This document shows positions 1-64,000 of a stretch of DNA of 64,000 nt, in pieces. Origin of the DNA: Promethearchaeota archaeon Loki_b32 (lineage in GTDB: Archaea > Asgardarchaeota > Lokiarchaeia > Sigyniarchaeales > SOKP01); contig NJBH01000008.1 in assembly GCA_005223125.1 (NCBI GenBank), positions 81,206-145,205 of the forward strand, read 5' to 3'. Made by a program: the position numbers and the translations under genes. The notes under the pieces are model-generated. The model did not search any database. It saw only the letters and a list, made by a program, of their open reading frames with translations, and was not told where the DNA came from. How positions within the stretch are numbered: the stretch's first letter is position 1; every line of letters starts with the position of its first letter.

Positions 1-551
1 CTCGTTAAATTTTCATCATCCTTAACAATATCTAATCCACCAATCCATGCATCTCCACATATTTTTGCATGTTCAACTTCATTCAATCCTACTTTAGGTT
101 TCACAATTGTACCAAGAAGTGGTCTATCCTTCACTTTAGTTAATTTTCTAATTCCTTCAATTCCATATTTAGGTCCCTTATATGTATTAACAATATCTTT
201 AGGAAAACAAATATCTAATAATCTTAACGATTTTAATACCTTCATTCCATAAATATTTCCCGCAATAGCGCTTAGAATCTGTGGTAAATTATTTGCTTCA
301 AAAAGCTCTTTTGTGTAAGCAATCTTAATTATTTTTTTTTCTGGATTAATATAAAAAGTTGAAGGCTTAAGTCTTTTAGCTATATCAGCAGAAAGTGTTG
401 CTATTTCTGTCCAAGTGCCAATTGAACTTTCTTTTGCTATTTCTTCTGAAGCATGTTGTATATTTTTACATTCTGGCGAAATTTCTACATAATACATTGC
501 GATTAAATCATTTTCGTTTGGCTGGTAGGCCAAATTTACGTAATCCACCAA
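1..551 (-). CDS. rbcL: RuBisCO large subunit, archaeal form III (5' part; runs off window start)
   Basis: Not in the ORF track. Manual translation from TTG551/GTG548: MVDYVNLAYQPNENDLIAMYY...ESSIGTWT...AGNIYGMK...RPLLGTIVKPKVGL...GGLDIVKDDENLT, which contains the KDDE catalytic motif. Confidence 0.93.
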   Translation of the reverse strand, partial: MVDYVNLAYQPNENDLIAMYYVEISPECKNIQHASEEIAKESSIGTWTEIATLSADIAKRLKPSTFYINPEKKIIKIAYTKELFEANNLPQILSAIAGNIYGMKVLKSLRLLDICFPKDIVNTYKGPKYGIEGIRKLTKVKDRPLLGTIVKPKVGLNEVEHAKICGDAWIGGLDIVKDDENLT

Positions 552-694
552 ATTAAATCACTAATTATCCTACTAATTTAAAATTTATAAAACTATACTG
601 AAATTTCCTAAGAAGAAATTCAAATATTGAATTATTATATTAAAATCATAAAAAATTAATAATATTTTTAATTACTTTATAGTGTGATGAAACT

Positions 695-1000
695 ATGAGT
701 GAAGTAAAATCTTTCACAATCAACGTAAAGGATTTAAGTTTTAAAAGTGAACAACATGTTCTCGATTTAATTAGATTCTTATCTGAAGCGTTACCTCAGA
801 TAACCCTTGACAGAAACGGAAATGATATTAATGTAGAAATGCCAAACAAATTATCTAAAAGAACATTGAAGCTCAGAATCAAAAAATTTTTACATAAAAA
901 AGGATTATATAATGACTACAGACCAATATCTTATAAAACCGCTGAAACTGAAGGATATATTGTGAAGGAAAAGAAATTAGTTGAGCTAAGCTATTATTAA
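695..1000 (+). CDS. rpl22e: Ribosomal protein eL22 (L22e) homologue
   Basis: 101 aa; N-terminal FTIN and LSKRTLKLRIKKFLHKKGL match the eukaryotic eL22 pattern (FSKRYLKYLTKKYLKKxxL). eL22 is a known Lokiarchaeia feature. Confidence 0.8.
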   Translation: MSEVKSFTINVKDLSFKSEQHVLDLIRFLSEALPQITLDRNGNDINVEMPNKLSKRTLKLRIKKFLHKKGLYNDYRPISYKTAETEGYIVKEKKLVELSYY

Positions 1001-1051
1001 TTCTTATCCTTTTTCGAATATAATTATATAATTTAAAAAATATATTTAGAC

Positions 1052-2026
1052 GTGCCTTTAGAAGAAATTAGCTTTAATATTTCTATTAATTCTATAGATG
1101 AATTAACATGTTGTCTAAGTCTAGCTAGTTTATTAGAAATATCTGGTTGGCCTAAACCGGGAAATGTTCACCGCACTGAGGATTTTGAAAATACAAGATT
1201 TGAACATTTTTTAGCAGGAATAGCAGCAATTCAGCCAATTTTTAGGGAATTTTGTCAGAGAATTTTTCAATTCTCATTCAGAAATAAGAAGGAATATAGT
1301 CAAATAGAATTAGGTTACTTTTACAAGAAAGCTACTAAAAGTATGATGAAGTGGCAAAAGGGAGGAAACGTTTTATTAGGGCATATATTAATTTTAGCAC
1401 CACTGGCAGCTGCGTCAATAATTTGTTTAAAAACGGGTAAAATTAGGATTACTGACTTAAAATATTACCTCAATAAAGTTATTGAGAACTCTTCCATAAG
1501 CGATACTGTAAATTTATATGAAGCTATTCGGTTATCTAATCCTGGAGGCTTAGGAAAAATTGAAAAATATGATATTAATGATGAAAATTCACTCAACGAA
1601 ATAATCAAAGATAACATAAATTTAAAAAAAATATTTGAACTTTCAAAAGAATATGATTTGATAAGCTTAGAATATTCAACAGGTTTCAATATTATTATTA
1701 ATGAAGGTTTGCCATATTTTTTTACAACATTCAGTCAATGCAATGATATCAATACTGCTACTGTCAATACTTATCTAAAACTATTGTCTGAATATCCAGA
1801 CACATTAGTTATAAGAAAATCTGGATTAGACGCGGCTACCCATATCTCAAAAATGGCATCAAATATCTTAGAAAATGGAGGTATTTCGTCCTATAAAGGG
1901 TTAAAATTGGCTTTAGATTTAGATACAGAACTCCAAGAGAAAAAGGGAAAATTAAATCCAGGTACTATAGCAGATCTCATTTCTGGTGTAATATTTTGCG
2001 CATTACTTTTTGGTTTAAGATTTTGA
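1052..2026 (+). CDS. citG: Triphosphoribosyl-dephospho-CoA synthase (archaeal CitG/MdcB family)
   Basis: LE...PKPGNVH...FEHFL, GGNVLLG, PDTLVIRK and C-terminal LNPGTIADL motifs. Confidence 0.85.
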   Translation: MPLEEISFNISINSIDELTCCLSLASLLEISGWPKPGNVHRTEDFENTRFEHFLAGIAAIQPIFREFCQRIFQFSFRNKKEYSQIELGYFYKKATKSMMKWQKGGNVLLGHILILAPLAAASIICLKTGKIRITDLKYYLNKVIENSSISDTVNLYEAIRLSNPGGLGKIEKYDINDENSLNEIIKDNINLKKIFELSKEYDLISLEYSTGFNIIINEGLPYFFTTFSQCNDINTATVNTYLKLLSEYPDTLVIRKSGLDAATHISKMASNILENGGISSYKGLKLALDLDTELQEKKGKLNPGTIADLISGVIFCALLFGLRF

Positions 2027-2108
2027 ATTCAAAAAAGTTATTTGGTAAATTTAATTTGTTATTCTTAAGAGGAGTTAATTTATAATTTCAGATTGGGTTT
2101 AATAGATT

Positions 2109-2459
2109 ATGGAATTCTGCGATGAATGTGGGGGAATGATGTTACCCTCAAATTTAGATGGACAAAAGGTATTTAAATGCAAGTGTGGAGCAACTAAACC
2201 ATTTTCAGAAGAAAAATCTGTGGCGTATAAGGTGACTACTAAAATTGAACATCCCATTAGAAATGAAGTTACAAACCTAACTGAAGTTATAAACTGGAAA
2301 GAAAAGAATTTGAGAAGCACAATTAAAGATTTTAAATGTCCTCGATGTGGCTATACGAAAGCGCACCTAGAAACAAGGCAAACACGTAGTGCTGATGAGG
2401 GAATGACTCATTTTATAATTTGTTTAAAATGCGGTAAAATGAAGAAAATTGGCAGCTAG
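2109..2459 (+). CDS. tfs: Transcription factor S (TFS / RpoM-like)
   Basis: N-terminal FCDECG Zn ribbon; C-terminal CPRCG...QTRSADE..T.F..C..CG with the acidic DE hairpin. Confidence 0.9.
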   Translation: MEFCDECGGMMLPSNLDGQKVFKCKCGATKPFSEEKSVAYKVTTKIEHPIRNEVTNLTEVINWKEKNLRSTIKDFKCPRCGYTKAHLETRQTRSADEGMTHFIICLKCGKMKKIGS

Positions 2460-2460
2460 C

Positions 2461-2757
2461 TTATAAAAATAGTTTATCAATTATTTCTTCTTCTTCAATA
2501 TTCCTTAGAAAGGCGATTTTAATTAGCTTATCTTTACTTTTTAAACCAGAGATTATATGAATTTGATTTGATGAAATACTTAACTTTTTTCCTATAAGGG
2601 CTATTAATTCTTTATTTGCTTTATTTTGGACAGGTTTAGATTTTAGATATATTGTTAAAACATCCCCATTGTTAATTATTTTCTGACTTCTAGAATTTGC
2701 CTTAACATTCAGTCTTAATACAAAATTAGTATTTGAGCGCTGTTCCAAAAATTTCAT
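2461..2757 (-). CDS. DUF167 / YggU (UPF0235) family protein
   Basis: VKANS...KPVQNKANKELI...IISGLKSKDK pattern. Confidence 0.85.
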   Translation of the reverse strand: MKFLEQRSNTNFVLRLNVKANSRSQKIINNGDVLTIYLKSKPVQNKANKELIALIGKKLSISSNQIHIISGLKSKDKLIKIAFLRNIEEEEIIDKLFL

Positions 2758-2785
2758 TGTTTAAAATTATGTTATTCATTTTAAA

Positions 2786-4165
2786 TCATATAAAATCATC
2801 TACTCTCATTTTTAAAAGATTATAGGATGGTTTTGATAATCTAATTCCTCCAGCTAACTTATGACCTCCCCCTACACCTCCTAATTCTTTTTTTATAGTA
2901 GAAATAATCTTATTTACCCCAAATCCTTTATTGTTTTCTAAATATGTCCTTGAACAGCGAATACTTAATTTGATTGTACCGGATTTTTTCTCAGGACCTC
3001 CAAGAAATAAGATTTTATTTGGGTCAAATAGTTCGTTAACCGCACTAAAACTAGCTGTATCTGACCAATTACTCGGTGGAATTTTTCCTTTTACTTCCAA
3101 GAAAAGTGCTTTTTCAGTTTCATAATGAGGAGATTCGATTGATAAAGTTCTTAAATTTTTAGAAAGATTCTCTATATATTCATAAAATATACTTTTAGCA
3201 TAACGTGTTGTTGATTTTAATTGAATCATTGAAATCGCAGCACTAATATTCTTAAAACATAGAATATTCAATAAAAGCGCATGTTCAAAAGCAAATTTCA
3301 ATACTCCTAATTTTTGGGGTAATATTGCATAATGACCATAACTATCAATATTAGCGTTTCTTTGAATTTGTTGGATTTCTACACTTGTTAAATCAGCAAC
3401 TTTAGTCTTAGGATTAATGTTTATCGAATTTAAAAATGAAGTGACCTCTTGATCCACTATTCCTCCAAATCGTCTAAGAAAGGGTAATATACTATATTTC
3501 AAACCATTCCTTATTGATTCATGCATACTTCCAAATAAAATTAAACCTTCTTTATCTTCAAGAAGTTCTTCACTAATTAATTCTTCATACACTTCCCGGT
3601 TAAATGATTTTAATTGATCCATTGGTTTTAGTGAATCTCCAGCAATTCCTAGTACTGTTAACCACCCTTGTTTCACTATAGAAGGTTTTACCTGCTTAGC
3701 AAACATATATGTTAGAGTTGCTCCAGCAATATGTTCTAAACCATCATAGCCATAAATAGTTGGATTAATAAAAAATAAATTTTCAGGAAATTCATTGTTT
3801 TGGATGTCATCTTCTACTTCATGATGATCAAGAATGAAAAAGATTTCTTTTCTATTTTTAATAATCGGGATTAATTCTTTTAAATTTGAGCCTACATCTG
3901 TAAAGATGAATGCATTTTTATCTGTTTGTCTACTTGAAAGAATACCTTTTAGGTAATTATTCCAAGAAACAGATCGATTATAAATAAAATAATCATAATC
4001 TAAATGCATTTTATATAATAAATTTTGGACCAGATGAAGACAGCTAATTCCATCAGCATCATTATGAGAAATGGTTACAACATGATTAAAGGAACGATCG
4101 ACAAATTGATCTATAGCATTGTTAAAATCTTCCAAGAATTTAGTTTTATTAGGTTTAGTGGTCAT
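2786..4165 (-). CDS. DHH-family phosphoesterase, RecJ/Cdc45-like nuclease
   Basis: HNDADG, TDVG, LDHH, INP motifs and C-terminal DHHA1 GGGHKLAGG. Confidence 0.85.
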   Translation of the reverse strand: MTTKPNKTKFLEDFNNAIDQFVDRSFNHVVTISHNDADGISCLHLVQNLLYKMHLDYDYFIYNRSVSWNNYLKGILSSRQTDKNAFIFTDVGSNLKELIPIIKNRKEIFFILDHHEVEDDIQNNEFPENLFFINPTIYGYDGLEHIAGATLTYMFAKQVKPSIVKQGWLTVLGIAGDSLKPMDQLKSFNREVYEELISEELLEDKEGLILFGSMHESIRNGLKYSILPFLRRFGGIVDQEVTSFLNSININPKTKVADLTSVEIQQIQRNANIDSYGHYAILPQKLGVLKFAFEHALLLNILCFKNISAAISMIQLKSTTRYAKSIFYEYIENLSKNLRTLSIESPHYETEKALFLEVKGKIPPSNWSDTASFSAVNELFDPNKILFLGGPEKKSGTIKLSIRCSRTYLENNKGFGVNKIISTIKKELGGVGGGHKLAGGIRLSKPSYNLLKMRVDDFI

Positions 4166-4446
4166 TTATATCATTACATTCTGCATATTTAGATACTATT
4201 TTGTCGATAAATTGATTAAAAATTAATGTCCAATATAAAATTTAATAGAAAACAAAGGTTCAAAACGTTGTAATTAATCTTATCTTATTTTGAAATCTAA
4301 TAAATTCCAAATAAATTCTATAATTATAAATATTCCGATTTCATTTAGGAATTTTAAGGAAAATTAGTTAGTGCTTAAAACCTATAGAAAAATTATTTAA
4401 TTTAAATTAATTTTCTGTTCTAAATACTAATATTATCTCATTTATA

Positions 4447-6132
4447 ATGATAAATAAAAAACGGAATTATACTATTAAATTCTTACTAGTTTTAGTAGCA
4501 ATTTTTTTCATCTCAATTCCGTTAATGTTAGGAGACTTAAAATCCGACTTCAATACCGTACTTTATGATCCTAACCCTAAAATAAGCGATTTCTCCAAGG
4601 ATGATTTTAATGCATTACTTACTGAAGAAAAACAAGGACTTGGAAATATATCTATATATGATATTGATTTTAGTGATTTAGAGATGGGATTTATTACTTA
4701 TAATGAAATGTATCCTCTAATTGGGGAAGATATTTTTTCAAAAAATTTGAATATAACCCAGCTTAATATGCAATTCAATGAAACTATAGACCCTGCAATA
4801 GTAGATAATTTGAATGAAAATATAACAGATAGCAATAGTATAACAGTGAAATTAAATGAAAGTTTGTTTGTTGAATACAATGATCTAACGGAAGGTTATT
4901 TAATTTATCTTCCTCGTTTAGTTCCTTGCGATTTATTACAATTTTCTGTTAATAATGGTACTGATAACTTTGAATTAATTGAAGAAACTGATTACACAGT
5001 TGATAAAGATAATTTCATTGTATTTAGTTATGAATCCTATTTTAATATATCTGTGACTACAAATTTCACAATGTATCTTATCTGGGAATATACTTTAGAA
5101 TTAACTGATTGGAGTTTAAGTCAGATAATTGGGGATGAAGAATTAATAATTGAGGATGAAGAACAAGATTTTACTACTGATTTTAATTATTATTTTATTT
5201 TAACAGGGAAAACATATAATGAATCTATTCCAATTCCTGGCGAACCTATTTTCGCAGATAATATAGATATTGCCTTAACTATTAATCATCCAGATAAGGA
5301 TTTATTTACTAACCATATTCTTGAATTAAATAACGAAACTGTGGATATTGCTGGTCACTTAAATCCAGATGATACAATTGATGTATACTTGGCAGATCAC
5401 TTTTCCGGAGAACTAAGTGAATTTTCTTTGAATTTTACAATTCCATTTACATTTAAATTTATCGAACCTGTTGGGGAAACATGGGCAATAGACAGACTTG
5501 TAGAAATGAATAATATCCGCCAGCGTATTTATTTAGCATCAATAATAAATGGCCCTCAACATATTTATTTCAAAAATCTATCATTTTATGAGCCTACAAT
5601 TTATGCTGATCAAATTTTAAGCAACACTTCTTTATTTGAAAGAGATTTCACATATTTCTTTTTGAATACGACTCTGACAGGAAGATATGGAATAAAAGTT
5701 AGTGTTCCTTATCTGATTGTTGGAGAAACTTGCCCTTTTATAATTAAATATAAACCGACCCAAACTCTAAGAGTTGTTGTATTAGATAATATAAAAATGC
5801 CACTTGTAGGAGCAGATGTTAAAGTATACTATTTTGATCAAGAATATGGAACGTATGTATCTAAAGATAAAGTTCAACCAATCAGTCCAGGCAAGACCAA
5901 TGAAAATGGTGAAATTGTATTATTGCATGTTCCTGCTGGAAATTATACAATTAGAGTTTATCACAGCGGAAGATTCCTAAAAGAATCTACTTGCAGTACT
6001 TATAATTATAGAAATTATATCACTACAAATTATCCTCATTTTCCTTTATGGATAATAATATTTGGAATTACAAATGGAATCATTCTAATATTTGGATTAA
6101 TTTTTTATTCAAAATATAAGAAAATGCGATAA
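4447..6132 (+). CDS. Secreted, C-terminally membrane-anchored glycoprotein with a carboxypeptidase-regulatory-like (transthyretin-like) domain
   Basis: N-terminal hydrophobic segment, many N-x-S/T sequons, PLVGADV...TNENG...VPAGNYTI, C-terminal TM followed by basic tail. Confidence 0.6.
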   Translation: MINKKRNYTIKFLLVLVAIFFISIPLMLGDLKSDFNTVLYDPNPKISDFSKDDFNALLTEEKQGLGNISIYDIDFSDLEMGFITYNEMYPLIGEDIFSKNLNITQLNMQFNETIDPAIVDNLNENITDSNSITVKLNESLFVEYNDLTEGYLIYLPRLVPCDLLQFSVNNGTDNFELIEETDYTVDKDNFIVFSYESYFNISVTTNFTMYLIWEYTLELTDWSLSQIIGDEELIIEDEEQDFTTDFNYYFILTGKTYNESIPIPGEPIFADNIDIALTINHPDKDLFTNHILELNNETVDIAGHLNPDDTIDVYLADHFSGELSEFSLNFTIPFTFKFIEPVGETWAIDRLVEMNNIRQRIYLASIINGPQHIYFKNLSFYEPTIYADQILSNTSLFERDFTYFFLNTTLTGRYGIKVSVPYLIVGETCPFIIKYKPTQTLRVVVLDNIKMPLVGADVKVYYFDQEYGTYVSKDKVQPISPGKTNENGEIVLLHVPAGNYTIRVYHSGRFLKESTCSTYNYRNYITTNYPHFPLWIIIFGITNGIILIFGLIFYSKYKKMR

Positions 6133-6404
6133 GGCTTTTGATTGTTATCTTTTGTGATAATATAGATGATCATTAATAAAAAACTTGCTGTCGTTAAATA
6201 TACTATTATACATACAAACTTATTTTTGTAATACGAAATTAAACATAAAAAATAGGAATGGAAAAGAAAAAGTGGCAAGAGATTTAAACAGAAAGGTTCT
6301 TTTTACACTTTATTTTGGGATTTCTGGTGATACCTTACAATTTAGTTCAATAAGAGAAGCTTCAGGAGATGGAATGGCTCATGTTTACTCAATACGATTA
6401 GAAC

Positions 6405-6479
6405 TATCTCTTCTTTCAAACAAAATATGTCTATAGCTAAACAGCATAGTAATTATTGAACCAAATTTAACAAAAAGTC
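6405..6479 (+). repeat. Copy 1 of a ~75-bp promoter-region repeat (copy 2 at 8131-8207)
   Basis: tatctcttctttcaaacaaaatat..tatagctaaa.a.catagtaatta.tgaa.caaa is shared; each copy lies upstream of a signal-peptide-encoding ORF. Confidence 0.85.
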
Positions 6480-6546
6480 TAATCCAATTTTTATCATAAT
6501 CAAAATTAAATTTTGAGAAAAGAGATTAAAGTGTGAAATTGAAATA

Positions 6547-6693
6547 ATGAGAAAAGGATCTACGTTTGTATGGAAGTACTTCATCATATGTTTTGCAATA
6601 TCCACATTTATACTGGTACCTATTGGAACTGTCTATGCGCAAGAGAGAACACTCTACTATATCGGGTATGATTATAAGGAGCTGATAATATGA
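6547..6693 (+). pseudogene. Relic secreted-precursor ORF (signal peptide only, 48 aa)
   Basis: MRKGSTFVWKYFIICFAISTFILVPIGTVYAQERTLYYIGYDYKELII*. The AQE cleavage context matches PTALAQE in the 8256 protein, and the stop overlaps the 6690 ATG (ATGA). Confidence 0.6.
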
Positions 6694-7184
6694 ATGAAAA
6701 GGAAAATAATGTGAAAGAAATGAATAAGGAAGAAAACCATAGGAGTTTTTGGAAAAAGTTTAATGAAAAATGGTTATGGGTTAATATCGGTAGTTATATA
6801 GTTGGAACAATATTACCTTGGTGGTTATTTTTTATCGGTATTACAAACTTGATGACAGTAATCTTTTTAACAATATCAACCCTACTAATTATACCTTTGA
6901 TGTATTACTTTTTCAATTACTTTAGAAAATCAAAGCACCAAACGATTATTATCAAAATAATGTTGGTTGGATGCGGCGGATTTAGTTTAGGTATTTTTAT
7001 CTGGTTTTTTATTGGTTATACATTTATTATGGCTCCTTGGGCACCTTTAAATAATTTAACTGGTGTCCTAAGACAAAGAATTTTTCTTCTACTTCTGATA
7101 TTTTCATGGGGACTTGCTGCATATATAATGTATAGAATAGGTAAAAAAAGAGATTGGAGACCACCCTCCCATTTAATAAATTAA
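6690..7184 (+). CDS. 4-TM membrane protein, paralogue 1 (candidate immunity protein)
   Basis: FW..F...WLWV.IG...RKSK...GG..LG...WAP...KKRD(W/Y)RP is shared with the 7529 and 9709 proteins. Confidence 0.75.
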   Translation: MNEKENNVKEMNKEENHRSFWKKFNEKWLWVNIGSYIVGTILPWWLFFIGITNLMTVIFLTISTLLIIPLMYYFFNYFRKSKHQTIIIKIMLVGCGGFSLGIFIWFFIGYTFIMAPWAPLNNLTGVLRQRIFLLLLIFSWGLAAYIMYRIGKKRDWRPPSHLIN

Positions 7185-7528
7185 GTAATTTTCTTTTTTT
7201 AATTCAAAAATTTTAAGATAAATTTGTAATACAAAAATAAGAAAGTGTAGAAGAAGGCAAAAAAAATCATCAAGAAAATGACAAATACAGATAGAAAATA
7301 TTTTGAGGAAATAGAAAAGTTTGTCGATATTTTTAAGGAAATAAATCCAACAGTGATTGTTATTGAAGATATTAGTAAGAAAAAAGAAAAAATAACATTT
7401 CTTAAAAGAAAAAATGATTGAATTATTAAAAGAGAGGAAAGGAACAAAATTTTTAGGTGAAATTAAAAATATCAGAAGGCAAAACTTTTTGGTTGTTGTT
7501 AATGATATGATTATAAGGAGCGGATATT

Positions 7529-7999
7529 ATGAATGAAAAGGAAATTAATGTGAAAGAGAGGAATAAGAAAGAAAACCAGAAGAGTTTCTGGAAAAATTTT
7601 AAAGAGAATTGGTTATGGGTTACAATCGGGTTTTACATAGGTATAACATCAATGGGCTGGATTGAGTATTTCAGAGGATGTTTTTCTTTAATAGAAGTAG
7701 TTCTTCCCACTTTCATAGGTCCCATTTTTCTATTCGGTATCTTCTATATTAGAAAATCAAAGGATCAAAAAGTGATAATGCGATTGATAATAGTAATTGG
7801 TGGTGGCTTAGCTTTAGGATTTCCGATATTCATGTCCGTCAATTATATTCTTTTTGTTACATCTTGGGCTCCTTTTCATGAGATTAACGCCATATTACGA
7901 AGAATACTTACCATCTTGGTTATATTATTATCATATGGTGGAGCAGCATACATAATGGACAAATTAGGTAAGAAGCGAGACTATAGACCGTTTTTATAA
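7529..7999 (+). CDS. 4-TM membrane protein, paralogue 2 (candidate immunity protein)
   Basis: Same motifs; 5' end resembles the 6690 gene and 3' end is near-identical to the 9709 gene. Confidence 0.75.
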   Translation: MNEKEINVKERNKKENQKSFWKNFKENWLWVTIGFYIGITSMGWIEYFRGCFSLIEVVLPTFIGPIFLFGIFYIRKSKDQKVIMRLIIVIGGGLALGFPIFMSVNYILFVTSWAPFHEINAILRRILTILVILLSYGGAAYIMDKLGKKRDYRPFL

Positions 8000-8036
8000 T
8001 CTTAGAAATTATAAATAAACTTTTTTTTTTTTCAAA
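7959..8036 (+). repeat. Direct repeat copy 1 (gene 3' end plus T-tract; copy 2 at 10118-10193)
   Basis: acaaattaggtaagaagcgagactatagaccgtttttat(a/g)atcttagaaattataaataaac(T)ncaaa; differs by one substitution and T-tract length. Confidence 0.9.
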
Positions 8037-8130
8037 ATATTTTAAACTAAATTTTTTTTTTTAATAAAATGAGAGACTCCTAGAAAAAGTCTTAAACCTA
8101 CCGCGACAGATGAAGATTAGGAATCAGGAA

Positions 8131-8207
8131 TATCTCTTCTTTCAAACAAAATATTTATATAGCTAAATATCATAGTAATTACTGAAACAAACTTTACAAA
8201 AAAGTCC
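8131..8207 (+). promoter_or_regulatory. Copy 2 of promoter-region repeat, with TATA-like TTTATATA
   Basis: Homologous to 6405-6479; lies upstream of the 8256 gene. Confidence 0.6.
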
Positions 8208-8255
8208 AAAACAAAAATTAAAAAAAGTAAATTAAAATAAAGAGGCGAAACTAGG

Positions 8256-9674
8256 ATGAAGAAGAAATTAAAGATTAAATTTATATCAGCGATTATTATT
8301 GGAATTATTCTATTACCTACTTGTACATTCTTCATAATCCCAACTGCTCTTGCTCAAGAGAATTCCTTTCAAAACATCTCAGTTCAAGAAGCATATACAA
8401 TGATAAAAAAGGAGGAAAATACTGAAAATCTTGTTATTTTAGATGTTAGAGATACAACCGAATTTAACTTAGGTCATTTATACGATTCTATTCTAATACC
8501 TCTCAATGACCTTGAAGCAAGAATCGGTGAACTTGAAGATTATAAGACTTCTGAGATAATAATTTACTGTAAATCTGGTTATCGAAGTCAACAAGCAAGT
8601 GAAATTTTAGGTGAATATGGTTTTACAAAAGTATATAATATGCTTGGTGGCATTTTAGCATGGATTGATGCTGATTATCCAATTTGGACAACTTCACATC
8701 ATATTACAGTAGATGAAATAACCGATAAAAAATTTGAATTATTAATAGAACCATTTCTTTTACATTATAAAGGTTGTTCAACATGCACTGAGAATCAAGA
8801 ATGTCCTATTGAGAGTGAATCAATAAGTATAACATCTGAAACATTAGAACAAGGAGAAGATCAAATAGTTATTCTCAAAAAATATGAATTTAATGGAACA
8901 GTCTATGAATTTATTCATACTCATACTATTTTATGGAGTTATGATAAATTTACTAGTAATTATAATAAATCTGCTTACTTCATTTCAACAGAAATTACTT
9001 CAGAAAATTTCTATTTGCAATATTATCAATTAGAATACGTAATATACCATAAGAACTATAACTTAACGATTTATACTCACCTTGAACCTTTAAATTCAGA
9101 GATTTATAATAGTTCATTTACATATATAAAATATACTCCTGCTAACGGAAAAGCTATAACTTCAATGGAGTTTGTGCAATTCAATATGTCTGTTATATTA
9201 TCCCAACAATACGACATTTTAGCGGATATCGCGGAAGAAATGGCAGAAATATATAAAAAATCAGAAGATTTAGACCTAATGGAACTATATTATGGTTATA
9301 CCAATATGGGAGAAGGAATTGGATCTCTTTCTGAATTAGTAAAAGAATGGCTTGGAGAATATGATTATCAAATTCTTGAAAGTGATGCAGTGTTATACGA
9401 TTACAGAGTACCCCCCATTAATGGTGGTGACCCTCCACCTCCACCTCCACCTCCACCTCCACCTCCACCTCCGCCTCCACCACCACCACCACTACCATCT
9501 TTGTTAACATGTATTATTTGTATTGCGGGTTGTGAGCTAGCGGTTTTAGCAGGATGCATTATTGCATGCATTATCTATATCCCATTTTGCCCTGTTTGCG
9601 TAGTGGTAGTGGAATTATGGGAATTATTTGACCTAGGTTGTGGTTATGTTTGTGAATATATTGGTGCTTGTTAA
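8256..9674 (+). CDS. Secreted rhodanese-domain protein with a 20-Pro linker and C-terminal 10-Cys hydrophobic halocin-C8-like peptide
   Basis: Signal peptide ending ALAQE; rhodanese motifs LDVR..EF..GH, YCKSGYRS, VYNMLGGI.AW; Pro20; 60-aa tail with 10 Cys ending VCEYIGAC. Confidence 0.75.
   Translation: MKKKLKIKFISAIIIGIILLPTCTFFIIPTALAQENSFQNISVQEAYTMIKKEENTENLVILDVRDTTEFNLGHLYDSILIPLNDLEARIGELEDYKTSEIIIYCKSGYRSQQASEILGEYGFTKVYNMLGGILAWIDADYPIWTTSHHITVDEITDKKFELLIEPFLLHYKGCSTCTENQECPIESESISITSETLEQGEDQIVILKKYEFNGTVYEFIHTHTILWSYDKFTSNYNKSAYFISTEITSENFYLQYYQLEYVIYHKNYNLTIYTHLEPLNSEIYNSSFTYIKYTPANGKAITSMEFVQFNMSVILSQQYDILADIAEEMAEIYKKSEDLDLMELYYGYTNMGEGIGSLSELVKEWLGEYDYQILESDAVLYDYRVPPINGGDPPPPPPPPPPPPPPPPPPPPLPSLLTCIICIAGCELAVLAGCIIACIIYIPFCPVCVVVVELWELFDLGCGYVCEYIGAC
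9432..9491 (+). repeat. (CCTCCA)n / (CCA)n coding microsatellite encoding Pro20
   Basis: Seen directly in the sequence. Confidence 0.95.
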
Positions 9675-9708
9675 CGGATTGGTATTTGTTCTTAATAAAC
9701 TTTAAGGA

Positions 9709-10158
9709 GTGGTTATATTGAAGCTGAAAGAAAAAATCAAGAACTTTTGGAATGAGTTTAAAAAGCATTGGTTATGGGTTAATATTGGTGCATATATGAT
9801 GATAACGATGATAAATTGGACAGGATTTTTCCTTGGCTCTATAAAATTTGAGATAGCCCTCTTAATTACACTTATATACCCCTTAATAATTCTTACTATC
9901 TTTTACATAAGAAAATCTAAATTTGAGACAACCATTTATAAGATAGTATGGATTGTATGTGGGGGTATAGCTCTAGGATTTCCAATATGGGGTATAATTT
10001 TTTTCGTCCTTATTGGAGCTCCTTGGGCTCCTTTATATGAAGCACATAATATTTTAAGAGGAAGCATTTCAATCCTGATTCTGGTACCAGCATATGGTGT
10101 GGCAGCGCATTTAATGTACAAATTAGGTAAGAAGCGAGACTATAGACCGTTTTTATGA
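9709..10158 (+). CDS. 4-TM membrane protein, paralogue 3 (candidate cognate immunity protein)
   Basis: Starts 34 bp after the Cys-rich precursor stop, with AAGGAG upstream; shares family motifs. Confidence 0.75.
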   Translation: MVILKLKEKIKNFWNEFKKHWLWVNIGAYMMITMINWTGFFLGSIKFEIALLITLIYPLIILTIFYIRKSKFETTIYKIVWIVCGGIALGFPIWGIIFFVLIGAPWAPLYEAHNILRGSISILILVPAYGVAAHLMYKLGKKRDYRPFL

Positions 10159-10193
10159 TCTTAGAAATTATAAATAAACTTTTTTTTTTCAAA
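10118..10193 (+). repeat. Direct repeat copy 2
   Basis: Matches 7959-8036 at an offset of 2159 bp. Confidence 0.9.
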
Positions 10194-10230
10194 CTCTATC
10201 TGGGCAGTACTTCTATACTCTATCTGGGAA

Positions 10231-10509
10231 ATGGTGAAAAGATGCCTATTATTTTACGAAATTAAAGAAATTAAACACTCTGTTAATCTATCAAATGTAA
10301 TAAATTCGGAAATTGTGCTTCATTTTTTAGCGAAAATCTCTAATACTCTCATATTATATGAAACTAAACAAGAGATAACGCAGTCTAGTGGTTCAAATAG
10401 TCGTGAGGAAGTAATTCAGTCTTTACAAAATATTTTTATTCAAGTGGATCCTTCACTAAAACTTGTTAAAGGAAAGATAAGAGAAATTTTTTTGTCATAT
10501 TCTTCTTAA
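10231..10509 (+). CDS. Hypothetical protein or gene fragment
   Basis: ORF only; no motif recognised. Confidence 0.3.
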   Translation: MVKRCLLFYEIKEIKHSVNLSNVINSEIVLHFLAKISNTLILYETKQEITQSSGSNSREEVIQSLQNIFIQVDPSLKLVKGKIREIFLSYSS

Positions 10510-10512
10510 AGA

Positions 10513-12084
10513 TTAATTATTATCAACAGTTTCTCCATATCCAATTAACCGATAACGTCTATTTATTATTCTCGAAATTGCAAAGATAAAATCTTCTGCA
10601 GGACATATTGGAGGATTTAATTTAATGATAACACTGTCTTTTAAAATTTTAGTTACTGTTCCTCCTGTTTTTTCTGTACCAACGACTAATAATAATTTTT
10701 CATTATGCTTAAGCGAATGTACTCTGAGCATCTGCTCGGAGCCAATCACCCTATCTAATAGGTTCACTTTAAATTCAATTTCATGAAGGATTTCAGGTAA
10801 TGTATCTGGTTTTCCGACTAGGTTCCCTATTAAATGATCACCCTTAGTTAAAGCAGGATCTAAGTTAGTTCCTAAACCTATAAGCCCTCCAGGTTTTGCG
10901 TTATCTAGTAGGTTACTCCCTTGACTAATACTAACAACAGTAGATTTTAAAGGAATGTATTCATCTTTCACCCTTAAACCCGGTCGAATTTCTATTTGAT
11001 CTCCAATTTTAATCATTCCTTTTAACACTGAACCACCAATTACCCCACCCTTTAAATCACTTATTTCTTTCCCAGGTCTATTAATATCAAAAGATCGTGC
11101 AATTAAAAATTGAAATTCGCCTTCAGGAAGTTTGGGGGATGGAATAATTTCTTCAAATGCTCTTATAATTAAATCTATATTTGCTCCAAATACAGCGGAA
11201 ATTGGTATTATTGGAGCGTTTTCAGCAATAGTTCCCTTAATAAATTCTTTAATTTGTTGGTAATTTTCTAATGCTTGTTCTCGTGAAACCGCATCAATTT
11301 TATTTTGAATGATGATGATATTTTTTATTCCAGCAATGTGTAATGCTTCTAAATGTTCCCTCGTTTGTGGTTGAGGACATCGCTCATCAGCCGCAATTAA
11401 TAAGCAAGCTCCATCCATTAATGAGGCCCCACTTAACATTGTTGCCATAAGAATTTCATGACCAGGAGCATCAACAAATGAAATATTCCTTCTAAATTCT
11501 AATTGTTCTTTACATTGTGGGCATAAGTAACGGGGTTGTCCTTTTTCCCTTGACTTCTCCGCTAGATAATATGTTATATATTCATCACAATTCGGACAAT
11601 ATAAAATTGTGGCATTAGAATACCCTAATTTTATTGAAATTCCTCTTTCTTGCTCTTCAGAGTGTCTATCTGTCCAATCTCCTGTTAATGTTTTCACTAA
11701 TGTAGTTTTTCCGTGATCCACATGACCTACTAAACCTATATTACATTCAGCTTGTTTTTTTATTAATTCTTTAATATTTGAAGCTTTAGTTTTAGATTTT
11801 GGTTTTGGTTTAGGTTTAGATTTTGGTTCTAGTTCTGGTTTTACTTTAGAAATAACTTTTACTTTAGATTTTGGCTCTTCTTGAGCACCAATTTCTTGAT
11901 ATAATTTCTTTGCATTAGTAATATATTTCTTTGCAGTAGCAGCACCCACACCTTTAATCTTTAACTTTATTAATTCATCAGGATTAACATTAGCTAATTT
12001 TGCAATGCTATCTATCCCTGCAGCTTTCATTTTATCTGCAGTAGCTTTTCCGATGCCAGCAATATCTGTTAAATCATATGACAT
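10513..12084 (-). CDS. eif2g: Translation initiation factor aIF2 gamma with an N-terminal helix-hairpin-helix domain
   Basis: NIGLVGHVDHGKTT, RGISIKLGY, Zn knuckle, FVDAPGHE, CPQPQTREH, QNKID, RLIGYG; preceded by ~110 aa with IAGIG/IKGVG HhH motifs and a K/P-rich linker. Confidence 0.95.
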   Translation of the reverse strand: MSYDLTDIAGIGKATADKMKAAGIDSIAKLANVNPDELIKLKIKGVGAATAKKYITNAKKLYQEIGAQEEPKSKVKVISKVKPELEPKSKPKPKPKSKTKASNIKELIKKQAECNIGLVGHVDHGKTTLVKTLTGDWTDRHSEEQERGISIKLGYSNATILYCPNCDEYITYYLAEKSREKGQPRYLCPQCKEQLEFRRNISFVDAPGHEILMATMLSGASLMDGACLLIAADERCPQPQTREHLEALHIAGIKNIIIIQNKIDAVSREQALENYQQIKEFIKGTIAENAPIIPISAVFGANIDLIIRAFEEIIPSPKLPEGEFQFLIARSFDINRPGKEISDLKGGVIGGSVLKGMIKIGDQIEIRPGLRVKDEYIPLKSTVVSISQGSNLLDNAKPGGLIGLGTNLDPALTKGDHLIGNLVGKPDTLPEILHEIEFKVNLLDRVIGSEQMLRVHSLKHNEKLLLVVGTEKTGGTVTKILKDSVIIKLNPPICPAEDFIFAISRIINRRYRLIGYGETVDNN

Positions 12085-12198
12085 GATAGTTAAATTTTAG
12101 GTGTTATGACAGCTGAATATATTATTCCTAAGAAAAATTAAGAATTGATTTTTTATTAAATTAATCAATATATTTCATATTTTAACCAAAAAAATCCA

Positions 12199-12417
12199 TT
12201 ATGATGTTTCAATTGTCTTGATTCCACCAGGTTTTTTATCACGTTCTTTATAAGAAACTCTCAAAAGGCTATCTACATAAAATGTGGATAGTTTCTTACA
12301 AGATTTACAAACAATATATACTGGAGCAGGGTATTGTCTAGAATCAATATCATCCATCTCAATTCTAAACGTTATTTTCTCATTACAGATTGGGCAAAAA
12401 TTAAATCTCAGAGGCAT
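12199..12417 (-). CDS. Small zinc-ribbon protein
   Basis: CPIC...YPAP...CKSC...YVD. Confidence 0.6.
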   Translation of the reverse strand: MPLRFNFCPICNEKITFRIEMDDIDSRQYPAPVYIVCKSCKKLSTFYVDSLLRVSYKERDKKPGGIKTIETS

Positions 12418-12524
12418 AATTTAAAAACCTGATAATTTTCTAATATAATGGTTAGATTCTTATTTTTAAATTATTATTTCTAATAATAAATATAGAATTA
12501 ATAATTTGTAACTATTGATAATAT

Positions 12525-14687
12525 ATGGTTAGGTTTTCTACTAAAAAATTTATCTACTTTTCAATCATCATTTTAACTCTCATTCCACTTGTCAGTTCAA
12601 GTCTAAGTTTTAGCTTCTCGAATTTAGAAAAGAATAATGTTTCGGAGGAAATTAGAGTTTCAAATGGAAACTTAGATTTGGATTTATCATTTCTACCAGA
12701 TATTGATTATTCTTCGTTAAATAATCTCTGGTATAACCATAAAATCGAAATGTTGATAATAACTCCAGATGGTTCTGCATTTGTCAACGCAATTCAACCA
12801 TTAGCAGATTGGAAAAATGAGAAAGGGGTAAAAACAGTCATATTAAGCAATTACTCTTCATATGAAGGTGTGGATGATGCTGATAAAATTCGTAATATGA
12901 TTAAATCGTATTATGAAAAAGAAAATGTTAGATGGGTCCTTTTAGCAGGTGATGCTGGAAACGGAAAGAATGAGCTCCCGATTAGATATGTTTATAATCC
13001 CGATGTTAGAAGCGTGGACCCACCTGAAAGTGAATCCATAGGAGATAATTATTTTAAACCTACGGATTTTTATTATGCGGATCTTACAGGTACTTGGGAT
13101 AGCGATGAAGATGAAGTATGGGGAGAGGCACCAGAGTATAATGATTTTGGTTTAGATGAGATTTCATGGATCCCTGAGGTTTATGTTGGAAGATTACCCG
13201 CAGGTAATTCCGTTGAACTTGAGACTATGGTAAACAAAACATTAAAATATGAAACTGATCCAGACGTAGATGATTGGATGAATAATATGCTCCTCGCTGG
13301 AGGTATTTCTGATACATTTTTTCAAGAGCCTCCAGATGGAGAAGATGAATCAAAACTAACTACATATATTTGGCAGAATTATGTTTTGTCAGAGATGAAC
13401 TTTACCCATTTATGGAGATCGACATATTATATACCTCCTGATCCTAAAGAACCATTAAATTCAACAAGTTTCATAGATCAATTTAATTTAGGTTATTCAA
13501 CGGTAATTTTTGCGGGTCATGGAGAATATTCTAGATATTTAGATCAATCTGGTACAATATATACCAATAATGATGCTCAAAATGCATTAAATACTAATAA
13601 ACCTTCATTAGTCTATGGAGATGCATGTACTACATCTAGCTATGATTATAACAATAATAGTATTGGAGAATATTTAATCAAAAAAAAAGATGCTGGAGCA
13701 ATTGGATATATCGGAGGTTTAAGAGTAACATGGTACCACGTGAATGATGACAACCTAGAGAAATTGAATCGTGGAAACGCGAAGCTTTTTTGGAAAGAAT
13801 TTTTTGAAGGAAAAAAGTTTCAACAAGGAAGAGCTCTATATGATTCTAAAGTTGCATATATAAATAGTGACTATTATAAAGGAGGAGAAGGAGCAACATA
13901 TAAGGAATGGGAACGTAAAAATCTATTAACATACTGTCTTTTGGGTGATCCAGAACTTGATATTTATACCAATAAACCAAAATTGGCATTAAATCCTTTT
14001 ACTGAAAATATTTATGAAGGCCAATTAGTTTCTACATCGATAAAGGATATCAATGGTAAAAACATTCCTTACGCAAGAGTTCACTTAAAATCATCTGATG
14101 GTAAATATTATACAGCATATGCAGATGAACGTGGTTTAGTGAGATTCCGTCTTCCTGCTCAAGCAACTGAATTTTATAATGTAACTATTACAGGACATAA
14201 TTTAGTTCCAACACATTTCAATTTTACTACAATTCCAGATAATTACGACCCTCAATTACTCAGATTAGACGTAATTCCTGAGAAACCTTCATCATCTAAC
14301 AAAATAAATTTTAGTATTGAAACTTATGATAATATGTCTGGAATAGAAAGTGTATATTTAGTATTATCAAAAGACAACTTTACTACTTACTCATATTATG
14401 AATCAACAAATAGCTATGAAGAAAATAATGATGTATTTACAATCACTACTGACAGATTAACTTCGGGTGAATATTCCTATTGTATTGTTTCAAGAGACTA
14501 TGCAAACAATACAAATGTGTTTTATAATTCAGGATTCACTTTTTCTCTATTAAAACCTATGATAGATTATATATTTATTTCATTTAGTGTTATGATTGTT
14601 GCAATCATAGGAATCTCTGTTTTCAGTCTCTTCAAAGGTTTACAAAGATATTCTCGTGTTGTCAAAGAGATTGAAAAATTAACGTAA
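12525..14687 (+). CDS. Peptidase C25 (gingipain-like) family, secreted and membrane-anchored
   Basis: MLIITP, WK..KG, VLLAGD, TDFYYADL, VGRLP, catalytic GHG and DAC, LLGDP; C-terminal TM. Confidence 0.9.
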   Translation: MVRFSTKKFIYFSIIILTLIPLVSSSLSFSFSNLEKNNVSEEIRVSNGNLDLDLSFLPDIDYSSLNNLWYNHKIEMLIITPDGSAFVNAIQPLADWKNEKGVKTVILSNYSSYEGVDDADKIRNMIKSYYEKENVRWVLLAGDAGNGKNELPIRYVYNPDVRSVDPPESESIGDNYFKPTDFYYADLTGTWDSDEDEVWGEAPEYNDFGLDEISWIPEVYVGRLPAGNSVELETMVNKTLKYETDPDVDDWMNNMLLAGGISDTFFQEPPDGEDESKLTTYIWQNYVLSEMNFTHLWRSTYYIPPDPKEPLNSTSFIDQFNLGYSTVIFAGHGEYSRYLDQSGTIYTNNDAQNALNTNKPSLVYGDACTTSSYDYNNNSIGEYLIKKKDAGAIGYIGGLRVTWYHVNDDNLEKLNRGNAKLFWKEFFEGKKFQQGRALYDSKVAYINSDYYKGGEGATYKEWERKNLLTYCLLGDPELDIYTNKPKLALNPFTENIYEGQLVSTSIKDINGKNIPYARVHLKSSDGKYYTAYADERGLVRFRLPAQATEFYNVTITGHNLVPTHFNFTTIPDNYDPQLLRLDVIPEKPSSSNKINFSIETYDNMSGIESVYLVLSKDNFTTYSYYESTNSYEENNDVFTITTDRLTSGEYSYCIVSRDYANNTNVFYNSGFTFSLLKPMIDYIFISFSVMIVAIIGISVFSLFKGLQRYSRVVKEIEKLT

Positions 14688-14699
14688 ATAATAGGATTC

Positions 14700-15257
14700 T
14701 CAACTTTTGTTAATTTTATCATGTTTCAAATCTAGTAGATATAAGATTGAACTTATGGTCCCAAATATACCTTGAATAATCAAAGCTAAAGCAATTAAAA
14801 ATATTGCTAAGAAATCTTTGAATACAAACAAAAAAACAATGATAAAGATTCCTACTATTGTAAATTTTAATACTGACGATAATTCGCTAAACACAATTTT
14901 CCATTTTTTCGATTTTTCCAATCTTGATTTAATTTCTTTCTGATAACTTTCTTCTCCCACTTCCTTAATATACCAACTTCCTTCTATATTATTAGCAAAT
15001 AAAAAGATACTCCACCATAATATGAAAAAGCTAAAGTAAAAATCCAGTGAACCTAATATAACAATTGGTATCTGCATTAGAATCATTCCACGCCACCCTA
15101 TCTTACGAGCCAATTTGTTAGTCTCAAGTTTTAATTCTTTAGTAACATATCTCGTACTTAATATGTCAAGCAATCTACCAATAATCGTTATAAAAGCATT
15201 TATTATAAATTGATACCATTCTACATTTTGGAGTATTAATTGAAATATCAATACCAT
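14700..15257 (-). CDS. Membrane protein
   Basis: Several TM segments; D..ST...ETN motif. Confidence 0.65.
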   Translation of the reverse strand: MVLIFQLILQNVEWYQFIINAFITIIGRLLDILSTRYVTKELKLETNKLARKIGWRGMILMQIPIVILGSLDFYFSFFILWWSIFLFANNIEGSWYIKEVGEESYQKEIKSRLEKSKKWKIVFSELSSVLKFTIVGIFIIVFLFVFKDFLAIFLIALALIIQGIFGTISSILYLLDLKHDKINKS

Positions 15258-15365
15258 CTACACCCCCTTGTTTATTCCTTTTAAATTTAACGTTTAAAAG
15301 CAAAAATTTTAATTATTAGCGTTTATTATTCCTATTTACTTGTAACCATATAAGTAGGTATTTTC

Positions 15366-15402
15366 TTATAAAATAACCGATACTTATAAAATGGTTATAT
15401 AA
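15366..15402 (+). promoter_or_regulatory. Candidate TATA boxes for the 5S precursor
   Basis: TTATAAAA at 15366 and 15384, TTATATAA at 15395, upstream of the precursor stem. Confidence 0.45.
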
Positions 15403-15450
15403 TGGTGCTAATAACCATATAAATTAAAAGCAACTCGCTTAGTGCCGGAA

Positions 15451-15600
15451 GTTAAACTTGTATGCGTTGTAGATAGTACTGTAGTTGCGATCTATGGGAA
15501 ACTACAAACTGTAAATTTGTTTACGGTCATGGTTTACGAGGAAAATACCCGGTCCCATCCGAAAAACCAGCTAATTTCGAGATGGTTCGGGAACCCGGAA
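15451..15600 (+). rRNA. rrf: 5S rRNA gene, circularly permuted and intron-containing (exons 15520-15563, 15594-15600, 15451-15515; UUUG linker 15516-15519)
   Basis: Helix I TTTACGGT(15520-27)/ACTGTAAA(15508-15); helix II TACGAG/CTTGTA; helix III ACCCGG/CCGG-AA-GT; helix V TTGTAG/CTACAA; loop E AGTA/GAAA; helix IV CTGTAG/CTATGG; conserved CCCATCCGAAC and GGAAGTTAA. Confidence 0.9.
15564..15593 (+). other. Predicted 30-nt archaeal-type (BHB/BHL) intron in 5S loop C
   Basis: Central helix TCCG/CGGG, bulges AA^A and AA^C, intron stem AACCA/TGGTT; removal restores CCCATCCGAACCCGGAA. Confidence 0.75.
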
Positions 15601-15630
15601 ATGCTATTTTATGTGGTTATAGTGTTTTCC

Positions 15631-15660
15631 ATTTTTAGATTCCTCTAAAAATAAGTTTTT
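15631..15660 (+). terminator. Hairpin plus T-tract downstream of the 5S precursor
   Basis: ATTTTTAGA-TTCC-TCTAAAAAT perfect 9-bp stem, followed by TTTTT. Confidence 0.5.
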
Positions 15661-15712
15661 ATATTATTAATTATATGCTTAATTAATACGGAATAACTCT
15701 TGTAGTGATACC

Positions 15713-16255
15713 TTGCCAAAAAAGTGGAAAGTCGTTCTCAAAACAATTGGAAGAAAGTGGTTTCTAATTCTTTTAGTGATTATCATCATTGTTGTTATAT
15801 ACAGTCCAATAGCAGCAATTTGGATGACCGGTATCACCTTAATTTTATTTCTTTTATCCTATATTCCAAGATTGTTTTTCAAAAATAAACTCCATAAATT
15901 TTTGAAGAAATACTATAAAATTGAAGATAATTTAATTGCAAGAAAGTTTAAAAAACCACTCGAGAAAATCCAAGATGAATTGTTTGAGTTATCACAAAAT
16001 CAGGAGAAGAAAAGCTGGTTAATTACTTTTTTAAATAAACAGTATGTTTTCTATCATCAAGAAACCATTGAAAAATTCAAGGAAGTATATAATAAAGGTT
16101 ATACTGAGAAAGAAATTCTTGATAGTTTGAAAGACTTTAAGGTTAATACTAGAGCAGAAATTAAAATAATCAAGGAAACCCTTGTTAAGCTTGAAAGACT
16201 TAGTGAGAGAGAAATCTCTGTAAAAGAACACAAAGAGAAACAAAGATTTGCCTAA
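15713..16255 (+). CDS. Hypothetical protein, two N-terminal TM helices
   Basis: 180-aa ORF with a hydrophobic N-terminus. Confidence 0.65.
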   Translation: MPKKWKVVLKTIGRKWFLILLVIIIIVVIYSPIAAIWMTGITLILFLLSYIPRLFFKNKLHKFLKKYYKIEDNLIARKFKKPLEKIQDELFELSQNQEKKSWLITFLNKQYVFYHQETIEKFKEVYNKGYTEKEILDSLKDFKVNTRAEIKIIKETLVKLERLSEREISVKEHKEKQRFA

Positions 16256-16328
16256 TTGAAATATTCTGAAAACTAATTGTTTAGAATTAAAAAAAAAGTA
16301 TAAAAAAGTAAAATAATAATAATATAAT

Positions 16329-16622
16329 TTAGTCTACTTCTCCAAAATCTAGATCAAAACTGAAATGCTTTCGAATTGGTTTCTTTACATTCCAAACACA
16401 TTTTAAACCTTTTTCAAACTGGACAAGATCTCCTTTCTTAAATTCAATTTTTTCTCCGGTATCCGAATCAATGACTTCCACTTCTCCATCTAAAATATAG
16501 CAGGTTTCAGTATCACTATAGGACCAATCGAACTCACTGACTTCTTTACTCCATGTTCCCCAAGATTTAACTTTTAGATTCGTTAATTCTTCCTCAGTTG
16601 GAATTTTCTTCTTCATCTTCAT
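16329..16622 (-). CDS. Cupin domain protein (DUF861 / Cupin_3)
   Basis: W.KE.SEF.W.Y...ETCYIL.GEV...GDLV.F.KGL.C.W. Confidence 0.9.
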   Translation of the reverse strand: MKMKKKIPTEEELTNLKVKSWGTWSKEVSEFDWSYSDTETCYILDGEVEVIDSDTGEKIEFKKGDLVQFEKGLKCVWNVKKPIRKHFSFDLDFGEVD

Positions 16623-16928
16623 TATAATTCACATTTATGTTTATCTATAAATTTATCAAAAAAAAGACTGGTAGAATTTATTATACCTCCATTAATTAAA
16701 TTTATTTTCAAAATCTTTTTTAATTATTTAAATTTGAAAAAAACAATAAAAAACAAAAATAAAAAATTATTATTCAATTCAATTAGTTTCAAAATATCGT
16801 TTCAAAAAAGAATATTAATTCGTTTTAAGATTATAATTATAACATAAAATTTAATAATCTCAGAAAAAAAGCTCTATGTAATTAAAACTTAAAAACAATA
16901 GCCCATAAACGGGAAAGAGAATACCATA

Positions 16929-17450
16929 ATGCCACAAAAGTTCATTCTTAAGATCCTTACGGCAGGGGAAGGAGGAGTGGGGAAAACAACACTACTCCAT
17001 AGGTATGTAGAGGGGAAATTTTCAGCTGAAACTAAAATGACAATTGGTGTAGAGTTTTTCTTGAAAGAGACGCAAATTGACTCGAATCACTGCACTCTAC
17101 AACTCTGGGATTTTGGTGGTCAAGAGCGGTTTAGATTTTTACTTGAAAGTTACGTATTAGGAGCAAAAGGAGCACTTCTCATGTTTGACCTCACAAGGTT
17201 AATGAGTCTTGAAAATTTGCAGCAATGGATTAACATTGTTCGGAAAGGTGATCCAAATCTTCCTGTTCTCTTTGTAGGTACAAAATTGGATTTAACCGAT
17301 GAGATCCAGATAGATGACGATTATGCTATGTCTTTTTTAAATGAATTTAACTTGATTGATTATATAAAAATCTCTTCAAAAACGGGCGAAAATGTTGGTA
17401 CAGTTTTTGAAATGTTAACAAGAAATATATTAGAGCGCCAAGCCTATTGA
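16929..17450 (+). CDS. Rab/Ras-like small GTPase
   Basis: G1 GEGGVGKT, G2 TIGVEF, G3 WDFGGQERF, G4 TKLD, G5 SSK. Confidence 0.95.
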   Translation: MPQKFILKILTAGEGGVGKTTLLHRYVEGKFSAETKMTIGVEFFLKETQIDSNHCTLQLWDFGGQERFRFLLESYVLGAKGALLMFDLTRLMSLENLQQWINIVRKGDPNLPVLFVGTKLDLTDEIQIDDDYAMSFLNEFNLIDYIKISSKTGENVGTVFEMLTRNILERQAY

Positions 17451-17890
17451 AATCCAAGAATAGTGTAGTGGTTATCGATTCTAATTTTATATTACTTCCT
17501 TTTCAGTTTAAAATAGATTATTTTAACGAAATAAGATTAAAGCTTGAAGGAAAATTGAAATTTATCATATATCAACAAATTTTAAACGAATTAGATGCAA
17601 AAAAAAGAAGAGAATCCAAAGCTACTAAATTTGCATCGTTTCTTGAATCGGGTTTATTATACTTAGAAAGGAACAAAGAGAAATATGACATTGAAATAAT
17701 GGAAGATATCAAAAATGATAACGAGACTACTGATGATTTTATACTAAGATTGTCAGTAAAGCTTAAGAATGTAGGTCAAACTGTTTATTTAGCAACTAAT
17801 GATTCAGAATTGCGTAAAAAAGCAAAAAGAATAAGGATTGGAATAATTTTTTTAAGACAAAAGAAATATTTGTCTTTTGAAAGAGCTTAA
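17447..17890 (+). CDS. PIN-domain ribonuclease, Fcf1/Utp24-like
   Basis: VIDSNF, EL, TDD, LATND.ELR...LRQKKYL; TTG start overlaps the GTPase stop. Confidence 0.85.
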   Translation: MKSKNSVVVIDSNFILLPFQFKIDYFNEIRLKLEGKLKFIIYQQILNELDAKKRRESKATKFASFLESGLLYLERNKEKYDIEIMEDIKNDNETTDDFILRLSVKLKNVGQTVYLATNDSELRKKAKRIRIGIIFLRQKKYLSFERA

Positions 17891-18009
17891 AAAAAATATA
17901 AAATAATTAGTACATATTAAAGTTTTAACTAAAAATATTAATACATATTTAACCCTATATTAACCAATAATCGAGGTTTTATATTTATTTACTGATTTGA
18001 TGGAGAAGA

Positions 18010-18525
18010 ATGTCCAAAGCGATATTATTAAAGATTATCACGGCAGGAGATGGTGGTGTTGGCAAGACAACACTCCTTTATCGATATATAGAAGGGAGAT
18101 TTCTAGCTAATACGCGTATGACTATTGGTGTGGAATTCTTTCTCAAAGAGCTTAATATAGAAGGAAAAAAAATATTACTCCAAGTTTGGGATTTTGGTGG
18201 ACAGGATCATTTCAGACCTCTATTAAAGAATTATGCTGTGGGAGCAAGAGGAGCATTACTACTTTTTGATCTCACCAGACCATCAAGTTTAGAACGAATT
18301 GAGCAATGGGTTGATATTTGCAGAGGGGGGACTCAAGAGATTCCTATCATTTTCTTAGGAACAAAATTAGATCTAGAAGATCAAATAACAATATTCGATA
18401 GTTTTGCTTTGAAATTTAAGGAACAATATGGTTTTTTTGATTATTTAAAGATTTCTTCGAAAACTGGAGAAAATGTTAATTTAGCATTTGAACTATTGGC
18501 AAGAGAACTTGTAAAAGACTTATAA
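18010..18525 (+). CDS. Rab/Ras-like small GTPase
   Basis: GDGGVGKT, TIGVEF, WDFGGQ, TKLD, SSKTG. Confidence 0.95.
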   Translation: MSKAILLKIITAGDGGVGKTTLLYRYIEGRFLANTRMTIGVEFFLKELNIEGKKILLQVWDFGGQDHFRPLLKNYAVGARGALLLFDLTRPSSLERIEQWVDICRGGTQEIPIIFLGTKLDLEDQITIFDSFALKFKEQYGFFDYLKISSKTGENVNLAFELLARELVKDL

Positions 18526-18556
18526 ATAATAGTACAATAAGCCAAAATTTTGATTT

Positions 18557-19744
18557 CTATAATCTATTTATAACAATATTTCTAATATATTCATTACTTA
18601 AATTGACAGGATTATTTTTTAAACTAGTTTTTTCTACGATTTTCTCAATATCTTCATATGTAATCCCATATTTACCTAACCGATTAATTTTTAATTTATC
18701 TGTCCATTTTTCAAGCGTTTCTATTAACATTGAGCAAAATTCATTTATTTTTCCTTCCTCTAAATGATATTTACCTTTCAATAAGGCTCCTATTTTAGCA
18801 TATTTTTTTAATCCTTTTCTACCACCAGATTCTTGTTTTTGGAGCATTTCAATATTAATTTTAGTTGCTTCAGAGAGAAGAGTACCACACACTACCCCAT
18901 GAGGAATTTTGTACATTCCTCCGATTGGAGAAGCTAAACCATGGACAATTCCTAATCCTGCATTAGCAAGAGTAATTCCAGACAGTAATGAGCCATAAGC
19001 CATTGCTGCTCTAATACTTACATCCGATGATCCAGTTGAGCACGCTAATAAAAGATTTTCACCTATATATTTCATACCATTATAAGCTAAAGTGTCTGTA
19101 ATCGGGTTTCTTTTTGAAGAAACATATGCTTCAAGTAATTGTGTGAAAGCATCCATTCCACAAGCTGCGGAAATTGATGGTGGGCATGAAATCATCAGTT
19201 GGGGATCTATAATTGCTACATCAGGAATTAGATTATCATGACGAAGTGATTTTTTAAATCCATCGGGACCTACTTCACTAATTACAGCGTTTTTTGTTGC
19301 TTCACTTCCAGTTCCGGATGTAGTGGGAATTGCTATATAGGGAACTTTTATCCCATCATGACTTTTTTCTCCAATACCTTCAAGATAATTTTTAATAGAA
19401 TTATTTTTAGGTAGCATAGCGGAAATTGCTTTTCCTGCGTCAATAACACTTCCCCCTCCAATCCCAACAACTAAATCAAAACGTTTATCTCTAAATTTTG
19501 CTGTAGCTTCATCTACTAGTGATGGAGATGGTTCACTATAAATAGAAGTTGATGAGAAATTAATTGATTTGTTCTCTAATATTGAAGTAATATCATCCCA
19601 TTTACCTGATTTTTTAAGTGAATTCCCGCCAATTATAAATAGTACATTTTTTCCGAATTTTGGAATAATATTATAAAGTTCATTTAATTTACCAGCACCA
19701 AAAATAATGTATGGGATTCTAGCAAAACTGAAAGATGGAATCAT
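18557..19744 (-). CDS. Iron-containing alcohol dehydrogenase
   Basis: GGGSVIDAGK, PTTSGTGSEAT, DA, GIVHGL, HG. Confidence 0.92.
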   Translation of the reverse strand: MIPSFSFARIPYIIFGAGKLNELYNIIPKFGKNVLFIIGGNSLKKSGKWDDITSILENKSINFSSTSIYSEPSPSLVDEATAKFRDKRFDLVVGIGGGSVIDAGKAISAMLPKNNSIKNYLEGIGEKSHDGIKVPYIAIPTTSGTGSEATKNAVISEVGPDGFKKSLRHDNLIPDVAIIDPQLMISCPPSISAACGMDAFTQLLEAYVSSKRNPITDTLAYNGMKYIGENLLLACSTGSSDVSIRAAMAYGSLLSGITLANAGLGIVHGLASPIGGMYKIPHGVVCGTLLSEATKINIEMLQKQESGGRKGLKKYAKIGALLKGKYHLEEGKINEFCSMLIETLEKWTDKLKINRLGKYGITYEDIEKIVEKTSLKNNPVNLSNEYIRNIVINRL

Positions 19745-19880
19745 AACATTTACCTTTTATCTTTTTGTTAATTCGTGAAAATCATATATTAAACTATAAA
19801 TCTCTTTATAATAGGTAAGATTTATAATTTACTCTAGATATTTTGTTTTATAACACAACTTCGACCTTTAGTGATCTACA

Positions 19881-20222
19881 ATTAAAAAAGTACATGAAAA
19901 AGATTTTGACTATAGAGGTGGAAATTCTGGAGTGAAATATTTAATGAGAGGCCCGCCAGCATCTATTGATTGGGGGATTATTTTACTCAAACCGGGCGAA
20001 CTTATGGGAGATAAAGCACACGGTCATAATATTCTTGATGAAACATTTTACTTCGTAGAAGGTGATGGCGTTATGATAATTGATGATAAAGAATACAAAG
20101 CAATGCAAGGAAGTGTGTTTTTGTGTGAACCAAAAGAAATGCACAACATTAGAAATGATTCAGACAAACCAATAAAAGTCGTATTTATTAAATCTATATA
20201 TGAACCAAATGATAAAATCTAA
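19881..20222 (+). CDS. Cupin domain protein (track start GTG 19932; frame open from ATT 19881)
   Basis: H.H...ETFY...G.G...EP.E.H metal-binding cupin motifs. Confidence 0.8.
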   Translation: MKKVHEKDFDYRGGNSGVKYLMRGPPASIDWGIILLKPGELMGDKAHGHNILDETFYFVEGDGVMIIDDKEYKAMQGSVFLCEPKEMHNIRNDSDKPIKVVFIKSIYEPNDKI

Positions 20223-20244
20223 AATAATAAAAGAGAAATAAAGT

Positions 20245-20634
20245 ATGGCAAAAAAAAAAGCAAAAAAAAAAGGAAAAGGAAAAAGGAGAACTGGTCCTTA
20301 TGTCCCACCTGTAGTAACCCGCGTTAAATTCCCTAGCAAACGGTTAGGTGAAATGTTTGGACGAATAGTAGGGGTTCTTGGAAATGATCGTATGGAGGTT
20401 TTCTGCGAGGATGGAAAGCATCGAATGGGTAGAATCCGGGGAAAAATAAAGAAAAGGGTTTGGATAAGGGTTGCAGATCTTGTGATAGTGAATCCGTGGG
20501 ACTGGGAGACAGAAATACCAGGCAAGATGGGGAAATGCGAGATATCTTGGAGATATATGAAGCATGAAATTTCTTGGCTTGAACGAAGAGGTAAAATACC
20601 CGAGATTTTAAATATAAATAATATACCTTTTTAG
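20245..20634 (+). CDS. eif1a: Translation initiation factor aIF-1A
   Basis: LG..R..V.C.DG..R..RIRGK.KKRVWI...D.V.V.PWD...I.WRY. Confidence 0.95.
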   Translation: MAKKKAKKKGKGKRRTGPYVPPVVTRVKFPSKRLGEMFGRIVGVLGNDRMEVFCEDGKHRMGRIRGKIKKRVWIRVADLVIVNPWDWETEIPGKMGKCEISWRYMKHEISWLERRGKIPEILNINNIPF

Positions 20635-20805
20635 TTAAAAGAATATTTTACAAAGCACAATCACAAATTCAATAAAAAAAGGATATAGAATTATTTCAGT
20701 AGAAAAAGTAAAATTTTTTAATTTTGTATACTATTTTTAATATATACTTATTTTCCAAAAAAAAATTTAAAAATACCCAAATTCAAATAGGATTCGTGAA
20801 ATATA

Positions 20806-21561
20806 TTGGCAGATCAAGAAGAAGATCCAGATAGAAGCAAGAGTGAAGTTGTTGATATTACAGAGGTTACCGTTAAAGGGGAAGATAAAGAAGACCATAC
20901 TACCACTTTATTTGCTGTAAGGACAACGATAAATCAAGAAAGTAATATTTTAAAACAAATATTTTATAGATTTAAAATTCTTGATGTAATTCCTGACATA
21001 AGAGCAATGCTCATAAGCCCCTTGTTGCCAGGATATGTATTTTTCGAAGCTCCTCAGAAACGTAGCGTACAGATAGCAGTTCAGGGAATTCCTCATATTA
21101 AAGGACGAATCGTGCAAAATATCAAACTTATAGAACTTAAACATGTACTTTTACCAAGAAGTGTGACCGAGTATTTAGAAGAAGGTGATACCGTAGAAAT
21201 AATCAGCGGGGTATTTGAAGGATCACGAGCACTCGTAATGCGTATGCCTCACGACACAAGCTCGAGTGAGGAAGTTGTCGTAAGGCTTTTGCAAGAAGAA
21301 ACACCAATTACTATAAAAATTCATGGAGATTATTTAAAATTAGTTGAGAAGAAGAAGCCAATAGATGAGCCAATTCCAAAAGTAAAGGCATCAGTTGATA
21401 CTACAACAGATATGGAAAAAGCAATAAGTTTCGAAGATGAACTTGAAGAATTCGAGGAAGAAATTTCTGAAAGTTATAAAAGCGATGAGATCGAAGAATA
21501 TACTGATGATGAAGAAGAATTAGAGGAAGAAGATGAGTGGGCAAAATTCGATGGATTTTAA
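20806..21561 (+). CDS. spt5: Transcription elongation factor Spt5 (NusG family) with acidic extensions
   Basis: NGN domain FAVRTT..QE, LPGYVFFEA, IPHIKG; KOW LEEGDTVEIISGVFEG; D/E-rich tail. Confidence 0.88.
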   Translation: MADQEEDPDRSKSEVVDITEVTVKGEDKEDHTTTLFAVRTTINQESNILKQIFYRFKILDVIPDIRAMLISPLLPGYVFFEAPQKRSVQIAVQGIPHIKGRIVQNIKLIELKHVLLPRSVTEYLEEGDTVEIISGVFEGSRALVMRMPHDTSSSEEVVVRLLQEETPITIKIHGDYLKLVEKKKPIDEPIPKVKASVDTTTDMEKAISFEDELEEFEEEISESYKSDEIEEYTDDEEELEEEDEWAKFDGF

Positions 21562-21733
21562 ATTAATTTTACATATTTTTTGTGTCAATTAATTACAGAT
21601 TTAAGATATTTTTATCATATGTTTGTTGCGTCTTCCTTAAGAAACGGATTAATAAAAGAATTTTTATAGATAGACTTTTATTAACGTTATAAAAGCGTTA
21701 TATAAACAATCTATTAAATATAATTTCAGTAAA

Positions 21734-22486
21734 ATGATAAAAAACATCTTCATAATGAAAGGGAACACTGGTGAATTAATCTTCTATAAAACTTATGAAG
21801 ATATTTTTAACGTTAAGCTAACGAGCAGTTTCCTAAGTGCAATTTTCTCATTTGTAAAGCAAACATTAAAAACTGAAGCTTTATCTGAAATTGAAGTTGG
21901 ACTTTTCAGATTTATTTTTGAGATTGAAAAAATAGGAAAGGATGAATTACTATTTGCTCTCTTTAGTGATCGTACAGATAATCTTGTTGAACTTAGAAAT
22001 CAGTTGAGAGAAATTAAGAATCAGTTTATTAATAAGTATGATCTTACCTTACTCACTGATAACTTTGATGGAGAAATTTCAAAATTCTTTGAATTTGAAA
22101 AGAATATAGATGCTATTATGGAAAATCATGGCCAGCTAGTCTCAAATGAAATTAAAAAAGACCTTTTAAGTGTTTTTAATGAATTGCATACATTTTCTTC
22201 TTTTGTAGTATCATCTGCTCTATTAACACAGACAGGTAGGGTGATTGTATCCTCTTTAGAACCAAATATTTTATCTGAAATTATTAGACTTCTAGAAGGC
22301 AGATTTATATCTGGAAATTTTAGAGTAAATGAACTTATTTCCTTAGAAAATTTTGGTGTGCTTTCTTTAGTGGGAATTGATGAGCACTTTATATCAGTAA
22401 TTCAATTCAAAAGTAATTGTCCATTCGAGACAGGATTGGTAATCTCAAAAAGATTTTCAAATAGGATACATAAATTAATTTGTTAA
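21734..22486 (+). CDS. Longin-like domain fused to roadblock/LC7-like domain
   Basis: MIKNIFIM..TG.LIF...LTSSFLSAIFSF (longin); SSALLTQTGRVIVSSL (roadblock). Confidence 0.7.
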   Translation: MIKNIFIMKGNTGELIFYKTYEDIFNVKLTSSFLSAIFSFVKQTLKTEALSEIEVGLFRFIFEIEKIGKDELLFALFSDRTDNLVELRNQLREIKNQFINKYDLTLLTDNFDGEISKFFEFEKNIDAIMENHGQLVSNEIKKDLLSVFNELHTFSSFVVSSALLTQTGRVIVSSLEPNILSEIIRLLEGRFISGNFRVNELISLENFGVLSLVGIDEHFISVIQFKSNCPFETGLVISKRFSNRIHKLIC

Positions 22487-22671
22487 ATTTAATGATCCAT
22501 TTTGGTCAGTAACTGATCATTATTATTCATTTCACAAAAAGATTTTTTAAAAAATGTAATATTTTGAATATCGTATATTCGTTTTCCAAAAATTAAAAAG
22601 CATATACACTTTTTCCCTAGTATAATTAATTATCTTATTAATATCAAATATTAAAAAGTGGGGTAAAATTT

Positions 22672-23955
22672 ATGCCAAAGTTTATGAATCAAGCTATTAA
22701 TGATGAAATACTCGATAAACTGAGCCTTAAAAATCGATATTCCTTTGTGAATAATAACTTAATGGCTTTACTTTCACCGGAGCAGTTCAATCACTTTAAA
22801 AAAGTTCAAAAATTCTGCATGAGGTTTGAGAAAAAGAATGAAATCACTCATGGTCCTGAAGAAGACGTATATGATTGGATTCCTACTTTCGGAGCTGAAG
22901 GTTATATCACAAGAGCGCATAACTTTGAGATGATCGATGTAGAATATGAAAATTATGGTGCTGTAGCGGATTTTCTTAGATATATTGCTATAGATAATTT
23001 TGATCCTCAGTTTGCTATGGGTAGTGGAGCTACAGTTTTAGCTATAAATCCTATTTATGATCATCATGAAAACATTCCCGGTAGACTTGAAGCGCTAAAA
23101 GATTTGGTTACAGGTCAATCACCAGGATGTATTTGTATTACTGAGCCTGAAAGAGGCTCAGACGCCGTTCACCAATTAACCACCTGTGACGAACAGGAAG
23201 ATGGAAGTTATATCTTAAATGGGGAGAAAATTTATAACACAAATGCTCCTAAATCCAAATGGGCTGTTGTATACGCCACCGCTGAAGCGAATAATGGAAA
23301 TTTAATGGCTCAATTTTTAGTTAATACCAATTGGGAAGGATGGAATTGCGAAAGAGTCGGAATACCTTACGTTGATAAGCTTTATCTTGGTCATGAATAT
23401 TTAGAAAATTTAAGGGTACCAAAGGAATATATATTAGGACCTGTTGGTAAAGGGAGAGAACATCTTTTTGAAGGATTGGTTCCAGAAAGAATTGGGATTG
23501 CTTGCGGAGCTATATCACAATGCTGGGGTGCTGTATCTCATGCGGCTATTTATGCTAATATGAGAAGGCAATTTGATCAGGAAATATTGAAATTCCAAGG
23601 TGTTGGATTTCTTTTAACAGACCTCTGGGCAAAGACGACGAATTTAACCTTAGGTTTACTTAAATTTTGCGAAGAGTATGATAAGAAGATGGAAAAGTTC
23701 GAAGGTCATATCCCAGCTAACATTTCTAGAGCATTAGTTGCATCCGCAAGTCAATTTAAATATCATTGCACAAACCTTTCTAAAGAAATCTGTTATGAAG
23801 CTGCCAATTTAATGGGTGGTGCAGGACTCTCTGATAACACATTAATGAACGATTATGTGAACATCTCTAGAATTCAAGAAATTGTCGGAGGTTCAAGACA
23901 AATTCAGCAATACATTATGTCAATGGCGTTAAGGCAGCTATTCAAAATGCTTTAG
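22672..23955 (+). CDS. Acyl-CoA dehydrogenase (paralogue 1)
   Basis: ITEPERGSD, LNGEKIYNTN, R.QF...I.KFQ, MGGAG, EIVGGS..IQ. Confidence 0.92.
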   Translation: MPKFMNQAINDEILDKLSLKNRYSFVNNNLMALLSPEQFNHFKKVQKFCMRFEKKNEITHGPEEDVYDWIPTFGAEGYITRAHNFEMIDVEYENYGAVADFLRYIAIDNFDPQFAMGSGATVLAINPIYDHHENIPGRLEALKDLVTGQSPGCICITEPERGSDAVHQLTTCDEQEDGSYILNGEKIYNTNAPKSKWAVVYATAEANNGNLMAQFLVNTNWEGWNCERVGIPYVDKLYLGHEYLENLRVPKEYILGPVGKGREHLFEGLVPERIGIACGAISQCWGAVSHAAIYANMRRQFDQEILKFQGVGFLLTDLWAKTTNLTLGLLKFCEEYDKKMEKFEGHIPANISRALVASASQFKYHCTNLSKEICYEAANLMGGAGLSDNTLMNDYVNISRIQEIVGGSRQIQQYIMSMALRQLFKML

Positions 23956-24120
23956 ATTTCGGTTGATTTTGCTAATTTTCAACACAAACTATTTTTTCTT
24001 TTTTTTTAATTTATAGAATTATTTTTTATTTTTCGATTTCAGGATAAAAATTTAGAATCTGTTTAATAATTATTCTATAAAACAAGAATTGTTTATAATT
24101 AAAATTGGTTTTCTAATACT

Positions 24121-24585
24121 ATGAAAGAAAAAGATTCTCTAGTTATAAATTTTGGAGAGGCACATTCTGTTAACAGAGGTGTTCGTGTTTGTCTTAATGT
24201 AATAAAGCCTTGTTATAATCTTGGATGGTTTCCTTATAATAGCTTGACTTGGTCATTCTGTTATCGAGAGGAGATATCTAAATATATATGCGCTCTTTTC
24301 AATAGAGATTGTTCTGTATTTTATTTATCAGCTGAGTTGACAAAAAATTCTCCTTTAATCACAAAACCTCCAAAAGAATTAAAAGAAGATTTTCAGGATC
24401 CATTTTATAAAAAAACATTTTTTAGGAGAAGAAGGATTACTCCAAGAGGATACTCTAAACCATGTCATCAACTAGAGTTTTGCCCCTACAACTCTTTAAC
24501 CGATGCTCTTTCACAGTCTAAAAAGATTACTGAATTTACTTGCAAGTTATTTAATAAAGAATGTCCTGTTAAATATCTTGGATAG
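24121..24585 (+). CDS. Hypothetical protein with two Cys-rich repeats
   Basis: KPC..L..(F/C)PYNSLT...C.LFN..C.V occurs twice. Confidence 0.65.
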   Translation: MKEKDSLVINFGEAHSVNRGVRVCLNVIKPCYNLGWFPYNSLTWSFCYREEISKYICALFNRDCSVFYLSAELTKNSPLITKPPKELKEDFQDPFYKKTFFRRRRITPRGYSKPCHQLEFCPYNSLTDALSQSKKITEFTCKLFNKECPVKYLG

Positions 24586-24727
24586 GATGATTCTGAGAAG
24601 GAATACCTCGAGACAGGAATAACTCCAATTTATTAAAATTTTTTAATCTATTTTCATCTACTTGTTTTTTTTAAGAAAGGAAAAAAAATATCAAAAAAGA
24701 AAGAAAATTAAAAAGTATTCTATTATT

Positions 24728-26026
24728 CTATGAAACAGACATCTTGTACAATGTTCTCAATGAAAGAGACATGATATATTGCTGTATCTGTCTCGAACCT
24801 CCTAATATTTCCTGAATCCGAGAAATATTTAAATAATCCTGCATTAATGTATTGTCACATAAGCCTGCCCCTCCCATAAGGTTAGCAGTTTCATAGCAAA
24901 CTTCTTTTGAAAGTGCTGTAGCTTGATATTTAAATTGGCTTGCAGAAGCAACCATTGCTTGAGAAATATTACGAGGTATATCTCCTTCAAATTTCTTGAA
25001 TTTCTCATCAAAACCCTCACAAAATTTAAGCAAACCAAAGGTTAGATTTGTTGTTTTTGCCCATAAATCTGCAAGTAAAAACCCTACACCTTGGAATTTC
25101 AATATTTCCTGATTAAATTGCTTTCTCAAGTTTGCATAAATTACCGCATGAGATACAGCACCCCAACATTGGGCAATCGCTCCACAAGCAATCGCAATTC
25201 TTTCCGGGACAAGCCCTTCAAAAAGATGTTCTCTACCTTTTCCAACGGGTCCTAATATATATTCCTTTGGTACTTTTAGATTATTAAACTTCTCTCTACC
25301 TATAAATATTTTAGGAGTCCAAGGTACTCCAACTCGTTCGCAACTCCATCCTTCCCAATTGGTATTTATTAAGAATTGAGCCATCATATTTCCATTATTC
25401 GCTTCAGCGGTAGCATAAGCGACAACCCATTTGGATTTTGGAGCATTTGTATTAAATATTTTCTCTCCATTTAAGAGATAACTTCCATCTTCCTGTTCCT
25501 CGCACGTGGTTAACATATGAACCGCATCTGAGCCTCTTTCAGGTTCAGTAATAAGAATTGCGCTTGGTGATTGACCTGTAACCAAATCTTTTAGCGCTTC
25601 AAGTCTAACTGGTATGTGTTCATGGTGATCATAAATAGGATTTATAGCTAAAACTGTAGCTCCACTACCCATAGCAAACTGTGTATCAAAATTATCTATA
25701 GCAATATATCTAAGAAAATCTGCAGCTAATCCCCACTCAGGATAATCTAAATCAATCATTTCAAAAGTATGTTGTCGAGTGATGTATCCCTCTGCTCCAA
25801 ATGCAGGAATCCAGTCATATATGTCTTCTTCAGGACCGTGAGTGATTTCATTTTTTTTCTCAAATCTTAGACAAAAACGCTGAACTTTCCGAAAAAAATT
25901 AAATTGTTGTTGAGATAATATTGGAGTCAAATTATTATTAACGAAAGAATATCGATTTTTAAGGCTCAATTTCTCAAGAATCTCATCATTTATTACTTGG
26001 GTCTTAAATTTTTGCTTTTCTGCCAT
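24728..26026 (-). CDS. Acyl-CoA dehydrogenase (paralogue 2)
   Basis: Same motifs as paralogue 1. Confidence 0.92.
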   Translation of the reverse strand: MAEKQKFKTQVINDEILEKLSLKNRYSFVNNNLTPILSQQQFNFFRKVQRFCLRFEKKNEITHGPEEDIYDWIPAFGAEGYITRQHTFEMIDLDYPEWGLAADFLRYIAIDNFDTQFAMGSGATVLAINPIYDHHEHIPVRLEALKDLVTGQSPSAILITEPERGSDAVHMLTTCEEQEDGSYLLNGEKIFNTNAPKSKWVVAYATAEANNGNMMAQFLINTNWEGWSCERVGVPWTPKIFIGREKFNNLKVPKEYILGPVGKGREHLFEGLVPERIAIACGAIAQCWGAVSHAVIYANLRKQFNQEILKFQGVGFLLADLWAKTTNLTFGLLKFCEGFDEKFKKFEGDIPRNISQAMVASASQFKYQATALSKEVCYETANLMGGAGLCDNTLMQDYLNISRIQEILGGSRQIQQYIMSLSLRTLYKMSVS

Positions 26027-26219
26027 ATTTATTCATCCCTTAATATATTTATTTTGATTTTAATTTTATAAAATAGAATTTCAAATTAATTATAAATTTA
26101 TAGTCCATAATAAGGTTCATCCAAATTCTTTAAATATTTTTATTTTCATTTGATTGAAAAATAAAATTAATATGAAATATATTATGAAAATACAATAAAA
26201 ACAAAGGAAGTATAAAAAA

Positions 26220-27506
26220 ATGGAAAAACGATTTGAAACTCAAGTTATAAATGATAAGATTTTAGAAAAATTAAATCTTGCCAACAGGTATAAATATCTC
26301 AATGAAAATCTATTTTCAATTCTTTCTGATGATCAATTTACCTTTTTAAAAGAAGTTCAAGGCTTTTGTTTAAAATTTGAAAAAGAGAATAGTATAACAC
26401 ATGGACCAGATGAGGATATTTACGATTGGTATCCCTCCTTTGGGGATCAAGGATATATAACTCGTCAACATAATTTTGAATGCATTGATTTGAATTATAA
26501 AGAATATGGAATGGCTATGGATTTTATGAGAATATTAGCAATGGATTTTTTTGATCCTCAATTTACTATGGGAAGTGGAGCTACTGTTATTTGCATTAAT
26601 CCTATCTATGAACATCATGAAAACATACCTATAAGATTAGAAGCTTTAGAGGAAATGGTGAGAGGAAAATCACCAGGATGTTTATTAATTACCGAACCTG
26701 AGAGGGGTTCAGACACCGTTCACATGTTAACAACCTGTGAGGAGCAGGAAGATGGTAGTTTTATCTTAAATGGGGAGAAGATTTTTAATACCAATGCGCC
26801 AAAGTCAAAATGGGCGGTCGCTTATGCTACAGCAGAAAAAAACAATGGCAATTTGATGGCTCACTTCTTAATAAATACCAATTGGGAAGGATGGAATTGC
26901 AAACGAGTTGGAATACCATGGACTCCTAAATTATACCTGGGAAAAGAAAAATTAGAAAACTTGAAAGTTCCAAAGGAATATGTACTTGGTGGAATAGGGA
27001 AAGGAAGGGAACACCTTTTTGAAGGCTTAGTACCTGAGAGAATTTCAATAGCAGTGAGAGGAGTAAGTGAGAGTTGGGGGGCATTAGCACATGCCATTAT
27101 CTATGCTAATTTGAGAAAACAATTTGATAAAGAAATCCTACTTTTCCAAGGAGTAGGGTTTACTTTGACAGATCTTTGGGCAAAAACCACAGCGCTTACT
27201 CATGGAATTTTAAAGTTCTGTGAAATCTATGATACCAAAATGGAAAAGTATGGAGGTAAGCTACCTGAAAACATATCACGTGCGATGGTTGCCTCAGGAA
27301 GTCAATATAAATATAATTGTGCTTTGTTATCTAAAAAAGTGTGTTATGAAGCAGCTAACCTCATGGGAGGAGCTGGTCTATGCGATAACACGTTGATGCA
27401 AGACTATCTAAATATATCAAGAATTCAGGAAATTATTGGGGGATCTAGACAGATACAAAATTTCATTATGTCAAGAAACTTAAGAAATCAATTTAAGAAT
27501 TTGTAA
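26220..27506 (+). CDS. Acyl-CoA dehydrogenase (paralogue 3)
   Basis: Same motifs as paralogue 1. Confidence 0.92.
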   Translation: MEKRFETQVINDKILEKLNLANRYKYLNENLFSILSDDQFTFLKEVQGFCLKFEKENSITHGPDEDIYDWYPSFGDQGYITRQHNFECIDLNYKEYGMAMDFMRILAMDFFDPQFTMGSGATVICINPIYEHHENIPIRLEALEEMVRGKSPGCLLITEPERGSDTVHMLTTCEEQEDGSFILNGEKIFNTNAPKSKWAVAYATAEKNNGNLMAHFLINTNWEGWNCKRVGIPWTPKLYLGKEKLENLKVPKEYVLGGIGKGREHLFEGLVPERISIAVRGVSESWGALAHAIIYANLRKQFDKEILLFQGVGFTLTDLWAKTTALTHGILKFCEIYDTKMEKYGGKLPENISRAMVASGSQYKYNCALLSKKVCYEAANLMGGAGLCDNTLMQDYLNISRIQEIIGGSRQIQNFIMSRNLRNQFKNL

Positions 27507-27576
27507 GATTACATTAAAAAATTAGAAGAATTAAAAAGAATAAAACAAAATAAAAGATTTAAACTTGGATATAAGT

Positions 27577-27789
27577 TTATTCTTCTTCCTCTTCTGTTCC
27601 CATTAATTGTTCGACTTTATCCTCGAGGGCTTCAACTTTTTGTTCAAGTTCCTCGATTTTTTTTTTAGTCTCGCATGTTGCACATCCATCATCTTCGCCA
27701 CATTGTGGGAGAGTATCACATACTTCTTGAAGTCCATCCATTTCTTCTAATAACTTATCAACTTCTTCTTGCAATTCATCAATACTCAA
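27577..27789 (-). CDS. Small acidic coiled-coil protein with a central 4-Cys motif
   Basis: Heptad helices flanking CDTLPQC....CATC. Confidence 0.65.
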   Translation of the reverse strand: MSIDELQEEVDKLLEEMDGLQEVCDTLPQCGEDDGCATCETKKKIEELEQKVEALEDKVEQLMGTEEEEE

Positions 27790-27911
27790 ATTTCACACCT
27801 TAATTTTTTTAAGAAAATAAGGACATTATTATTTAATTTTTTTTGGTTTAAAAACTTAAATTAATACGAGACTATTATTTTAAATAATTTTCAAAATTAT
27901 TATAAGAAAAA

Positions 27912-28907
27912 ATGGGAGAACAAAAGAAATTTGAAGAATTAATTCAAAATTTAACTGATAAAAGTACCTTAAATCGAGCAGAATCAATTTCAAATAATCT
28001 TGTAAGGTTTTTAATGATAGATAAAGAAATTGGCTTAATAAAAGCGGAGGTACAAGGGAATTCATTAATTCCCTATAAACTTGATGTTAATATTTCTCAG
28101 AAAAACTTATATGATGTTATTTATCATGATTGTCCAGATTATCTAGCCCGTAAGAAACCAAATAATAAATTTTGTAAGCATATTGTGAAATTTTTTTATC
28201 TTTTAAACAATAAAGATTCAGAGTTTGCTATATATTTACTAAATAAATTCAATTCTAAAATCTCTGAGCAAGCTCAACAGAAAAAAATTGATTATCAAGA
28301 TCTTAACCATTTTGTAAATGAAGATCTTAAAAACCAATTAGAGTTTGACTATAAGGGGTTTGATTTCTTTTTCGATATTTCTGAACTTGAAGATTCAGCG
28401 AGAGAAATCTTGAAATTAATTTTAAGAGAAGCAAAGAAATTGCCCGCAGCATTGAGAGGATATCATGGGGGGTATGAAGGAGGTTTATTTGATCATATTT
28501 TACTGGTAACAAATTATACATATAACTTAGGTAAATCTAAAGAATATAATGTTGATATTAAAAAAGCAATTTTAACTGCTATTTACCATGATTTTGGAAA
28601 AATATCATATTATTCTTATAAAAAAAAGAAAATTGAATCAAAGATCATGGTATCGCGAGATGAATTGGACATAATACATGAAGATATTGTTAGAAAGTTC
28701 AAATATGAAGGGAGAGATTATCATGTTGAAGAAGCATTAGCAGTTCTTAAAAGAAACATCCACGTTTTGTTTTTTGATGATGAGATGTATCAAGCGATAA
28801 TATTCCATCACGGTCAATGGAGCAAATATTATCCAATAGATATGAATGAACTGGCAACTTTAGTACATAGAGCAGATATGATCGCAAGCCAGACTCATTT
28901 TGTATAG
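27912..28907 (+). CDS. SWIM zinc finger fused to a YhaM/Cbf1-like HD phosphohydrolase
   Basis: A.VQG...Y...HDCPDY...FCKHI (SWIM); YHGGYEGGLFDH, YHDFGK, HV, HHG, RADMIAS (HD). Confidence 0.75.
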   Translation: MGEQKKFEELIQNLTDKSTLNRAESISNNLVRFLMIDKEIGLIKAEVQGNSLIPYKLDVNISQKNLYDVIYHDCPDYLARKKPNNKFCKHIVKFFYLLNNKDSEFAIYLLNKFNSKISEQAQQKKIDYQDLNHFVNEDLKNQLEFDYKGFDFFFDISELEDSAREILKLILREAKKLPAALRGYHGGYEGGLFDHILLVTNYTYNLGKSKEYNVDIKKAILTAIYHDFGKISYYSYKKKKIESKIMVSRDELDIIHEDIVRKFKYEGRDYHVEEALAVLKRNIHVLFFDDEMYQAIIFHHGQWSKYYPIDMNELATLVHRADMIASQTHFV

Positions 28908-28947
28908 TCTTAACTCTTTAAAAAAGGAAGGAATAGTGAGAATCTAT

Positions 28948-29628
28948 TTAATGCTCTTGTGTTTCTTTTAGTGTCTCTAGAATTTCAGAAATTTCTTCTT
29001 TTTTGCGATATTTTTTGACTATTTTTTTATAACTTTTAACTGATTTTTTGATTAGTTCTAGAGTCTCTTTTGGTACATTTTCTTCAGGAATTTCAAGATC
29101 CTGTATCATAAAGTCTAAACCAACAGTTAATTTATAATTTTGTTCAAAACTTTTTTTTGTAAATGTTCTAATTAAGGATGATTTTCCTACAGCAGCAGCT
29201 CCAGCTAATAAAATCTTAAATCTGAAATGGTTAGAATCGACAATTTCTCCAAGCCGGGGTTTTAAATCTAACAATGCTGTAATAGCTAATCTATAAAAAA
29301 GTCTCTCTACGTTTTTATTTTCTAACGCAGATGTTTCTAAATATTCAAATAAGTAATATTGATTTACTTTTTGAATAATTTTTTTTCTTGGAATCGTCTC
29401 TCCTATGCTTTCTTTTAAATCAGTTTTATTTCCAACTAAAAAAATTGGTATATTACCAGATTGCTCTCGGAGTTCATTGAAATAATCATCAATTTCATCA
29501 AATGTATCAGGGCGACTTAAATCAAAAATCAGACCGACTGCAGCAATACCTTTAAAAAAATCGGTTTTAAAGAAGTTAAACCGTTCTTGTCCTCCAGTAT
29601 CCCATAGTGATAAAGTAATTTTTAACAT
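28948..29628 (-). CDS. Circularly permuted Rab-like small GTPase (G3-G4-G5-G1-G2)
   Basis: WDTGGQERF near the N-terminus, then GNKTD, ETSA, then FKILLAGAAAVGKS and TVGLDF; GAGGT SD upstream of ATG. Confidence 0.85.
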   Translation of the reverse strand: MLKITLSLWDTGGQERFNFFKTDFFKGIAAVGLIFDLSRPDTFDEIDDYFNELREQSGNIPIFLVGNKTDLKESIGETIPRKKIIQKVNQYYLFEYLETSALENKNVERLFYRLAITALLDLKPRLGEIVDSNHFRFKILLAGAAAVGKSSLIRTFTKKSFEQNYKLTVGLDFMIQDLEIPEENVPKETLELIKKSVKSYKKIVKKYRKKEEISEILETLKETQEH

Positions 29629-29654
29629 ATTTAGGTTCCTACCTCATTGATGTC

Positions 29655-30359
29655 TCATGATTCCCAAATAGCAATATATTCATCTAAAATTTTATATACA
29701 TTATTAAATCCCATAACTTTATAAAATTCTTTAAGGCTTTTTTCATCAAGATTCCATTGTGATCTCATTTGAAAAGAATTAATACCATCGTTATCTAACA
29801 ATAAAAAATCAATGATTTTCAATAAAGGTTTCGGCAAGTGTTTACCGAAAAATATAACAATTTTAAATAATTTATCACGAGCAGAGATTTCTTTTGGGTT
29901 TATTACATATGGCTCACATACAACAATTTTATTTGCAATCTTTTTAGCTATATTAATTAAATCAATATGTTTAGGGTAAATATGATGCAATATATCACAA
30001 AGTACAATTACATCCTTCTTTTTCCCTTGATAATCTTGAAAATCAAAAATATTTTTATGACGCAAGATGATTTTGGTTAATTTTATATTTCTTTTTTTCA
30101 ATTCTTTTTTTCTAATTCGTTTTAGAAAACGATGGTTAAGATCTGCTCCTTCATATTCTATTGCGGGATGCAAAAACCGCATTAGGTATCCTGTACCGCA
30201 TGGCAAATCTAAGACTTTCTTTGGCCCTTTACCTATAAAAGTTGCAATTGTGGAAAATTTTTTATCTTGATCATATAATCTACGAGTTACTGCGTTATAG
30301 AGCCACCCACTACGATACATTAAACTTCTAAAACCAGCAGTTTCTATTTTTAAAACCAT
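29655..30359 (-). CDS. Class I SAM-dependent methyltransferase
   Basis: VLDLPCGTG, GAD.N, D.I...DILHH. Confidence 0.85.
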   Translation of the reverse strand: MVLKIETAGFRSLMYRSGWLYNAVTRRLYDQDKKFSTIATFIGKGPKKVLDLPCGTGYLMRFLHPAIEYEGADLNHRFLKRIRKKELKKRNIKLTKIILRHKNIFDFQDYQGKKKDVIVLCDILHHIYPKHIDLINIAKKIANKIVVCEPYVINPKEISARDKLFKIVIFFGKHLPKPLLKIIDFLLLDNDGINSFQMRSQWNLDEKSLKEFYKVMGFNNVYKILDEYIAIWES

Positions 30360-30422
30360 CCTTAATATTACAATATTAACGTGAGATTTAAGTTTATAAT
30401 AAAAAAAAAGGAATTTTTAGAT

Positions 30423-32465
30423 TTAGGGTGGTGAAAGTAAATTCATTTTGTTTTCGACATCTGTGTTTAATTCTTTGATTTTTTTTTCTAATATTTTAAG
30501 TTCTTTTTTGATTTCTTCAAACCTGCTTTCTTGAGTGTTCAATTTTTTTATATATCTTTCTTTTAATGAAATGGATTGACTATCTTCCCCTAAAACCGAG
30601 ATATTTTCTCTAAGTCTTACTTGTTCATCAGTCATTATGTCCCTTTCTTCATTTAGTTTATCATCTTTAGCTCTTAAATCATTTAATGTTTGAATTAATC
30701 CCGCAATTTCCTTTAATTTGGTTTCTAGATCTGGATCAATGAATTTTTGTTTTACATAAAAACCTACTCGTTTTAGAAGATCTTCTTTGTTAAAGTTCCA
30801 TATATAATTACTTGAGTAATTTTCTCTTTGTTCTTTTAATTTAAAAACTACCGCATCCTTAGGTTTTAAGGTTAATTTGAATCGCCAGTAATTAGTAGTT
30901 TCTTCGGGTTCAACTGGTTTTTCTATAACTTTATATTCATATGTCTTAGGATGATCAAGATAAAGCTCCTTTTCTTGCTCAGTTTTATTTTTGATCTTAT
31001 AAGTGGTCGTCATGTTTGTGTAATAATATTCATAAGAGTAACCGCTGCCAAATGTAACTCTATGTACACTTAAGTTTTCAGATTCTTGTTCATGAGTGAT
31101 AATTACTGCTTGTTCTATTGCATAGTTTAACAATCTCGTATCTCCTTTATTTAAGAAGGGAATAATTGCTTCTCCAGCAAGATTATCATCGTAAATGATT
31201 GTAGCAGGTCCTGTTTCTAGTGTTAAATTAGTATTATTGGTAATTTCTAAACATGCATTAGGATTTTTATCGTGGTCGTTTTTATTGTATAAAAGAATTC
31301 TATTTGATTTAATCGACTCTGTAAGGATTGGAACTAAAGCAGATTGTTTTCTTTTGATTGTTACTGGATTTGAAATATTATATTCAAACAACTCTCCTAA
31401 ATCTTTTGTTTGGGTTTTAACTTGAGATTTCACTTTATCGTAGATTTCTGTATCAGACATAACACTTTGCATGCGTCCAAATCCGCCACCTGCTGGAGCA
31501 GGAGGAGGGCGGGCACTTTTACTCATAGTTCTAGCTCTTTTTTTGGATGGTATTGCCTCCATTTCTGCCATTGCATAATCATCAAATTTATCCATTTCTA
31601 AACCCTCTTCAATCTCTGTTGGTCTAGCACTTAAAATTTTTGGTGGTTGAATAACAGGGCGCTGAATGAATATCGGCCTATAAAAGGCGTAAATGAAGCT
31701 TACTGGAAGACCTGCAACTAGACTTAATTCAATATCTTCCCAATCCTGGTTAGTCGTATTTTCGATGAGACTCCAACCAGAAAGTAGACATTTTTGCTCT
31801 AATTCTTGTTGTTTACTCATAATCAATCGATAAGATGTTTTCCAGATTGGACTTTCACGAATATAAGATACAAAAATGTTTCTTTCAGCAGCATCATCTC
31901 CACCAGACTCACAATTTATTATAATTTTTTTTGCATCCTTTTTTTTCCCAGCAATTACGGTGTCTAGGAAGAATTTCAAATCTTTTTTAATCTCTTCATT
32001 TAATATTTCAAGAGATTTAATTTCTGAGAAGTTATATTTGGCAATCAAATCATCTTCTTGTAATAAAATCAATAATTTCTCGGTAATTTTTTCGACCTTA
32101 CTCAATTTTTCTACAAATTCTATTCCCATTATCTTTCCTGAAACTTTTTTAGCACCACCTATGGTTAAATTTACATCAGCTCCTTTAATTTGTGTTATAA
32201 GAGAGGAAAAAGAATCCCTATCAGGAATATTTAGCATAATAGATTTTAACAATTGAGAAGTTTCTAAAGCAGCATCATAAGAAATCGATGAAACGTATCC
32301 CTTTTCGCTTGTATCTAGCACAAAAAGTGATTTTAATATATCATTCATTTCATCAATCTTAAATTCAAGTTCAAATTTCCCAGTACCTTTTAAGATACCT
32401 TCAAGAATGTAATAGGATACGCCGTGTTTAAATATAATTACTCTTTTTACATTTATTTTTGACAT
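30423..32465 (-). CDS. DUF4139/DUF4140-family protein with C-terminal coiled coil
   Basis: V.IFKHGV.Y, MNDILKSL, P.WKTSYRL, ENTT..DW...L.LVAG.P, GELFEY. Confidence 0.8.
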   Translation of the reverse strand: MSKINVKRVIIFKHGVSYYILEGILKGTGKFELEFKIDEMNDILKSLFVLDTSEKGYVSSISYDAALETSQLLKSIMLNIPDRDSFSSLITQIKGADVNLTIGGAKKVSGKIMGIEFVEKLSKVEKITEKLLILLQEDDLIAKYNFSEIKSLEILNEEIKKDLKFFLDTVIAGKKKDAKKIIINCESGGDDAAERNIFVSYIRESPIWKTSYRLIMSKQQELEQKCLLSGWSLIENTTNQDWEDIELSLVAGLPVSFIYAFYRPIFIQRPVIQPPKILSARPTEIEEGLEMDKFDDYAMAEMEAIPSKKRARTMSKSARPPPAPAGGGFGRMQSVMSDTEIYDKVKSQVKTQTKDLGELFEYNISNPVTIKRKQSALVPILTESIKSNRILLYNKNDHDKNPNACLEITNNTNLTLETGPATIIYDDNLAGEAIIPFLNKGDTRLLNYAIEQAVIITHEQESENLSVHRVTFGSGYSYEYYYTNMTTTYKIKNKTEQEKELYLDHPKTYEYKVIEKPVEPEETTNYWRFKLTLKPKDAVVFKLKEQRENYSSNYIWNFNKEDLLKRVGFYVKQKFIDPDLETKLKEIAGLIQTLNDLRAKDDKLNEERDIMTDEQVRLRENISVLGEDSQSISLKERYIKKLNTQESRFEEIKKELKILEKKIKELNTDVENKMNLLSPP

Positions 32466-32561
32466 AAAATTATTATAACGTATTAAAAATTTAAATCTTG
32501 ATGATTATCCACAAAAAAAAAGGTATTAGAAAATCTGTTAAAAAGATAGACTTTGTTTTTC

Positions 32562-32700
32562 CTAAATACTTCTTTTTAAAATTTTCAATATGTCCCCTTC
32601 CAAAGTAGAAGAATACTCCGAGTTTTCCACTATAATACCTAAATATTCACCAGCATCATTAAAGAAATAAAAAGATGGAATTGCCTTCAAATCAAACTTA
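32562..32700 (-). pseudogene. Duplicated 3' end of the thioredoxin-like gene (left island boundary)
   Basis: 139 bp with 5 mismatches (manual count) versus 45581-45719. Confidence 0.92.
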
Positions 32701-33040
32701 AATAATTTTAGTTACCATGTAAATTCTAACGGATGATATGAAGTGTTTGTCGTTATTTCTATTCGATACAAGCATTTTACTATCCTTTAGTATGCCTTTT
32801 TTCCTTTATTCTTTCCCAAAATTAAATGAAAAGCACTTTGATTTATTCTTAATCAAATAATCTCGCTATTTTTTATCCCTTTTTTTACTATCTCATCGTA
32901 ATATCCATCATAATATCATAGACTTGTACTTGTACTAGAACTAGTAAAATTACATAGATGCTCGACTAAGGGATTTAAATTGATTGATTAGATGGATGAG
33001 AAACAATTACGTGCATTTTAGCAGTTAATAAGGGAAAAAA

Positions 33041-33096
33041 TGACCGATTACTCGGTCAGCAGTTATTCAGCTCCCCTAGGAGCGAAATTAAGATTT
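33041..33096 (-). repeat. Inverted repeat copy 1 (partner 43632-43686), containing two hairpins
   Basis: attcagctcccctaggagcgaaattaagattt versus reverse complement of 43632-43662 (29/32); TGACCGA-TTAC-TCGGTCA hairpin next to an A-tract. Confidence 0.8.
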
Positions 33097-33236
33097 CTTT
33101 GCGGGTTCATGTTTTTTTTCTTTTTTTTTTTCTTTTTTTAACATTATCGGAAAAGATTCTATTTTTTTAGGTAAATTTTATTTTTATAGAAAAACTCACC
33201 TTAATTCAGATAAATTTTTCTGATAAATTAGACTAA

Positions 33237-34868
33237 TTGATCGTAATGAAACATGACACAAAAATGACTAGAATAAAAACTGTTGTTTCGAGATTTTGTC
33301 CCAAAATTTTAAGGAAAATGAGCGATTACAACAAAGATACTAAAATTAAGCAAATTGAACCAGGTGAATCAGTAGTAGAGATGCAGGGGATCACAAAGCG
33401 ATTCCCGGGTGTGTTAGCTAATGATACTATTAATTTTGAGCTGAAAGCGTGTGAAGTTCATGCTTTGCTTGGAGAAAACGGTGCAGGCAAAACAACCTTA
33501 ATGAATATCTTATACGGACTCTATCGATTTGATTCAGGTGAAATTAAAATTCAAGGAGTCCCGGTTCACCTAAGATCGCCAAAGGACGCCATTGCAATTG
33601 GAATTGGAATGGTTCACCAGCACTTCACACTAATACCGACAATGACAGTTGCAGAGAATATTATTCTGGGGGTCAAGTCTTCCAAAGGACCTCTTTTGAA
33701 TCTCGCTGAAGCCGAGAAGCAAATCATCGAGCTCTCAAAAACCTACAATCTAGAGGTTGACCCCAAAGCAAAGGTAGAACAGCTCCCAATGGGTATTCGC
33801 CAACGAGTTGAGATAATAAAAACTCTATACCGTGGTGCACGGATACTTATTCTCGATGAACCGACCTCAGTTCTCACTCCTATGGAAATCGACGATTTTT
33901 TTGACGCTCTGAAATCCATGGTAAAAGAAGGGTTGACTGTTGTCTTTATAACTCATAAGTTACCCGAAGTGTTTGCCATAAGTGACCGTGTCACAGTCCT
34001 CAGACGTGGACGTTTTGTTGAGACAGTTGAGACCAAACTAACTAACCCAATGGACCTTTCGATAAAAATGGTCGGAAGAGAGATCCATTCAGGGCAGGAG
34101 AGGGTTGATATCAAACCTGGTAAGGTTGTTCTTGATGTTCAGGGTCTTAAAACCATGAATGACAAAGGTCAAGAAGCCCTCAAGGGTATTTCTTTCTCAA
34201 TTCACGAGGGTGAGATACTGGGAATTGCAGGGATCTCAGGAAATGGTCAGAAGGAGCTCGCAGATGTACTCTCTGGTATGAGACCATCTACAGATGGCAC
34301 GATTCGGTTTCTGAAGCAAGATGTAACCAATTACACCCCAAAGAAATTAATCGAAATAGGTATAGGGGACATCCCTGAGGATCGGGCAGGCACTGGTCTT
34401 CTGATGAACTTTTCCATCGCGGAAAACTTGATTCTAGAGTCCCATGCTAAGACTCCATTCTCACATCGATCGTTCTTGAATAAAGACGAAATCCGAAAGT
34501 ATGCAGAAAAAATTATCCAAGAATATGACATTGACACACCAAGTCCTAATGTTCCACTAAGAAACCTGTCAGGTGGTAACCTCCAGAAGGTTCTCTTAGC
34601 AAAAGTTCTCTCTAGAGATCCAAAATTGCTTATTTTAGCTCAACCTACAGCTGGATTAGACGTTAGAGCAACAGAATTCATATCTAAAAAGATATTGGAG
34701 GAGAGAGAAAGACAAGTGGCCATTTTACTCATCTCTGAGGACTTAGAAAGAATTATGACCCTGAGTGATCGCATCGCAGTCATCTATGAGGGTAAAATTG
34801 TAGGGATAGTTCCTACTGCTGATGCAAAGATCAGTGAAATTGGTCGGATGATGACTGGTGTTGTATAG
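33237..34868 (+). CDS. Nucleoside/sugar ABC transporter ATP-binding protein (two fused NBDs); true start probably downstream
   Basis: GENGAGKTT, MVHQHF, LDEPT, ITHK, IPEDR, LSGGNLQK, QPT.GLD. Confidence 0.93.
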   Translation: MIVMKHDTKMTRIKTVVSRFCPKILRKMSDYNKDTKIKQIEPGESVVEMQGITKRFPGVLANDTINFELKACEVHALLGENGAGKTTLMNILYGLYRFDSGEIKIQGVPVHLRSPKDAIAIGIGMVHQHFTLIPTMTVAENIILGVKSSKGPLLNLAEAEKQIIELSKTYNLEVDPKAKVEQLPMGIRQRVEIIKTLYRGARILILDEPTSVLTPMEIDDFFDALKSMVKEGLTVVFITHKLPEVFAISDRVTVLRRGRFVETVETKLTNPMDLSIKMVGREIHSGQERVDIKPGKVVLDVQGLKTMNDKGQEALKGISFSIHEGEILGIAGISGNGQKELADVLSGMRPSTDGTIRFLKQDVTNYTPKKLIEIGIGDIPEDRAGTGLLMNFSIAENLILESHAKTPFSHRSFLNKDEIRKYAEKIIQEYDIDTPSPNVPLRNLSGGNLQKVLLAKVLSRDPKLLILAQPTAGLDVRATEFISKKILEERERQVAILLISEDLERIMTLSDRIAVIYEGKIVGIVPTADAKISEIGRMMTGVV

Positions 34869-34958
34869 GGTAGGGTCCACTGATGATAATCTTGATCATT
34901 GTATGGGGGAACCTTGTTAATATTTTTGAGGACTGAGATTAGATGAGGACAATCCACT

Positions 34959-35981
34959 ATGACTGATTCGGAGTCGCCCTATTATCGTTCAAGTCATCAT
35001 GCTAAATCTTTGTACTTGAATGCTCAATCAATAGGCCTGTCTGCTGATGACAGGATTCAAATACAAGGCAAAATTGGTCTGATACATAGTATATTCCAGC
35101 GCGTAATCAACATCACCGTGTTGGAGAACCGATTGATCAGTTTGGTTGGACAAGAGGTAGGACAAGGACCGTTGAATATACTTGTGAACATTCCTAATCA
35201 TATCAATCTGTCAACAATCGGGATAAAGAGGGGTGATATCGTAACACGAGTCGGTGAGTCAATAGTTATAGGTGAGAATGTTATTGTGATATCAACCCAG
35301 TGGACTGAACTATGGGAGCCAAAGAGAAAATTTCCAGCTAGTCTGCAACCCCTTAAGACAATTATGGCAAACATAGAGATTATGAGAGATATTGCCCTTG
35401 CTTCTGATCACCTCAGTGGTTTAGGTGAATTAATTCCTTTCACCCACATTAACGGTCTTAAAGATTCCAAAACTGAAAAATTAGGTTCTGTTTCTCATTT
35501 GGCGTTACCTCATATTTCATCAATGCTCAAGGCAATAAAATCTGGTCATTCCCACGACATAATACGAATTACCAAACATCTTGTAGGATTGGGTCCAGGA
35601 CTAACTCCTGCTGCTGATGATATGCTTCTCGGGTTAATGATTAGTATGTTGTATATTTCAGAAAACTTTAATGAAACGAGTATTGATGTCAAGAAAATCA
35701 ATAAGGATATTATATCCATCATTTCAAGGAGGACTACAATTATAAGCGAAGAGTTCTTAAGAGAAGCTTCAGTTGGAAAAGTAAATGAAGCTGTCGCCTC
35801 TCTTATGGAGAATTTGTTGACTTCAAGACAAAGAGAGTTAGAGAATTCTGTTAGAAACATCTTGGATTTAGGTGGTACGTCTGGCACAGATACTGTGTTT
35901 GGAGTCATCCTAGGGTCACATTTAATGCTGATCGACATATACTATAATAGTAATAAAAATGAGGGTATTTTTCGCTTGTAG
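34959..35981 (+). CDS. DUF2877 protein (YlbF/YahE; AllH-like)
   Basis: IHS.F...N, LVGLGPGLTPAADD, TT.IS, G.TSG.D...G. Confidence 0.85.
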   Translation: MTDSESPYYRSSHHAKSLYLNAQSIGLSADDRIQIQGKIGLIHSIFQRVINITVLENRLISLVGQEVGQGPLNILVNIPNHINLSTIGIKRGDIVTRVGESIVIGENVIVISTQWTELWEPKRKFPASLQPLKTIMANIEIMRDIALASDHLSGLGELIPFTHINGLKDSKTEKLGSVSHLALPHISSMLKAIKSGHSHDIIRITKHLVGLGPGLTPAADDMLLGLMISMLYISENFNETSIDVKKINKDIISIISRRTTIISEEFLREASVGKVNEAVASLMENLLTSRQRELENSVRNILDLGGTSGTDTVFGVILGSHLMLIDIYYNSNKNEGIFRL

Positions 35982-36286
35982 TTTTCGTATCTTTTCCAAA
36001 GTCTCAATACAAACTTGAATCCCCTTTTGATCTGGATTTACAATCATCCCATGTGCATTTTTACTTTTTTTTAGTTGAATTATTTCAGCATCGGTATATT
36101 CGTTCCAATTATTTATAGGAAATATATGTATGCGCTCGCGGTTGATTCTAGGACTTTTGAAGTATATTGATTTTTTTCTTTTTTCTTTCACGAGAAAATA
36201 TTTCCAAAATTTAATCCATCAATCCCATAAGAAAGAGGTTGACATATGATATCACTGTTTCTTTTTAATTAATTAATTAGAAAAAA

Positions 36287-37192
36287 TTATTTTTTAAAAT
36301 GTGTACCGGTCTTTCCAAGGAGGGCATCTTGGATATGATCAATCGAGGTAATGATCGCTTGAGCGCCGCCTTGTTCAATAAAATTGACACACGCTTGGAC
36401 TTTCGGTCCCATGCTTCCTTTCGGAAATTGCCCTTCGTCCAAAAATTTTGTTGCTTCGGGGATGGTCAATGAATCGACAAATTTTTCATCCGGTTGCATG
36501 AAATTGATGGCAACTTTTTCTACATCTGTGGCTATCAAGAGGATATCGGCCCCGATCTGTTCCCCGAGTTTGGCGGTAGCTAAATCTTTATCAATAACCG
36601 CTTCGACTCCGTGAAGACGTTCATCCTTTTTATACACAGGGATTCCTCCCCCGCCACATGCGATGATAATAAACCCTTCTTCCATTAAATGCTTAATTTC
36701 TCGCCATTGGTAGATTTTAATGGGTTTCGGTGATGGTACCACTCGGCGCCACCCCCGTGACGTGTTGACAAATCCCGGACGGGGATCTGGATAAGCAGGT
36801 CCAACAGGTTTTGTGGGGTTCTCAAATGCCGGATCATCTTTTTTTACCGAGGTATAAGTAAGCACCGTGAGAAAAAGTTTGTCATCGGATATACCTAGGC
36901 GCATTAGCTCTTCGTCCAGGGTGGATTCAATCATATACCCCATTTGACCTTGTGTCTGCGCCCCGATGATGGATAACGGCATTTTTGGGACCTCATCACA
37001 TGCTTCTTGTTGTAATAGTAAAGCCCCCGATTGAGGTCCATTCCCGTGAGTTATCACGATGCTGAATCGTTTCGAGAGTTCGGCAATGGAAGCAACAGGT
37101 TTTCGAATGTTGGCAAATTGCTCTTCTGCTGTGCCTGCTTGGCCTTTTTGGATGAAGGCGTTCCCACCCAATGCGATGATTAATTTTTGCAT
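36287..37192 (-). CDS. arcC: Carbamate kinase
   Basis: ALGGNA, THGNGPQ, AQTQG.MGY, PTKPVG, WRRVVPSP, GGGGIP, EAVIDKD, GSMGPK. Confidence 0.96.
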   Translation of the reverse strand: MQKLIIALGGNAFIQKGQAGTAEEQFANIRKPVASIAELSKRFSIVITHGNGPQSGALLLQQEACDEVPKMPLSIIGAQTQGQMGYMIESTLDEELMRLGISDDKLFLTVLTYTSVKKDDPAFENPTKPVGPAYPDPRPGFVNTSRGWRRVVPSPKPIKIYQWREIKHLMEEGFIIIACGGGGIPVYKKDERLHGVEAVIDKDLATAKLGEQIGADILLIATDVEKVAINFMQPDEKFVDSLTIPEATKFLDEGQFPKGSMGPKVQACVNFIEQGGAQAIITSIDHIQDALLGKTGTHFKK

Positions 37193-37200
37193 TATTTTCC

Positions 37201-37377
37201 TCAGCTTCCTTCCAATTTTTCTAGGAATTTGAGGATATCAAGGTCGCCTCCAGCAGGAGGTCGCCAATTTACATGGATTACATCCACATTCTGTTTCTCC
37301 AAATCATCAGCAAACATTTCGATTCCAATATTGATGACCTTGAGTTCCTTGCTAAAAAGTTTTTCTTTCTCAGTCAT
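37201..37377 (-). CDS. Small FdrA-associated domain protein (58 aa; missed by ORF track)
   Basis: MTEKEKLFSKELKVINIGIEMFADDLEKQNVDVIHVNWRPPAGGD...; the VINIG..F..L..Q...W.PPAGG module seen in FdrA/YlbE systems; ATG overlaps the fdrA stop (TAATG). Confidence 0.85.
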   Translation of the reverse strand: MTEKEKLFSKELKVINIGIEMFADDLEKQNVDVIHVNWRPPAGGDLDILKFLEKLEGS

Positions 37378-38951
37378 TAGAACACCTCCTCAAAAAGTTT
37401 ATCTTGTATAGCACCTCTAGTCGCAATTAGTGCTGCCAATCTGGCTGCTTGTGCGTTACTGGGCATAATTATCACACCTACATCCTCCAGAAGCTTATAT
37501 TGTTTATCAAATTCTTGATGATCAAGGGATGTACCCACGATGGAAGCCATGACAGACAAGTACCTCCCGTTACGTTCAGCATATGCTTTTACTTCTTGTA
37601 TGGGTGATATGAGTTCGGCTGCGGGGTTATCATGAGACCCATACCCTAGAACGACATCCAAGAGAATAACAGCGGTCTCAGGGTCATTTCCTTCTTTGAT
37701 TATTCTTTGATTACGGAGTGTGTAATCAATCATTGGGTGTGGTCTACCAATTACGAATTCTTCCGCACCCATGTCCACACAAGTATGGTTCTTGCTTAAA
37801 GTTGAATCTTCTAGCATCAAATGAGGTTTCAGGGGTGAATTGGAGAAAATTTCTCCGAGCAGAGGTGTTATAAGAATCAACGTTTCATAGGAGAGAGTTC
37901 CACCTGTATAAAGACCCCGTACGAAGTTCTGATTAGCAACCAATCTATCCCATTCAGATCGGGCGATAGAAAGAATTTCTTCTCTTGAAGCAGTAAATAT
38001 ATTTTTTATTACTTGTTTTCCTTGTACAAGAGCACAAGCTGTGGTGGCTGCATCTTCTAATGTTTTGGCGGCAGTATAACCTTGATTTTCAATATCACCA
38101 CCAAGAAAATTCACTATTACTGGCTTACTGGATTGACGTGCGATTTTTAGTACTTTTTCACTAATCTCTTGATTGGGTGGCTTAGAAATGAGAACGATAA
38201 CTTTGGTTTCATCATCTTGTTCTAGGCGTTTTATGCCTTCAATCATCATGATGCCTCCTACAGTTTTTGAGAGGTCATTTCCACCAATTCCAATTGCTTG
38301 GGATATACCAAAACCCTCATTATGTATCAGAGTGGAAACCTGTTGCAATCCTGTTCCAGCTGCTGCTACTATTCCAATATTCCCTTGATTAACGACATTC
38401 CCAAAGCCCAAGACTATATTATTGATAATTGCAGTCCCACAGTCAGGACCCATGACCAAGAGACCTTTTTCCAGAGCTAATTGTTTGAGCTCTAATTCAT
38501 CTTCAAGAGATACATTACTGCTGAAGATAAAAACATTAAGTCCTTTTCTAAGTGCTTTCGACGCTTCTCTCTTGGCATATACCCCCGGTACTGATATAAT
38601 TACTAGATTTGCGTCACGCATATTTCTAAGTGCGGAATCAAGTGTCTTGGGGACTATTTTATTCTTATCTTTTGAAACTCGATTTGTAAGGAGCCTGTCA
38701 ACTTCAGAGAGCGCATGAGCCATGCTTTTTTCATCTTGAGTATCTAGAGCTATCACTAGGTCGTTTGGACTTGCCTTTCTGGCATCTTCGGTTAGAAGAT
38801 TCAAGGCATTCAGAAAATTCTTGTTGGTAGGTGTGCCCATGACAACACCAGCTTGTAACACCCCATCGAGCTCAGTAACTTTGTTAGATAGTCTCATTAG
38901 AATCACAGAGTCTCGATACGTGTCTTTACGAATAATTACAGTTACAGTCAT
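37377..38951 (-). CDS. fdrA: FdrA (AllF-like) acyl-CoA-synthetase-like protein
   Basis: Y.DSV.LM, MGT..N, ISVPG.YA, MGPDCGT, ISKPP, RGLY.GGTL, GRPHPMID, LDVVLGYG. Confidence 0.92.
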   Translation of the reverse strand: MTVTVIIRKDTYRDSVILMRLSNKVTELDGVLQAGVVMGTPTNKNFLNALNLLTEDARKASPNDLVIALDTQDEKSMAHALSEVDRLLTNRVSKDKNKIVPKTLDSALRNMRDANLVIISVPGVYAKREASKALRKGLNVFIFSSNVSLEDELELKQLALEKGLLVMGPDCGTAIINNIVLGFGNVVNQGNIGIVAAAGTGLQQVSTLIHNEGFGISQAIGIGGNDLSKTVGGIMMIEGIKRLEQDDETKVIVLISKPPNQEISEKVLKIARQSSKPVIVNFLGGDIENQGYTAAKTLEDAATTACALVQGKQVIKNIFTASREEILSIARSEWDRLVANQNFVRGLYTGGTLSYETLILITPLLGEIFSNSPLKPHLMLEDSTLSKNHTCVDMGAEEFVIGRPHPMIDYTLRNQRIIKEGNDPETAVILLDVVLGYGSHDNPAAELISPIQEVKAYAERNGRYLSVMASIVGTSLDHQEFDKQYKLLEDVGVIIMPSNAQAARLAALIATRGAIQDKLFEEVF

Positions 38952-38963
38952 ATTATAATACCT

Positions 38964-39908
38964 TCATTTTCTCCAATACGGGACAGTTAGTGCAGATGGA
39001 GCTTTTGTTGTCCCTCTAAATAGTACAATTACTACTAAGGCCACAAGATAGGGCATAATCAAGACTAAGTAGTTCCAATTGCTTGGGATATAACCCCCGC
39101 CTATTAGATTAGCCGCTACAGAATATCCTAAGCCAAATATCAGACTACCCAAAATGGCTCTGTAAGGACTCCAGCGTGAAAAAATTACAACAATTATGGC
39201 GATCCAGCCACGTCCTCCTGCAATACCGCTATCATAAAGCCCTAGGTATCCCAATGATAGATATGCACCAGCCAAACCTGCCATTGCCCCGCTAAAAATG
39301 TCACAAAGATGTCTAATCAGGTTAACATTAATACCAGCCGCATCACACGCTTCAGGATTCTCTCCAACCGCTCTGATTTTGAGACCCAACGTAGTTTTGT
39401 ATAGGATCAACCCGAAAACAATCGCTAGGAAGTAGGCGAGATAGACAAATGCATTATGTTGAAACAAAATCTCCCCAAGCACAGGAATATCGCTCAGAAA
39501 AGGGATATAGATAGAGGGTAGGGTAGTTACAATTGGAACTGTTTTTTTAAGGACAATATTATAAAGAAAGTTAGCTAAACCAGCAGCTAAGGACAGGATT
39601 AGTAATCCAGCTATCAATTGATTGACTCTCATTTTGACACAGGTAAGGCTATGAATCAATCCAACACCTGCACCCGAAACAATAGCTGCAAGTGTGCCTA
39701 AGATGTAATCCCCAGTTTCGAAAGTTACCCACAAACCGACGAAAGCCCCGAGCGTGATTATTGCCTCGAGCCCTAAGTTGATTACTCCTGCTCGCTCATT
39801 ATAAACTTCGCCAATGGAAACAAAGAGAATCGTAACTGAAAGTAAAACACCTCCTGCAAGGATCGATGTAATAAATTCTATCATGATGATTTCCTCGTAG
39901 TCATCCAT
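38964..39908 (-). CDS. Nucleoside ABC transporter permease
   Basis: GE...ERAGVINLGLE, R.VGENP...AGI.V, GRGWIA. Confidence 0.92.
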   Translation of the reverse strand: MDDYEEIIMIEFITSILAGGVLLSVTILFVSIGEVYNERAGVINLGLEAIITLGAFVGLWVTFETGDYILGTLAAIVSGAGVGLIHSLTCVKMRVNQLIAGLLILSLAAGLANFLYNIVLKKTVPIVTTLPSIYIPFLSDIPVLGEILFQHNAFVYLAYFLAIVFGLILYKTTLGLKIRAVGENPEACDAAGINVNLIRHLCDIFSGAMAGLAGAYLSLGYLGLYDSGIAGGRGWIAIIVVIFSRWSPYRAILGSLIFGLGYSVAANLIGGGYIPSNWNYLVLIMPYLVALVVIVLFRGTTKAPSALTVPYWRK

Positions 39909-40903
39909 TTTTGAACTATCAAGACAGTGAGCACTAGCACTGCCACCATAATGAAAATGATATCAACAGGGATTCCTGCCCCCCGCTGCATAGATTCTCC
40001 TCCGATTTGTAGAACTGCAAAGAAGAAAGCAGCAAAAATTACACCAATGGGATGAAAGATTCCCAAAGCTGCTACTGCTATTCCTTGAAAGCCAAAACCA
40101 GGAGAAAAACCCCTAATCAAGTAATGATGTACACCAAATACTTCCAGTACCCCTGCTATTCCAGCTATTCCCCCACTTAGCAGTCCTGCAGTAATCACAA
40201 CCCTTGTTACGTTAACCCCTCCATGTTCGGAAGCCCTTGGATTTTGTCCAACAGCTCTAATTTTATATCCTATTGTTGTTTTATACATAATTATATAGAT
40301 AATCAAAGCTATAATGACCACTAGAAAGATACCTACATGAAGCCTGTATTTGGGATCTAACAAAGGCAACCAAGTTGACTCTGGAAGGAAAGGTGTTCTT
40401 GGATTGAACGTATTTGGATCCTTGAGCGGCCCAATAGTGAGCCAAGCGATTACAAACATCGCAATGAAGTTCATAACAACAGTTGGAAATATTTCGTTAA
40501 TTCCCAGCTTGGTCTTCATGATAAGTGGGATTGCCAACCATAACACACCTCCCATGAAACCTGCAATAAATATCAATGGTAGTGCGATAAAGCTAGGTAC
40601 TATTTCCATCCTAGCACCAATCAAATACGCTAGAAGCCCACCAATGTAGAGCTGCCCCTCGACACCTAAATTCATGAATCGAGCTTTGAGAGCAATCAGG
40701 AAAGCCAATGCGGTCAGTAGTAGCGGAATAAAGCGGATTAGCGTTTCACTAATGCTATTGGGTCTACCAAAAGCACCGGTAGGTATTGATACTAAAGCGC
40801 TGATAGGATCGTAGCCCAACAATAGTAGGGTGACAGAGAAGACAAGTATGGCCAAAAACAATCCAATTGGATAAGATAAGTAATTTTGGTATTTCTTCAC
40901 CAT
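39881..40903 (-). CDS. Nucleoside ABC transporter permease
   Basis: NLGVEGQ, NEI, G..IRAVGQN, GFGFQGIAVA. Confidence 0.92.
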   Translation of the reverse strand: MVKKYQNYLSYPIGLFLAILVFSVTLLLLGYDPISALVSIPTGAFGRPNSISETLIRFIPLLLTALAFLIALKARFMNLGVEGQLYIGGLLAYLIGARMEIVPSFIALPLIFIAGFMGGVLWLAIPLIMKTKLGINEIFPTVVMNFIAMFVIAWLTIGPLKDPNTFNPRTPFLPESTWLPLLDPKYRLHVGIFLVVIIALIIYIIMYKTTIGYKIRAVGQNPRASEHGGVNVTRVVITAGLLSGGIAGIAGVLEVFGVHHYLIRGFSPGFGFQGIAVAALGIFHPIGVIFAAFFFAVLQIGGESMQRGAGIPVDIIFIMVAVLVLTVLIVQKWMTTRKSS

Positions 40904-40941
40904 ATAAAATCAGCCATTCTGTGTTCACAATCGTTGTTTTA

Positions 40942-42192
40942 CTATGTATACTTCTCAGCAAAGGCGACTAAAGCTCCTTTAAAACATTCCATCGGAGCGT
41001 CAGCCCTACCCCCTCCGATCATGGGGTGGCCACCGTCCTTGTGAGCCATACCAGTATTTATGATAGGTAATATTCCTGTTTCAACGACCTTCCTTATGTC
41101 AATCCCCACAGGAACACCAATGAAATCAAGGTAAGGGATCTGAAATAGCGAGTCCTCTGTTTGGGTGATTTCATACATCTGTTTAGTGCGCTCAATAGCA
41201 TCTTCGAAATCTCTTCCTATGAATCTTGCGTGACCAGGGGCTGCTGGTGCTGCTAATCCTCCAAAACCTCTCGTTTCTGAGATGGCACTATCTCCAAGGT
41301 CTAATGTAGAGTCTTCTTGTCGATATCCAGGGAAGGTATACCCAATTATCGTCCCCGCAGGCCCAGTAAACCATTCATTCCCAAGTCCGCTGACTTGAAT
41401 ACCAAAATCCACTCCATTTCTGGACATTGCACTTACTATTGTACTGTACTTGATGTTCTTGGCTGGATCCATCATTGCCTTGCAGGATGCCATCATCAGG
41501 TTTCCTCCATACCAGCGTCCTTGGTGGGTGTTGAAGTACTCCCCAACTTGAGCAAGAGTATCTTTATCGAAATCTGTCTTCACAATATGTGGTAGAAGAC
41601 CACTCACAAAGACACACCTAGTACCATCTAACTTGCCATGAAGCTCATCACCCATCTGTATGCCGGTTGCAAGTATTTCCTTAAGGTTAATCCCACCCGC
41701 CTCCTTGATAGTTGCTTTCAATACTGGTGCAAGTGTATTTCGTACAAAATCAAGCTCGTCGATTGTCTCATACTTATTACCGAAAGCTGTCAAACTTGTT
41801 TGTTGAAGGCAATAAGAAGTGTTACCATGCACCGGATTCTTAACTACAAGAACTGGAAGGGATGCCGATGTAGCTCCGCACATTCCGCTAACTGCATCGT
41901 AGTTGTGGTTGGGTTCGATTGTAACTTCTCCAGTTTCAGCTAGTCTTGCAGCTTTTTCAGGTGTGTCAGCTAATCCTTCATACATTATCAGATTTGTAAT
42001 TGCATATTTCTGTGTATGACACATCCTTTCCCACTCAATTGGTGGTCCTGCATGTGTAAATAAATCACTCTTAAAACCTGGGATAATTTTACCCGCAGAT
42101 TCAATATCAACGAGGTTACATTCAGCGGATAGTATCCTCTTGACTGCCTCTTCATTCGCTTCTTCAATTTTGGAACTTATCGAATTTGTCAT
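40942..42192 (-). CDS. DUF1116 protein (YlbE/YahG; AllG-like)
   Basis: HAGPP, MGDELH, MSRNG..FG, DLGDSAI.E..G.G, P.GID, P.INTG.AH. Confidence 0.88.
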   Translation of the reverse strand: MTNSISSKIEEANEEAVKRILSAECNLVDIESAGKIIPGFKSDLFTHAGPPIEWERMCHTQKYAITNLIMYEGLADTPEKAARLAETGEVTIEPNHNYDAVSGMCGATSASLPVLVVKNPVHGNTSYCLQQTSLTAFGNKYETIDELDFVRNTLAPVLKATIKEAGGINLKEILATGIQMGDELHGKLDGTRCVFVSGLLPHIVKTDFDKDTLAQVGEYFNTHQGRWYGGNLMMASCKAMMDPAKNIKYSTIVSAMSRNGVDFGIQVSGLGNEWFTGPAGTIIGYTFPGYRQEDSTLDLGDSAISETRGFGGLAAPAAPGHARFIGRDFEDAIERTKQMYEITQTEDSLFQIPYLDFIGVPVGIDIRKVVETGILPIINTGMAHKDGGHPMIGGGRADAPMECFKGALVAFAEKYT

Positions 42193-42269
42193 TTCAAATC
42201 ATTACTCTTATAATTGTGATTTTATCAATCAACTATTTTATAATATTTATATTTTTTTAGTCGATTCCA

Positions 42270-42378
42270 AGGTTAATAGAAATGATCGATGATTAATAAA
42301 TATCATGATTAATAAATGATCGTTGACTAATAGATATGATCAATGATTAATAAATGATCAATAGAAAAGATTAATAGA
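42270..42378. promoter_or_regulatory. Array of ~6 TGATTAATA(A/G)A-like direct repeats in the divergent promoter
   Basis: Exact ATGATTAATAAA at 42289, 42305, 42343; variants at 42270, 42323, 42368; interspersed ATGATC. Confidence 0.6.
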
Positions 42379-42398
42379 AATAATAGGATAGATAAAAA

Positions 42399-43640
42399 AT
42401 GAAATTAAAAATAAATATGAAGTGGAGATTCCCCATAATCGTCATGACGGTAATACTTGTGCTTTCAATGGTGGTCCCAAATACAACAGTGATCACAAAT
42501 GACGAAGTACAAACTGAGACACCTTTCACTCCGAGGCCCAGTATAGGACCACCATATAAGGCTGCTCTCATGGTAGGTGGAGATGAAACCGACCTGGGAT
42601 TCTCTTGGGTGGCAATACAAGGTATGTACGCACTGGAGTCCATTTATGGTTGGAATATAAGCATATCACGCCAAGTAGCATTTAACGATCAGTATGGTGT
42701 AGCTAGTTTTTACGGTGCTGAAGGATATGATGTGGTTTTCATGGTGGGAGGTCAATTCATATCAACTTCCTACTTCTCGGGGGTTGCTGAACTATACAAT
42801 GAAACCTTATTTGTTCAGATACCCGGTCTTAACCCATACGCACCTGTACCAGATAATGTTGTGGGTCTTCATCCCGCTTTCCAGACAGAAGGTCACTACC
42901 TAGCTGGAGTACTTGCAGGGTTGATGACAGAAACCAATAATCTGGGAGTAGTTTTTGGAGAATGGTATGAATACCTGTCAATGGAATTCTATGCTTTTAA
43001 AGCTGGCGTTGAGAGTATTAACGATGTCGCTTGCGTGTTTGCTAGAGTTGCTTATGATTGGGGTGATGCTGCGCTTGGTAAACAGATCACGGAAGCGCTA
43101 ATAGAACAAAAAAATGTTGATATTGTTGTCCAGGTAGCTGATACAACCGGAAGAGGAGTTATCGCTGCTTGCATAGAGACTGATATTGCAGTAATCGGAA
43201 CGGTTGCTGATCAATATAGCTTAGCACCTTTAAACACAATGACTAGTATTGGGATGGATACACAACGCTTGATGGAGATAGTCGTGCAGAGAATCGAGAA
43301 TGGAACAGCCATGTCAGTTCTGGGTAATACATCTTGGGAATTAAATATTGGTAACTACCTATATCCTTACCATCATTATAATGATACAATCCCTCAGTCA
43401 GTGAAAGATCAAGTTGATGAAGCCAAAGCCGGTATTGCTAATGGTACAATCATAGTCCCCCAAATATGGGTAGAGGGATCAGACCCCCCAGTAGATCCTA
43501 CAGACTGCCCCACAGCTGGCGACGATGTGATACCTGGATTCCCCCCTTTTTACTTAGCGTTAGCGTTTGCAACAACGCTTGGTGTGATGCTGCTATTGGT
43601 AAACAAATCACGGAGAATCGTTAATAAACGCAAATCTTAA
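42399..43640 (+). CDS. BMP-family (PnrA-like) ABC substrate-binding protein with IPGF-TM-basic C-terminal anchor
   Basis: D.GF, YLAGVLAG.MT.T..LG, AF.AG, W.D...G, G.GVI.A, IG...DQ; tail VIPGF+TM+RRIVNKRKS. Confidence 0.9.
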   Translation: MKLKINMKWRFPIIVMTVILVLSMVVPNTTVITNDEVQTETPFTPRPSIGPPYKAALMVGGDETDLGFSWVAIQGMYALESIYGWNISISRQVAFNDQYGVASFYGAEGYDVVFMVGGQFISTSYFSGVAELYNETLFVQIPGLNPYAPVPDNVVGLHPAFQTEGHYLAGVLAGLMTETNNLGVVFGEWYEYLSMEFYAFKAGVESINDVACVFARVAYDWGDAALGKQITEALIEQKNVDIVVQVADTTGRGVIAACIETDIAVIGTVADQYSLAPLNTMTSIGMDTQRLMEIVVQRIENGTAMSVLGNTSWELNIGNYLYPYHHYNDTIPQSVKDQVDEAKAGIANGTIIVPQIWVEGSDPPVDPTDCPTAGDDVIPGFPPFYLALAFATTLGVMLLLVNKSRRIVNKRKS

Positions 43641-43686
43641 TTCCGCTCCTACGGAGCTGAATGCCTAATTTGACTGATTAAATCGG
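43632..43686 (+). repeat. Inverted repeat copy 2; likely terminator region
   Basis: GCTCC-TAC-GGAGC hairpin, then ACTGATT-A-AATCGGT and a T-tract; inverse of 33041-33096. Confidence 0.8.
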
Positions 43687-43956
43687 TTTTTTTTTTTACT
43701 TTTTTGTTAACTCGCTATTTGATTTCTAGTTATCCTTGAGCAATGAACTCATTCAATTGCTATCTCAAAGTTAAATACTAATTGCTCCGTAATCGTTTCT
43801 TAAGACTTGGACTAAGACTAGTATATATCGTGATTGCCCAACGTCTCTACTATGGGAGTTAAATCACCATTTAATCTTGTAGGAAAAACTACATTGCAAA
43901 TATGTATAAAAGATTTGATGAATGTAAACTCAAGGAAAATTGCTATCATTCGATCA

Positions 43957-44133
43957 ATTATTGGCACAAATGGGGCAGGAAAAACTACCCAACTTGATAC
44001 ATAAGTTAAAAAATTAACTCAAAAAATCTTAACTGAAAAATGTGTGTATCTGTTTTTTGATTTCAAATATATTTCCAATTCAGAAGAAGAATTTTGACCA
44101 ATTTTCTTTCAAAGTTTTTATGAAAAAATCCAT
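43957..44133 (+). pseudogene. Decayed P-loop ATPase fragment
   Basis: IIGTNGAGKTTQLDT*VKKL...CVYLFFDFKYISNSEEEF*PIFFQ: Walker A with in-frame stops. Confidence 0.7.
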
Positions 44134-44316
44134 AAAAAAAATCTTTTGTATAATTTATGATCTTTAATTCCAAGGAAAAAATTACTTGATTAATGCATAG
44201 TCATAGTCATCATAAAAAAACATAAAAAAATCATTTGAGTAAATATTTACCTTTTGTCCTAATAAAATCAAAAAGAATAAAAGTGTCAATTATTTTATTA
44301 TATAAGAAATATCACA

Positions 44317-45447
44317 TTGATAAAAAATTGGTTTCATAAGAGTGATGCAATGCGCTTAATAGAACAGAAAAGAAAAGACAGTATATACCTTTATTTTTTA
44401 GCTAAAGGGCAAAGAAAATATTTAGGAAAACCTGATAAGATAAATCAAGAAAAAGCAAAAGAAGCATTAATTCTTCTTGATACTCAAATTACGGAGTATA
44501 AATCTTTTCGAAACAAAATTGAAAAATATCTCTATGGAAAACACGAAATTGAAATCAAAGATTCTGAATATAAAATGATCTTTTTTGACATGGATGGAGT
44601 TTTGTTTGAGAAACCATGGCAAGAAAGTAAAAGTAGAAAGGTTGCTATTAGTTCATGGGATCTCCTTTTCAAAAAATTAGGACAATACGATATATATGAG
44701 GCGCTTAAGAAAAATTTTGAAAATGGTCTTTATGGTGACGATGTTGACAGCTATGTAAAATGGAAAGAAGCTACTTGTAAAACCTTGAAAATCATACCGT
44801 TGAAGGAGAAAACTTTCCAAGAAGTGATTGACAGTCGAATTTTATCTCGAGGTGCTAAAGAATTATTTCAAATATTGAAAAAAAGTAAGATTAAAACAGC
44901 TATAATTACAGGTAGTTTCTATAGGCTTGCACAAAGAGCACAAAAAGAATTAGATGAAGTCAATCATGTCAGGGCTCATTGTCGATTGTTTTTTGATGAC
45001 AACGGTTTATTAAAAAGATGGGAGCTAAATAAAACTGATTATAACCATAAGATAGAAATTATGGAAGAACTTGCTTTGAAAGAGGGAATTATTGATAAAA
45101 ATGGGCATCCTGATCTTAATCAATGTGTATATGTTGGAGATGATGTTAACGATCTAGAAGCTTTTGGAGCAGCTGGGCTGGCAATTGCGTTTAATTCACA
45201 AAAAAGTATCGTTAAGAAAGCCGCTGATATAATAATAGTAGGTGGAGACTTAACTGAGATTCTTTCTCCTCTTTTCGATTTTGAAATGGATAAGGAAAAA
45301 ATATCATTTTATGTATCAAAAGATGTAAAAGATGAATGGCTAAATTTTGCTAAGACCAAAGATTACTCTACGTTACCTGATTTTATTATGAAAATTATTG
45401 AATTCTACATTAAAGAAGAAAGAGCTTCCTTAAAGAATATAGAATAA
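44317..45447 (+). CDS. HAD-superfamily (SerB-like) phosphatase with N-terminal extension and C-terminal RHH-like domain
   Basis: FFDMDGVL, ITGS, K, YVGDDVND...AG..IAFN; tail KISFYVSKDVKDEW..FA......L.DFI...IE.YI. Confidence 0.85.
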   Translation: MIKNWFHKSDAMRLIEQKRKDSIYLYFLAKGQRKYLGKPDKINQEKAKEALILLDTQITEYKSFRNKIEKYLYGKHEIEIKDSEYKMIFFDMDGVLFEKPWQESKSRKVAISSWDLLFKKLGQYDIYEALKKNFENGLYGDDVDSYVKWKEATCKTLKIIPLKEKTFQEVIDSRILSRGAKELFQILKKSKIKTAIITGSFYRLAQRAQKELDEVNHVRAHCRLFFDDNGLLKRWELNKTDYNHKIEIMEELALKEGIIDKNGHPDLNQCVYVGDDVNDLEAFGAAGLAIAFNSQKSIVKKAADIIIVGGDLTEILSPLFDFEMDKEKISFYVSKDVKDEWLNFAKTKDYSTLPDFIMKIIEFYIKEERASLKNIE

Positions 45448-45580
45448 GACCCCTCTCTTTGAGGAGTAGCACGAGAAATTTATTCGTTAAAAATAATCTA
45501 GTCTTTTTAATCGATCTAGATGAGGGCTTAGAAATTCTCGAATTATCGACTGGAGAACCAACTCGTAATCAAAGTTTTTT

Positions 45581-46087
45581 CTAAATACTCCTTTTTAAAA
45601 TTTTCAATATGTCCTCTTCCAAAGTAGAAGAATACTCCGGGTTTTCCACTATAATACCTAAATATTCACCAGCATCATTAAAGAAATAAAAAGATGGAAT
45701 TGCTTTCAAATCAAATTTAGGATCAATCGCTTCTGGAGGTGAACGATTTTTATGCCATATGGTTTCTCCGGGTTTATGTAAAGCATTTACCATTATACCA
45801 TATAGAATTTGTAAACCAACTTCTTCTGTATTAAGAAACTTTACTATTTTTATCATTCTAGGTACATTTCTAGAACAATCAGGACACCAATCGGCACCTA
45901 GAGCAATTATTTTTAATTTTTCTTTCTTATTCTTTAACAAGTTTTTAATATCATTAAGTGTATCTGATTTTGGTTCATAACTTTCATAGACTCTTTTTAT
46001 TTTGTCTCCATAGATTTTCAAGTACTCATCAGGGGTCATAGTTGGAGATACTAAGTCACTCCATTTTAAATCAAATTTTGAGTTCAT
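45581..46087 (-). CDS. Thioredoxin-family protein
   Basis: ADWCPDC...VP, AIP.F, G.I.E.P. Confidence 0.9.
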   Translation of the reverse strand: MNSKFDLKWSDLVSPTMTPDEYLKIYGDKIKRVYESYEPKSDTLNDIKNLLKNKKEKLKIIALGADWCPDCSRNVPRMIKIVKFLNTEEVGLQILYGIMVNALHKPGETIWHKNRSPPEAIDPKFDLKAIPSFYFFNDAGEYLGIIVENPEYSSTLEEDILKILKRSI

Positions 46088-46355
46088 AATTAATATTGAA
46101 ATTGCTTATTTTAAAAAAATTGTTTTAATGAATAATAAACTTTAGCCGATTAAATTTTAATAAAGAAAAATAAATATTAAAAAAAATAAATAAATTAAAA
46201 ATGAATTTTTCTTTATTAATTAAGATTTTTCTAATAATATTATTGAAAGAATTATTCAATAAATTTCATGAGTAGGATCCTATAACAGGATTACCTAGTG
46301 TAAATAAAATAAAATTTTTAAATTTGTGATGAAAGAGATTATTAGAATTTAGTTT

Positions 46356-46832
46356 TTATTTAATTTTAATGAATAATTTATGCATATAATCCTTAAATCC
46401 TTGTTTCTTCCAGAAAGAGGAAGATTCTGGATTATTTGGTACAATACTAAGTTCTACTCTTTCTAATCCTAAATTTTTGAACCATTTGAGAGATTCTTGC
46501 CATAATTTTTTCCCAATACCTTTTTTTCTATGTTTCAAGGCAACAAATATATCATAAATGGCCCCATATTTCTCTAACAAATAAACTGGGGGATAATGAT
46601 CTATTTTAGCAATAGTATATCCAATTATTTTTTCATCCTCTATTGCTACGAATATTGTTGCTTCTTCAGATTTAATTAATTCTGTGACAAAGGATTTAAA
46701 GTTTATATGACCATCTTCCCTCCTAGTAAAAAAAGAATCTATATTTGAATGATGATCACTAAGTTCTTTCCATAATTTTACAATTTCAGAAACAAATTTT
46801 TCTGTTGCTTTAATAATCTTAATAGAAATCAC
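46356..46832 (-). CDS. GNAT N-acetyltransferase
   Basis: IYDIFV...RKKGIG..L, N...SFWKK.GF. Confidence 0.9.
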   Translation of the reverse strand: MISIKIIKATEKFVSEIVKLWKELSDHHSNIDSFFTRREDGHINFKSFVTELIKSEEATIFVAIEDEKIIGYTIAKIDHYPPVYLLEKYGAIYDIFVALKHRKKGIGKKLWQESLKWFKNLGLERVELSIVPNNPESSSFWKKQGFKDYMHKLFIKIK

Positions 46833-46935
46833 ATGAATTATTAATTAATATAGATATTTCTGAGGATAATAATATCTTTTTCTTCTTAATTTATAATCCT
46901 TATCTTCAGATTTGAAAATACGAAGATATAAAAAG

Positions 46936-47469
46936 TTAGGTTTTTTGCGAATCTCTATTTCTTAGAATTAATTTCGTTAGTAAATTGAATATTTTAGGCA
47001 CATTTTCACCAGTTTTAGAACAACACTCGATGAATCCCTCTGCTCCTTTACTCATTGCTAAATCCATCGCTTTTCTAGTAGAGACTTCCTTTAAATGGAT
47101 TAAATCTGTTTTTCCACCAACAAAAACTATTGGTAATTTATAATTAATTTCTTTTTTCACAATTTCAAACCAATCATCTACATGAGCGATTGATCCATAA
47201 TTAGTAATATCATACATAAAAATGGCTCCATTGGCTCCTCGAATATAAGATGGAAATAGAAATCTAAATCGTTCCTCACCAGCAAAATCCCAAATCTGAA
47301 GCTTTACCATTTCTCCATCTAACTCAACAGCTTTAAGATGAAAATCTACACCTAGAGTCATTGTAATATCTTGTTTAAATAAATTTGTTAAAAATCTATG
47401 AGTTAACGTAGTTTTACCAGTTTGAGAATCACCAAATATTACTATCTTAAACGTGGAAGTATATGACAA
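46936..47469 (-). CDS. Rab-like small GTPase
   Basis: GDSQTGKT, TLGVDF, KLQIWDFAGEERF, GKTD, CSKTG. Confidence 0.93.
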   Translation of the reverse strand: MSYTSTFKIVIFGDSQTGKTTLTHRFLTNLFKQDITMTLGVDFHLKAVELDGEMVKLQIWDFAGEERFRFLFPSYIRGANGAIFMYDITNYGSIAHVDDWFEIVKKEINYKLPIVFVGGKTDLIHLKEVSTRKAMDLAMSKGAEGFIECCSKTGENVPKIFNLLTKLILRNRDSQKT

Positions 47470-47696
47470 CCCAAATACCTGTTAAGTTTGATTATTAACC
47501 CTAATTTAAAGGGATTTTATCTGGTGTTATGTATAAATATAATTTTAGTCTTTAAAAATTTTACATTAAATTCAAATTTGTAAGAATCACTAAGGATTTC
47601 AAGATTAGCATTCTATTCTATATAGTTGTATTTTCCTTGCATTAAAATGCAAATACATAAAAACACCGAGTTTATTATCATATAGAAAATCATAAT

Positions 47697-48209
47697 TTGA
47701 TGGTATATATGGTAGGAACAGACATTTATTGTGGTTATAAGATAGAAAAGGCTCCCGAAACACTCGAACCTAATAATGAAATCGAAGGAATTTTCATAAT
47801 TGAAAATCGTGGCAAAAAGGATAAGAAGTTAAAGAAAGCTTTTGTTAGGATAAATGAATTGTATCTTGAAAAAGTGATATACAGAGATGCTGAAACGGGA
47901 GAAGAGACTAAAAAATATGAAGATCGGAAAAAAACAATGAAAACTGAAGAAGTTGTAAAAGGAGATAAAATTAAGGCTGGTGAAAAGAAAGAGATCAAAT
48001 TTAAGATAACTATGCCCAGTTCTTGGTCTAAAAAGAAGAAAAATAAAATTAAGGACTGGCGGTTGGAGATGTGGTTTATTCAGAAATCAGCGATGGTTGC
48101 TTCTCGTGGCTCCCATAAGGACGATGCAACTTGTATATTGCCAGTTAAAGGTTCAAAACGACCACCTTCTTTTGGCGTTCTCCCCAAGAAGGAAAAGAAA
48201 AAAGACTAA
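47697..48209 (+). CDS. Arrestin-N/SpoOM-like beta-sandwich protein
   Basis: P...IEG.F.I, I.AGEKKE..F.I.MP pattern; basic tail. Confidence 0.5.
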   Translation: MMVYMVGTDIYCGYKIEKAPETLEPNNEIEGIFIIENRGKKDKKLKKAFVRINELYLEKVIYRDAETGEETKKYEDRKKTMKTEEVVKGDKIKAGEKKEIKFKITMPSSWSKKKKNKIKDWRLEMWFIQKSAMVASRGSHKDDATCILPVKGSKRPPSFGVLPKKEKKKD

Positions 48210-48308
48210 ACTTCTAATATATTTTTTTTTCAATTCAGTTTTTGTTAGTATAATCCTAGCAATTTTTTTAAAAGAAACAATGCTCCCTTTTTATTTTAAT
48301 TAAAATCC

Positions 48309-50621
48309 TTAAGATATATCAAGTAATTTCTGTAAAAGTTTAAGAGCACCTTCTTTTGATAGGTTTTGGTTCCTATTTCCGCATTTTGGACTATAAATGC
48401 AGCCCCCACAGCCAGTTTCACATTTGCATGAATCTAGTAACTTATATGTTAAAACCAACAATATCTCTAAATTTTGAAATAGCAATTCTGAAATTCCGAT
48501 ACCTCCTCTATATGCATCATAAATATAGATTATTGGTTGTTGCTTCACAGGGTCAAAATCGATTGAAACTCCACCTAAATCCCAACGAGAGATTTGAGCA
48601 ATCGATGGAGCTATTGCTATCATAGTATGCTCAATTGCATGTATACAATCACCTATAGCATATCCCATCAATTCAATTTCTTTCTGATAATCAAACGGGA
48701 TAAGGAAAAAAACAGATTGAGTTTCAAATTTTATGAGTGGAATATCTTCTAATGGATGCCGTGAGCGAATCTCTTGAGTTAGAGTATCAATAACTTTATA
48801 CGAATAATACTCATGTTCAACTTTCACATTTCCAAAAAAAGCTTCGATATTATTGTTTGGACCAATTTTACTATTTGATATTATTTCTAGAGGTGTGATA
48901 TCTGTATGTTTTAAGGATTGAGTATAAAAATCGACATTACTTCTTTTCAAATATACTAACCTCTCATTTAAGTCGAGTTCATCTACTAAATAAGTTTCTG
49001 CTTCATATAAGTAAACAGCTCCTTCGTGAAGATCGCGGAAAACGAAACTTTCATCTTCTATAGTTAAAAATTCTTGAGTTATATTAGTTTTTAACAAAAC
49101 TTTATAACTCCGGTTCGAAAGATCATTTAACCCATACTTTTCATTAGGAAAGAAATCACTATTCCAGTAATGATGATCTCCTCTTTTCATTAATAAGGAT
49201 TCTGAAATCAATTCCTCCAAATATTCAACAAATAGATTCTTCTCTTGGATTCCAAATTTATTATATTCGTCAGTTGTAATTGGACGTTCCTTACTTGCAC
49301 AGCAGATATGATTTTTTAGGATATACTTATTTTTCAAGGTGATTAAAACTTTTTCTTGAATAGGTCCAAATAATTTATCTGGATTATGGATATAGAATAA
49401 GTCTAAAGGGTCAGCCATAGGAATAAGAGTAGAGATTGAGAGATCAGTTCCTCTACCGGAACGGCCAATTTGTTGCTTGAAACTTGAGATTGTCCCTGGA
49501 AATCCAGAACTGATAGTGGCATCTAAAGAACCAATATCGATTCCTAGTTCGAGTGCATTAGTGGAGCTAATTCCCAGAACTTTCTTTTGTTTAAAATTAG
49601 TCTCAATTTCTCTCCTCTTTTTTTTGCTGATTCCGGCTCTATAACTAAAAATCTTGTTTTTGAGTGAAGGTAAAGCATTTCTAGTCCATATAGTTTGTAA
49701 TTCAGCCATCTTTCTTGAAAGTGTAAAAGTTAATGTTTGGATTCCTTTACTCAAATGGCTAGTAAATAAATTTTTTGTTTCTTGATGACTTGAACGATAT
49801 TTTTTAGAGAGTTCGTCATATGGTAAATCCCATAGAATCACTTTTTTAGCACCAGAGGGAGAACAATCTTTATCTACCACAATAAACTCTTCACCTACTA
49901 ATTTTTCAGCGAATTCTTTAGGATTAAAGATCGTAGCACTTGATAATATCCATAAAGGTTTTACGTTGTAAGTTTCAAGCATTCTTTTCAACCGTCTTAG
50001 TAGAAGAGCGAAGTTCGATCCAAAAATACCTCTATAAATGTGGATCTCATCTAATACAACGTATTTCAGATTTTTACAAATTCGAAACCATTTTTGCTTA
50101 AACCAAGGTAAATAAAAATGTAGTCCATAAGGATTGGTAATAATAATGTTTGCATTAGCCAAAACCTGTCTTTTATCATTAGGTTCTACGTCACCATCAT
50201 ATACTCCAATTCTATTTTGTTTTATATTGGTTTCTTCAAGCATTTTTGATAGAACAGTAAATTGATCTCTGGCTAATGCCTTAGTAGGAAAGATATAAAG
50301 AGCCGTAGTCTTAGGATCTTGAAGTATTGATTGTAAAACCGGTATATTATAGCAAAGAGATTTTCCAGATGCCGTGGAAGTTACAATTGCAGTATTTTTT
50401 CCTTCACGAATTTTATTAATTGCTTCTGCTTGATGGTTCCATAGTTTAATATTGTTTATATCTAACCAACGTTGTAAACGTTTTCTAAGTGGGCTTTCTA
50501 ATTCACCAAATTGGGCATTCTGAGCTGAGATATCTTCAATATGGTGTATTTGACCGTTATAATAATCTTGAGATTTAATAAAGTGTAAAAATTCTTCGAA
50601 ATCTACCATAAATAGCGTCAT
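48309..50621 (-). CDS. DEAD/DEAH-box helicase with DUF1998 (Hrq1/MrfA/SftH family)
   Basis: HQ, TASGKS, PTKALA.DQ, DEIH, SAT, ALELGIDIG, Q..GR.GR, YD...GG.G, C.C..GC..C..SPKCGN.N. Confidence 0.93.
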   Translation of the reverse strand: MTLFMVDFEEFLHFIKSQDYYNGQIHHIEDISAQNAQFGELESPLRKRLQRWLDINNIKLWNHQAEAINKIREGKNTAIVTSTASGKSLCYNIPVLQSILQDPKTTALYIFPTKALARDQFTVLSKMLEETNIKQNRIGVYDGDVEPNDKRQVLANANIIITNPYGLHFYLPWFKQKWFRICKNLKYVVLDEIHIYRGIFGSNFALLLRRLKRMLETYNVKPLWILSSATIFNPKEFAEKLVGEEFIVVDKDCSPSGAKKVILWDLPYDELSKKYRSSHQETKNLFTSHLSKGIQTLTFTLSRKMAELQTIWTRNALPSLKNKIFSYRAGISKKKRREIETNFKQKKVLGISSTNALELGIDIGSLDATISSGFPGTISSFKQQIGRSGRGTDLSISTLIPMADPLDLFYIHNPDKLFGPIQEKVLITLKNKYILKNHICCASKERPITTDEYNKFGIQEKNLFVEYLEELISESLLMKRGDHHYWNSDFFPNEKYGLNDLSNRSYKVLLKTNITQEFLTIEDESFVFRDLHEGAVYLYEAETYLVDELDLNERLVYLKRSNVDFYTQSLKHTDITPLEIISNSKIGPNNNIEAFFGNVKVEHEYYSYKVIDTLTQEIRSRHPLEDIPLIKFETQSVFFLIPFDYQKEIELMGYAIGDCIHAIEHTMIAIAPSIAQISRWDLGGVSIDFDPVKQQPIIYIYDAYRGGIGISELLFQNLEILLVLTYKLLDSCKCETGCGGCIYSPKCGNRNQNLSKEGALKLLQKLLDIS

Positions 50622-50625
50622 TACC

Positions 50626-50685
50626 TATAATGAACTATCTCAATTAAAAATTTCAAGGGGAAGAGAATTATTTATTTATCGATTC
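50626..50685 (+). repeat. 60-bp direct repeat copy 1 (copy 2 at 52369-52428)
   Basis: 52/60 identical by manual alignment; flanks the beta-helix gene. Confidence 0.85.
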
Positions 50686-50698
50686 GAGGTAATTAAAA

Positions 50699-52327
50699 TT
50701 GTATTTATATACTAGATTATCTTATAAACATTATATAAATTTTCATAGAAATCAATTAAAAGCTATGTGCTTTTATATTAAGAATAAAATAACTCTCTTA
50801 AACATTTTAAAGAAAAGAAACATAAACTCTTTTCTTCTCTGTATTTTTTTATTGCCTACTTTCATGCTTATAAGCTACAATTTCCTCGGAAATAATATTA
50901 TCAATTCCAATCAAGACAGAAAGAGTAGTTTAATTAATAATACTCAAGAAAATATCCGTGTGAGTAATGGTTATCAATTAGTCGATCCTATTAATATTTC
51001 ATCATGGAGTGATTGGGCACTCTATCCTTTTATTACTGGAGATGGCACTGATTTAAACCCATTTATAATAGAAAATATTGAGATAAACGGTGCTGGTATC
51101 AAAACGATGCAATCAGGTAACCGTACTTTACTTGATTACACTTATGTAGGAATTTTTATTAATACCAATGGCTCGCTTATTATTCGGAATTGTGAAATAT
51201 CACAAACTTCTATTGGAATTCATTTATGTATTGGAATACCACCTGGGGGACAACCTTATCAGATTGTAAATGTTGAGATTACTGATTGTAGTATAGGAAT
51301 TTATAGTAGATGGACACATATCATAGTAAATATCTCAAATTGTTATATCTCTAATTGTAACTGGGTTTCAATAACAGCCACACTAGAGATAAACAACCAT
51401 TTAGATTATGGTGGAATCGGCATCTGGGTCAGATCAGGTGCTAGTTCTGCTATTGAAGATTGTTGTATTGAAGATTGCTCAATAGGGATGATGGCAGAAA
51501 TCGTAGTTGATATCCATAATAATGAATTAATAAATTGTGGGATTGTCCTTGGTAGGGATATCTCAAACTATGACAGTACTAACACTGTCAATGGAAAACC
51601 GATAGGCTTATTCTTGGGCGTTGATAATTTAGTTTTTACCCAGGTTAATGCATCTCAATATGGACAATTAATTTTTGTAAATTGTGCTAACCTTACTCTT
51701 TCAAATATTCATATCACTAAACCCTGTAGTATTGGAATTCAACTATTTTCTCTTGGCTTTAACCAAACGACATATTTGAATAATATTATATGTGAAAACC
51801 AGAAACTCGGAATGTATATCCATGGATATGATATGATTGGAGATAATCTATACGCTAAAAACTGCAAGGCTGGATTCTATTTTATTGGTATAAAAAATAG
51901 TAAATTTACTAAGGTTATGACAGATAATACGGATATACCTATTTATGCGATAACTGCAATCAATAATTTTACTATTGAAATTGAACAATCTACAAAATTT
52001 TATTTGGTTGATCCACTTGCTTGGTATGGGGATAAGCTCCATGTAGAATCTTCAGATGCGGCATATAATATATCTATGTCTTATATTTCAGAATTAGGAA
52101 TTCAAGGTTATACTACTCAATTTAATGATACAGAGACTTATCAGATTAGCCTTATTGTACCACCTTATACGATTACAGCAAATTTTACAGTCATCTCAGT
52201 CCCCCGTTATACCCGACCAGATACCTCTAAGACCATTCCAGGTTATCATTTTTTCTGGTTCTGGAGTGTGATAATAATGGGGCTCTTAATATTTATTGAA
52301 TCTTACCGAAGGTCTTACCGAAGGTAA
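50699..52327 (+). CDS. Secreted right-handed beta-helix (NosD-like) protein with IPGY-TM-basic anchor; start uncertain
   Basis: G.GT..NP.IIEN..I, repeated I.NC.I...GI, NTVNGKPI; tail TIPGY+TM+RRSYRR. Confidence 0.8.
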   Translation: MYLYTRLSYKHYINFHRNQLKAMCFYIKNKITLLNILKKRNINSFLLCIFLLPTFMLISYNFLGNNIINSNQDRKSSLINNTQENIRVSNGYQLVDPINISSWSDWALYPFITGDGTDLNPFIIENIEINGAGIKTMQSGNRTLLDYTYVGIFINTNGSLIIRNCEISQTSIGIHLCIGIPPGGQPYQIVNVEITDCSIGIYSRWTHIIVNISNCYISNCNWVSITATLEINNHLDYGGIGIWVRSGASSAIEDCCIEDCSIGMMAEIVVDIHNNELINCGIVLGRDISNYDSTNTVNGKPIGLFLGVDNLVFTQVNASQYGQLIFVNCANLTLSNIHITKPCSIGIQLFSLGFNQTTYLNNIICENQKLGMYIHGYDMIGDNLYAKNCKAGFYFIGIKNSKFTKVMTDNTDIPIYAITAINNFTIEIEQSTKFYLVDPLAWYGDKLHVESSDAAYNISMSYISELGIQGYTTQFNDTETYQISLIVPPYTITANFTVISVPRYTRPDTSKTIPGYHFFWFWSVIIMGLLIFIESYRRSYRR

Positions 52328-52368
52328 GATTTAAACATTTTTTCTATTAGATTTTTTAATTCAAAACT

Positions 52369-52428
52369 TATAATGAACCAACTCAATTAAAAATTGCAAA
52401 GAGAAAAGAATTAATTATTTATCTATTC
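52369..52428 (+). repeat. 60-bp direct repeat copy 2
   Basis: Matches 50626-50685. Confidence 0.85.
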
Positions 52429-52509
52429 AATTGCTAGAATTTAAAAAATATTAATATTTTATTCATATCAAATCAAATTTATATAAATAGAAATTTATTT
52501 ATTTTTATA

Positions 52510-53517
52510 ATGTCTGGTTCTGAATGGAAAAAAGTTGATTTTCAGCAATTTGTTAATAACTTTGGTAATGAAATTGTAATTAAAAATACTCCAGAGATAT
52601 TATATTCAAAAAAAGATAAAGAGCATGAAGCATATAATTCCTTAATTGCTTTCTTTTTTATTACTGGTGCATTACTTATCTATATTGCACTCTCATATTT
52701 TTTGGCATCAATATACTTCAGTTTGACACTCTCCGTTATAATTTTACTCATCGGAGTAATTGTCGATATATTTTTAATTGTTAATATTATTAAATTTAAT
52801 GTTTACATCAGGCCATTAGAGTGTTGGGTTGAGGTTTATAAAGGTAAATCTGAAGGTGTTTTTGAATATTATTGTTTTACTTATTATCCGATTTTTACCG
52901 GAAAATGCCATCCAAATGAAGCTACAAATGTAATATTAAAATTATATCAAGAACAGATAATTAAAAGTAAAATAGATATAACTCAAATTGAAATTTATTT
53001 TAAATTTACCCAAGAAGAGAATAACGATGTAGAAAAATTAGGATATTTCTTTCAATATGCTGAGGGACGTCCTTTCAGAGATGATAAAATTAATCGAAAT
53101 TCTTGGAAATATTTCCCCTCTGAACGATCAGGATTAGAGAATTATATTGCTATTGGAAATTGGGATCATCAATATGAATGGAAAAATGATCTGGAATTTG
53201 ATTTCGACAAACTTCATGAATATGCACCCTGGGTTATTCAAAAGTGGAATGAAATTAATTTGAAACCCTTAACTGAGGAATATAAGGTAAAAATTAATTG
53301 GAATTTACGATTCATTGAATCTATACCAAAATTAAAACCTTGGGAAGGAAATTTGGATAGTCAAACCTACGAGAACCCTAAAGCACATAAAGATCTGGAA
53401 ATTGTTAATGAGGTTATTACTAAAATTATTGGACAAGATAAGGAAATTGAAAAAATAAAAGATATAAAAGATGAGATACCAATAATTAAAGCATATTTTA
53501 GAGATTTAGGTTCTTAA
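52510..53517 (+). CDS. Hypothetical membrane protein (2 TM)
   Basis: 335-aa ORF with a TM hairpin near the N-terminus. Confidence 0.7.
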   Translation: MSGSEWKKVDFQQFVNNFGNEIVIKNTPEILYSKKDKEHEAYNSLIAFFFITGALLIYIALSYFLASIYFSLTLSVIILLIGVIVDIFLIVNIIKFNVYIRPLECWVEVYKGKSEGVFEYYCFTYYPIFTGKCHPNEATNVILKLYQEQIIKSKIDITQIEIYFKFTQEENNDVEKLGYFFQYAEGRPFRDDKINRNSWKYFPSERSGLENYIAIGNWDHQYEWKNDLEFDFDKLHEYAPWVIQKWNEINLKPLTEEYKVKINWNLRFIESIPKLKPWEGNLDSQTYENPKAHKDLEIVNEVITKIIGQDKEIEKIKDIKDEIPIIKAYFRDLGS

Positions 53518-55069
53518 ACATTTGTTTGTTTCTTTTATAGATGCTTATGAATTCATTAAATAATTTATCATAAATTTTCTTATTCTCAAGATTTGGTGTG
53601 AATATTTTTTTAACTTTAATTAATGGTACAGCATCTGAAAAACCATTTAAAATACCTAATCCTACCATTGATATTATTGCAGAACCTTTAGCGGCAGCCA
53701 AATCAGGTTCTTCCATCTGAACAATCTTTCGCTCAAGTATATCTGATAGGATTTGACACCAAACATCGGATTTGGCTCCTCCCCCAATACAATTAATCTC
53801 ATCTGATTTTCCTATTAATTTTTCTATATAAACTAAAGCCCATTTTATATTGTACGCGACCCCTTCATAGACGGATCTCAAAACTTCATCTCTTGTATGC
53901 TCAAGACTTAGATTATAGAAACCTCCTCGAACATTTGGATCATTTATTGGGCTTCTTTCCCCAAACATCCATGGTGTGAAAATAAGATTTTTGGATCCAA
54001 CTTCGGATTTTGCAACAAGTGAATCTAAATATGAGTAGAATTCATTTGAACTTCCATTAAATCCATCCTTCTCACCTCTAAATAATTGTTGTATAGTCCA
54101 ATCAAGACATTTAGCACCAGTCTCTTGTTTTGAAATGCATAAATAATTTTCTTGAGCAGAACTTATACTCCCGGCATAATGGGTGATATCTATTAATCTT
54201 TTTGACGTGTGGGCAGCTACCCAATCTGCCGTTCCTATACATACGATGAGTATATTATCTAAAATTCCACCAGACCCTAATGCAGAAGAAGTTAAATCAC
54301 CAGAACTTACAAACACAGGAATTCCAGATTTCAAGCCTAATTCTTTAGAAGCTTCAGTGGTTAATTCTCCGGCAAGTTCAGTAGATTTTTTTATTTCAGG
54401 TAATTTCATTCTATCAATTTTAAATTTTCTTAGAATTTTATCTGACCATTCAAAGATACCAGGATTAGTATTCATCATCCAAGATGTATGACCTAAATCT
54501 CTTGAAGTTATAGCATTTTTAGTACATTTATAAATAACAAAATCTTTCACACTTAGAAATTTATATACTTTTTCATAAATTTCTGGTTTATTTTCCTTAA
54601 TCCATAAAATATGAGAAATAGGATCTTTTCCATTAAATCCAGGAGCACCTCCTGTGATTTTGAGAAACATAAGTATATTTTTTAATCCATAACCAGAAAT
54701 TTTTATAATACCTTTGGAAAATTTTCGAGTTAATGGTGCCGCACGTGTATCTAACCAGTTAATACAATTCATTAGCGGATTACCATTATTATCTATTGGA
54801 ACGGTGCAATTCATTTGACAATCTAATGCTAACGTTATAATTTCATCAGGATCTATATTATTCTGCTGAATCAAGGTATGAGTAGATTCTTTCACTGCAT
54901 CCCAATAATCTTCTGGATTTTGTTCCGCCCATCCGGGTTTTGGATAATATAAAGGATAATCAACTTTTATTTGAGAAATTACATCTAAATTTAAATTGAA
55001 TAAGACAGCTTTATTACCAGAAGTACCTAAATCATGAGTTAAAATATATTTTCCTTTCATAGTTATCAC
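53498..55069 (-). CDS. FGGY-family carbohydrate kinase (xylulokinase-like)
   Basis: DLGTSG.K, PGWAEQ, W.D.R, GERSP, EGVA, GGGAKS..W.QI. Confidence 0.92.
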   Translation of the reverse strand: MITMKGKYILTHDLGTSGNKAVLFNLNLDVISQIKVDYPLYYPKPGWAEQNPEDYWDAVKESTHTLIQQNNIDPDEIITLALDCQMNCTVPIDNNGNPLMNCINWLDTRAAPLTRKFSKGIIKISGYGLKNILMFLKITGGAPGFNGKDPISHILWIKENKPEIYEKVYKFLSVKDFVIYKCTKNAITSRDLGHTSWMMNTNPGIFEWSDKILRKFKIDRMKLPEIKKSTELAGELTTEASKELGLKSGIPVFVSSGDLTSSALGSGGILDNILIVCIGTADWVAAHTSKRLIDITHYAGSISSAQENYLCISKQETGAKCLDWTIQQLFRGEKDGFNGSSNEFYSYLDSLVAKSEVGSKNLIFTPWMFGERSPINDPNVRGGFYNLSLEHTRDEVLRSVYEGVAYNIKWALVYIEKLIGKSDEINCIGGGAKSDVWCQILSDILERKIVQMEEPDLAAAKGSAIISMVGLGILNGFSDAVPLIKVKKIFTPNLENKKIYDKLFNEFISIYKRNKQMFKNLNL

Positions 55070-55229
55070 ATATTTATTTTATTATCTATTTGTATATTGT
55101 TTGAATTATTAATAAAATTAAAAAATTCCATTAGGTATAATATCATTATAAAAACTTATAAAAAATTAATTTGTAATTCTTTAAAATTAAATTACACTTC
55201 ATTAAAGAAAAAAAGAGGTTAGTTAGAAA

Positions 55230-56651
55230 TTGGAATCTTTGAAAAGTGTCTCTAGTCTTGAAATTCCAACTAATAAGATATTCTATGATAAAAAAACTAA
55301 TATATTATCTATAGAGATAATAGATTTTATGTTTGTTGGGACATATAAAAAATCAACAAGGATAGCTAAAGTAATCGATGATATTTTTTCATCTTTCGGG
55401 GAAATTCAATTGAATCGTAGTGAAATTTATTTTATAGATTTTGTCACTAGTGCCAGGATTGCTGAAACTACTAAAATAAAAAATTTAAAATTATCAAAGA
55501 AAAAAAAAGCAGAGAAAAAAGAGGAAAAACCAGAAAAAAAAAAGGGAAAGCTTGGAAAAAAAGACAAAATTGCAGAAAAACGGAAAGATGAAGTTTTTGA
55601 AATTGAAGCAGAAGAAATGTATGATGAAGATTATGAAATATTGTCATCAATGGATGATAATGCAAAATATAAAGAAGAAGCGTTTGAGGAAGAGAAAGCG
55701 TTAAAAAGAGATGTTAGGGAAAGGGAAGAAACTAGAAGATTGCAAGAAACTCCAAAAACTAAAAAAAAGACTCGATCACTACCGTCACCTGCACCTAGAG
55801 CTAGCGCTCCACCTCCTCCTGGTGCTGGTGCACCTGCTGTACCCCCTGCTGTCAGTCCACCACCTCCTTCTGATGCTTTTACAGGACCATCGGAACCACC
55901 ATCAAAACCGATGCTTGAATCTTCTGCAGTCATTTCCGAAGAACCTCAACCAACAGTATATGAGATTAATATGGGCCTTCAATATTATTCTGTTATGATG
56001 GAGCAAAGGAGCTATTTATTTTATGTATATTTTTCACATAAAGAATTGAAGATTGTAGATGAAGAGGGTAAGACCATATATGAAACTACGTTTACAATAG
56101 TAACTACTAAGAAGGAACCTCCAGTTTTGGATCTTAAAATTGAAGGAGAAGGTTTTGAAGTGCATCCGATATTTGGGAAAGTTGAAGTTAAAAAGAATGC
56201 TGTTAATCCACCTGTTATGATTTTTTCTATCATGCCACTGAAATCTGATAAAAAAAAAAAAAAGAAAAAAGAAACTGAGAGAAGATTTTTAAATGTGTAT
56301 ATAGAATTTGAAGAAGCAATAATTAGCCATACAGTCTTATCTATTATTGTTCAACCAAAGTATTTTAAACTCGATCTTGGACCAATCCATCTAAATCTTA
56401 GCAAACGAACTGCAGCAATAATATCGTTTATCTCTATTTTAATAGCGGGAATTTCTTTGGTCTATACATTATTCGCTTGGGATCCTTCATCTAGTTTTAC
56501 TGATATTTTAAGTGGTTTTTCCCCTGGTTTAGGGTCGATTGTATTTTTTGCTATTTTTTTGGTTACTTTATTGAAAGAGGGAGTATTTCCATTAAAACAA
56601 AAAATAAGTGCATTTCTAAACTTTGATCAAGCTGGAATAATTCAAAAATAA
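55230..56651 (+). CDS. Hypothetical protein with K/E-rich and Pro-rich regions and C-terminal TM hairpin
   Basis: 473-aa ORF; low-complexity middle; two TMs at the C-terminus. Confidence 0.7.
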   Translation: MESLKSVSSLEIPTNKIFYDKKTNILSIEIIDFMFVGTYKKSTRIAKVIDDIFSSFGEIQLNRSEIYFIDFVTSARIAETTKIKNLKLSKKKKAEKKEEKPEKKKGKLGKKDKIAEKRKDEVFEIEAEEMYDEDYEILSSMDDNAKYKEEAFEEEKALKRDVREREETRRLQETPKTKKKTRSLPSPAPRASAPPPPGAGAPAVPPAVSPPPPSDAFTGPSEPPSKPMLESSAVISEEPQPTVYEINMGLQYYSVMMEQRSYLFYVYFSHKELKIVDEEGKTIYETTFTIVTTKKEPPVLDLKIEGEGFEVHPIFGKVEVKKNAVNPPVMIFSIMPLKSDKKKKKKKETERRFLNVYIEFEEAIISHTVLSIIVQPKYFKLDLGPIHLNLSKRTAAIISFISILIAGISLVYTLFAWDPSSSFTDILSGFSPGLGSIVFFAIFLVTLLKEGVFPLKQKISAFLNFDQAGIIQK

Positions 56652-57000
56652 GTAATGTGCGATTTTGAAAATAAGCTATTCTATTAAACTTTTTTTTTTA
56701 TTTGTAAAATATTATATTTTACTCTTCTATAAATGTATCTAACTTTTCCTGATATTAGTGTTGAATTTTAATGCACATTTGTTTGGTAAATCGTCTGGCT
56801 ATAAATTGCTGAAAATCAACCGGATTTGGCTTATCAGTCAACATTAATCATCTATAAGAACGCTTTTTTTACCCGGAAATTTACCATACTCTTTCAAAGT
56901 AACACCTTATTATTGAACATTTAGATTCCTATAAGACTAAATTAGAATACAGAATGAGCACGTTTATTAAGATTATCTTTTAACATGATTAAAACAAAAA

Positions 57001-58056
57001 TTGGTCTACAGGAGAAATTTATTCAAATTAATTTTAATTATAAATATGAATAAATCAATTGAAGAAGAAACACAAGTAATATATTCAGATCCTATTCAAT
57101 TCAATGAGAATAAACATTCAACTGAATTTATCATCGAAGTTCAAGATCTAAAAAAGTCGTTCAATGGTATTAAAGCAGTTGATGGTATTAGTCTTAGAGT
57201 TCATAAAGGTGAATTATTTTCACTTTTAGGTCCTAATGGAGCGGGGAAATCTACAACAATTAGAATGCTTACCACCGTATTAAAACCCACGAATGGAGAC
57301 GCAAGAATAAAGGATTATAGCCTAATAAAAGAAAAAAATAAAATTAAACCACTTATTGGAGTATGTCCTCAAGAAAATGTTATTTTTGAAGCCTTAACAG
57401 CAGAAGATAATGTGGAATTTGTTGGTCGCATGCATGGAATGGATCCTGCTGACATAAAAAAACGCACGAAAACCTTATTAGAGAAAATGAATATTGCAGG
57501 ACGAAAAAAGGCCGCAAAATCATTTTCTGGGGGAATGAAACGACGATTAAATCTTATAATGAGCCTTATTCATCAACCACAAATTCTATTTCTTGATGAA
57601 CCGAGCGCGGGGTTAGATCCTCAAGCAAGACGCCTTGTGTGGGATTTTATAAAGGATCTTAAAAATACAGGCGTGACAATCATCCTCACTACCCATGATA
57701 TGCTAGAGGCTGATGTGCTAAGTGATCATATTGCAATCATGGACTATGGTAAAATCATTGCTTTTGGAACCTTAGAAGAACTAAAAAGGAGTTCGAATAA
57801 CGGAAATATTCTTGAATTTAGGTTTTCTTCCAGAGAAGAGCTCATTCAAGCAAAAAACAAGTTAAAACATATAGATAAAGTGAAAAAAATCACAGAAATG
57901 GAGAACAATAAGTTAATTATTTCCTTTACTGGAGGAGTTAAAACTTTTAAACGAGAAATTTTACGCGAGATAAAATCGTTTAACGCTTTACACTTTAGGG
58001 AAGATTCTCTTGAAGATATATTCTTAAAATTAACTGGTAGGGGGCTACGCGACTAA
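57001..58056 (+). CDS. ABC-2 exporter ATP-binding protein (DrrA-like); start probably 57046
   Basis: GPNGAGKST, FSGGMKRR, LDEP..GLDP, TTH, SLED.F..LTG. Confidence 0.93.
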   Translation: MVYRRNLFKLILIINMNKSIEEETQVIYSDPIQFNENKHSTEFIIEVQDLKKSFNGIKAVDGISLRVHKGELFSLLGPNGAGKSTTIRMLTTVLKPTNGDARIKDYSLIKEKNKIKPLIGVCPQENVIFEALTAEDNVEFVGRMHGMDPADIKKRTKTLLEKMNIAGRKKAAKSFSGGMKRRLNLIMSLIHQPQILFLDEPSAGLDPQARRLVWDFIKDLKNTGVTIILTTHDMLEADVLSDHIAIMDYGKIIAFGTLEELKRSSNNGNILEFRFSSREELIQAKNKLKHIDKVKKITEMENNKLIISFTGGVKTFKREILREIKSFNALHFREDSLEDIFLKLTGRGLRD

Positions 58057-58859
58057 TGAACACGATTGATTTAAAAGCATGGTACATCGCCAAGAAGAAT
58101 GTAAAGGAAAAACTTAAGAATTTAGGCTCGATGTTTTGGACTGTTATATTTCCAATCATGATGTTGATAGTTTACAAGTTAGCCTTCACTGATGGTGGAG
58201 ATTACATGATAAATGGATTAACAACTTTTGACGTGGAATTTCCTGGAATTGTTGTATATACGATTGGCATGTCCTCTGTAACAAGTGCAGTTATGTTCTC
58301 AATGAGTAAAAAAGATGGAACATTAGAGCGTATAGATTCAATGCCAGTGAGTCGTGGAAATGTATTTTTAGGAGCTGTATTGTCTGAGACCATTTTCATG
58401 AATCTCCAGCTTATTTTAGTATTCGCATTTGGGTATGGGGTTTTAGGGGCTCATTTTGAACTCGCAATGATGCCGCTAGGATACCTGCTTGCTATGATTT
58501 ATGGTGTTGCAGCAGTCGGATTGGGTCTTATTATTGCGAGTTTTCTTAATTCTCCTGAAGGAGCGAATGGATTTGCAATGTTATCTCACATGACTTTAAT
58601 GTTTGTATCTGGTTCATTTTTCCCCTTGGAAAATGTGGGCGTGTTTTTCACTCCAAATTATTATGTCAAACAAGTCTATCTCCAATTGACAGTTGTTGGA
58701 GATTCATTCTCTGATTTGCTGTATAGGGGTAATATTATTACTCCCACTTCTGAAGCCACTTTCATTCCCATATGGGGAGGAATCCTCATGATATTAGCAT
58801 TCACTGCCATATTTATCATTTTAGGAGTTAAAATCTTTCAGAAAAAGACTATACTTTAG
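58056..58859 (+). CDS. ABC-2 exporter permease
   Basis: FW...FP, GTLERI...P, SG.FFP; translationally coupled (TAATG). Confidence 0.9.
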   Translation: MNTIDLKAWYIAKKNVKEKLKNLGSMFWTVIFPIMMLIVYKLAFTDGGDYMINGLTTFDVEFPGIVVYTIGMSSVTSAVMFSMSKKDGTLERIDSMPVSRGNVFLGAVLSETIFMNLQLILVFAFGYGVLGAHFELAMMPLGYLLAMIYGVAAVGLGLIIASFLNSPEGANGFAMLSHMTLMFVSGSFFPLENVGVFFTPNYYVKQVYLQLTVVGDSFSDLLYRGNIITPTSEATFIPIWGGILMILAFTAIFIILGVKIFQKKTIL

Positions 58860-58981
58860 ATTCTTTATAATTTTTTTTTTAAACTTTCTATTTTTTTAAC
58901 TTTTTTTATATTTTTATACAGCTCTTTGGAAAAATATAAAATTTCGATCAAGCAGGATTTCTAATAAAATAATTTAATTTG

Positions 58982-59908
58982 TTATAAACTTCCTATTTTT
59001 TCATTTTTTTTTGATTTTGATTTTATTTCATCCCAAAATTTCTTTTTTAACTGACTCAATTGTTTTTGTTTTAGTTTAACAAAGTATAATGGCCTTTTAG
59101 CAATAACAGGATAATTTCTAATTTTCAAAGATTTGATTAATCCGGCTGATTCTGTTTTATCGGCCATTATCTCGCTCATAATACCAATGTAGTTAGATTC
59201 ACTAACAGTAGAAATGATTGAATCATTATCATTTATTTCTAATTCAATATCCAACTTTTTATAATCTGGAAATTGTTGTTTAAATGTATGTCTCATTCCA
59301 GAGCCTTTTTCTCTCCATATAAAAGGAAATTTAGTAAGATCATCAAAATTTACAGTATCTTTTTCATTTTTTAGTAATTCATGGTTAGGTGAACAGATAA
59401 ATTTAAATTCATCTTCTCCTATTTTGATATAATCAAAATCTCTTTCATTATAATTCATAAAACTCCCAATGCCAGCGAAATCAGCCATTCCTTTTGTTAA
59501 ATTTTCCATAGATTTCTGAGAGTTATTAATCAGTATTTTAAAATTTACATTTGAATTTTTGTTTCTAAAATCCGCTATATACCGAGGTAAAATATGAGAG
59601 CCAGGAATAGTGGATGCGGATATTATAATATCTTCTTCTATTTGATCCTTAAATTTAGAGATTTCTAGTTTACAAGTATCATACAACTCTATTATCTTTC
59701 TAGCATGTTCAAGTAAAAGTTTTCCCGCATTTGTTATTTCAAATTTTTTTGTAGTTCTATCAATTAAAACTACTCCACCAAAATCTTTTTCCAACTGAGA
59801 TATCTGGTGTGATAATGTACTTTGAGAAATAGGAAGTTCTTTTGCTAATTTCGAGAAGCTTCTGAATTGAGTTAATTTAATGAAATTCCTTAAATATTCA
59901 ATATTCAA
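58982..59908 (-). CDS. LysR-family transcriptional regulator (selenium/sulfur-metabolism-associated type)
   Basis: HTH SFS..A.EL..SQSTLS.QI..LE, ASTIPG.HILP, RE.GSG.R. Confidence 0.88.
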   Translation of the reverse strand: MNIEYLRNFIKLTQFRSFSKLAKELPISQSTLSHQISQLEKDFGGVVLIDRTTKKFEITNAGKLLLEHARKIIELYDTCKLEISKFKDQIEEDIIISASTIPGSHILPRYIADFRNKNSNVNFKILINNSQKSMENLTKGMADFAGIGSFMNYNERDFDYIKIGEDEFKFICSPNHELLKNEKDTVNFDDLTKFPFIWREKGSGMRHTFKQQFPDYKKLDIELEINDNDSIISTVSESNYIGIMSEIMADKTESAGLIKSLKIRNYPVIAKRPLYFVKLKQKQLSQLKKKFWDEIKSKSKKNEKIGSL

Positions 59909-59974
59909 CCTATAAATCGCCTTAAAAAAACTGATATTCTAATTATAATATAAAAGAATTTATGTATTTTTATT

Positions 59975-59995
59975 TATCGATTTTTTTAATAGATA
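59975..59995. promoter_or_regulatory. Candidate LysR operator (imperfect palindrome)
   Basis: TATCGA-N9-TAGATA between the divergent lysR and dsrE-like genes. Confidence 0.35.
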
Positions 59996-60083
59996 TTTAC
60001 GAAAAAATTAATAAACATACTACTCTTTATGTAATTACCTAAAGAACGGATTTTTAACAAAAGATTGTTGAGGAACATTTGAT

Positions 60084-60443
60084 ATGGTTGATAAAAGTAA
60101 GACATTTACAATAGTAATTGGAGATGGTGCATACACTAAAGAACGCCCATTCACTATGTTAAGATTTGCTTACACCGCATTATTAGAAGGGCATAAGATT
60201 AATATATTCTTAGTAGAAGATGGTATTTTTGTTGGGAAAAAAAACCAAGATCCTATGGCTTATGATAATATAGGAAAGTGGATGACGGATGTAATTTCTG
60301 AAGGAGCAAATATAAAAGCCTGTGGTGTGTGTATGAAAGCAAGAGGATTGTCTGAAGATGAATTAATAGATGGAATTGAAAAAGCAACGATGAATGCATT
60401 AGTAGAAATGTGTGAAGAAGCAGATAATGTTATATTTGGCTAA
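60084..60443 (+). CDS. DsrE/TusD-like sulfur relay protein
   Basis: Y..E, R.A, IFL..DG, ACGVC..ARG, AD.V. Confidence 0.88.
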   Translation: MVDKSKTFTIVIGDGAYTKERPFTMLRFAYTALLEGHKINIFLVEDGIFVGKKNQDPMAYDNIGKWMTDVISEGANIKACGVCMKARGLSEDELIDGIEKATMNALVEMCEEADNVIFG

Positions 60444-60466
60444 TTATAGAGGAGATTGATTGAACA

Positions 60467-60694
60467 ATGATAGATTCACATAGATTGGATTGTTCTGGAC
60501 TTGTTTGCCCAATGCCAGTAGCAAAGACTAAAAGACGATTGCTTGAAATGGAGAGCGGCGATATTCTTGAAGTTTCTGGTGATTATGCAGAAGCAGGAGA
60601 GAATATAAAACGTTACATAGATAAACGTGAAGACAAGATCTTAGAATTTAAAAGTGAAGGAGAAAATTATTATATGAAAATAGAAAAGGCTTAA
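60467..60694 (+). CDS. tusA: TusA/SirA-family sulfur carrier
   Basis: LDCSGLVCPMPV..TK...M..GD.LEV..D. Confidence 0.88.
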   Translation: MIDSHRLDCSGLVCPMPVAKTKRRLLEMESGDILEVSGDYAEAGENIKRYIDKREDKILEFKSEGENYYMKIEKA

Positions 60695-60848
60695 ATTTAT
60701 TTTTTATTTAGTTTCTTATTTTTTATATTATTCTTTCATCCCAATAGTATTTTTTAATGAATATTTTTATTTAGATTTTGAATTTTATAAATTATGAATA
60801 AAGAATATAAGAGTATGCTAAAAAAATTTGAGAAAATAAATGTAAAAT

Positions 60849-61568
60849 TCAGTATAATCTAATACAGAAAGATACAAAATTCTTTATTATTTCTTCCCCT
60901 AAAAATTGAGTTTTATTTATTTTCTGTTCATCATAGGTATCAACATATCTAGAAGAATGATGAGTTTCAGGGTGAAATTGAATCGAAAAGACAGGTCTTT
61001 TAACATGGCGCATATATTGAATAGTATTACACCCATTTCTTTCTTTAGTAGAATTTATATCGAAATTTTTTTGTAGGATAGAATCTTCTGGATTCACATA
61101 ATCCTGATGATGTACATTTACATGAAGCTTTTCATAAGGAATAAATTCATCAACTCTATCAATTGTTAATTCAACGATTCTACTCCCCTTATTCGACCCG
61201 TTCATTCGTTGAACCTTACCACCGAATGCATATGCAGTTAATTGATGCCCATAACAAATTGCCAAGATGGGTTTTTGGGTTTTTTTTTTAATTAATTTGA
61301 GTTCTTGTTTATATTCATTTCTTAAAATCTTATTAGAATAGAATTCAGACACGTTCGAATCAGACCCTGATAAAATATATCCAGAGATTCCTTTTAATTT
61401 ACTTAAATTTAATCGAGAATAATGAATTAAGTTTATTTCAATGTTTTTAAAATTCTCTTGAATGATATTTGTAATTCTTTCAATACGATCTGTTTGGATT
61501 TTGTGAGTATAATTATCTATTAGACATATTCTCTTTTTGTCGGTCATAAATGTTTTATCTTCATTCAT
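60849..61568 (-). CDS. Class I glutamine amidotransferase (GMP-synthase-like)
   Basis: LIDN, ILSGS, AICYGHQ, QFHPE. Confidence 0.88.
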   Translation of the reverse strand: MNEDKTFMTDKKRICLIDNYTHKIQTDRIERITNIIQENFKNIEINLIHYSRLNLSKLKGISGYILSGSDSNVSEFYSNKILRNEYKQELKLIKKKTQKPILAICYGHQLTAYAFGGKVQRMNGSNKGSRIVELTIDRVDEFIPYEKLHVNVHHQDYVNPEDSILQKNFDINSTKERNGCNTIQYMRHVKRPVFSIQFHPETHHSSRYVDTYDEQKINKTQFLGEEIIKNFVSFCIRLY

Positions 61569-61582
61569 TACTAATTCAGTGT

Positions 61583-61969
61583 TTATTTCCTAATATTTGA
61601 ATTTATTAGCTTTTTAGAGGGGTAATATACATAGGCAAGATAATTTTTTTTAGTTATCGTTTTTACATTTACTACAATTCTGTGATATAAAGATCCCTCT
61701 CCTTCAACTACATCGAGCATATTTAGTAATGATTCACTAACTCCAAAATAAACTTCACCGTTTACATAAGATTTCTCATCTTCTAGAATTATTGGAAATT
61801 CAAGTTCTTGAAGAGAGATTTTACGATATCCGATTATAATTGCTTCTTCAAATGACAAGCCTTTGAGAAGATAGTTACGGCTCTCACCATGTTGCAAAGT
61901 TCCATAAACAAAAAGATTATGAAAATTAAGGTTTATATCATCTTCTTTTTCGTCATTTAAGAATGCCAT
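61583..61969 (-). CDS. Gamma-glutamylcyclotransferase (AIG2-like)
   Basis: LFVYGTL..G..N, GEVY, LD..EG...Y.R, AYVY. Confidence 0.9.
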   Translation of the reverse strand: MAFLNDEKEDDINLNFHNLFVYGTLQHGESRNYLLKGLSFEEAIIIGYRKISLQELEFPIILEDEKSYVNGEVYFGVSESLLNMLDVVEGEGSLYHRIVVNVKTITKKNYLAYVYYPSKKLINSNIRK

Positions 61970-61976
61970 TTTCTTT

Positions 61977-62125
61977 TTATTTTTTATTTGGTTTTCGACA
62001 ACGAATTATTAAAAAATAGGGAATAATTCGACTAGTGTATTCCTCTGGATATCTTTCAAAGGTCTTATCATCAATATAAGGTTCACAAAATTCCTCTAAA
62101 ACAAAACCTTTTTCTATCAATAAAT
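61977..62125 (-). pseudogene. C-terminal fragment of a SAM methyltransferase
   Basis: LIEKGFVLEEFCEP...P...IPYFLIIRCRK resembles a methyltransferase C-terminus; no motif I upstream. Confidence 0.5.
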
Positions 62126-62410
62126 TTAAGTTTAGAAAAATTTTAAATTTTAAACCTAATCCATACATTTATCAACTTACTTGAAATTCTTATTCAAGTT
62201 ATAATATCAAATTATGACATTTTAACCTTTTTACTAAATATTTTTGAAAAAGACAAGTAATAATGATATAAAAAAAATTGATTAGTTAATTAAAAGGATT
62301 ATTCTTCTTTCAAGAAGCGTTCTTTCGTCCACCTTTGTAAGAGAAATCCGCCATAAAAAGTAAAATATTAATAATCTTATAAAAGAGAATTACTTTATTT
62401 TAATAGATTT

Positions 62411-62725
62411 ATGGTTAGTATAACCAATTATTCTGATTTTAAAGATAATGTAGGAAAAAATGTTAAGATTTTAGGAACCTTAGCGAAGGAAATATGGCAA
62501 CATCTCACTACATTCGTTGATTCTCATCCATACATGAATTACTTCGATTTAGATGATGGTTATCAGATGGTAATATATACTAAGGATTCAATCTCTTGTA
62601 ATGAAAAAATTGAAATTATAGGTAAACTGATAAAAACAGAAGGTAGACGTAAAAATCCAAGATCTAAAATCCACGATGAATACTTTGAGTATCAATTACT
62701 CGTGGACTCTTGGAAATGCTTATAG
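62411..62725 (+). CDS. Hypothetical OB-fold-like protein
   Basis: GK.V.I.G.L...IEI.GKL beta pattern. Confidence 0.55.
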   Translation: MVSITNYSDFKDNVGKNVKILGTLAKEIWQHLTTFVDSHPYMNYFDLDDGYQMVIYTKDSISCNEKIEIIGKLIKTEGRRKNPRSKIHDEYFEYQLLVDSWKCL

Positions 62726-62867
62726 TTTAAAAATCTTAACTTCATTCTGCTTTATATTTATATCATTTATAGTGGATTTTGATAGATTTTACAAGAAACA
62801 TCTTTAAATTTTCTAATTTTTATGATGAAGTAATTAGAATTAATAATATATATGAGGTAGAATATAA

Positions 62868-62966
62868 ATGGTAGAAGTCAAATGTTCAAAATGTGGGAAC
62901 ACTTTTGAAGGAAAAACAGAAAAAAAAGCTAAGAAAAAATTAAAGTATTATAACAGTCAAACTTCT
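62868..62966 (+). CDS. Small CxxC protein, possibly truncated
   Basis: GAGGT SD; MVEVKCSKCGNTFEGKTEKKAKKKL; the rest of the tracked ORF overlaps the antisense permease. Confidence 0.35.
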
Positions 62967-63863
62967 TCATTTTTTTGCGATAGTCCTAATATATATTACA
63001 ACAAAACCCATCAAGAGGAGAGTCATCACGACGGATATGGCTGCAGCATATTCGATGGATTCTCCCCAAAAAGCTTTCTCATAAATATAAGTTGTGAGTA
63101 TTTCTGAAGTACCAGCTGGTCCTCCCTCAGTCATTAGCCACACTAAATCAAAAGTTTTACTAAAACACCACACTCCATCAAACATACAAATAGTTAGTAT
63201 CACTGGTTTTAGATGAGGAATTGTTATGTAGAGAAATCTGTACCAAGAACTTGCGCCATCAATAGCTTCTGCTTCATAAAGCTCATCAGGGATAACTTGC
63301 ATACCTTCTAACAGATTCAAGCTGAAAAACGGGAAAAATTTCCAAACGTTTGTAATGCCAATCGCGATCATTACTGTTGAAGTATTACTCAACCAACCGG
63401 GTTTTGGGTCAATTACTTTTAGCCAAGAAGGAATTTGTGCGTATAAACCTATAAGTGGTTGGTACATTAACAGCCACAGAACAGCAGCAACCGCTTGGGG
63501 TACCAACCAAGGAAAGAAATGTAACACTCTTCCTGCGGTCCTAAATTTGATTTTTTGGTTCAGCAATGAAGCAAAAATTAACCCAAGTAACAAGTGGAAA
63601 AATACACTAAAGCTTGCAAAGTAAAAAGTATTTTTTAAAGCAGAAAGAAAACGTCGATCTTGGAGAATTGTTTTATAGTGTTTAAGACCCACAAAAGATA
63701 CTTCTTCTTGAAACAGTGAACTTTCATATAAACTAATTCTGACAACATCAAATACAGGATAGAAAAACATAATCCCTATAAACAAAATTGCAGGTAGACA
63801 ACAGAAGAATCCTTTCCATCCCTTCTTTTTTAACATCTCATTGATGATCCTGTCGCCTTCCAC
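62967..63863 (-). CDS. Carbohydrate ABC transporter permease (MalF/UgpA type)
   Basis: FVGL.HY, NT..F, P...P..V, W...PF, IP.ELYEA..IDGA, FD.VW.MT.GGP. Confidence 0.92.
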   Translation of the reverse strand: MEGDRIINEMLKKKGWKGFFCCLPAILFIGIMFFYPVFDVVRISLYESSLFQEEVSFVGLKHYKTILQDRRFLSALKNTFYFASFSVFFHLLLGLIFASLLNQKIKFRTAGRVLHFFPWLVPQAVAAVLWLLMYQPLIGLYAQIPSWLKVIDPKPGWLSNTSTVMIAIGITNVWKFFPFFSLNLLEGMQVIPDELYEAEAIDGASSWYRFLYITIPHLKPVILTICMFDGVWCFSKTFDLVWLMTEGGPAGTSEILTTYIYEKAFWGESIEYAAAISVVMTLLLMGFVVIYIRTIAKK

Positions 63864-63904
63864 CTCCGCAACCTATTATGAATGAGGAGAAGGGGAAGGC
63901 GACA
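63851..63904 (-). promoter_or_regulatory. GC-rich stem-loop between solute-binding and permease genes
   Basis: TGTCGCCTTCC / GGAAGGCGACA perfect 11-bp inverted repeat, adjoining GGAGG and overlapping the GTG start. Confidence 0.6.
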
Positions 63905-63929
63905 ATTCTGGAACTTTCTGAATTCTCTT

Positions 63930-64000
63930 CTATTTCATTTTTTCCAACATCCTTTTCCATTCTTCTGCTATTTCATCCATCGCTTGTTGCACTAGCTTGC
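63930..64000 (-). CDS. C-terminal end of a probable ABC solute-binding protein (runs off window)
   Basis: ...KLVQQAMDEIAEEWKRMLEKMK*, a typical terminal helix, directly upstream of the permease. Confidence 0.6.
   Translation of the reverse strand, partial: KLVQQAMDEIAEEWKRMLEKMK

What the first reader, a model, noticed from the sequence alone, without database searches (positions are those of the whole stretch)
15440..15606. Circularly permuted 5S rRNA gene whose ends form a bulge-helix-bulge motif, predicting a 120-nt circular 5S rRNA
Seen: the 3' half of 5S (GTTAAACTTGTA...ACTGTAAA, 15451-15515) comes before the 5' half (TTTACGGTCAT..., from 15520). The normal 5' and 3' ends are joined by a TTTG loop closing helix I. 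All five 5S helices pair. CCGGAA is duplicated at both ends (15445-50 and 15595-600). The palindromic CCGG copies pair as a 4-bp central helix, followed by AA^A on the trailer and AA^G on the leader, and an outer helix TAGTG(15440-44)/TGCTA(15602-06). Established: archaeal EndA cuts after the second bulge nucleotide and RtcB ligates; permuted tRNAs (Thermofilum) and a permuted circular SRP RNA (Thermoproteus) mature this way, and permuted 5S genes are known from brown-algal mitochondria. Inference: joining A15600 to G15451 gives the canonical CCCGGAA|GTTAAAC, and after intron removal the circle is 150-30 = 120 nt, normal 5S size. The leader-side bulge is relaxed (it can also fold as a 2-nt bulge). 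I know of no described archaeal or Asgard chromosomal 5S gene built like this, and standard rRNA finders would likely miss or fragment it.
Basis: partly seen in the sequence, partly recalled or inferred. Interest (0 to 1): 0.97.

Follow-up and report, generated by a model that had tools for sequence, protein, structure and literature searches.

The report
Permuted 5S rRNA gene, spliced ring
This Asgard archaeon encodes its only own 5S ribosomal RNA back half first, with a 30-base intron, between cut signals for the tRNA-splicing enzyme, and environmental RNA data contain the predicted 120-base closed ring, so a core ribosome part is apparently built by splicing in many of the closest archaeal relatives of eukaryotes.

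Summary
Confirmed. 15451-15600 is a circularly permuted 5S rRNA gene: 3' half, 4-nt cap on helix I, 5' half, a 30-nt bulge-helix-bulge (BHB) intron (15564-15593) and a 7-nt exon. Cutting at the BHB sites gives a 120-nt ring that scores as full-length 5S. It is the only archaeal 5S found in the genome; the one conventional 5S lies on a bacterial contaminant contig. The layout holds in all 55 parsed family loci (4/4 central helix, rings 119-123 nt) and in 20 Asgard families inspected, with at least five break registers, each restoring the canonical junction; six families keep linear genes. RNA contigs from four studies cover only the exons and run through the junction; one is a closed 120-nt cycle, 119/120 identical to the prediction. 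Not shown: that EndA/RtcB do it, or that the ring (not a re-opened form) sits in the ribosome. It works like the permuted SRP RNA of Thermoproteus; I found no paper on an archaeal 5S case. The scan noted this layout before on other DNA (107 findings, at least 82 genomes).

The parts
15384..15391 (+). TATA-like box (TTATAAAA), probable promoter of the 5S transcript
   Evidence: Position; similar box at the same distance in congeners. Function inferred.
15411..15423 (+). 5' arm of a long leader/trailer processing stem
   Evidence: Pairs 12/13 with 15608-15620; conserved with compensatory change in relatives, e.g. L017.
15440..15451 (+). Leader strand of the permutation BHB: outer helix 15440-44, central CCGG 15445-48, bulge AAG 15449-51; predicted cut 15450|15451
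   Evidence: geometry kept in 55 of 55 parsed family loci.
15451..15515 (+). 3' half of 5S rRNA (3' strands of helices III and II, helices V and IV, 3' strand of helix I)
   Evidence: HMM positions 47-116; covered in RNA contigs.
15516..15519 (+). 4-nt cap joining the native 3' and 5' ends on helix I
   Evidence: 8-bp helix I; 4-nt loop in 34 of 37 loci scored, UUCG in 20; RNA contigs run through it.
15520..15563 (+). 5' half of 5S rRNA (helix I and II 5' strands, loop B, helix III 5' strand, most of loop C)
   Evidence: HMM positions 3-44; RNA cover ends at 15563.
15564..15593 (+). 30-nt BHB-type intron in loop C (central 15558-61/15588-91, stem 15565-69/15583-87)
   Evidence: absent at the same place in many relatives; removal lifts the HMM score from 31.4 to 48.7 bits; no RNA cover.
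15594..15600 (+). 7-nt terminal exon (CCCGGAA): 3' strand of helix III, also trailer strand of the central helix
   Evidence: RNA joint 15563-(C)-15445 equals 15563|15594-15600|15451.
15599..15606 (+). Trailer bulge AAA 15599-601 (predicted cut 15600|15601) and outer helix strand 15602-06
15608..15620 (+). 3' arm of the long processing stem
15629..15636 (+). Pyrimidine/T-rich run, possible archaeal terminator
   Evidence: function inferred.
15713..16255 (+). Downstream 180-aa ORF of no Pfam family, syntenic with the 5S gene across the family (context, not part of the RNA)
   Evidence: homologue downstream in 57 of 59 loci.

Best explanation
This is the organism's functional 5S rRNA gene, encoded circularly permuted. 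A stand-alone transcript (inferred) folds so that leader and trailer form a relaxed BHB at the break in helix III, and an internal BHB marks a 30-nt intron. The tRNA splicing endonuclease EndA cuts after the second nucleotide of each bulge and RtcB ligates (inferred from geometry and from known archaeal splicing). Two ligations give a covalently closed 120-nt RNA with the canonical 5S sequence (product shown in community RNA contigs). The old ends stay joined by the 4-nt cap, so the ring itself is most likely the 5S in the 50S subunit (inferred). Step odds: real functional gene 0.98; cut and joined at the BHB sites 0.95; ring kept in the ribosome about 0.8.
For: Only archaeal 5S found in a 95.5%-complete genome that has uL18, two EndA subunits and RtcB. 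Catalytic EndA is closest to the A. pernix-type structures 3p1z/3ajv and aligns through their specificity-loop region; the second copy lacks the catalytic His; this enzyme type cuts relaxed motifs (PMC5829648). 55 of 55 parsed family loci have a 4/4 central helix and 3-nt bulges, rings of 119-123 nt. The break sits at different places in different lineages and each cut restores the canonical junction, with covarying central helices (CCGG/CCGG, CTGG/CCAG, CTGG/TCAG, GTCG/CGGC, CGTG/CACG) and outer helices up to 16 bp. Helices I, IV, V show compensatory changes. RNA contigs of four studies cover only exon positions; X2 holds a 150-nt contig = 120 + 30 overlap, one difference from the prediction, depth 73.6; X9 holds a second 150-nt cycle; loose ends in X6, X7, X9 run through both known family break points, so they are not DNA of either gene type. 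A 54-nt contig centred on the cap has depth 23 while leader, intron and trailer have none. The cap is mostly a UNCG tetraloop (23 of 37).
Against: The RNA data are assembled contigs of community samples: no strand, ends or levels, and the gene behind each ring was not seen, so intron removal in that very organism is inferred. A de Bruijn cycle can also arise from a mix of linear permutations. No ribosome-fraction or RNase R data. The BHB fold is not the computed minimum-energy fold. Both motifs in the window are relaxed on the exon side. The assembly lacks a 16S gene, so a missed second 5S cannot be excluded for this genome alone.
Confidence: 0.8

Rival explanations
1. The ring is only an intermediate: it is re-opened at the helix I cap to give an ordinary linear 5S, as with permuted tRNAs.
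For: Precedent in permuted tRNAs expressed via a circular intermediate (Soma 2007, cited in PMC4267664); contigs cannot separate a ring from a mix of ring plus opened form.
Against: Cap is a short, mostly UNCG tetraloop on a covarying 7-8 bp helix with no visible processing signal; cap-spanning contigs have depth similar to their neighbours in all four studies and precursors are not seen.
Confidence: 0.13
2. The RNA is trimmed but not ligated and works as a linear permuted 5S (as in brown-algal mitochondria); junction contigs are library artefacts such as template switching at the repeated CCGGAA.
For: Brown-algal mitochondrial 5S is permuted in the final product (PMC4267664). The 6-nt repeat could support template switching.
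Against: The junction is exact and intron-free in four independent studies and library types, with no leader or trailer letters; break points fall in helix III, loop B and loop C and always in a BHB, including lineages without a long repeat.
Confidence: 0.04
3. Pseudogene or retro-inserted relic of a circular 5S, or a misassembly, with a normal 5S gene elsewhere.
For: One conventional 5S is in the assembly (C68, 80.8 bits).
Against: C68 has the most deviant tetranucleotide make-up of all contigs over 15 kb, carries MreC/MreD and its own 23S directly upstream. No conventional hit in 53 congeners; 1 of 126 in the family, bacterial-like and next to a 23S end. Synteny, covariation and RNA cover argue for function. 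Closed genomes carry only permuted copies among their hits.
Confidence: 0.01

Closest known systems
Permuted, circular SRP RNA of Thermoproteus tenax / T. uzoniensis (Plagens et al. 2015, PMC4731332)
   Same: Universal structural RNA gene thought missing, encoded permuted; leader and trailer form a BHB; ligation restores a conserved element; mature RNA is circular.
   Different: Here the RNA is 5S rRNA; spread over most Asgard families inspected rather than one genus; break point varies; extra BHB introns; enzyme cleavage and protein binding not yet tested.
Circularly permuted tRNA genes of Thermofilum pendens and Cyanidioschyzon merolae (PMC3218864; Soma 2007)
   Same: 3' half before 5' half, BHB at the junction, short linker, can carry a normal intron as well.
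   Different: A tRNA must lose its linker to be charged; here the linker is a tetraloop cap that RNA contigs run through.
Permuted mitochondrial 5S rRNA of brown algae (Valach et al. 2014, PMC4267664)
   Same: 5S gene with helix I closed by a hairpin and ends moved elsewhere.
   Different: Ends lie at the three-way junction and the product stays linear and permuted, no splicing; organellar.
Circular 23S rRNA in archaeal ribosomes (PMC12918454) and permuted 23S of Thermococcales (PMC7758197)
   Same: BHB-directed circularisation of an rRNA; a ring can sit in the 50S subunit.
   Different: Those genes are collinear and the BHB flanks the native ends; PMC12918454 states that 5S is not processed this way.
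Heterogeneous circular 5S species in Halobacterium and Sulfolobus (PMC12558985)
   Same: Circular molecules made of 5S sequence.
   Different: From collinear genes, variable junctions, proposed degradation products; here one exact junction is needed to make any intact 5S.

Membership tests
5S rRNA (RF00001) | Conserved sequence blocks in canonical order over about 120 nt | tested here: met
   Met for the spliced, re-ordered product (48.7 bits, model 4-115, Asgard HMM). The gene as written scores 18.1 bits, under the cut-off of 38.
5S rRNA (RF00001) | Five helices around a three-way junction, with covariation | tested here: met
   Pairs listed; compensatory changes in helices I, IV, V; helix III covaries between genera.
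5S rRNA (RF00001) | Expressed as a stable RNA | tested here: met
   Community RNA contigs, one 119/120 identical, cover exons only; not from a culture of this strain.
5S rRNA (RF00001) | Bound by uL5/uL18 in the 50S subunit | not testable with these tools
   uL18 gene present; binding not tested.
BHB-spliced permuted RNA genes (SRP RNA, tRNA type) | 3' part upstream of 5' part on one strand | tested here: met
BHB-spliced permuted RNA genes (SRP RNA, tRNA type) | Leader and trailer form a BHB or relaxed BHB whose cuts restore the canonical sequence | tested here: met
   relaxed on the exon side in the window.
BHB-spliced permuted RNA genes (SRP RNA, tRNA type) | Ligated junction present in RNA | tested here: met
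   Joint 15563-(C)-15445 in X2 and X9; junction loose ends in X6, X7, X9. Contigs only.
BHB-spliced permuted RNA genes (SRP RNA, tRNA type) | Cleavage by EndA and ligation by RtcB | not testable with these tools
   Genes present; activity not tested.
Brown-algal mtPerm-5S type (unspliced, linear permuted) | Ends at the three-way junction, product stays linear | tested here: not met
   Break is in helix III and the junction is joined in RNA.
Archaeal BHB introns | Short insert with 4-bp central helix and two 3-nt bulges, precise removal | tested here: met
   (loop C and loop D inserts of 30 nt); no intron cover and exact skip in RNA contigs, though the source gene of those contigs is unseen.

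The most novel reading that the evidence does not exclude
In most Asgard lineages the 5S rRNA in the ribosome is a covalently closed ring that can only be made by the tRNA splicing machinery from a permuted, often intron-bearing gene, and the gene is repeatedly rewritten from the ring so that its break point moves, even between close species at the same locus.
Probability: 0.7. Interest if true: 0.92.

Novelty: new variant of a known kind. Interest (0 to 1): 0.88.

Why it matters
It gives a first case (in the papers I could search) of an archaeal rRNA gene that is permuted on the chromosome and needs splicing to yield any intact product, and of introns in a 5S gene. It explains why 5S genes could not be predicted in closed Asgard genomes (PMC8813620; a closed 3.08-Mb genome of matching size has two permuted copies), which affects annotation and genome-quality calls. 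It makes EndA/RtcB essential for ribosome assembly in these lineages and raises a testable question for eukaryote origins: was 5S permuted and circular in the archaeal ancestor, and how did lineages return to a linear gene? The family that holds the closed 4.4-Mb and 4.3-Mb Loki genomes has linear genes, which may be why cultures have not revealed it.

Tried and rejected
Rfam at gathering score over the window: nothing; E-value mode: only a weak 5S hit and two chance hits. Infernal is not in the script box, so the spliced product was scored with a self-built HMM instead of RF00001. A covariance model of the permuted core was built but not used. The bacterial promoter scan found nothing (not suited to archaea). 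Folding z-score of the AT-rich ring was -0.3, uninformative. The automatic BHB search fails on intron-bearing and type B loci and picks cuts by HMM score, so it is not an independent test; one search replaced it for the family, with two loci unparsed (L161, L185, read by eye) and one loop D intron mis-called (L061). The cap survey script crashed after L144, so its counts cover 37 loci. The conventional 5S on C68 was rejected as contaminant. No 16S gene was found in the assembly. Ten literature searches found no report of a permuted or intron-bearing archaeal 5S gene; the library lacks most subscription papers. Non-Asgard archaea were not searched. Ancestral state was not reconstructed.

Full report
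Observation. The sequence at 15440-15606 is as described. The 3' half of a 5S rRNA (15451-15515) precedes the 5' half (from 15520); TTTG closes an 8-bp helix I; helices II, IV and V pair. Leader CCGG (15445-48) pairs with trailer CCGG (15595-98), flanked by bulges AAG and AAA and a 5-bp outer helix; a 9-mer with this pairing capacity occurs at 5.5e-5 of genome positions. A second motif marks a 30-nt intron, 15564-15593, leaving a 7-nt last exon. A 13-bp stem (15411-23/15608-20, one mismatch), a TATA-like box at 15384-91 and a T-rich run at 15629-36 frame the unit. Rfam finds nothing at gathering score and one 18.1-bit hit at loose E. An HMM from 26 conventional Asgard 5S genes gives two half hits in reversed order on the gene, 31.4 bits on the re-ordered sequence and 48.7 bits (E 1.9e-16, model 4-115) once the intron is removed; the ring is 120 nt.

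Organism and copy. Loci with the same capped helix I are titled mostly Promethearchaeota/Promethearchaeia, so the window is a Loki-type Asgard archaeon; it carries archaeal aIF2-gamma. The genome (95.5% complete) has one over-threshold 5S, on contig C68. C68 is a bacterial contaminant: largest tetranucleotide distance among contigs over 15 kb, MreC and MreD beside the 5S, and its own 23S directly upstream. The archaeal 23S on C48 has no 5S hit near it. So the permuted gene is the only archaeal 5S found. uL18, RtcB and two EndA subunits are present; one has the Tyr/His/Lys residues and matches A. pernix-type structures best, through the specificity-loop region, the other lacks the His. That fits the heterotetrameric type that cuts relaxed motifs (PMC5829648), which matters because both motifs here lack a clean exon-side helix.

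Relatives. 35 of 36 congeners match the locus; none of 53 has a conventional 5S hit; in the family 1 of 126 does, a bacterial-like gene beside a 23S end. In 55 of 55 parsed distinct family loci the central helix is 4/4, the bulges are 3 nt and the ring is 119-123 nt. Two break types exist at the same syntenic locus: type A (GGAA|GTT, as here) and type B (CCGGTC|CCATCC); on a tree of the downstream ORF the type changes six times, at least five forced by well-supported branches (this tree is a proxy for the host tree and cannot exclude recombination). 30-nt introns occur in loop C and in loop D, patchily. Beyond the family, I read permuted genes with BHB ends in five more families of the class and 14 families of other classes, with further registers (GGA|AGTT, GGCAG|TTAAG, GGAA|ACACCC), covarying central helices and outer helices up to 16 bp. 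Linear genes were seen in six families (f2, f12, f15, f17, f21, f31). These are samples, not a census. That the break moves while the cut always restores the canonical junction is the strongest sequence argument that the motif is cut and ligated.

RNA evidence. Contigs from four metatranscriptomes of four studies cover only 15445-15563 (the first six letters being the repeat that equals the last exon); leader, intron and trailer have no cover. Run X2 holds one contig of 150 nt at depth 73.6, made of 15506-15563, one C, then 15445-15535: 120 nt plus a 30-nt overlap, the signature of a closed cycle for 31-letter words. It differs from the prediction at one site (G15498A). X9 has a second such cycle from a more distant relative; X6 has a 141-nt contig with one difference and the junction at both ends. 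Loose ends run through both the type A and the type B break, so they cannot be DNA or precursor of either gene type. Limits: these are contigs from communities; they show no strand, ends or level; the gene behind each ring is unseen; a cycle can come from a mixture of linear permutations. Against the mixture reading, a 54-nt contig centred on the cap has depth 23 while precursor parts have none.

Mechanism. Shown: permuted gene, motif geometry, conservation, presence of the joined, intron-free, cap-containing sequence in RNA. Inferred: a single transcript; EndA cuts after the second bulge nucleotide at four sites; RtcB joins 15563 to 15594 and 15600 to 15451. The leader CCGG can also pair with the 5' strand of helix III, which is the computed lowest-energy fold; the splice-competent fold is 2.5 to 6.2 kcal/mol higher, so folding may be co-transcriptional or protein-assisted. 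The cap is 4 nt in 34 of 37 loci scored and UNCG in 23, which suits a permanent closure. I put the ring as the ribosomal form at about 0.8, re-opening at 0.13, an unligated linear form at 0.04, and relic or artefact at 0.01.

Comparison. It works like the permuted SRP RNA of Thermoproteus (PMC4731332) and shares the gene plan of permuted tRNAs (PMC3218864). It differs from brown-algal mitochondrial 5S, which stays linear (PMC4267664), from circular 23S made from collinear genes (PMC12918454, which says 5S is not processed so), and from the variable 5S circles seen in Halobacterium and Sulfolobus (PMC12558985). Ten searches found no paper on a permuted or intron-bearing archaeal 5S gene. Wu et al. 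2022 note that 5S could not be predicted in their closed genomes of 3.32 and 3.08 Mb (PMC8813620); a closed 3,081,793-bp genome here has two permuted copies; the identity is inferred from size only.

Earlier notes of this scan report the same layout on other DNA (107 findings, at least 82 genomes) and on this stretch. I read them after forming my view and do not count them as support; they supplied the identifier of the SRP paper and the lead about closed genomes.

Verdict. Real, conserved, expressed and very probably circular. New variant of a known kind; interest 0.88.

Noticed in passing
G000 contig C68 (L001, L034): Bacterial contaminant contig with 23S, 5S, mreC, mreD and a PBP2-like gene; it would make an annotation pipeline report a false 5S and a second 23S for this genome.
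   Followed up: yes
L134-L136 (family f10) and L083 (f4), leader region: By eye, the break lies inside an intron: the first ligation creates a second BHB whose removal gives the canonical junction (nested two-step splicing). Suggests permutation can arise from an intron-bearing gene. Central helices there have one purine-purine mismatch.
   Followed up: partly
L005, L030-L032, L038, L040, L058, L061, L062, L163: Second intron site, 30 nt in loop D of 5S; L005 carries both the loop C and the loop D intron.
   Followed up: partly
L185, about 2440-2475: Third intron site (31 nt, early loop C); the intron holds a copy of the exon just upstream, as if born by tandem duplication.
   Followed up: partly
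L170, about 5300-5400: A second, partial 5S-like piece (capped helix I to helix III 5' strand) about 780 nt downstream of the full permuted gene.
   Followed up: no
window 15498: The near-identical RNA ring in run X2 reads A for G in the otherwise invariant GGGAAA block: strain difference or footprint of a modified base.
   Followed up: no
G180 (L136, L137), G232 (L134, L135), G014: Two permuted 5S copies per genome, with different leaders in the f10 genomes.
   Followed up: partly
L066 (G044, closed 4.4-Mb genome): Three identical conventional 5S genes spaced about 375 nt apart.
   Followed up: no
L151 (family f12): Conventional-order 5S with an insert of about 30 nt after helix II; not tested for a BHB.
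   Followed up: no
G000 whole genome: ARAGORN finds only 15 tRNA genes; several carry about 30-nt inserts at non-canonical places, fitting a broad-specificity EndA. The archaeal 23S match on C48 spans 3464 nt.
   Followed up: partly
window 8256-9674: 472-aa ORF with a rhodanese-like N-terminal part (by eye), a long polyproline run and a Cys-rich hydrophobic tail.
   Followed up: no
window 10513-12084 (-): aIF2-gamma with a 100-aa N-terminal extension that weakly matches the RadA N-terminal helix-hairpin-helix region.
   Followed up: partly
window 16929-18525: Two Rab-like small GTPase ORFs (by eye) flanking a PIN-domain gene; a 720-aa gingipain-like peptidase ORF (by eye) at 12525-14687.
   Followed up: no

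What the first reader, a model, noticed from the sequence alone, without database searches (positions are those of the whole stretch)
15553..15600. 30-nt BHB/BHL-type intron in 5S loop C, leaving a 7-nt middle exon
Seen: loop C is interrupted as TCCCATCCGAA[AAACCAGCTAATTTCGAGATGGTTCGGGAA]CCCGGAA. It folds as a 4-bp helix T15558-G15561/C15588-G15591, a 3-nt bulge AA^A, an intron stem AACCA/TGGTT, and AA^C on the opposite strand. Canonical cuts remove 15564-15593 and restore the conserved CCGAAC. Established: BHB introns are known in archaeal tRNA, 16S/23S rRNA and cbf5 mRNA; I know of none in 5S rRNA. Inference: CCGG(15595-98) is needed both for the terminal BHB and for helix III, so the two splicing events are probably ordered through a conformational switch and need an EndA that accepts relaxed motifs.
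Basis: partly seen in the sequence, partly recalled or inferred. Interest (0 to 1): 0.9.

Follow-up and report, generated by a model that had tools for sequence, protein, structure and literature searches.

The report
Spliced mini-intron in Asgard 5S rRNA
A 30-base tRNA-type intron interrupts the only native 5S ribosomal RNA gene of this Asgard archaeon, a gene that is also written back half first, and environmental RNA holds exactly the cut-and-rejoined 120-base form; I found no report of an intron in any 5S rRNA.

Summary
Confirmed. The 30-nt insert 15564-15593 lies in loop C of a circularly permuted 5S gene of a Lokiarchaeia-type (Promethearchaeota) archaeon. It is the genome's only native 5S; the normal-looking copy is on a bacterial contaminant contig. 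Relatives lack exactly these 30 nt. 15 of 94 family genes carry them. The length stays 30-31 nt, the splice-helix strand is invariant, and 6 of 7 intron-stem pairs show compensatory changes. RNA contigs from two studies, 0-1 nt from intron-bearing genes, read 15563>15594-15600>15451, a 120-nt ring; intron and flanks have no cover. The joined form is in none of 135 family genomes. The motif is relaxed (HBh'/BHL); the genome has the (alpha-beta)2 EndA with the broad-specificity loop, and RtcB. The 'obligatory ordered switch' is not shown: the two motifs share no bases, although folding models favour circularisation first. Caveats: contigs, not reads; no DNA matched to those RNA samples; the excised circle was not seen. 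No paper on a 5S intron was found. This scan noted the same intron before on other DNA (e1-3769463, e1-5589289).

The parts
15564..15593 (+). 30-nt intron in 5S loop C
   Evidence: Absent at exactly these boundaries in intronless relatives; 30 nt in all 18 variants aligned and 31 nt in one more; skipped in RNA contigs
15558..15564 (+). 5' strand of the 4-bp central helix (15558-61) and 3-nt bulge (15562-64); predicted cut after 15563
   Evidence: Sequence; pairs kept in 98.6% of cells
15565..15587 (+). Intron stem-loop (h'): 15565-69/15583-87 and 15571-72/15580-81, variable 7-nt loop
   Evidence: 6 of 7 pairs show changes on both sides; 92.9% of cells paired
15588..15594 (+). 3' strand of the central helix (15588-91, invariant in 18 of 18) and second site 15592-94; predicted cut after 15593
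   Evidence: L049 has AT at the discarded AA, which fixes the register
15594..15600 (+). 7-nt middle exon: last base of loop C, 3' strand of helix III and the AA bulge; also one strand of the terminal motif
   Evidence: RNA joint 15563-C-CCGGAA-15451; profile score falls from 54.1 to 40.0 bits if this exon is skipped
15451..15563 (+). 113-nt exon of the permuted 5S gene: 3' half first (15451-15515), tetraloop 15516-19 closing helix I (15508-15/15520-27), then 5' half to loop C
   Evidence: Two separate half-matches to a canonical 5S profile in genomic order; covered by RNA contigs
15440..15451 (+). Leader strand of the terminal splice motif: outer helix 15440-44, central CCGG 15445-48, site AA^G 15449-51
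   Evidence: The discarded AA varies (AC, AT) in relatives while the mature AA is invariant; outer helix covaries
15595..15606 (+). Trailer strand of the terminal motif: CCGG 15595-98, bulge AA^A 15599-601, outer helix 15602-06
15411..15620 (+). Whole precursor, closed by a long outer stem 15411-23 / 15608-20
   Evidence: Folding; stem conserved in relatives
15383..15391 (+). Likely archaeal TATA box of the stand-alone 5S gene (inferred)
   Evidence: Conserved CTTATA motif about 60 nt upstream of the gene in relatives; not tested functionally

Best explanation
The 30 nt are a short archaeal (EndA/RtcB-type) intron in loop C of a functional, circularly permuted 5S rRNA gene. The stand-alone precursor is cut at four relaxed bulge-helix sites, after the second base of each 3-nt site: after 15450 and 15600 (terminal motif) and after 15563 and 15593 (intron). 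Two ligations give a 120-nt 5S with normal helices I-V, most likely a closed ring because helix I is sealed by a tetraloop. The leader and trailer, and the 30-nt intron, are discarded. SHOWN: sequence anatomy; precise presence/absence; covariation; the joined RNA in two studies, near-identical to intron-bearing genes; EndA alpha and beta subunits and RtcB in the genome. INFERRED: that EndA and RtcB do the chemistry (about 0.88); that the ring is the ribosomal form; that circularisation usually comes first because it frees CCGG to form helix III and close the loop around the 3' splice site (about 0.55 as a preference, 0.25-0.3 as a strict order). The intron most likely has no function beyond being removable. 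It is one of several roughly 30-nt introns gained and lost at splice-permissive sites in this family's 5S genes.
For: Intronless type-A relatives read CCGAA|CCCGGAA with no scar. 15 of 94 genes carry the intron, in two genera; pairs with identical 92-nt cores differ in it. 94.9% of cells paired, 6 pairs with two-sided changes, 0 of 500 shuffles as high, slid registers at most 58%. RNA: X2 150-nt contig (120 + 30 overlap), depth 73.6, one difference, joint 15563-C-15445 'goes back 119'. X6 contig identical to intron-bearing L056 over the exon, with the same joint on both loose ends. X7 four contigs with the joint. No depth over intron or flanks in the three RNA runs, while DNA-like run X1 spans the intron without gap. 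Nearest gene without this intron is 6 or more differences away over 103 nt. Joined form in 0 of 135 family genomes. Profile of canonical 5S genes scores 54.1 bits spliced, 39.6 with the intron kept, and less for shifted cuts. EndA alpha subunit best matches Aeropyrum-type alpha (E 2e-35) with the GxPLGxxKP loop and Tyr/His/Lys; the second paralogue lacks the His; RtcB present.
Against: RNA evidence is from assembled contigs: no strand, no ends, rare forms dropped, and a 30-nt circle is too short to appear. No DNA run from the X2 or X6 samples was laid, and close relatives do differ in intron presence, so those RNAs could come from an intronless strain. The productive fold is not the predicted minimum-energy fold (below 0.001 in the linear precursor, 0.14 in the circle). 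No biochemical test. Related sequences inflate the shuffle control.
Confidence: 0.9

Rival explanations
1. The 30 nt are an expansion segment kept in the mature 5S, as in Halococcus morrhuae or clostridial loop C inserts; the spliced RNA seen comes from intronless strains.
For: Retained 5S inserts exist, including in loop C at positions 34-37 (PMC7812874, PMC7530397). Sister genomes differ in the insert. Contigs drop rare forms.
Against: The insert splits the conserved CCGAAC rather than sitting in the variable 5' side of loop C. The invariant strand 15588-91 with fixed 3-nt spacing and a fixed 30-31 nt length is a splice geometry. RNA contigs 0-1 nt from intron-bearing genes skip it, and no contig of the three RNA runs covers it.
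Confidence: 0.05
2. The intron is real, and the two events are strictly ordered: the terminal cut and ligation must come first, after which CCGG switches into helix III and creates the intron's second site.
For: Productive intron helix below 0.001 in the precursor and 0.14 in the intron-containing circle here; higher in the circle in 18 of 19 genes. Helix III via the middle exon is essentially absent from the precursor model.
Against: The motifs share no bases and can coexist (L139, L060, L138). HBh' motifs lack the exon-side helix by definition (PMC5829648). The same models also disfavour the terminal motif in precursors that evidently work, so they are unreliable here. No intermediate was seen in RNA.
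Confidence: 0.28
3. The insert is removed by another route (RNase trimming of a hairpin, leaving a fragmented 5S, or template switching during reverse transcription), or the locus is a pseudogene or assembly artefact.
For: The genome holds a second 5S that scores 80.8 bits. Hairpins can promote reverse-transcriptase skipping (general knowledge).
Against: That second 5S is in a bacterial 16S-Ile-Ala-23S-5S operon among bacterial genes (MreC-, PBP-like) on contig C68, a contaminant. The locus recurs in independent DNA (X1, L056, 35 of 36 congeners). The joint is covalent in sequence, identical across studies, and no unspliced RNA contig was found.
Confidence: 0.04

Closest known systems
Short non-canonical archaeal tRNA introns with relaxed HBh'/BHL motifs, including those of Asgard archaea (PMC5829648; bioRxiv 10.64898/2026.10.13.758758)
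   Same: Short, ORF-less, bulge-helix geometry with cuts after bulge base 2; patchy gain and loss; host has two EndA paralogues with the L1/CSL loop.
   Different: The host RNA is 5S rRNA. The Asgard preprint never mentions rRNA. The intron is nested inside a second, terminal splice motif and leaves a 7-nt exon.
BHB introns and processing stems of archaeal 16S/23S rRNA, and the cbf5 mRNA intron (PMC7714728)
   Same: EndA-type motif outside tRNA; rRNA as substrate.
   Different: Archaeal 5S is described as not normally processed by excision and circularisation (PMC12918454). No homing endonuclease ORF here. No 5S intron found in the library.
Permuted, EndA-circularised SRP RNA of Thermoproteus tenax (Plagens et al. 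2015, PMC4731332); permuted tRNA genes
   Same: Gene halves in swapped order, new ends in a splice motif, ligated to a circle that restores the functional loop.
   Different: Here the RNA is ribosomal, carries an added intron 7 nt from the junction, and the permutation point differs among relatives. Enzyme action was shown for SRP RNA and is only inferred here.
Permuted mitochondrial 5S rRNA of brown algae (Valach et al. 2014, PMC4267664)
   Same: 5S with shifted ends and helix I replaced by a hairpin.
   Different: Those stay linear and permuted in the final product, with no splicing, ligation or intron.
5S expansion segments (Halococcus morrhuae, clostridia; PMC7530397, PMC7812874)
   Same: A hairpin insert in a 5S gene, some in loop C.
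   Different: The confirmed ones are kept in the ribosome. This one has splice geometry and is missing from the RNA contigs.

Membership tests
Archaeal EndA-type (BHB/BHL) intron | 4-bp central helix with 3-nt sites on opposite strands at the two boundaries | tested here: met
   helix paired in 98.6% of cells; spacing fixed in 18 variants
Archaeal EndA-type (BHB/BHL) intron | Boundaries fall after the second base of each site | tested here: met
   Intronless relatives and RNA joint fit; the L049 AT variant fixes the register within the repeated GAA
Archaeal EndA-type (BHB/BHL) intron | Insert absent from mature RNA, exons joined | tested here: met
   X2 joint; X6 and X7 loose ends. Contigs only; no matched DNA for those samples
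Archaeal EndA-type (BHB/BHL) intron | Cut by EndA and ligated by RtcB | not testable with these tools
   Genes present with expected architecture; activity not assayed
Archaeal EndA-type (BHB/BHL) intron | Excised intron released, often as a circle | not testable with these tools
   30 nt is below the contigs' 31-letter word; no raw small-RNA reads were offered
Canonical strict hBHBh' intron | Exon-side helix h stacked directly on the second bulge | tested here: not met
   h=0 in register; relaxed HBh'/BHL. The family's helix IV introns do have h=3-5
5S rRNA (RF00001) | About 120 nt, helices I-V and conserved loops after processing | tested here: met
   120 nt, canonical fold, 54.1 bits against a profile of 12 canonical sister-family genes; as encoded only 18.1 bits to RF00001
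5S expansion segment | Insert retained in mature RNA | tested here: not met
   No RNA depth over 15564-15593; contigs join across it
Mobile rRNA intron with homing endonuclease / group I or II intron | ORF or ribozyme core inside the intron | tested here: not met
   30 nt only; no Rfam family at gathering score in the window

The most novel reading that the evidence does not exclude
In one large Lokiarchaeia family the 5S rRNA is built entirely by the tRNA-splicing machinery. A permuted gene with up to two short introns is processed through nested, ordered splice events, with a 7-nt micro-exon switching partners, into a covalently closed ring that serves in the ribosome. Introns and permutation points move repeatedly, possibly through re-integration of the spliced ring or local duplication.
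Probability: 0.3. Interest if true: 0.92.

Novelty: new variant of a known kind. Interest (0 to 1): 0.8.

Why it matters
It adds 5S rRNA to the RNAs that carry splicing-endonuclease introns; I found none reported in the papers searched. It shows that in Asgard archaea, close relatives of eukaryotes, a core ribosomal RNA depends on two rounds of tRNA-type cutting and ligation around a 7-nt exon. It explains why Rfam finds no 5S gene in this family and warns that a contaminant copy can be mistaken for the real one. It also gives a small, testable system for an open question, how archaeal introns arrive (bioRxiv 10.64898/2026.10.13.758758): sister genomes with and without the intron, at least four intron sites, three permutation points, and one intron (G077) that contains a 17-nt copy of its own flanking exon.

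Tried and rejected
Rfam gathering scan and ARAGORN of the window: nothing. Free folding did not return the splice fold, and hairpin energy alone is not significant, so neither is used as support. The 80.8-bit 5S on C68 was rejected as the native gene: bacterial operon on a contaminant contig. An alternative single-step cut pairing 15558-61 with the leader would drop the middle exon; it scores 40.0 bits against 54.1 and does not match the RNA joint. Copying from a tRNA intron of the same genome: no second copy within 8 mismatches other than two chance-level hits outside tRNA context. One genus pattern search was badly specified and missed even the window's own gene; not used. The 5S tree has too few columns: about 6 changes of the intron label, but starred branches force only 2, so repeated gain is likely and not proven. 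The sigma-70 promoter scan does not apply to archaea. Seven literature searches for a permuted or intron-bearing archaeal or Asgard 5S found none; the library lacks most subscription papers.

Full report
Observation. All coordinates are right. T15558-G15561 pairs with C15588-G15591; 15562-64 is the first 3-nt site; 15565-69 pairs with 15583-87; 15592-94 is the second site. Cutting after the second base of each site removes 15564-15593 (30 nt). No exon-side helix follows in register, so this is a relaxed HBh'/BHL motif. It is not the predicted minimum-energy fold, and the hairpin's energy alone is unremarkable (z -1.5). The case rests on comparison and RNA.

The host gene. The locus is a stand-alone, circularly permuted 5S gene between two convergent-free ORFs of no Pfam family. 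The 3' half comes first (from G15451), helix I is closed by a tetraloop (15516-19), and the 5' half runs to loop C. A second, terminal motif pairs CCGG 15445-48 with CCGG 15595-98. Both cuts and ligations give 113 + 7 = 120 nt, which folds as a normal 5S and scores 54.1 bits against a profile of 12 canonical genes from a sister family. It scores 39.6 with the intron kept, 40.0 with the middle exon skipped, and 43.5-50.8 with a shifted cut. Rfam sees the locus at only 18.1 bits. The genome's other 5S (C68, 80.8 bits) lies in a bacterial operon with tRNA-Ile and tRNA-Ala among bacterial genes, so it is a contaminant; the archaeal 23S is on C48. Relatives are titled Promethearchaeota, that is Lokiarchaeia-type Asgard archaea.

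Relatives. 35 of 36 congeners match the locus. All 94 family genes I could parse are permuted: 64 at the same point as here (type A) and 30 at a point inside loop C (type B). 15 carry this intron, all type A, in two genera. Intronless type-A genes read straight through with no scar. Two pairs of genomes with identical 92-nt cores differ in the intron (G019/G067, G066/G073). The sister family f2 has ordinary 5S genes. Scans of metagenomes and of GTDB genomes gave 13 and 20 loci, the latter all Asgard-titled or unnamed archaea. The length was 30 nt, once 31, although 12-44 was allowed. In 18 distinct variants the helix strand 15588-91, which the original patterns did not specify, is invariant while the interior varies. 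94.9% of cells pair, 6 of 7 intron-stem pairs change on both sides, 0 of 500 shuffles reach this and slid registers reach at most 58%; kinship inflates the shuffle test. The discarded AA at each site varies in relatives (AT in L049; AC or AT in several leaders) while the retained AA does not, which fixes both cuts where the EndA rule puts them.

RNA. Three RNA runs from three studies cover 15445-15563 and nothing of the intron or flanks. X2 has one 150-nt contig at depth 73.6, with one difference, that joins 15563 through a C to CCGGAA and on into the 3' half: a 120-nt cycle plus the 30-letter overlap. X6 has a contig whose exon equals that of intron-bearing locus L056, with the same joint read from both ends. 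X7 has four contigs with the joint. The DNA-like run X1 spans 15381-15630 with the intron and no gap, so the locus is no assembly artefact. The nearest gene lacking this intron is 6 or more differences from either RNA contig, and the joined form is in none of 135 family genomes. Limits: these are contigs; no DNA from the X2 or X6 samples was laid, so an intronless strain cannot be excluded as the source; a 30-nt circle cannot appear.

Enzymes. The genome has two EndA paralogues. One best matches crenarchaeal alpha subunits (E 2e-35) and keeps the GxPLGxxKP loop and the Tyr/His/Lys triad. The other lacks the His. This is the (alpha-beta)2 type with the L1/CSL loop, known to cut HBh' and BHL motifs and known in Asgard archaea (PMC5829648). 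RtcB and uL18 are present.

Order of events. The intron motif and the terminal motif share no bases and can be formed together. Models do put the productive intron helix below 0.001 in the precursor and at 0.14 in the circle, and higher in the circle in 18 of 19 genes; yet some precursors populate both motifs at once, and the same models disfavour steps that evidently happen. I rate circularisation-first at about 0.55 as a preference and below 0.3 as a strict order.

Comparison. It works like a non-canonical archaeal tRNA intron and meets every defining feature I could test, except the exon-side helix of the strict motif; enzyme action and the released circle are untested. The host gene works like the permuted, EndA-circularised SRP RNA of Thermoproteus (PMC4731332). 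Permuted 5S is known from algal mitochondria but stays unspliced (PMC4267664). Confirmed 5S inserts are retained expansion segments (PMC7812874). Minor 5S circles in Sulfolobus were unvalidated (PMC3326292). A recent Asgard tRNA-intron census does not mention rRNA. I found no paper on a 5S intron. Earlier notes of this scan describe the same intron and permutation on other DNA; they are not independent evidence.

Verdict. A real, most likely spliced 30-nt intron in a permuted 5S gene: confidence 0.9, new variant of a known kind, interest 0.8.

Noticed in passing
L005, L030, L031, L037-L039, L053, L066, L117, L144 (helix IV loop); L119, L123, L149 (helix IV stem): Other 29-30 nt introns in the same 5S gene of relatives, with full hBHBh' geometry. 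G032 and G074 carry two introns. 18 of 94 genes have a lengthened 3' half.
   Followed up: partly
L142:391-421 (G077): A 31-nt intron at a different loop C site that contains a 17-nt copy of the exon just upstream, a possible trace of intron birth by local duplication. Single genome; assembly not checked.
   Followed up: partly
L009-L017 and others (type B); L081 (G038): The permutation point differs among relatives: type B opens inside loop C using the other CCGG strand of helix III; G038 (family f3) opens near loop B. Type-B genes are often the nearest neighbours of intron-bearing type-A genes (2 differences for G061/G029 and G113/G085) and never carry this intron.
   Followed up: partly
L113, L120, L124: An insert of about 30 nt in the tetraloop that closes helix I; my scan found no clean splice geometry for it.
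   Followed up: partly
window 15555-15564 with 15575-15585: The intron interior can pair with the loop C exon in an alternative hairpin that competes with the splice fold.
   Followed up: partly
G000 contig C68 (L001, L036): Bacterial contaminant contig with an rRNA operon and a LAGLIDADG-like ORF inside its 23S; it supplies a misleading canonical 5S. G119's 51.9-bit 5S also looks to be in a bacterial rRNA context.
   Followed up: partly
window 10513-12084 (-): aIF2-gamma with an N-terminal helix-hairpin-helix domain and a lysine/proline-rich linker. Its GKT motif is intact here, whereas earlier notes report a BHB insert in this gene in other genomes.
   Followed up: no
window 8256-10158 (+): Secreted rhodanese protein with a 20-proline tract and a cysteine-rich C-terminus, followed by a small membrane protein.
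   Followed up: no
window 15498: The deep X2 RNA contig reads A for G at this conserved position; strain variant or misreading of a modified base.
   Followed up: no
L059 (LAZR01004007.1:1-236): An intronless 5' half lies about 100 nt upstream of an intron-bearing copy at the contig start; tandem copies or a chimeric assembly.
   Followed up: no

Follow-up and report, generated by a model that had tools for sequence, protein, structure and literature searches.

A stand-alone, circularly permuted Ras-like GTPase conserved in one order of Asgard archaea

A eukaryotic counterpart of the protein reported here is the cpRAS domain of Elias and Novotny (2008, Biol Direct 3:21; PMC2430557), in which the motif order is G3-G4-G5-G1-G2 and the chain is broken between strands beta2 and beta3. 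In their account cpRAS is a eukaryote-specific domain of the RAS family, carries a TIE G2 motif, and lies inside multidomain proteins of the VWA or COG2373-like type. A passage of Anand et al., as quoted in that paper, holds that cutting a GTPase in the beta2-beta3 turn must prevent folding. The YlqF/YawG (YRG) GTPases, among them RbgA, RsgA and YqeH, are likewise natural circular permutants of the P-loop GTPase domain. These are TRAFAC ribosome-assembly GTPases with the order G4-G5-G1-G2-G3 and a cut between beta3 and alpha2, unlike the protein studied here.

In Asgard archaea, Vargova et al. (bioRxiv 10.1101/2024.02.28.582541) list two proteins of Lokiarchaeum GC14_75, KKK41097.1 and KKK43026.1, as RasL in their supplementary table of GTPases, with the remark 'Circularly permuted sequence'. 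The permutation was noted there because the sequence needed rearranging for alignment, and 'permut' occurs 0 times in the main text. No description of an Asgard permuted GTPase in the main text of any paper was found in the literature.

We analysed a permuted GTPase, P0001, encoded in a 64,000-nucleotide stretch (the window) of a contig from the Promethearchaeota archaeon Loki_b32. A 51-residue stretch of KKK41097.1 is identical to P0001 at 42 of 51 positions, ungapped and at the same position (residue 57), and a 41-residue stretch around the P-loop from the Vargova table is identical at 26 of 41 positions, again ungapped, at residue 134. Like P0001, the two Lokiarchaeum proteins start shortly before beta3 (…ITLS[LM]WD…) and end in a basic tail; they come from another genome and species and share about 63-82% identity with P0001 in the compared stretches. 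Judged from these stretches, KKK41097.1 and KKK43026.1 are of the same family as P0001. Both the topology and the family have therefore been noted before, and P0001 is uncharacterised rather than new. What we did not find in print are the single origin of the family, its restriction to one order, the purifying selection acting on it, its probable ancestral transmembrane (TM) anchor, and its conserved synteny.

P0001 resembles cpRAS in motif order, in the beta2-beta3 break, and in having helix 5 joined directly to strand 1. The differences are as clear. cpRAS is of the RAS family, has the TIE G2 motif and sits in large proteins, whereas P0001 stands alone, belongs to RasL and has a G2 motif of Rab type, TVGLDF; cpRAS is confined to eukaryotes, while the archaeal permuted family carries a basic helix or a TM tail and occurs in one Asgard order. 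Neither a VWA domain nor any other Pfam domain was detected in the longer members P0128, P0131, P0135, P0139 and P0140 or in the L018 protein. The initial annotation of this DNA had taken the arrangement to be a different permutation from that of YlqF, RsgA and YqeH. It does differ from theirs, but it is identical to the cpRAS arrangement (PMC2430557) and hence not new. Membership of P0001 in the YlqF/YawG group is ruled out by the motif order and by NCBIfam scores far below the cut-offs (YlqF TIGR03596, 12.7 bits against 208; YqeH TIGR03597, 23.4 against 297).

The permuted gene and its predicted fold

The features of the gene are collected in Table 1. Pfam Ras (PF00071) scored 122.7 bits against P0001 (cut-off 21.6) in two partial stretches of reversed order, as had been anticipated; the best of these places residues 3-115 on profile positions 47-157, and P-loop families match from residue 138 onward. 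With a canonical-order profile built from 49 canonical small GTPases, residues 3-117 fall on positions 58-169 (3e-36) and residues 132-185 on positions 5-59 (1e-16). The halves are swapped in the same manner on Rab30 (2ew1), where phmmer aligned residues 131-185 of the query with Rab30 21-75 and residues 3-120 with Rab30 74-189. These two alignments put the cut precisely at the beta2-beta3 turn, no segment being missing or repeated, and the proposed opening at the beta2-beta3 hairpin holds. P0001 belongs to PF00071 by a score above threshold and by the presence of all five G motifs, each occurring once, although in an order other than the canonical G1-G5. It is confirmed as a cleanly circularly permuted Ras-superfamily GTPase with the order G3-G4-G5-G1-G2.

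Table 1. Features of the permuted GTPase gene and the adjoining upstream gene, in window coordinates
Feature	Position	Strand	Basis
CDS, circularly permuted RasL GTPase, 226 aa (P0001)	28948..29628	(-)	ORF and profile matches
Residues 1-120: beta3, switch II, alpha2 through alpha5 (G3, G4, G5)	29269..29628	(-)	Profile positions 58-169; VIA-align on RhoA
G3 DTGGQ, residues 10-14; D10, G13, Q14 invariant	29587..29601	(-)	Alignments
G4 NKTD, residues 67-70; N67, K68, D70 invariant	29419..29430	(-)	Alignments
G5 ETSA, residues 98-101; S100, A101 invariant	29326..29337	(-)	Alignments
13-residue linker, residues 121-133, from alpha5 end to beta1 start	29230..29268	(-)	Model DSSP; lies between both profile matches
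Residues 134-185: beta1, P-loop, alpha1, switch I, beta2 (G1, G2)	29074..29229	(-)	Profile positions 5-59; Rab30 21-75
G1 P-loop GAAAVGKS, residues 143-150; G143, G148, K149 invariant	29179..29202	(-)	Alignments
G2 / switch I TVGLDF, residues 168-173; T168, D172 invariant	29110..29127	(-)	Alignments, Rab30 match
C-terminal helix, residues 186-226, basic amphipathic, without TM helix in P0001	28951..29073	(-)	Model and sequence
26-bp spacer with GAGGT/AGGA before the GTPase ATG	29629..29654	(-)	Sequence
Class I SAM methyltransferase gene, 234 aa, directly upstream of the GTPase gene, co-directional	29655..30359	(-)	Kept in L013, L015, L019

The reading that no N-terminus has been lost also stands. 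The open frame of P0001 comprises 231 codons, of which just 5 lie upstream of the ATG, too few to encode a beta1-alpha1-beta2 unit lost from the N-terminus; the end of the methyltransferase gene and the GAGGT/AGGA in the spacer before the ATG agree with this start. The permuted gene is single-copy, being the sole one with reversed order among the 89 small-GTPase ORFs matched by the canonical profile in the genome. The remaining 88 or so are canonical Asgard RasL, a group that includes the 'Thorarchaeota Rab' (e.g. PDB 7ezb). These have the order G1-G5, and they share about 40% identity with P0001 in both halves and the G motifs.

The best solved relatives of P0001 found by phmmer are Rab30, Rab11 and Rab8, yet the label 'Rab-like' given to it at the outset describes a loose similarity only. 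No cysteine occurs anywhere in P0001, which excludes a C-terminal prenylation motif and with it prenylation of the Rab kind. No Asgard sequence specifically sister to the eukaryotic Rabs was found by Vargova et al. (bioRxiv 10.1101/2024.02.28.582541).

Structure prediction of the monomer, which had been named as a check, returned a compact G domain. The AlphaFold2 model, made from a 48-sequence alignment, has a mean pLDDT of 84.1 and a pTM of 0.81, with six strands and five helices; the two switch regions are the only parts modelled with low confidence. The order of elements in the model is beta3, alpha2, beta4, alpha3, beta5, alpha4, beta6, alpha5, linker, beta1, alpha1, beta2, and a long helix at residues 187-225. 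Foldseek ranks Rab6, Rab43 and Rab11 first among PDB structures, with about 107 columns aligned at an rmsd of about 1.8 A, and VIA-align places residues 1-121 on RhoA 50-181, Cdc42 48-178 and Rab43 64-187 with Z of 12-13 and rmsd of 1.6-1.8 A; both methods are sequential, so that these values refer to residues 1-123 and residues 134-185 lie outside them. The predicted position of beta1-alpha1-beta2 (residues 134-185) in the sheet is supported by the pLDDT and pTM of the model and by its secondary-structure order.

Conservation, range and ancestry

A search for homologues of similar length gave 335 proteins, and the best 120 of these 335 are 73-98% identical to P0001. Every protein in alignments of 16 and of 48 members starts at beta3, so that orthologues with the same breakpoints, which the initial annotation had proposed to look for, do exist. 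Down to 29% identity, D10, G13, Q14, N67, K68, D70, S100, A101, G143, G148, K149 and T168 are invariant in the 48 members. A word-index search for longer homologues (E<=1e-20) was empty, while the representative search does show permuted members of 428-755 aa. In the ESM Atlas, the permuted GTPase led to generic small-GTPase clusters only.

Full-length collinear matches were present in 68 of 400 sampled genomes of the phylum, with single-contig (closed) genomes among the carriers. By rank, the carriers make up 49 of the 53 species genomes of the genus, 63 of the 134 of the family and, within the order, 3 of the 14 of a sister family. Scoring took in seven first-look candidates for each genome, and absence means that nothing was found with P0001 as the query; in this sense the permuted GTPase was not found in the other families of the 400-genome sample. 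One borderline match in a different family proved to be two adjacent canonical genes. The permuted family is thus found in one Asgard order only. A range spanning the whole of the Asgard archaea, as the NCBI labels (Thor-, Odin-, Hod- and Hermodarchaeota) would have it, was rejected on the GTDB-based sample, and the conflicting labels on some members are taken to be coarse submitter labels. The gene is under strong purifying selection, with dN/dS of 0.06-0.13 at dS of 0.5-1.6 across the 6 pairs formed by four orthologues of the genus.

For the trees, permuted sequences were put back in canonical order and aligned together with relatives of canonical and of tandem-domain type. All 24 permuted proteins from archaea fall into a single clade (local support 97 in FastTree, SH-aLRT 94 in IQ-TREE), which shows a single origin of the family. 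The clade sits among the canonical small GTPases of the genome of P0001 and other canonical matches, and it divides into two well-supported subclades. One is made up of short proteins, about 220-290 aa in length, from the family of the window; the other holds proteins of about 280-755 aa whose C-terminal extensions contain no Pfam domain. In P0128, P0131, P0135, P0140 and L018:4986-6305 these extensions are 250-550 residues long, most with a TM helix near the C-terminus.

The nearest neighbours of the clade in the first tree were canonical relatives with a GAAAVGK[ST] P-loop, including same-genome paralogues on contigs 30, 21, 50 and 64. In the more careful IQ-TREE analysis this grouping was lost, the backbone branches being unsupported and the sister group unplaced. 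Each half of P0001 finds its best match in one and the same canonical paralogue, that on contig 30. Among the canonical relatives are tandem GTPase genes about 20 bp apart as well as fusions of two, three or four Ras domains in one protein, and the permuted protein aligns across the junctions of such tandem or fused GTPases. In the representative library, P0125, P0134 and P0145 carry three, four and two complete tandem Ras domains, respectively, and these fused forms are what a route by duplication and trimming would need. The suggestion that the permutation came from tandem Asgard GTPase paralogues is therefore plausible, with tandem genes and fused proteins among the nearest canonical relatives of the first tree; duplication of adjacent paralogues, their fusion and the trimming of the product would be the steps. 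Canonical RasL small-GTPase genes also lie in the window itself, at 16929-17450 (+), 18010-18525 (+) and 46936-47469 (-), and a three-gene tandem GTPase array is found elsewhere in the genome (C50:2539-4458).

Two eukaryotic records, P0226 (Bolivina argentea transcriptome) and P0232 (Rotaria sp.), run from beta3 to the P-loop as well, but they fall outside the archaeal clade. Both are singleton records placed next to canonical or tandem eukaryotic GTPases, and they are probably fragments of tandem Rab-like repeats rather than members of the family.

Could the gene be an artefact, that is, a truncated or chimeric misassembly, or a decaying pseudogene made of two neighbouring GTPase genes? Tandem GTPase genes are common in these genomes, and a match can span the stop codon between neighbours, as it does in G208, G203 and G128, the first and last of which were confirmed to be gene pairs. 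The conservation data have already refuted this reading, and we give it practically no weight: the identical architecture and start recur in 68 independent genomes, single-contig ones included, the synteny is kept, dN/dS is about 0.08, and the catalytic motifs are invariant. A chain that does not close on itself is a different matter. The interswitch hairpin has lost its covalent link, and the protein might exist, as the initial annotation had allowed for, as a domain-swapped dimer, an obligate one in which each chain lends its beta1-alpha1-beta2 to the beta3-alpha5 part of its partner. The compact monomer model was nonetheless predicted with confidence (pTM 0.81). In the Ras fold both termini of the G domain lie on the same face, so that a linker of 13 residues is long enough to connect alpha5 with beta1. 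We regard the obligate dimer as improbable and the self-contained domain as the better description.

The identity of motif order and breakpoint with cpRAS raises the further question of whether the archaeal and eukaryotic forms go back to one permutation event, in an Asgard ancestor or by transfer. CPRas has been considered potentially present in LECA, which would fit such a history. Against it, cpRAS is a typical, eukaryote-specific RAS-family domain with a TIE G2 motif in VWA or COG2373-like proteins, whereas P0001 has TVGLDF and finds its best solved relatives in Rab30, Rab11 and Rab8. In addition, the archaeal clade groups with canonical small GTPases of its own genome and related matches, and the archaeal family turned up in one Asgard order only. 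A shared event thus seems very unlikely. Because the archaeal protein differs from cpRAS in each family feature, both in motif and in family affinity, the archaeal permutation likely arose separately.

The C-terminal tail, the neighbouring genes and the proposed switch

Beyond beta2, P186 and E188 are nearly invariant throughout the 48-member alignment. In P0001 the tail is predicted to form a helix, whose first 20 residues have a pLDDT of about 90; the helix has a hydrophobic moment of up to 0.65, and a charge of +10 is concentrated in residues 193-210. A C-terminal TM helix is predicted in the proteins of L014-L019, which represent other genera and the sister family, in P0122, P0123, P0126, P0130 and P0137, and in the long forms P0131, P0135, P0139 and P0140. 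In most of the more distant members it lies at the C-terminus or within about 45 residues of it, and within the genus nine of the listed members keep it. No C-terminal TM helix is predicted in P0128, P0132 or P0136, or in the 226-aa subclade of the window. The distribution of the helix among the members, a pattern of predictions on an unrooted character, suggests that the family was probably anchored to the membrane near the C-terminus ancestrally and that the TM helix was lost in the subclade of the window. The basic amphipathic helix kept by the TM-less form could, as a conjecture, serve in peripheral membrane binding or in binding a partner.

The gene order at the locus is a DUF4139-like gene encoding 680 aa, the SAM methyltransferase gene, the permuted GTPase gene, a convergent HD-domain gene, the gene of an acidic protein of 70 aa, and a trio of acyl-CoA dehydrogenase paralogues. 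Complete or partial versions of this arrangement are seen in other genera and in a closed genome of the genus. The 680-aa protein (30423-32465, (-)) has a coiled-coil C-terminus and no Pfam match; in the ESM Atlas it is connected with DUF4139-like clusters, which are represented in Myxococcota and Chloroflexota as well. Its gene lies co-directionally upstream of the permuted GTPase gene in L015, L016 and L019, and directly adjoins it in L016. The pairing of methyltransferase and GTPase is kept in L013, L015 and L019, the last having two copies. The three acyl-CoA dehydrogenase-like genes (22672-23955 (+), 24728-26026 (-) and 26220-27506 (+)) are 70-78% identical to one another's orthologues and are syntenic with the GTPase locus across genera. 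The 70-aa protein (27577-27789, (-)) is highly acidic, with a CDTLPQC...CATC motif and coiled-coil-like ends, and in L013 a 69-aa gene occupies its position.

Our reading of the whole, which we would put at a probability of roughly 0.75, is that P0001 is a functional, stand-alone permuted RasL switch belonging to a membrane-tethered family that originated once by tandem fusion and independently of cpRAS. The mechanism that appears most likely is a GTP-driven switch that is tethered or directed to the membrane. The chain, starting at beta3 and switch II, would run through alpha5 and the 13-residue linker to beta1 and the P-loop, alpha1, switch I and beta2, and would form a single compact domain of the Ras type, acting as a switch through the binding and hydrolysis of GTP. 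The permutation would have arisen in a lineage of the Lokiarchaeia type, most likely when two adjacent paralogous GTPase genes fused and the product was trimmed at both ends. The conserved helix after beta2 continues towards the predicted C-terminal TM helix in most of the more distant members, and the family would then probably act as a membrane-tethered switch; the subclade of the window would have retained the basic amphipathic helix after losing the TM helix, with attachment to the membrane periphery or to a partner as possible roles.

With the tail, directed to the membrane, attached straight to beta2, and with the beta2-beta3 hairpin open, a mechanism resembling the interswitch toggle of Arf can also be imagined, in which the interswitch slides with the nucleotide state, moves the tail helix, and so links the GTP state to engagement of the membrane. 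This is speculation, and we consider it improbable. If true, a Ras-like protein of archaea would have reached an Arf-like coupling of GTP state and membrane along a route of its own.

The permuted family is a natural and strongly conserved counter-example to the folding argument of Anand et al. in the form quoted in PMC2430557. Being small and stand-alone, compared with cpRAS inside large proteins, the archaeal protein should be easier to purify and to study. Two things could be learned from it: how much covalent coupling is required between switch I and switch II, and by what means, other than prenylation, Ras-like switches are tethered to membranes in archaea.
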